DNA of 64,000 nt from Mobula hypostoma (taxonomy: Eukaryota), in the NCBI RefSeq assembly GCF_963921235.1, contig NC_086097.1:150848001-150912000 (forward strand). The letters run 5' to 3'. The translations under genes and the position numbers were made by a program. Below, piece by piece: positions 1 through 64,000 of the stretch; within the stretch, counting starts at the first letter, position 1, and each line of letters starts with the position of its first letter. The notes beneath the pieces are model-generated. The model searched no databases and had not been told where the DNA came from. It saw only the letters and a list, made by a program, of their open reading frames with translations.

Positions 1-42559: not shown

Positions 42560-43370
42560 GTCTATCAGTACACAGCTAATGTGGTGAGAATGGTCCAGAG
42601 CTAGTGGTACGTTTTTTTGTGTGAGCTGTAGGAACTCCAGGAGACCAGCAGTCTACAGATAACAATGTTTGCTTGAAGTACATTCAGCTGCAGCTCCTTA
42701 AAGTCCATGTCATGGAGCTGGAGCTGCAGCTCGATGACCACCGGCTCATATGGTAAAATAAGGAGGTGGTAAGCAGTGTTATAGGAAGGTAGTCACCCCT
42801 AAGTTGCAGGAGGCAGGTAGTTGGGTGACTGTCAGGAGAGGAAATGGGAATAGGCAGCCAGTGCAGAGTACCCCTATGGCTATTCCCCTCAATAATAAGT
42901 ATACCACTTTGGATACTGCTGAGAGGCACAGCCTATCGGAGAAAGCCTCAGTGAACAGGTCTCTGGCACCGAGTCTGGCTCTGTGGCTCAGAAGGTAGTT
43001 CAAAAAATTGTGCAGCCATTGGTGGTGATCATTCAAGAATCACTAGGTTCAGAAATGGTTCAGGAGGACAGGAAATTTGCAGATGTCACTCCACTCTTTA
43101 AGAAGGGAGGAAGGCAAAAGAAAGGAAATTGCAGGAAATTTAGCCAGAGGATGATGAATCTATGGAATTCTTTGCCACAGGCAGCTGTGGAGGCCAGGTC
43201 AATGAGTGCACTTAAGGCAGAGTTTGATAAGTTCTTAATTATTTAGGGAGTAGAAGGTGACAGGGAGAAGCAGGAGAATGGGGTTGAGAGGATCAGCCAT
43301 GATGAAATGGCAAAGCAGGCTCAATGGGCCACAAGGCCTAATTCTGTTCCTATGTATTATAGTCTTATGG
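42560..43370 (+). mobile_element. Heavily internally deleted CR1 (ORF1 N-terminus + short ORF2 piece + 3' end)
   Basis: ORF1-like LQLL..ELELQLDD and WVTVRRG..IPLNNKYTTLDT (~42600-42980) abut ORF2 KIVQPLV..DVTPLFKKGGRQKKGN (~42990-43130), which abuts FSQRMMNLWNSLPQ and a 3' tail ending GTCTTATGG. The 5' boundary is uncertain. Confidence 0.75.
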
Positions 43371-43579
43371 TATAATTCATTCCTTAATCTTTGGTTTCTG
43401 CGATGGGCAAGTCATTTATCTGCAACTCATTGGTATGTTCATTTAGTTCATAAGAATTGTAGCTATGTTTGGAAATCCTTTGTAGTTTATAAATATTTTG
43501 TAATTTGGAAATCTTTTATAAATCAGAAAATCCTCTACCAGAGTTAAATGTGTATTGAAAACTATTTGCCTAAATTGAA

Positions 43580-43835
43580 ACTCACCAATTAACTTCGCAG
43601 CTCTTTACTTCTCCCGGCTTCACCTGTCACCTACCACCTTGTACTTCTTCCTCCCCTCCACCAACCTTCTTACTCTGACTTCTCCTCTTCCTTTCCAGTC
43701 CTGATGAAGGGTCTCGGCCTGAGACATCGACTGTTCACTCTTCTCCATGGATGCTGCCTGACCTGCTGAGTTCCTCCAGCATTTTGCACATGTTGCTCCG
43801 GATCTCCAGCATTTGACAATTTTCTCATGCTTGTG
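43580..43835 (+). mobile_element. Penelope-like 3' terminal (pLTR) fragment
   Basis: Homologous to 48820-49070, including GATGCTGCCTGACCTGCTG and the CCAGCAT tail. Confidence 0.8.
43696..43733 (+). ncRNA. Degenerate minimal hammerhead ribozyme motif
   Basis: CAGTC-CTGATGA-AGG GTCTCGG CCT-GAGA-CA-TC-GACTG. Stems I and II are intact, but the core GAAA is mutated to GAGA and the ACGT palindrome is lost, so it is probably inactive. Confidence 0.6.
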
Positions 43836-44189
43836 TATCATTAACACAAAAATAAGCTGTGTTTAAGGTACTTCGTTAGCTGTAAGTATCTCCCCCTTGG
43901 TAGGGAGAGGAGATCCACCACTTAATTAGATATTGACAGCTAGATCTCACTGCAGACATTAGACAGGGAAGTAAGATAGTCTTTGAAGAGTAGGTTTTTA
44001 CAGCTTAACCTGCCTATAGTGAGGTTACCCATAGATCCCTGTAATGGAATGATGTTTGGTAAATATGTTTTTATACATAGCAAGACTATTCTTGACTCCA
44101 ATAACGACATGTACAGCAAGTCCACCAAATCAGTGAGCTGCTCATTGTTTGGAGTAGCCACTGGGGTGTCGACAGTCCGACAGAACAAG

Positions 44190-44400
44190 TCAAGTTGAGC
44201 CGTCAGGCAGAGGGATTCAAGCTGGGCTGTTGGGTCTGGGGATTCAAGTTGGGCTGTTGGGTCTGGGAATTCGAGTCAGGCTGTTGTGCCTGGAGATTCA
44301 TGTTGGGGTGTCGGGTAGAGCAATTTGAGTCGGGCTGTTGGACAGGGGGAATTGAGTCAGGCTGTTGGGCCTGGGGATTTGTGTCAGGCTGTCAGGCCGC
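44190..44400. repeat. Diverged 27-bp minisatellite (~7 copies)
   Basis: Unit like GGGATTCAAGCTGGGCTGTTGGGTCTG. It appears as a 9-aa periodicity (FKLGCWVWG) in ORF 44195-44503. Confidence 0.75.
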
Positions 44401-44807
44401 AGGAGAACTTGGATTGGGTTCGGAAGAGCTGACCTGGGTGCAGACCGCGCTGCTGTGTGCTACTCAGAGGCACTGGAGTTGGTGCGAAGTTGGTGTGCAG
44501 TGAAACCATGAGTGACTGTCCTGCATGTTTCTTTTATGACCACACGACCCTGTTGGACATTGATTGTTGCAGGCCTGCTTCCCTTGTTTGGTGGAGAGAC
44601 ATGCAGCGAAGCAGCAGTGTCACCTCAGTTGTGGCGAAGACTAGGCCTCAGTCCTCGGGCTTGCGTTGAAGCATGGCATCTGGGCTCGGTTGGTAGTGGC
44701 TTCTCCTGCTGGTGCTGCCCTCTAGTGTTGGATTGGTGGAATTATGCTATGTTGCTCACACAATCCTTTTACATTTTATTGTCTGCAATGCAAATTGTTA
44801 ATCAAAA

Positions 44808-45540
44808 TAAATTCAAAGTTCAATGTAAATTTATTATCAAAGTACAAATATGTCATCATATACAATCCAGAGATCACTTCCTTGCAGACATACACAGTAA
44901 ATCCAAAAAACACAATCGAATCAATGGAAGGCTCCACCCAAAAGGACAAACAACCGACCTGTAAAAGACAACAAACTGTGCAAATACTAAAAAAGAAAGA
45001 AACAATAATAAATAAATAAGCCATAAATGTTGAGAACATGAGATGAATAGCCCTTGAAAGTGAATCCATAGGTTGTTGGAACAGTTCAGTGATGGGGCAA
45101 GTGAGGATGAGTGAAGTTAACCCCTCCGGTCCAAGAGCCTGATGGTTGAGATGAAATAACCGTTCCTGAACCTGGCAGTGTGGGTCCTGAGGCTCATGTA
45201 CCTTCTTCCTGATGGTTGAGGAGAAATAACTGTTCCTGAACCTGGCAGTGTGGGTCCTGAGGCTCCTGTACCTTCTTCCTGATGGTTGAGGAGAAATAAC
45301 TGCTCCTGGACCTGGCAGTGTGGGTCCTGAGGCTCCTGTACCTTCATCCTGATGGTGCAATTGAGAAGGAAGCACGGCCTGGTGGTGGGGGCCCTGATGA
45401 TGAATGCTGCTTTCCTGTGACAATGCTCTGTGTAAGTATGCTCTGTGGTGGGGAGGGCTTTCCCCGTGATGGACTGGGGTATATCCACTACTTTTTGTAG
45501 GATTTTCCATTTAAGGGCATTGGTGTTTCCATACCAGGCT
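44808..45540 (-). mobile_element. Rex1/Babar-like LINE 3' end
   Basis: Minus-strand motifs PSGRRYRSLRTHTARFRNSYF and RKAAFII. The 3' tail reads ATAAATTTACATTGAACTTTGAA on the minus strand near 44812-44834. Confidence 0.75.
45138..45356. repeat. 70-bp tandem triplication inside the Rex1-like fragment
   Basis: CCTGATGGT starts at 45138, 45208, 45278 and 45348 (period 70), and the copies are near-identical. Confidence 0.9.
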
Positions 45541-45699
45541 GCCAGTTTTTACAGTTGATTAACACTGGGCTATCAATGATGACATATCAAATCTTGACTG
45601 GACTAACCTGAACCGCATACTATTATGAAAAGGATATAGAGGCAACAGGGAGAGCAGAAAGATGATCTACACTGATGGTGTCACCTTGCTTTCGAGAAG

Positions 45700-46337
45700 A
45701 GAAGGTTGGCGGTATCTTCTCAGTCGGAGCTTTCCTCTACAGACAACATATCATTTGCGGTTGCAATGGGTAAGAAAAAGTCACCTACATATTTGTGGAT
45801 TTGCTAAGAGGATGCAAGGGCCCACGACCCTGTTTGTCCACAACTGCTGTTTAGCAGAGGAATCTGATCTATGAGTTGTTTCTGGACAGAAACTGAGACA
45901 GACATTGTGCTGCTGGAAGGTGATCAGCTTGATGAAGGATGCCCTTTGGCCTTCACAAAGCCTGTGGCCTCCCAGCAGAGCGAGATGTCCACAAGGGAAC
46001 GCTGCAGACTGGCACAGTCTAGGCTGCAGGAGTACGCGCTGAGGGATGCACTAAAGCTTGGTGCAGAGAACTCTAATGGTCGGCGGGAAAGGAGCACAGT
46101 CCAGGTTTCTTCTGCCAGTACACATGGAGGAGCAGAGCTGATGGGGAAACAATGAAAGCTCTCTTCGTTATCACCTCAGTGGACCAAGTGAGGGGTAATG
46201 GTGTTACGTTTGCTTGCATTTTTCTCTCATGTTTGTACGACTGAATGCATCAACCAGAAAGTAAAGGATGTTTTTGCATTTTTTTCTTCCTTTGAATATA
46301 CTCTAAAATGAATGATGGTCTATTTTTGAAATAAAAA
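45700..46337 (+). mobile_element. Tx1/L1-like LINE ORF2 C-terminal fragment with A-rich 3' end
   Basis: QQSEMSTRERCRLAQSRLQEYALRDALKLGA resembles the C-terminus of Tx1-clade ORF2 as I recall it. Ends TTTTTGAAATAAAAA. The 5' boundary is approximate. Confidence 0.55.
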
Positions 46338-46660
46338 TATCTTGAAAATTATGAGAAGTTTGGAAACAGAGAGGATGTTACCATTGTGGAAAATTCATAA
46401 CCAGAAACCATCAATATGAGGTGGTCATGAATAAATCAAACTAGGGGAATTCTGCACAAGCTTCTTAACCCAAAGCTTGAAGGGAATGTGGAATTTGTTA
46501 CAACAGGGAGTGGCTGAGGAAAATAATCTAAACACATTTAACAGAAGGCTGGACAAGTTAATGAGGATGAAGGCAATAGCAAATTATTCTTTTACATTGA
46601 CCTGAGAACAAAAGGAAAGTGGAGCAGAAACACTGGAATGAACAAGTTGGGGGAAATATG
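46338..46660 (+). mobile_element. Old CR1 3' fragment (upstream part at ~45615-45680, split by the Tx1-like insert)
   Basis: Decayed CR1 C-terminal motifs (AAAATTATGAG.., GGAATGTGGAATTTGTTAC..GGGAGTGGCTGAGG..CATTTAAC). Confidence 0.5.
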
Positions 46661-47087
46661 ACATCCAGTCCTAAATAAAGCATACGAGTGATTTTCGGGA
46701 CTGTATCTTTGCATGACTTCTTGATTTCAAGGTACAGTAATAGTTCCCTGAGCTGGGACCCACAGAAGGGACTTGTATTGCATTGGTTCTCATACTTATC
46801 ATGGGTAAGCTGGAATTTTAGGTGTTGGCCATGTCAGCACACCAGTATTTACTACCAGTGACTAATGCTTTTCCACTTCTGTGAAGCTCAACAATTGCTT
46901 CTCACACCAAAATAGAATATTTATGTTTTCTGTTCATTTAATAGAAAAACACACAGATGAACTAGCAAGACTCCCTAACTAGCCTCTATCCGAAAAAAAT
47001 GGATGAGCAGACCTCTATAATACACGCAACACACATCAAATTTGCTGGTGAACGCAGCAGGCCAAGCAGCATCTATAGGAAGAGGCG

Positions 47088-47125
47088 CAGTCGACGTTTC
47101 AGGCCGAGACCCTTCGTCAGGACTA
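47088..47125 (-). ncRNA. Minimal hammerhead ribozyme motif (inverted-arm copy)
   Basis: Exact reverse complement of 48939-48976. Confidence 0.8.
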
Positions 47126-47578
47126 ACTGAAGGAAGAGTGAGTAAGGGATTTGAAAGCTGGAGGGGGAGGGTGAGATGCAAAATGATAGGAGAAGACAGG
47201 AGGGGGAGGGATAGAGCCGAGAGCTGGACAGGTGATAGGCAAAAGGGGATACGAAAGGATCATGGGACAGGAGGTCCGGGAATAAAGACGGGGGGGGGTG
47301 ACCCAGAGGATGGGCAAGAGGTATATTCAGAGGGACAGAGGGAGAAAAAGGAGAGTGAGAGAAAGAATGTGTGCATAAAAATGAGTAACAGATGGGGTAC
47401 GAGGGGGAGGTGGGGCCTAGCGGAAGTTAGAGAAGTCAATGTTCATGCCATCAGGTTGGAGGCTACCCAGACGGAATATAAGGTGTTGTTCCTCCAACCT
47501 GAGTGTGGCTTCATCTTTACAGTAGAGGAGGCCGTGGATAGACATGTCAGAATGGGAATGGGATGTGGAATTAAAAGC

Positions 47579-48646
47579 TACATCGACGACTGCATTGGCG
47601 CTGCTTCCTGCACGCATGCAGAACTCGTTGACTTTATTAACTTTGCCTCCAACTTTCACCCTGCCCTCAAGTTTACCTGGTCCATTTCCGACACCTCCCT
47701 CCCCTTTCTAGATCTTTCTGTCTCTGTCTCTGGAGACAGCTTATCCACTGATGTCTACTATAAGCCTACTGACTCTCACAGCTATCTGGACTATTCCTCT
47801 TCTCACCCTGTCTCTTGCAAAAACGCCATCCCCTTCTCGCAATTCCTCCGTCTCCGTCGCATCTGCTCTCAGGATGAGGCTTTTCATTCTAGGACGAGGG
47901 AGATGTCTTCATTTTTTAAAGAAAGGGGCTTCCCTTCCTCCACTATCAACTCTGCTCTTAAATGCATCTCCCCCATTTCACGTACATCTGCTCTCACTCC
48001 ATCCTCCCACCACCCAACTAGGAATAGGGTTCCCCTGGTCCTCACCTACCACCCCACCAGCCTCCGGGTCCAACATATTATTCTCCGTAACTTCCGCCAC
48101 CTCCAACGGGATCCCACCACTAAGCACATCTTTCCCTCCCCCCCTCTCTCTGCATTCCGCAGGGATCGCTCCCTACACAACTCCCTTGTCCATTCGTCCC
48201 CCCCATCCCTCCCCACTGATCTCCCTCATGGCACTTATCCGTGTAAGCGGAACAAGTGCTACACATGCCCTTACACTTCCTCCCTTACCACCATTCAGGG
48301 CCCCAAACAGTCCTTCCAGGTGAGGCATCACTTCACCTGTGAGTCGACTGGGGTGATATACTGCGTCCGGTGCTCCCGATGTGGCCTTTTATATATTGGT
48401 GAGACCCGACGCAGACTGGGAGACCGCTTTGCTGAACATCTACGCTCTGTCCGCCAGAGAAAGCAGGATCTCCCAGTGGCCACACATTTTAATTCCACAT
48501 CCCATTCCCATTCTGACATGTCTATCCACGGCCTCCTCTACTGTAAAGATGAAGCCACACTCAGGTTGGAGGAACAACACTTTATATTCCGTCTGGGTAG
48601 CCTCCAACCTGATGGCATGAACATTGACTTCTCTAACTTCCGCTAG
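47579..48646 (+). CDS. Partial PLE polyprotein: RT C-terminal part (from YIDD), Cys-rich linker and GIY-YIG endonuclease
   Basis: Uninterrupted frame YIDDCIG..LPFLDL..YYKPTDSHSYL..SQFLRLRRICS..CKRNKCYTC..VIYCVRCSRCGLLYIGET..RFAEH..GMN ending in TAG. It has no native start because it is 5'-truncated. Confidence 0.9.
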   Translation, partial: YIDDCIGAASCTHAELVDFINFASNFHPALKFTWSISDTSLPFLDLSVSVSGDSLSTDVYYKPTDSHSYLDYSSSHPVSCKNAIPFSQFLRLRRICSQDEAFHSRTREMSSFFKERGFPSSTINSALKCISPISRTSALTPSSHHPTRNRVPLVLTYHPTSLRVQHIILRNFRHLQRDPTTKHIFPSPPLSAFRRDRSLHNSLVHSSPPSLPTDLPHGTYPCKRNKCYTCPYTSSLTTIQGPKQSFQVRHHFTCESTGVIYCVRCSRCGLLYIGETRRRLGDRFAEHLRSVRQRKQDLPVATHFNSTSHSHSDMSIHGLLYCKDEATLRLEEQHFIFRLGSLQPDGMNIDFSNFR

Positions 48647-48938
48647 GCCCCACCTCCCCCTCGTACCCCATCTGTTACTCATTTTTATGCACACATTCTT
48701 TCTCTCACTCTCCTTTTTCTCCCTCTGTCCCTCTGAATATACCTCTTGCCCATCCTCTGGGTCACCCCCCCCCCGTCTTTCTTCCCGGACCTCCTGTCCC
48801 ATGATCCTCTCGTATCCCCTTTTGCCTATCACCTGTCCAGCTCTCGGCTCTATCCCTCCCCCTCTTGTCTTCTCCTATCATTTTGCATCTCCCCCTCCCC
48901 CTCCAGCTTTCAAATCCCTTACTCACTCTTCCTTCAGT

Positions 48939-48976
48939 TAGTCCTGACGAAGGGTCTCGGCCTGAAACGTCGACTG
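48939..48976 (+). ncRNA. Minimal type-I hammerhead ribozyme motif of the PLE pLTR
   Basis: Stem I AGTC/GACT; core CTGACGA (48944-48950); stem II AGG/CCT with GTCTCGG loop; GAAA (48964-48967). Stem III is reduced to the palindrome ACGT. Predicted cleavage is after GUC at 48971. Confidence 0.82.
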
Positions 48977-49885
48977 CGCCTCTCCCTATAGATGCTGCTT
49001 GGCCTGCTGCGTTCACCAGCAACTTTGATGTGTGTTGCTTGAATTTCCAGCATCTGCAGAATTCCTGTTGTTTGCTCTATAATACACTACTTCTTAAGAT
49101 TCATAACACTCTTGATCTAACCTTTAAGTAGTTATGTTCAGAGATAAGTTCTTCTGAGAATCAGTGCTGTACTCAATACCTAATCTGTCAGACACATAGG
49201 TGAAGAAAATTTTACTCGACAGAGGAGTAAAATGAATTTTTACCAAATGTTTTTATTTAATAAACATTGAACATTGAACCTTGAAAAGGCAAAGTCACCT
49301 CACAGAATCATGAGCTCTCGATTTTCTGTAAATCTATCATGGATTCTTAAACTCAGATATTCTGGAAATGTTGTGACACTAATAGCTGACAATTGAATCT
49401 TCCTGGCCTCTTTTGATCCAATATTGAAAGAAATACCTTCTGGAAGATAGAAGCAGCTTAAGCTGGGATAGCTGATGGCCAGTATCAGTCTTTCTATGCA
49501 GTTCTTCTTTTTTTATCAATTTATACCAATAATAATTAGTCTTGCTTACTGAGCACAACTCACCACATATTTTTTACTTTAAGAATCAAGTAGCACCATG
49601 TATCAGTGCATTGTACTGTATTTATATCTATTCAGCTTTCGGGCTTAAATCCAATTAAAATTGACAGAAGTCTGAGCTAATTAATTATACAGTATCAGAT
49701 GAATTAGGGTAAATGCAGCATTAAGTAAAGAAATGAACAACTACATTATTTCAACATACATTGCTGGTTTAAAAACAAAAATTTCACAAAGAGGTAAAGA
49801 AGGAAATAAATAATAATCCGAAGTGATAACTGAATAAAAATGTACATTTGGACGGAAGCTTTGACATGATAAAGCATCCCGTGAC

Positions 49886-50119
49886 TGTGGTAAACCATAT
49901 ATGTATGTTGTAACTGGGTTACCTGTCTGGACGCGCTCCTCTGCTGGCTGCCCCTGTGGCTCCTCCCACTGACCCCTGAATAAAGGCGATTGGGCCTTGG
50001 CTCCTCCTCTCAGTTCAGGGGCAGACACTCAGCATGCTGGAGGTCATATTTTACTGTGAATAAAAGCCTTTCAGTATTTACCCTACTTCCAGTCTTTTGG
50101 AGTTATTGATGGTGCCTCA
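49886..50119 (+). repeat. 5' LTR
   Basis: TGTGGTAA...GGTGCCTCA, a direct repeat of 52314-52546. AATAAA at 50059-50064. Confidence 0.95.
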
Positions 50120-50120
50120 A

Positions 50121-50135
50121 TTTTATTCACAGTAA
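50121..50135 (+). promoter_or_regulatory. PBS-position element complementary to the element's own LTR (candidate self-priming site or polyA mask)
   Basis: TTTTATTCACAGTAA lies 1 nt after the LTR end and is the exact reverse complement of TTACTGTGAATAAAA (50051-50065). No TGG-starting tRNA PBS occurs before the gag ATG at 50145. Confidence 0.7.
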
Positions 50136-50144
50136 TTTTAAAGC

Positions 50145-51085
50145 ATGGAACGTTCCCTGAGACCCGACAAGTTAGACCTCGACCCACAAACACCTGAAGC
50201 TGGAAACGCTTTCGAACTCTGGCTGGCCTGCTTCGAATCATACCTAGAGGCGATTGAAATGATTGACTCCACAGCAAAGCGCAGAGTTCTCCTTTCCAGG
50301 GTCAGTCCACGGGTCTACTCGATGATCAGAGACCAGCCGAGCTACGACGGCACAATGAGCACACTCAAAGGACAATACCTGCGGCCGGCAAACACCGCCT
50401 ATACGCGCCATCACTTAGCAACACGGCAACAGCAGCCCGGGGAATCGAGTGCTGAGTTTGTCCAGGCACTACAGACGCTCGTGTGGACCTGCGACTGCCA
50501 GGGGCTGACGGCAGTACAGCATGCGGCGCTCCTAGTGAGAGACGCCTTCGTCGCCGAGACCAGGTCAGTGTATGTGCACCAGCGGCTGCTGGAGAAAGCT
50601 GCTCTTACCTTACATTCGGCGATCAAGCTGGCCGACATGCTGGAGGCCACTCTGCACAACTCTGAGGCTCTCCAGGCACGTGATCCCCTGATGGCCTCAT
50701 GGGTGCCGCAGACCTGCAACCCGCTGGCGAATCGACCTCGGCTGCTGCCAGTTGCGAGACTGCAAAGTGCTACTTCTGTGGACTCGAGAAGCACCCCCAG
50801 AAATGCTGCCCGGGCCGAGAAGCTACCTGTTCCAGCTGCGGAAAGAAAGGCCACTTCGCCAAGGTCTGTAAGTCCAAACCACGAGCAGGATTGAGCAGCG
50901 CCACGTGCGAGACATGGGGGTCACCATCTTGCCTGCTGCCATCTTCCCTGCACGCCGCCACCACATGCGAGACATGGGGCGGCCATCTTGGTCGGCAGCA
51001 CGTCCCACCACCTACGACCAACGGGTGCTCACGGGGCACCCCACCGCGCCGGACCAAGACAGCGACTCAACCCTGGCCTCCGTGA
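50145..51085 (+). pseudogene. gag: gag with tandem Cys/His knuckles, frameshifted near 50715
   Basis: MERSLRPDKLDLDP..WLACFESYL..RQQQPGES..VRDAFV, then in a shifted frame CYFCGLEKHPQKCCPGREATCSSCGKKGHFAKVC (~50768-50868), a Mag-type arrangement. Confidence 0.85.
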
Positions 51086-52244
51086 CCCTCGACCAAAGCG
51101 CTCCCCACCAGCTCGCAAGGTCAATGATGGACATCCTGGTGAGGGGTGCAGGACAAGCTGCCTGTTTGATACAGGCAGCACGGAGAGTTTTATCCACCCA
51201 GACACGATGCAGCATTGCGGACTCGCAATACGGCCAGTAAGTCAGAGGGTCGCCATGGCTTCCTGGTCACATACAACAGACATCTGAGGGGTGGGGGGGG
51301 GTTGTGTAGCGACACTAGTGGTGCAGGGCACAGAATATCGAGACTTTACGTTACTGGTCATGCCTCAACTGTGTGCCCCTGTGCTATTGGGGCTCGACTT
51401 CCAGAGCCACCTGAAAAGCGTGACAATGCAGTATGATGGGCCCCTCCCACCAATCACTGTTGTAAATCCTCAGTTTTGTAGGGATACGTCACATACCCCG
51501 CTACTGACCACACGCACACACCGACCCGCGCATCCCACCCAACATCATGCCAACTGCCACAATTCCGACACCACTTGGGGCCTCTCCACCCTCAGGATCC
51601 CTCCCCCACCGCTGTTCGCCAACCTGACCCCCGACTGTAAACCTGTGGCAACTAAAAGCAGGAGGTACAGCGCAGGGGACAGAGCTTTCATTAAGTCGGA
51701 GGTGCAGCGGCTGCTCAGGGAGGTGGTCATTGAGGCAAGCACAAGTCCTTGGAGGGCGCAGGTGGTGGTTGTTCGGAACGGGGAGGAGAATAGAATGGTC
51801 GTGGACTATAGCCAGACCATTAATAGGTTCACGCAGCTCAACGCGTACCCTCTACCCCGCATCGCGGATATGGTCAATCAGATAGCACAGTACAAGGTGT
51901 ACTTGACCATAGACCTAAAATCCGCTTACCATCAGCTCCCCATCCATCAGGAGGACCGCCCTTACACCGCCTTCGAGGCGGACGGCAGGCTTTATCACTT
52001 CCTGCGCATCCCCTTCGGTGTCACGAATGGTGTATCTTACTTACTTCATGCGAACCCCCAGTATGCCTATGTGGTTTTACCCATACCGGGCGCAACGCAC
52101 ACGCACGAGGGATTACCGACGCCTAATGTGCTGGCACCTGAAGTCAGGCCGGAGCCAGCACAACCGCCATCGCCGGTGCAATCACCGCCGGTGCTACGTA
52201 GGTCACAGCGACAGACTCGACCGCCTGATAGACTTAACCTGTAA
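51080..52244 (+). pseudogene. pol: pol remnant: aspartic protease, RT N-terminal half and probable integrase C-terminal scraps
   Basis: LFDTGS at 51162-51179; LLGLDF; SPWRAQVVVV..RMVVDY..YPLPRI..IDLKSAYHQL..TAF..PFGVTNG. The frame breaks off before YxDD (~52037) and continues as LLHANPQYAYV..RRSQRQTRPPDRL. Confidence 0.88.
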
Positions 52245-52295
52245 ATATACTTCTTGTAAATATTGTCAGCCTCTTCACCCCGTGGGACTCTTTTT

Positions 52296-52313
52296 AAAAA
52301 AAGGAGGGGTGAG
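52296..52313 (+). promoter_or_regulatory. Polypurine tract
   Basis: AAAAAAAGGAGGGGTGAG immediately before the 3' LTR. Confidence 0.85.
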
Positions 52314-52546
52314 TGTGGTAAGCCATGTACATATGTGGTAACTGGGTTACCTGTCTGGACACACCCCTCTGCTGACTGACCCTGTGGCTCCTCCCACAGA
52401 GTCCTGTATAAAGGCGTTTGGGCCTTGGCTCCTCCTCTCAGTTCAGGGGTAGACACTCAGCATGCTGGAGGTCACATTTTACTGTGAATAAAAGCCTTTC
52501 AGTATTTACCCTACTTCCAGTCTTTGGAGTTATTGATGGTGCCTCA
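52314..52546 (+). repeat. 3' LTR
   Basis: Direct repeat of 49886-50119. TATAAA at 52407-52412 and an Inr-like TCAGTT at 52438-52443. Confidence 0.95.
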
Positions 52547-52780
52547 ATGACCTGCACAGGAATAGTTTCAAATGAGGTCTGTTACTGAGCCAGACAAGGA
52601 AATATTGGATTGGAAATTCATTTGCCTAAAGCCCTAAAATCTAGTGCTAAGTAAACAAACTTCGCATTTAAAGCAAATTAAGAATTTCTATACATAACTA
52701 ATTGGAAGTTAATGCTGGTAACATTTTTCCCCACGTCATCTAGAACACCTAATGGTAGTGCAATATATAAGAGATTACTT

Positions 52781-52932
52781 TAATTAGGTTCTTGATCAGT
52801 AAAGACATCAAATGCTATGGGGAGAGGCAAGAAAATTGGGTTGAGAGGAAAGTAACTCAGCTATGATCAAATGGCAAGACAGACTTGGAGGGGCCGAGCA
52901 GCCTAATTTTGCTCCTATGTCTTATGGTCTTA
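52781..52932 (+). mobile_element. CR1 3' tail fragment
   Basis: Resembles the 3' ends at 43220-43370 and 41230-41388. Ends CCTATGTCTTATGGTCTTA. Confidence 0.7.
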
Positions 52933-53344
52933 CAAGACTGGCAATGTTCACTCACATTAACGATAATGCCAGGGTGAAAATAAACATTTTCATAGGGCTA
53001 AACATATTCCATTTATGTTCATAGACTGAATGTGCCTCAGTTCTTTGCAAAACAGCCTTTAAATTAACTGATCCCCATCAAAATCCTGAAAAGATGTGGC
53101 CAGAAATGCCAAGAGAAATCTATTTTCACAGATGCCCTAATGAATTTTATAATGATTTAAGAACTTTACAATATAATCACAGGGAGATCATTAACACTAT
53201 TATCTTGTCAAAATATTGGTGCAAACATATTGCTGTGCCATTATGACTAAATGTTGCTCAGAGAATATTACTTTAAAAAGTGCCTTCAAAGAAAAGAGGG
53301 ATGAAGGGAGAACGTTTAGGAAGATAACGACTGGGATTGCTGAT

Positions 53345-53445
53345 AATCTGACAGTGAGGAATTTATTGTTAATTTTAGAGAACTGCAATGTGCCAAAGCA
53401 GAAGATGAGATATTTTTCTTTCATCTAGTGTTAGGCTTCGTCAAG
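53345..53445 (-). mobile_element. Old Penelope-like ORF-end remnant
   Basis: MKEKYLIFCFGTLQFSKINNKF aligns with LEEQHFIFRLGSLQPDGMNIDF of the PLE at 48567-48646. Confidence 0.55.
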
Positions 53446-53857
53446 GAAAGTCAGAGAGGGTGGGTCGGAGGCTAGGGGTCATGTCTGCACACTGAAAAGA
53501 AGTATTTGGTTTCTTCGATAACTTTGTGAGGAGTAATTATATTAAACTAAAAGGAGGAGGTAAAATATAGATAGGGATCCTCCTGTGTTGCCAAGGTATG
53601 AAATAGATAACTGTAAGAAAATAGACTTTGGTAGGGATGTAGAAATGAGCATCCTAGAAGGAGCAGCGTCTTCAGAATGCTGAATGGATAGGGAAGGGAA
53701 TAATGTGTTTGGCAATGGCTCATGCTGGAATTTTCAGAAACTGTGGATCTATTAACTATGGAGAGAGGCTGGAAGAAGAGGGACAGATGAATTAGGCCAA
53801 GTCTAGAAATCTGAAACAAAAACAGGAAATGCTGGAAAATCTGGAAGGTCAAAGGTT

Positions 53858-56800
53858 GCCAATGACATAAGTAGGAAAAGGGAAGAGGTCCTGAAAACAG
53901 ACAGCAGGAAGTTAGGAAGGAAGTTGAGAAGCAGGACCTCAAAGGTAGAAATCTCAGGATTACTGCCTGTGTCACATGATAGTGAGTATAGGAATAGAAT
54001 GAGGTGGAGAATAAATGCTCGGCTGAAGGATTGGAGCAGGGGGGCAGGGATTCAGATTTCTAGATCATTGGGACCTCTTCGGGGGCAGATGTGACCTGTA
54101 CAAAAAGGATGGGTTGCACTTGAATCTGAGAGGGCCCAATAACCTGGCGGGAAGGTTTGCTAAGGCTATTGGGGATAGTTTAAACTAGAATTGCTGGAGG
54201 GTGGGAAACGAACTGAAGTGACGGAGGAAAGGGAGGTTGGCTCACAAAAGGAGAAAGTTTGGAGACAGTGCAAAAAGGAGGATAGGCAGGTGATAGAGAA
54301 GGGATGCACTCAGACTGATGGTTTGAGGTGTGTCTATTTTATGTGAGGAGTATCATGAATAAAGTGGATGAGCTTAGAGCTTGGATCAGCACTTGGAGCT
54401 ATGATGTTGTGGCCATTGGATGGTGCAGGGGCAGGAATGGCTACCTCAAGTACCAGGCTTTTGATGTTTTAGAAAGGATAGGGAGGGAGGCAAAAGAGGT
54501 GGGGGCATGGCACTGCTGATCAGAGATATTGCCACAGCTGCAGAAAAGGAGGAAGTCATGGAGGGGTTGTCTACGGAGTCTCTGTGGGTGGAAGTTAGGA
54601 ATAGGAAGAGTCAATAACTCTACTGGATGTTTTTTGTAGATCACTCTATAGTAACAGGGACATTGAGGAGCAGATAGGGAGACAGATTCTGGAAAGGAGT
54701 AATAATAACAGGGCTATTGAGGTGGGAGATTTTAATTTTCCTAATATTGATTAGCATCTCCCTAGAGTGAGGGGTTTAGATGGGGTAGAGTTTGTTAGGT
54801 GTATTCAGGAAGGTTTCTTGACACAATATGTAGATAAGCCTATAAGAGGAGAGTCTGTACTTGATCTGGTATTGGGAAATGAACTTGGTCAGGTGTCAGG
54901 TCTCTCAGTGGGAGAGCATTTTGGAGATTGTGATCACAATTCCACCTCCATTACCATAGCATTGGAGAGGGATAGGAACAGAAAAGTTAGGGAAACGTTT
55001 AATTGGAGTAAGGGGAAATATGAGGTTATCAGGCAGGAACTTAGAAGCATAAATTGGAAACAGATGTTTTCAGGGAAACGTACGGAAGAAATGTGGCAAA
55101 TGCTCGGGATTTTTGCATGGGGTTCTGAGTAGGTACGTTCCAATGAGATATGGAAAGGATGGTAGGGTACAAGATCCGTGGTGTACAAAGGTGTAAATAT
55201 AGTCAAGAAGAAAAGAAGAGCTGACGCATGGTTCAAAAAACTAGGTAATGATAGGAATCTAGAAGATTATAAGGCTAGCAGGAAGGAGCTTAAGAATGAA
55301 ATTAGGAGAGCCAGAAGGGACCACGAGAAGGCCTTGGTGGACAGGATGAAGGAAAACCCCAAGGCATTCTACAAGTATCTGAAGAGCAAAAGGATAAGAT
55401 GTGAGCGAATAGGACCAATCAAGTGTGACAGTGGAAAAGTGTGTATGGAAATAGGGGAAATAGCGGAGGTACTTAATGAATACTTTGCTTCAGTATTCAC
55501 TACAGAAAAGGATCTTGGTGATTGTAGGATGACTTGCAGTGGACTGAAAAGCTTGAGCATGTAGGTATTAAGGAAGAGGGTGTGCTGGAGCTTTTGGAAA
55601 GCATTGAATTAGATAAGTCACTGGGACTGGACGGGATGTACCCCAGGCTACTGTGGGAAGCAAGGGAAGAGATTGCTGAGCCTCTGGCAATGACCTTTGC
55701 ATCATCAACATGGATGGGAGAGGTTCCGGAGGATTGGAGGGTTGCGGATGTTGTTCCCTTATTCAAGAAAGGAAGTAGGGATAGCCCAGGAAATTATAGA
55801 CCAGTGAATCTTACTTCAGTGGTTGGTAAGTTGATGGAGAAGATCCAGAGAGGCCCGATTTATGAACATTTGGAGAGGCATAATATGATTAGGAATAGTC
55901 AGCATGGATTTGTCAAAGGCAGGTTCATGCCTTCTGAGCCTGATTGATTTTTTTGAGGATGGGACTAAGCACATTGATGAAGGTAGAGCAGTAGATATAG
56001 TGTATATGGATTTCAGCAAGGCATTTGATAAGGTACCCCATGCAAGCCTTATTGAGAAAGTAAGGAGGCATAGGATCCAAGGGGACATTGCTTTGTGGAT
56101 CCAGAACTGGCTTGCCCACAGAAGGTAAAGAGTGGTTGTAGACGGGTCATATTCTGCATGCAGGCCGGTGACCAGTGGTGTGCTTCAGGGATCTGTTCTG
56201 GAACCCTACTCTTTGTGATTTTTATAAATGACCTGGATGATGAAGTGGAGGGATGGGTTAGTAAATTTGCTGATGACACAAAAGTTGGGGGTATTGTGGA
56301 TAGTGTGGAGGGCTATCAGAGGTTATAACAGGACATTGATAGGATTCAAAACTGGGCTGAGAAGTGGCAGATGGAGTTCAACCCAGATAAGTGTGAGGTG
56401 GTTCATTTTGGTAGGTCAAATATGATGGCAGAATACAGCAGTAATTGTAAGACTCTTGGCAGTGTGGAGGATCAGAGGGATCTTGGGGTCCAAGTCCATA
56501 GGACACTCAAAGCTGCTACGCAGGTTGACTCTGTGGTTAAGAAAGCATATGGTGCCTTGGCCTTCATCAATCATGAGATTGAGTTTAAGAGCCAAGAGGT
56601 AATGTTGCAGCTATATAGGACCCTGGTCAGACCCCACTTGGAGTACTGTGCTCAATTCTGGTCGCCTCACTAAAGGAAGGACGTGGAAACCATAGAAAGG
56701 GTGCAGAGGAGATTTACAAGGATGTTGCCTGGATTGAGGAGCATGCCTGATGAGAATAGGTTGCGTGAACTTGCTCTTTTCTCCTTGGAGCGACAGAGGA

Positions 56801-57143
56801 TGAGGTGTACAAGATAATGAGAGGCATTGATTGTGTGGATAGTCAGAGGCTTTTTCCCAGGGCTGAAATGGCTAGCACGAGAGGGCATAGTTTTAAGGTG
56901 CTTGGAAGTAGGTACAGAGGAGATGTCAGGGGTAAGTTTTTTACACAGAGAGTGGTGAGTGCGTAGCGTGGAAAGGGCTGCCAGCCGTGGCAGTGGAGGT
57001 GGAAACAATAGGGTCTTTTAAGAGACTCTTGGATGGCTACATGGAGCTTAGAAAAATAGAGGGCTATGGGTAGAGCCTAGGTAGTTCTAAGGCAGGGATA
57101 TGTTCGGCACAGCTTTGTATTGTACTGTAGGTTTTCTATGTTT
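53858..57143 (+). mobile_element. CR1 LINE, second subfamily (~3.3 kb): ORF1 esterase C-terminus, ORF2 APE endonuclease and RT, 3' tail; disrupted
   Basis: ORF1 NDISRKR..KDGLHLN (SGNH-like, 54108-54119). ORF2 RSIMNKVDEL, GDFNFPNID, LDLVLGN, DHN, QHGFVKG, MDFSKAFDKVPH, KFADDTK, RPHLEYCAQFWSP. Ends GTTTTCTATGTTT. Many stops and frameshifts. Confidence 0.93.
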
Positions 57144-59407
57144 AAAGGTTCGTTCTTTATCAAAGCCTGTATCCATATACAACTCTGAAATTTGTCTTCC
57201 CCAGACCGGACATGAAACAAATTCAGGGAGAAACAGGAACCCTCCCCCACAAAAAAGAATGGCAATAAGATCCTCAACCCCCCCATCCCCCCCATCCCCC
57301 CCATCCCCCCCCCAAACTTCTCCCTTTGCACAAAACGGAACAGGGACATCGACCTCCAAAAAATTCCTTCAAGGAGGACAGACAGCATTTGTTGAGTGAA
57401 AAACAAGGGTTAATCTTTTAGGTCAAGGATCTTTTATCAGGGTCAACACAGAAACAGGTTTAATATCTTTGGCAAATGTCATGAAATCAATGACGTATTT
57501 ATCTGGCCAATGGACCTTTGCCCATTGGTCAGGTAGCAGAAAAAACTGTGAGACAACTGATTAGCTATTTAGTCAAATCTCATGGTTCATTACCTTCTCA
57601 GCGGAAAATGCAAAGTAAAGGGAACCACTTATTCAATTAGATAGAGTGTCGACATTCCTACAAGGGTCAAACAGCGATTCATGTGTAACATGTGACATTG
57701 AAAACCCAAAAGACAACCCTTATATCAGAATTAGCTAAGGCTTTTGTTCAATGAACATGTGGCTAGTCTGAGATGCCTAATTAGTGCGATCGCCTTATTA
57801 CTCATGTTAATACATTCAAGCCAAGAAGCTTTCACTATGCGTCTACTCATCATGCTTGCCACATCGACTCAGAGCCAAGTATCAGGATGGAGGGTTGGCA
57901 GTCAGAGATATCCCCTGCAGTCATAGCTTATGACTCTAGTAATCCATCCACAGACATGAGAGGAAAACAAATATAATGAGGCCCATGGGACAAGAAAATC
58001 TTAATAGAGCAGACCATCGGTATTTTAAAGTGACGGTTTGATAAATGAAGGAAACTTACAGAGCAAAGATCTCAATAATTGTTGTAGCTTATCGCACCTG
58101 CATAAAGATATCATATAGTATCTTTTGATGCTGAATTGAATGGCAATGATGAAAGGGAATTGGATCCTCCATGCCACGTTAGGTAGAAGTTGCAACAGGA
58201 GATGGAGGAAATTCTTCAGCCTGGTGGAAATAACAACTTGCAGCTGTGTCTTTACTAAATCAAATTTGAAAATTCAAACAAAATTCAGTTGCCAACTTTA
58301 CAGCCATACATTGATGGCTGATTCAGAAAGACTTCCATTTTGAGAGTTTCCTTGCACTGGTTAGTCAAATTGCATAACATTTGATGCCTTCAGAGGTGTT
58401 TGCAAATTTGCAACGCAATACATAACCTACAAACGAAGTCCAAAAGTGGAATTTCTGTAGTTCTTGCTTGGATCTGTTGTAAACTAGCTGTATGCCATAT
58501 TTATTCAAAATCATCTGACACTGATGGGTTTTGTTCAAGTTAACAGGAGATTAACCAGGACATCTGCAACTCCAGTTGTTGCATCTATTTCTCATCACAA
58601 CCTCTGCATTTCACATCACTTGCCTTTGTTGGTCTTATTGCCGACCTACAAGCAATAAGTTCCTTGGCTGATAAGATGTCAAGGATTAGGTGGTTAAAAC
58701 ATTTTAAGAGTATGTATAATTGAGAGGAACTCTAATTTAATTGGTCAGCAATGAGTGGGGCAAGAGTAAGGATGGAATTTTTGTTCAGTAGACCTGCAGC
58801 GACATTATTTGTGGTGCTAGAAGATGCAGTGGTTTAATAATAGGTGCACAAAGTGACCACTTCAACACATTTCCTGTTGCTTGTCCAATTATTCTGTTAC
58901 TAAGGTAGGATGTAGAGTATGATGTGCTATGTCTATTCCTAAAATAGTCACAGCTGAATATTTACTTCAATTTACAAACCTGTTGTGCCTCACAATCACT
59001 ATGTGACCTTTTGATTGCAAGTGGATATTTAAATGTTGTATCTTATTTTCCTTATTTTTTAATATTGTGCTGTATATACTGATATTATGAAGTTTGTCGG
59101 TTGTTTATTTAAACCTCTCACTTTCAAATGAAAACTCAATGATTTAGGATCAGAGAGCTACCCACGTTGTGCACTCCCCTGCCTGCTAAGCCCAAATTTA
59201 CCTGGTGCATGTCCTTCAGCTGTGATTTTTTCAATGACATTGGATCTGACTTTGGCACAGAGGGCAAGCAGAGAGCTGAATTTTCTTATTGAAATATCGC
59301 TACAAATGGATTAGTCTACATGGTTGAATTGTTGTCAAAGTTGTCAATGAAAACTTGAATGTTGGTGGATGTCTAACATTCATAAAGACCCAAAACACAT
59401 TAGACTA

Positions 59408-59617
59408 TCAGACCATAAGACATTAGAGCAGAATTTGGCCATTCGGCCCATCGAGTCTGCTCTGCCCATCGATCATGGCTGATCTATTATCCTTCTCATC
59501 CCAATTGTCCTGTCTTCCTGTACCCTCTAACACCCTTACTAATCAAGAACCTATCAAATTCCACTTTAAATATGCCCAATGACTTGGCCTCTACAGCCAT
59601 CTGTGGCAATGAATTCC
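59408..59617 (-). mobile_element. CR1 3' tail fragment
   Basis: AGACCATAAGACAT..GGCCATTCGGCCC. The minus strand reads NSLPQMAVEAKSLGIFKVEFDRFLISKGVRGY. Confidence 0.85.
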
Positions 59618-60514
59618 TCTTCATTTTAAAAATGCTATTCCTCCTCCTTAAAAATGTTATTGAAATTATAATAAAACACAATAAAAGAAAAATAATAAAG
59701 TAGTGAATTATTTTAAATTGAATGACTTACAATGTGATTTCCTTACTAGTTACCTTGCTAGTACCCTTCACAGATATTCCTCTTTATTGTAATGAAGGGA
59801 GATGGTGAACTTTTACCAAATTAAAACTGATAGGGGTTCAGCTTGCAAATTTCCATTATAATTGCGGGGAACTAGCAAGCTGATGGCGCCTGGTGAATAA
59901 GAAGTCTGATTCAGAGTACAGTTAGACTGACAATGGTACAACCAGCTCTCTGAAATTTAATGCATCCACTTTTGAAAATGATTATGCCAGCATTCCATAT
60001 ATCCTGACAGTTACTGTACATCAGCAAATTTTAGCAATTGTACAAAACTATAGTAAGTTCTCTGGAAAATCTGGACCAAGGAGCTAATTTGTGTTACTGT
60101 TTTCAGTGGTTCCAGGACTATAAATCAGATACTTCACAATCCTGGTGATGAGCCAAAGTGGACTTAGAAATGAATGAAGGTTACCAAAGCCTTCTACCAA
60201 TGGAAGTTTCCCTACCTTTTGGAAACTAGTTGAATATCATGATTAACCAACGACTTCATTAGAAAAGTTTCAAATAATTGTAGATAGATGATGAAGTAGT
60301 TGTACCATAGCCTTTTCCCATTTAACATTTGTGTTCTTGTGAGGGGTGAGGAGATGATCCTTATTCATCCCATACTTACAGGCCACACAAGGTGTTACTT
60401 TTAACCTCATACAACCAACTCTGCAAAGCATTCCTACCGAATGTAATAGCCTTTGGGTTCTGATCATCACACTTCCCATCTTTGCCACTTTCCTGGGTGC
60501 CACTGAGCCACATT

Positions 60515-60830
60515 GCCACAGTTAGCAGAGCAATTGTCTCACAGCTCTAGCAGCCCGGACTGAACTTTGACCTCCAATCCCATGAGCAGGAGTCTTGCCA
60601 TCTTCTGTGACTGAGTAGGTTTATATCTCCCCTATATCCCAGAGACATGCAGGCTGGTAGTTTAATCGGCCACTGTAAATACCCTAGTAGGTGGACATAG
60701 CACAGCAATAGGCTGCTTAATTACTGTCATGTAACAATTACTAATCCATTAGTCCTTGGAATGTGGGAGGAAATGAGAGCACCCAAAGGAAACCCAAGTG
60801 GCCACGGAGAGAATGTACAACCCCTTACAT
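60515..60830. mobile_element. Decayed V-SINE/HE1-like SINE fragments (+ copy ~60515-60700, - copy ~60745-60830)
   Basis: TATCCCAGAGACATGCAGG..TTAATCGGCCACTGTAAAT and the reverse-oriented TTGGAATGTGGGAGGAAA..GGAAACCCA..GGAGAGAATGTACAA resemble the V-SINE core. Recognised from memory, not by alignment. Confidence 0.5.
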
Positions 60831-61994
60831 GTTGATAGGAATATGGGAGAATACAAATGGGATAGTGTGAGTGTAAGTGGATACCTTTTTTCAGTGCTGT
60901 GTGTCTCTACAAAGTTTGGAACAGTTTCTTTTTTTTTCTGTTCTGAGTCACCATAAGATCAAGCAGATCATGTCTTAGTTCTGACAGAAGGACATGCAAT
61001 ACAATATATTATAATTAATTCCAGAGCCCTTCCACCACCCTGATCCACATTGGTTCAATATTCAGCTGCTACCAGCTAAAATATATTCATTTGAATAGTT
61101 TCAATGCATTAAGTAGTACAGCATCAGTGAATTTTGCTCTTCCAGAGGCAGGAGACCCATGAGAAACAGTTCTATTGCAGCCATCCTGCTCTACATAACT
61201 ATTGAATCACACAGTGGAAAATGCAAATCCCAGTTAATCAAGCTAATATAAAATAATGGACAAATGTTCAATGAATAAAGGTTACTCTTGACAATGTAGT
61301 AAAATATGTAATATACATTTAACATTTATTAAACTATTCTCATCTATTTCCACAGAAGCATTAACTATTTAGAAGCAATTTGAAATGGGGAATTTAAAAT
61401 AAATTCACACTCCATTGTAAAAAGAGCAGAGAGGGGAATTTGATACAAGGATAAATTGTTCTTAGATTTACATGCAGTCTGTCTGCTCATGCCTTTATTA
61501 AATGTGCTTATTTTCAGTATTGTTGGAGAAAAGCTGTCATAGCTCAATTCTTTCATTCCAGTGAAAAGACCGGTTGTCAAAAATATCTCATCCAGCAGAT
61601 GATTTGAGATTTTATACCTTTTCCTGTTACTACCACATTTTTCCTATCAACAGCGGCAGAGGCCTAAAGATGTTCTCCACGGTGATTAATATTAAGTCTA
61701 GGAGCAGGGGAAGCAGCACCTCCAGGCAGAGAAACAATTGACACTTCAGGTGAAGATCTTTCATCGGAATTGGAAAAGTGAGAGAAAAGGAGTGTAAAGT
61801 GAAGAGAACAGAGGTACATCTGTGCTAGGGAGCAGGTCCAACATATTAATGCCTGAAGGGCAGCATTAGCAACAGAGAAACAATAGAATTAAACAAATTA
61901 AAATCACAGCACATTCCCTCTATTGTCACCATGCCTACCCTTTCTGCAACTTTAAACAGTCCCCTCACTTTTCCAGTTCTGATTAAAGGTCAAA

Positions 61995-63360
61995 GTCACA
62001 GCAACACAGCACAGATACAAGCCCTTCAGCCCAATAGGTCCATGCACATCCAGCTAGTTCCAATTCCCTGTATTTGACACTTATGCTCTTAGCTTCCTCC
62101 CAAGCACAGTTTGTTGTCTTTTGCACACTGGTTGAATGCCCAAGATGGTCTGGTCTTTCATTGATTCATTGATTGTGGTTATTATACTGTTATGAACTTC
62201 CTGAGCAAGCCCACAAGAAAATTAATCTTTTAAGTACATATAAGTACTTTGATTATAAATTTACTTTGAACTTTATGTACCTATCCAAGTCCTTCCTGAA
62301 TGATACTGTTGTACCTACCTCAACCACTTCCTGTGGCATCTTGTACCATTTCCTTACTACCCTCTGTGTAAAAATGTTGCCCTCAAGTCCCTTTTAAATC
62401 TTTCCCCTCACAACCTAAATTTATACCCCTTTATACCCCAAGATTCCCATACCCTGGGGACTGTTACTTGTTGTGCTTTGTAACTCCAAAAACATTAAAC
62501 TAATTAAAAAGAAAAGACAGGAGTCTGAAACGTGAGTCTAACTTCATCTATACTTTAATCGAGACGTGCACATATCATGCGGCACAACGTATGCAATTTG
62601 TATATTTTTATATATAACCTGCAATGAATTATTTAAACAAACAAGCATGCTTAATCAAAAAATATTTTCAATATTACTCTAATAATATTATGAGGAATAA
62701 AGATGAAGCCTTGCCAATTTCCCCACAGTTCAGGCCCTCTGGTCCTATCAACATCTTCAAATCTTTCTAGTTTAACCATGTCTTTCCAATAACAGTGACC
62801 AAATTGTACACAGTATTCCAGTTGCAGCCTCACCACTGACAATACAACTGCAACCTAATTTCTGACCCCTGTACTCAATGCCCTGACTGAAGGCCAGCAT
62901 GACAAACGTTTTTATCGCACCCACTCTCCCCCCGTCCATCTGTAATGCTGCTTTCAATGAACTAAGCACCCGCACTCCTTCGACCCATATTCCTTTGCAC
63001 TCTCTAGTGCCCTATCACTCGTGGTACAAATCCTGGTATGATTTACCAAAATGAATTACCTCACATTTCTGTACGAAATACATTTGCTACTCCTTGGCCA
63101 TCTTCCCTAACTGATCAAGCTCTCCCCAATCAGGCCCTGTGCATTTGTTTCCAAATCATTTATGAAAATAGCAAATAATGAGGCCCCCAAACTGACCCCT
63201 GCAGCACACACTAGTTGTTGTTCTCCATTCCGAGAAACCACCTTCAACCATTACCCCCTGCCTCCTACATCTGAGCCAGTTTTGAATCCATCTATGTAAC
63301 TGTCCCTGTAATCCATGGGATATAACTTTCCAGACCAGCCTATCATGCAGAACCTTGTGT
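61995..63360 (-). mobile_element. Old CR1 fragment carrying two probable secondary insertions (~62100-62270 and ~62460-62690)
   Basis: Minus-strand VRLQLEYCVQFGH and MLAFSQGIEYR, with a CR1 tail near 62000-62050. The first insert ends in a TAAATTTACTTTGAACTTT tail like that of the 44808 element. Confidence 0.6.
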
Positions 63361-64000
63361 TAGGAATCATTATGGATTAGCATAATTATGGATGAACTAA
63401 AATGAGAACCAGTCTTCAGGAAATAAAACCTGCACACAATTTATCTTCCAGCAGATACTTTGTGGCTAGTGAAACCAGTCATTTTTGTGGGACATTCCCC
63501 ATGTGTTTTCAATGGGACAGTATCAGAAAGACAATGGCTGAACGTTCCTGATATTGTTAAAGCCCTATCCCTGCCACTTAAGGCATAGTTGAGGACAGAT
63601 CTATTTTGTCACCTAACCTTCTGGTTAGTTGTGTACTCATGGAACCATCCTTCAACACTGTAACGAAATGTGTATATTACAGGTGTCTGCAGTTTGTACT
63701 GAGGGTTTTGGAAACAACACCAATATTGAATATTCCAAAGTTCTGCTAGTTGGGATGTGCTACCATTGTAAACATGTAAATCTGTAAATTTACCTGACTA
63801 TACGCCAAGTATTAAAGTTAAGTAGGTGATCATTGCTATTGAAACAGTGATTTATCATTTATTGTTATCTTTCTGTTTGAAGAAGTATAAAACATCGTGC
63901 TGGGAGGGTCAGGTTATTTTAGATTCTCCTGGACTTTCTCTGCTGAAGGTTTGCAGTGTGAATTAAGACTTTTAATTCTCCCTATTACAGCTTCCATTTG

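Follow-up and report, generated by a model that had tools for sequence, protein, structure and literature searches.

How does an LTR retrotransposon begin reverse transcription when its leader carries no tRNA-type primer site and is complementary to its own LTR? The question is raised by a decayed Ty3/Gypsy element in the 64,000-nucleotide stretch of Mobula hypostoma DNA analysed here (the window; contig NC_086097.1, positions 150,848,001 to 150,912,000, forward strand).

Structure of the element and its LTR-leader complement

The element spans 49886-52546 on the + strand and is bounded by LTRs of 234 bp (5′; 49886-50119) and 233 bp (3′; 52314-52546), both TG...CA, with flanking target-site duplications, GTGAC (49881-49885) and ATGAC (52547-52551), that share four of five letters. 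A 25-nt leader separates the 5′ LTR from the gag ATG (50145), where a decayed gag-pro-RT region begins (50145-52037), with frameshifts, the zinc knuckle and the gag start in different frames, and RT ended early by an internal deletion. The leftover 3′ end of pol (52038-52295, recognised by comparison with a long copy) and the polypurine tract (PPT) plus 4 nt (52296-52313) precede the 3′ LTR. Deletions of ~1.6 kb and 0.16 kb relative to the long copy have removed the remainder of RT, together with RNase H and most of the integrase; the window copy is a dead, internally deleted member, likely mobilised by proteins from intact relatives. Long copies in the genome are 4.4-4.8 kb, with PR-RT-RH-IN order and 5-bp target duplications, and these features, together with TG...CA LTRs and the PPT, assign the lineage to Ty3/Gypsy (closest solved structure, Ty3). 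Contig depth in four runs, a rough measure, was roughly 10-100x higher over the LTR (49886-50119) than over the internal region, which suggests many more solo LTRs.

An earlier note on this DNA had described a perfect 15-nt complement between leader and LTR, and its coordinates were verified. The predicted primer-binding site, TTTTATTCACAGTAA (50121-50135), is the reverse complement of an LTR segment, TTACTGTGAATAAAA (the partner; 50051-50065), that contains AATAAA at 50059-50064, is the predicted self-primer, and recurs identically in the 3′ LTR at 52479-52493. The complement has the correct polarity for priming and begins 1 nt past the LTR CA, after a single-A spacer (50120), and the leader has no TGG at the primer position, as the note had also stated. 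The 54 nt from the partner to the LTR end (50066-50119; remaining R plus U5) would form a loop, with a predicted stem stacked on the 3′ end of the primer.

The window holds three matches to the 15-mer where 0.17 would be expected (0 of 100 shuffles), and the longest leader complement, 15 nt, compares with a maximum of 11 nt among 20,000 shuffled 25-nt leaders. The fold of 50045-50147 has z = -5.6, yet that of 50010-50150 just -1.85. Rfam gave no match over 49800-50300, and the best complement to a host tRNA was 5 nt, among just 24 tRNA sequences of three isotypes.

Conservation and covariation among copies in the genome

A junction search of the 3.5 Gb genome gave 3,175 candidates, of which 40 were scored and 30 loci returned; the TGG primer site was absent in all 30. 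Over the 15 paired positions, these copies have Watson-Crick pairs in 427 of 450 cells and G-U pairs in 9, and 14 copies pair perfectly. At position 8, 13 copies have G-C, 11 have T-A, and the other 6 have a wobble or no match. Genome-wide counts of exact junctions, covering only those that match at all other positions, gave (LTR type/primer-site type) 41 GA/GA, 38 TA/TA, 3 GA/TA and 7 TA/GA, so that the variant in the LTR corresponds to that in the leader at 79 of 89 junctions and is discordant at 10. The Fisher p of 2e-14 for this covariation is overstated, since the junctions are not independent: they represent one substitution pair spread by subfamilies, not 79 events. Four copies (L302, L307, L308, L312) form a sub-lineage with an extra A after the primer site, giving a 16-bp duplex.

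The window's own TG/CA spelling is rare, present on both arms in one of 21 loci, i.e. in the window alone, and may derive from CpG decay or parental inheritance. This rarity is what speaks for a chance or copy-specific inverted duplication without function. The family-wide CG/CG and TA/TA versions pair as well as the window's, however, and the same layout recurs in five distant families (below), which leaves that explanation hardly credible.

Distant families share the layout with different sequences

Relatives of the encoded protein are numerous (1,220 proteins at E 1e-50 among 7,986 candidates scored). Named protein matches come from rays, sharks (closest), a sea anemone, Trichuris and Trichinella, in which the lineage is known here from proteins alone; a cockroach match came from a separate, longer protein search (five matches, none a named Mag). 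No relatives of the lineage were found in viral contigs. Distant DNA comprised 31 metagenome loci and 9 genome-bin loci, of which 21 and 8 were examined. Nine of the distant loci (L140-L148) are retrotransposons of animal type within contigs that had been binned as bacterial genomes, probably through host contamination.

Pairing was present in 17 of the 29 distant loci, the remaining 12 being without a readable 5′ junction (truncated, deleted or interrupted), and none of the 17 readable junctions has a TGG site. The paired loci represent five families, with differing LTR sequences and about 51-61% RT/RNase H identity to the M. hypostoma copies (measurable only over short pieces in L147). Duplex lengths are 15 bp in the window, 19 in L051, 17 in L060 and 14 in each of L140, L144 and L147; L142, a decayed copy of the L144 family, retains 10 nt of complement. 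Including the window's, six families thus have six different primer-site sequences, each complementary to its own LTR. The register is invariant in all six: the complement starts exactly 1 nt after CA and the spacer is A. The partner always closes with AAA, next to which come a purine and C/T, and stops 23-54 nt short of the LTR end; in five families it contains AATAAA or ATTAAA (GTTAAA in L051). Three families were folded (z -5.6, -7.7 and -5.7), and in each a stem is predicted to stack on the 3′ end of the partner.

Both the conservation and the covariation that the earlier note had proposed as checks are therefore present, among the 89 junctions and across the six families, and the distant junctions and common register refute a copy-specific rearrangement. 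The leader complement is a real, lineage-wide structure.

These families also bear on priming by a host RNA (a tRNA fragment or other small RNA), with the LTR match a by-product. In favour of this, the TA variant resembles 9 nt of what we take to be the tRNA-Ser anticodon loop, and the tRNA sample compared held 24 sequences of three isotypes only. Half-tRNA priming is also described for Copia lineages in the available text of PMC6317226 (this and the other papers cited are represented by partial texts). Against it, all six primer-site sequences match their own LTR, so that six host RNAs would be needed, each with the sequence of an LTR segment, and Rfam gave no candidate; we consider this explanation very improbable.

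Predicted hiding of the 5′ polyadenylation signal

Because the primer site lies outside the LTR, the earlier note had suggested that the duplex hides AAUAAA in the 5′ LTR only, with a competing 9-bp helix leaving it open in the 3′ LTR. In the 5′ context AAUAAA is predicted to be unpaired with a probability no higher than 0.01; in the 3′ context the value is 0.96-0.99 at five of its six positions, so a switch of this kind is predicted in the window. The 9-bp helix exists (50036-50044 with 50085-50093) and is intact in 19 of 30 copies, but is broken at one or two pairs in the other 11, mostly by C>G without compensating change.

If hiding were the main role, protecting against premature polyadenylation, another host RNA or mechanism would prime. 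The folding predictions and the AATAAA or ATTAAA within the partner in five of six families favour this, but as a sole explanation it is disfavoured by L051, which holds its 19-bp duplex with no canonical hexamer, and by the exact 1-nt register to the LTR end, which occlusion does not need. The duplex, moreover, fills the sole place for a primer, for which Rfam and the 24-tRNA comparison gave no alternative. We regard a mainly protective role as improbable; hiding of the 5′ signal is likely a side effect, secondary to self-priming. Self-priming in some form, whether from the cap region or by an internal or trans-acting copy of the segment, is very probable.

Integrated fold-back copies

The pattern LTR end + primer site + inverted LTR has 28 matches in the genome and none in the control. 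Three matches (L128, L132, L139) were dropped, as no LTR lies upstream of them; they are probably ordinary LTRs in reverse orientation. Arms reach the LTR start in 20 of the 28, and 11 fold-backs consist of a whole LTR plus such an arm. Among these 11, five (L119, L123, L127, L131, L135) have perfect 5-bp target duplications, L130 a 4/5 match, and three none. The six with perfect or near-perfect duplications are ~415-bp palindromic mini-elements (LTR + primer site + inverted R-U3), and they make up a by-product class of their own in the family. From the 5-bp duplications we infer that the palindromes were made as cDNA and inserted by integrase, and hence that the cDNA ended in primer-site sequence and paired with the LTR segment; for Tf1, a single-stranded copy of the primer site is kept on about half of cDNAs (PMC11042837, partial text). 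As sequence evidence, the fold-backs indicate that the two complementary sites paired during reverse transcription.

In the last two of the 11, L118 and L125, the arms extend beyond U3 to include the PPT and about 110-125 nt of internal sequence. In L123 and L135 the arms belong to a subfamily haplotype other than that of their own LTR, which implies that some pairings took place between molecules, and those of L120 and L131 mismatch their own LTR at the GA/TA site. The fold-backs do not identify the primer, since they could form with any primer that is complementary to the site. Seven short arms end at scattered positions (LTR 118, 124, 143, 148, 149, 152 and 157, that at 149 belonging to a dropped match), and these ends mark no cap. 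Junctions bearing a short primer tail were also sought; the 18 matches obtained were 10 known fold-backs and 8 ordinary elements.

Transcription start and position of the primer

The earlier note had placed transcription start near 50012 from a TATA box and Inr, making the partner an internal segment of the RNA. Two Inr-like motifs are present: TCAGTTC (50010-50016, A at 50012), a candidate start, and TCATATT (50044-50050, A at 50046), 5 nt before the partner; such motifs are short and common. The hexamer upstream of the first (49979-49984), a possible TATA-like box in an inferred role, is AATAAA in the 5′ LTR of the window, and TATAAA occurs in its 3′ LTR alone. Among 56 LTRs (28 elements with target duplications) it is AATAAA in 38, TATAAA in 4, other in 8 and unparsed in 6. 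In family L060 the Inr-like TCATTTC sets +1 on the first paired base. The start near 50012 is thus unsupported, and with it a preference for an internal primer over one at the cap; a start within 50044-50050 would make the arrangement nearly Tf1-like.

Differences between one element's two LTRs (28 elements, the window included) are common upstream of the partner and rare from the partner onward: at most sites in LTR 107-162 they affect subfamily sites in 2-8 of 28 pairs, at one site of that interval 13 of 28, and at LTR 173-226 only 0-2 of 28. This is a gradient with no boundary. Reading the start site from such differences was rejected, the strong U3 discordance obtained early being a bias of selection on the 5′ LTR. 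They could arise by strand transfer in trans or by gene conversion, and an age estimated from LTR divergence would be too high.

Two primer sources other than the cap region were considered. In one, transcription begins near 50012 and an internal segment primes, its 40-nt leader being retained or lost; in the other, the primer acts in trans and is a 3′ R, still joined to U3 and cut after AAUAAA(A), from the same RNA or from one packaged with it. Both draw on TCAGTTC lying 33 nt past the AT-rich hexamer, on the identity of the partner in both LTRs, and on fold-back arms that mostly span all of U3. An internal primer is further suggested by L112, whose arm ends at LTR 124 beside the upstream Inr-like motif, but TATAAA is a minority haplotype (4/56), the L060 motif places +1 at the duplex itself, and a long 5′ extension would leave plus-strand synthesis without a natural stop. 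Priming in trans fits the fold-backs equally well, given the extensions in L118 and L125 and the foreign haplotypes in L123 and L135, with the GA/TA sites of L120 and L131 also in its favour; a cDNA ending in the primer site and annealing to another plus-strand LTR would, however, yield the same arms. Self-priming by such another piece is possible though unlikely. On sequence and on analogy with Tf1, the reading that we favour, as probable, is that the element's own LTR RNA segment, at or within a few nucleotides of the cap, primes reverse transcription instead of a tRNA.

Relationship to known elements

Conserved domain searches found no chromodomain or Tf2-type SH3 in 21 homologues (E <= 0.01), nor in two genome copies, while in-genome controls gave SH3_Tf2-1 in L159, L161 and L163 and Chromo also in L159. 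An unrooted RT tree (26 sequences, ~235 aa, LG+G4; without a named Tf1, sushi-ichi or Mag sequence) splits 14 lineage members from 12 others by a long branch (bootstrap 100). Four RTs of the genome that we take to be sushi-like, on domains, domain order and motifs, form a separate branch with one plant SH3_Tf2-1 protein (bootstrap 100); the lineage RT is 24-30% identical to the members of this branch, and 24-28% to the sushi-like elements of the genome. The doubt whether the element might belong with the known self-priming group is thereby answered: its RT does not group with chromodomain-bearing sushi-like elements, and with neither chromodomain nor SH3 the lineage is not Tf1/sushi. Of 116 homologues in which the RT catalytic motif was parsed, 94 have YxDN and 22 have YxDD; no paper connecting YLDN with a retrotransposon was found in the literature.

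The other Gypsy-type families of the genome (L199-L210, L159-L168) comprise elements with integrase before RT (Gmr1-like) and a family with RT-RH-spacer-IN order, both with TGG-type primer sites, presumably for tRNA-Pro, as well as abundant sushi-like elements. In decayed sushi-like copies the perfect complement is just 7-8 nt long and, in three of four, situated far upstream within the LTR.

A search of the literature, which lay outside Repbase, GyDB and subscription journals, found no description of self-priming in a non-chromovirus animal Gypsy element, and priority is uncertain; Repbase carries notes on self-priming Gypsy families. As far as their available texts go, PMC5006619, PMC6934838 and PMC8220671 add no such case. 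Tf1 RNA pairs through its first 11 bases, and cleavage by RNase H falls between bases 11 and 12 (PMC7175516); in Tf2 the start site governs the presence of the primer (PMC5341516), and self-priming is given as a common feature of the Tf1/sushi group (bioRxiv 2022.12.06.519325; PMC4600332). Hairpin priming has been postulated as ancestral, although listed for some chromoviruses only (PMC3601003). For Tcn1 and for the TAR lineage of Copia, too, self-priming was predicted, on the basis of at least 10 bp of LTR complement that starts 0-5 bp past the 5′ LTR (PMC6317226).

With Tf1/Tf2, Tj1, Tosmo1-3 and Tf1/sushi elements generally, the lineage shares Ty3/Gypsy membership, PR-RT-RH-IN order, the lack of a tRNA site and a primer site directed against the 5′ LTR, but it lacks the chromodomain and Tf2-type SH3 and its RT lies outside the chromovirus branch. 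Its partner is 14-19 nt long, against 11 paired bases in Tf1, and ends in a poly(A) hexamer in five of six families; its distance to the LTR end is also short, at 23-54 nt, where the decayed sushi-like copies have ~230 nt. As to the three-duplex 'pretzel' around the primer site in the Tf1/sushi group, a stem stacked on the primer 3′ end is predicted in all three folded families, but no duplex was predicted in them between the loop and sequence after the primer site. The complement and its position would equally place the lineage among the predictions made for TAR (Houba, Osr-1; plant Ty1/Copia) and the Tcn1 clade, but TAR belongs to another superfamily and Tcn1 is a chromovirus, they come from plants and fungi, and the available part of PMC6317226 gives no link to a poly(A) signal. 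Self-priming outside chromoviruses is thus a proposal made before. Skipper of Dictyostelium shares the lack of TGG and a pyrimidine-rich leader start, but has a chromodomain and, according to the partial text, no complement in its own LTR (PMC5006619).

Mag elements (A, B and C clades; Mag, SURL, CFG1) resemble the lineage in compact size (4.4-4.8 kb), LTRs of about 150-235 bp, 5-bp target duplication, absence of a chromodomain and a marine-animal range. The double zinc knuckle here is, we assume, of Mag type, while the RT motifs (YTAFEA...PFGVTNG...YLDN) appear unlike the Mag pattern. No Mag-type RT was found among the other Gypsy-type loci of the genome that were examined. Mag elements of Culex have primer sites for tRNA Leu, Ser or Arg (PMC3286476, partial text), in contrast to the lineage here, without TGG in any of 30 genome copies or 17 readable distant junctions. 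The lineage could be an unplaced mollusc clade such as MolGy1 or MolGy2 (PMC6238403, partial text).

Proposed priming mechanism and its implications

In the favoured mechanism, the R segment 50051-50065 would form the 15-bp duplex, a pairing evident in the sequence, with the site 1 nt past the LTR end. By analogy with Tf1, the element's RNase H would then cut the RNA just 3′ of AAUAAA(A), leaving a 3′-OH that faces the spacer A and the LTR CA. From this end RT would copy the 54-nt loop (50066-50119), the part copied first, into strong-stop DNA, which would jump to the 3′ R via the short interval that separates AAUAAA from the poly(A) site. Plus-strand synthesis would presumably copy the primer, so that cDNA ends carry the primer site and sometimes re-pair with the LTR to give fold-backs, of which the integrated copies would be genomic traces. 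The same duplex is predicted to hide the 5′ AAUAAA while leaving the 3′ copy open, probably a secondary benefit.

Tf1 provides the demonstrated example of self-priming, which is regarded as characteristic of the Tf1/sushi chromoviruses; the texts available add one predicted case, in Copia. The self-priming signature outside chromoviruses would point to another origin, or to ancient retention, of tRNA-free priming, and the lineage bears on whether hairpin priming came before tRNA priming in LTR elements. The invariant AAA/cut/A/CA geometry makes a sharp prediction of where RNase H would cut an RNA duplex, and the AAUAAA overlap would be a compact solution to 5′ versus 3′ polyadenylation. Annotation tools that require a tRNA site will miss elements of this lineage. 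We advance with considerable reserve the further idea of an animal-wide non-chromovirus Gypsy lineage with Tf1-independent self-priming, its poly(A)-signal primer taken from inside R or from a co-packaged 3′ LTR. If this were true, one duplex would link the choice of poly(A) site with the initiation of reverse transcription, and an RT that is mostly YxDN, not YxDD, would need an exact-register cut of an internal RNA duplex.

Other features of the window

Positions 1-29500 consist of ~29 kb of degenerate (GT)n-rich simple sequence whose strand skew is extreme (GC skew about 0.88, AT skew about -0.82), and three tandem 70-bp copies lie at 45138-45356. The segment 47019-49045, which we take to be a Penelope-like element, contains a 487-aa ORF (47183-48646) with a weak GIY-YIG match, and 280-287-bp inverted duplications. 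LINE RT fragments, presumably CR1-like, are found at 55636-56673.
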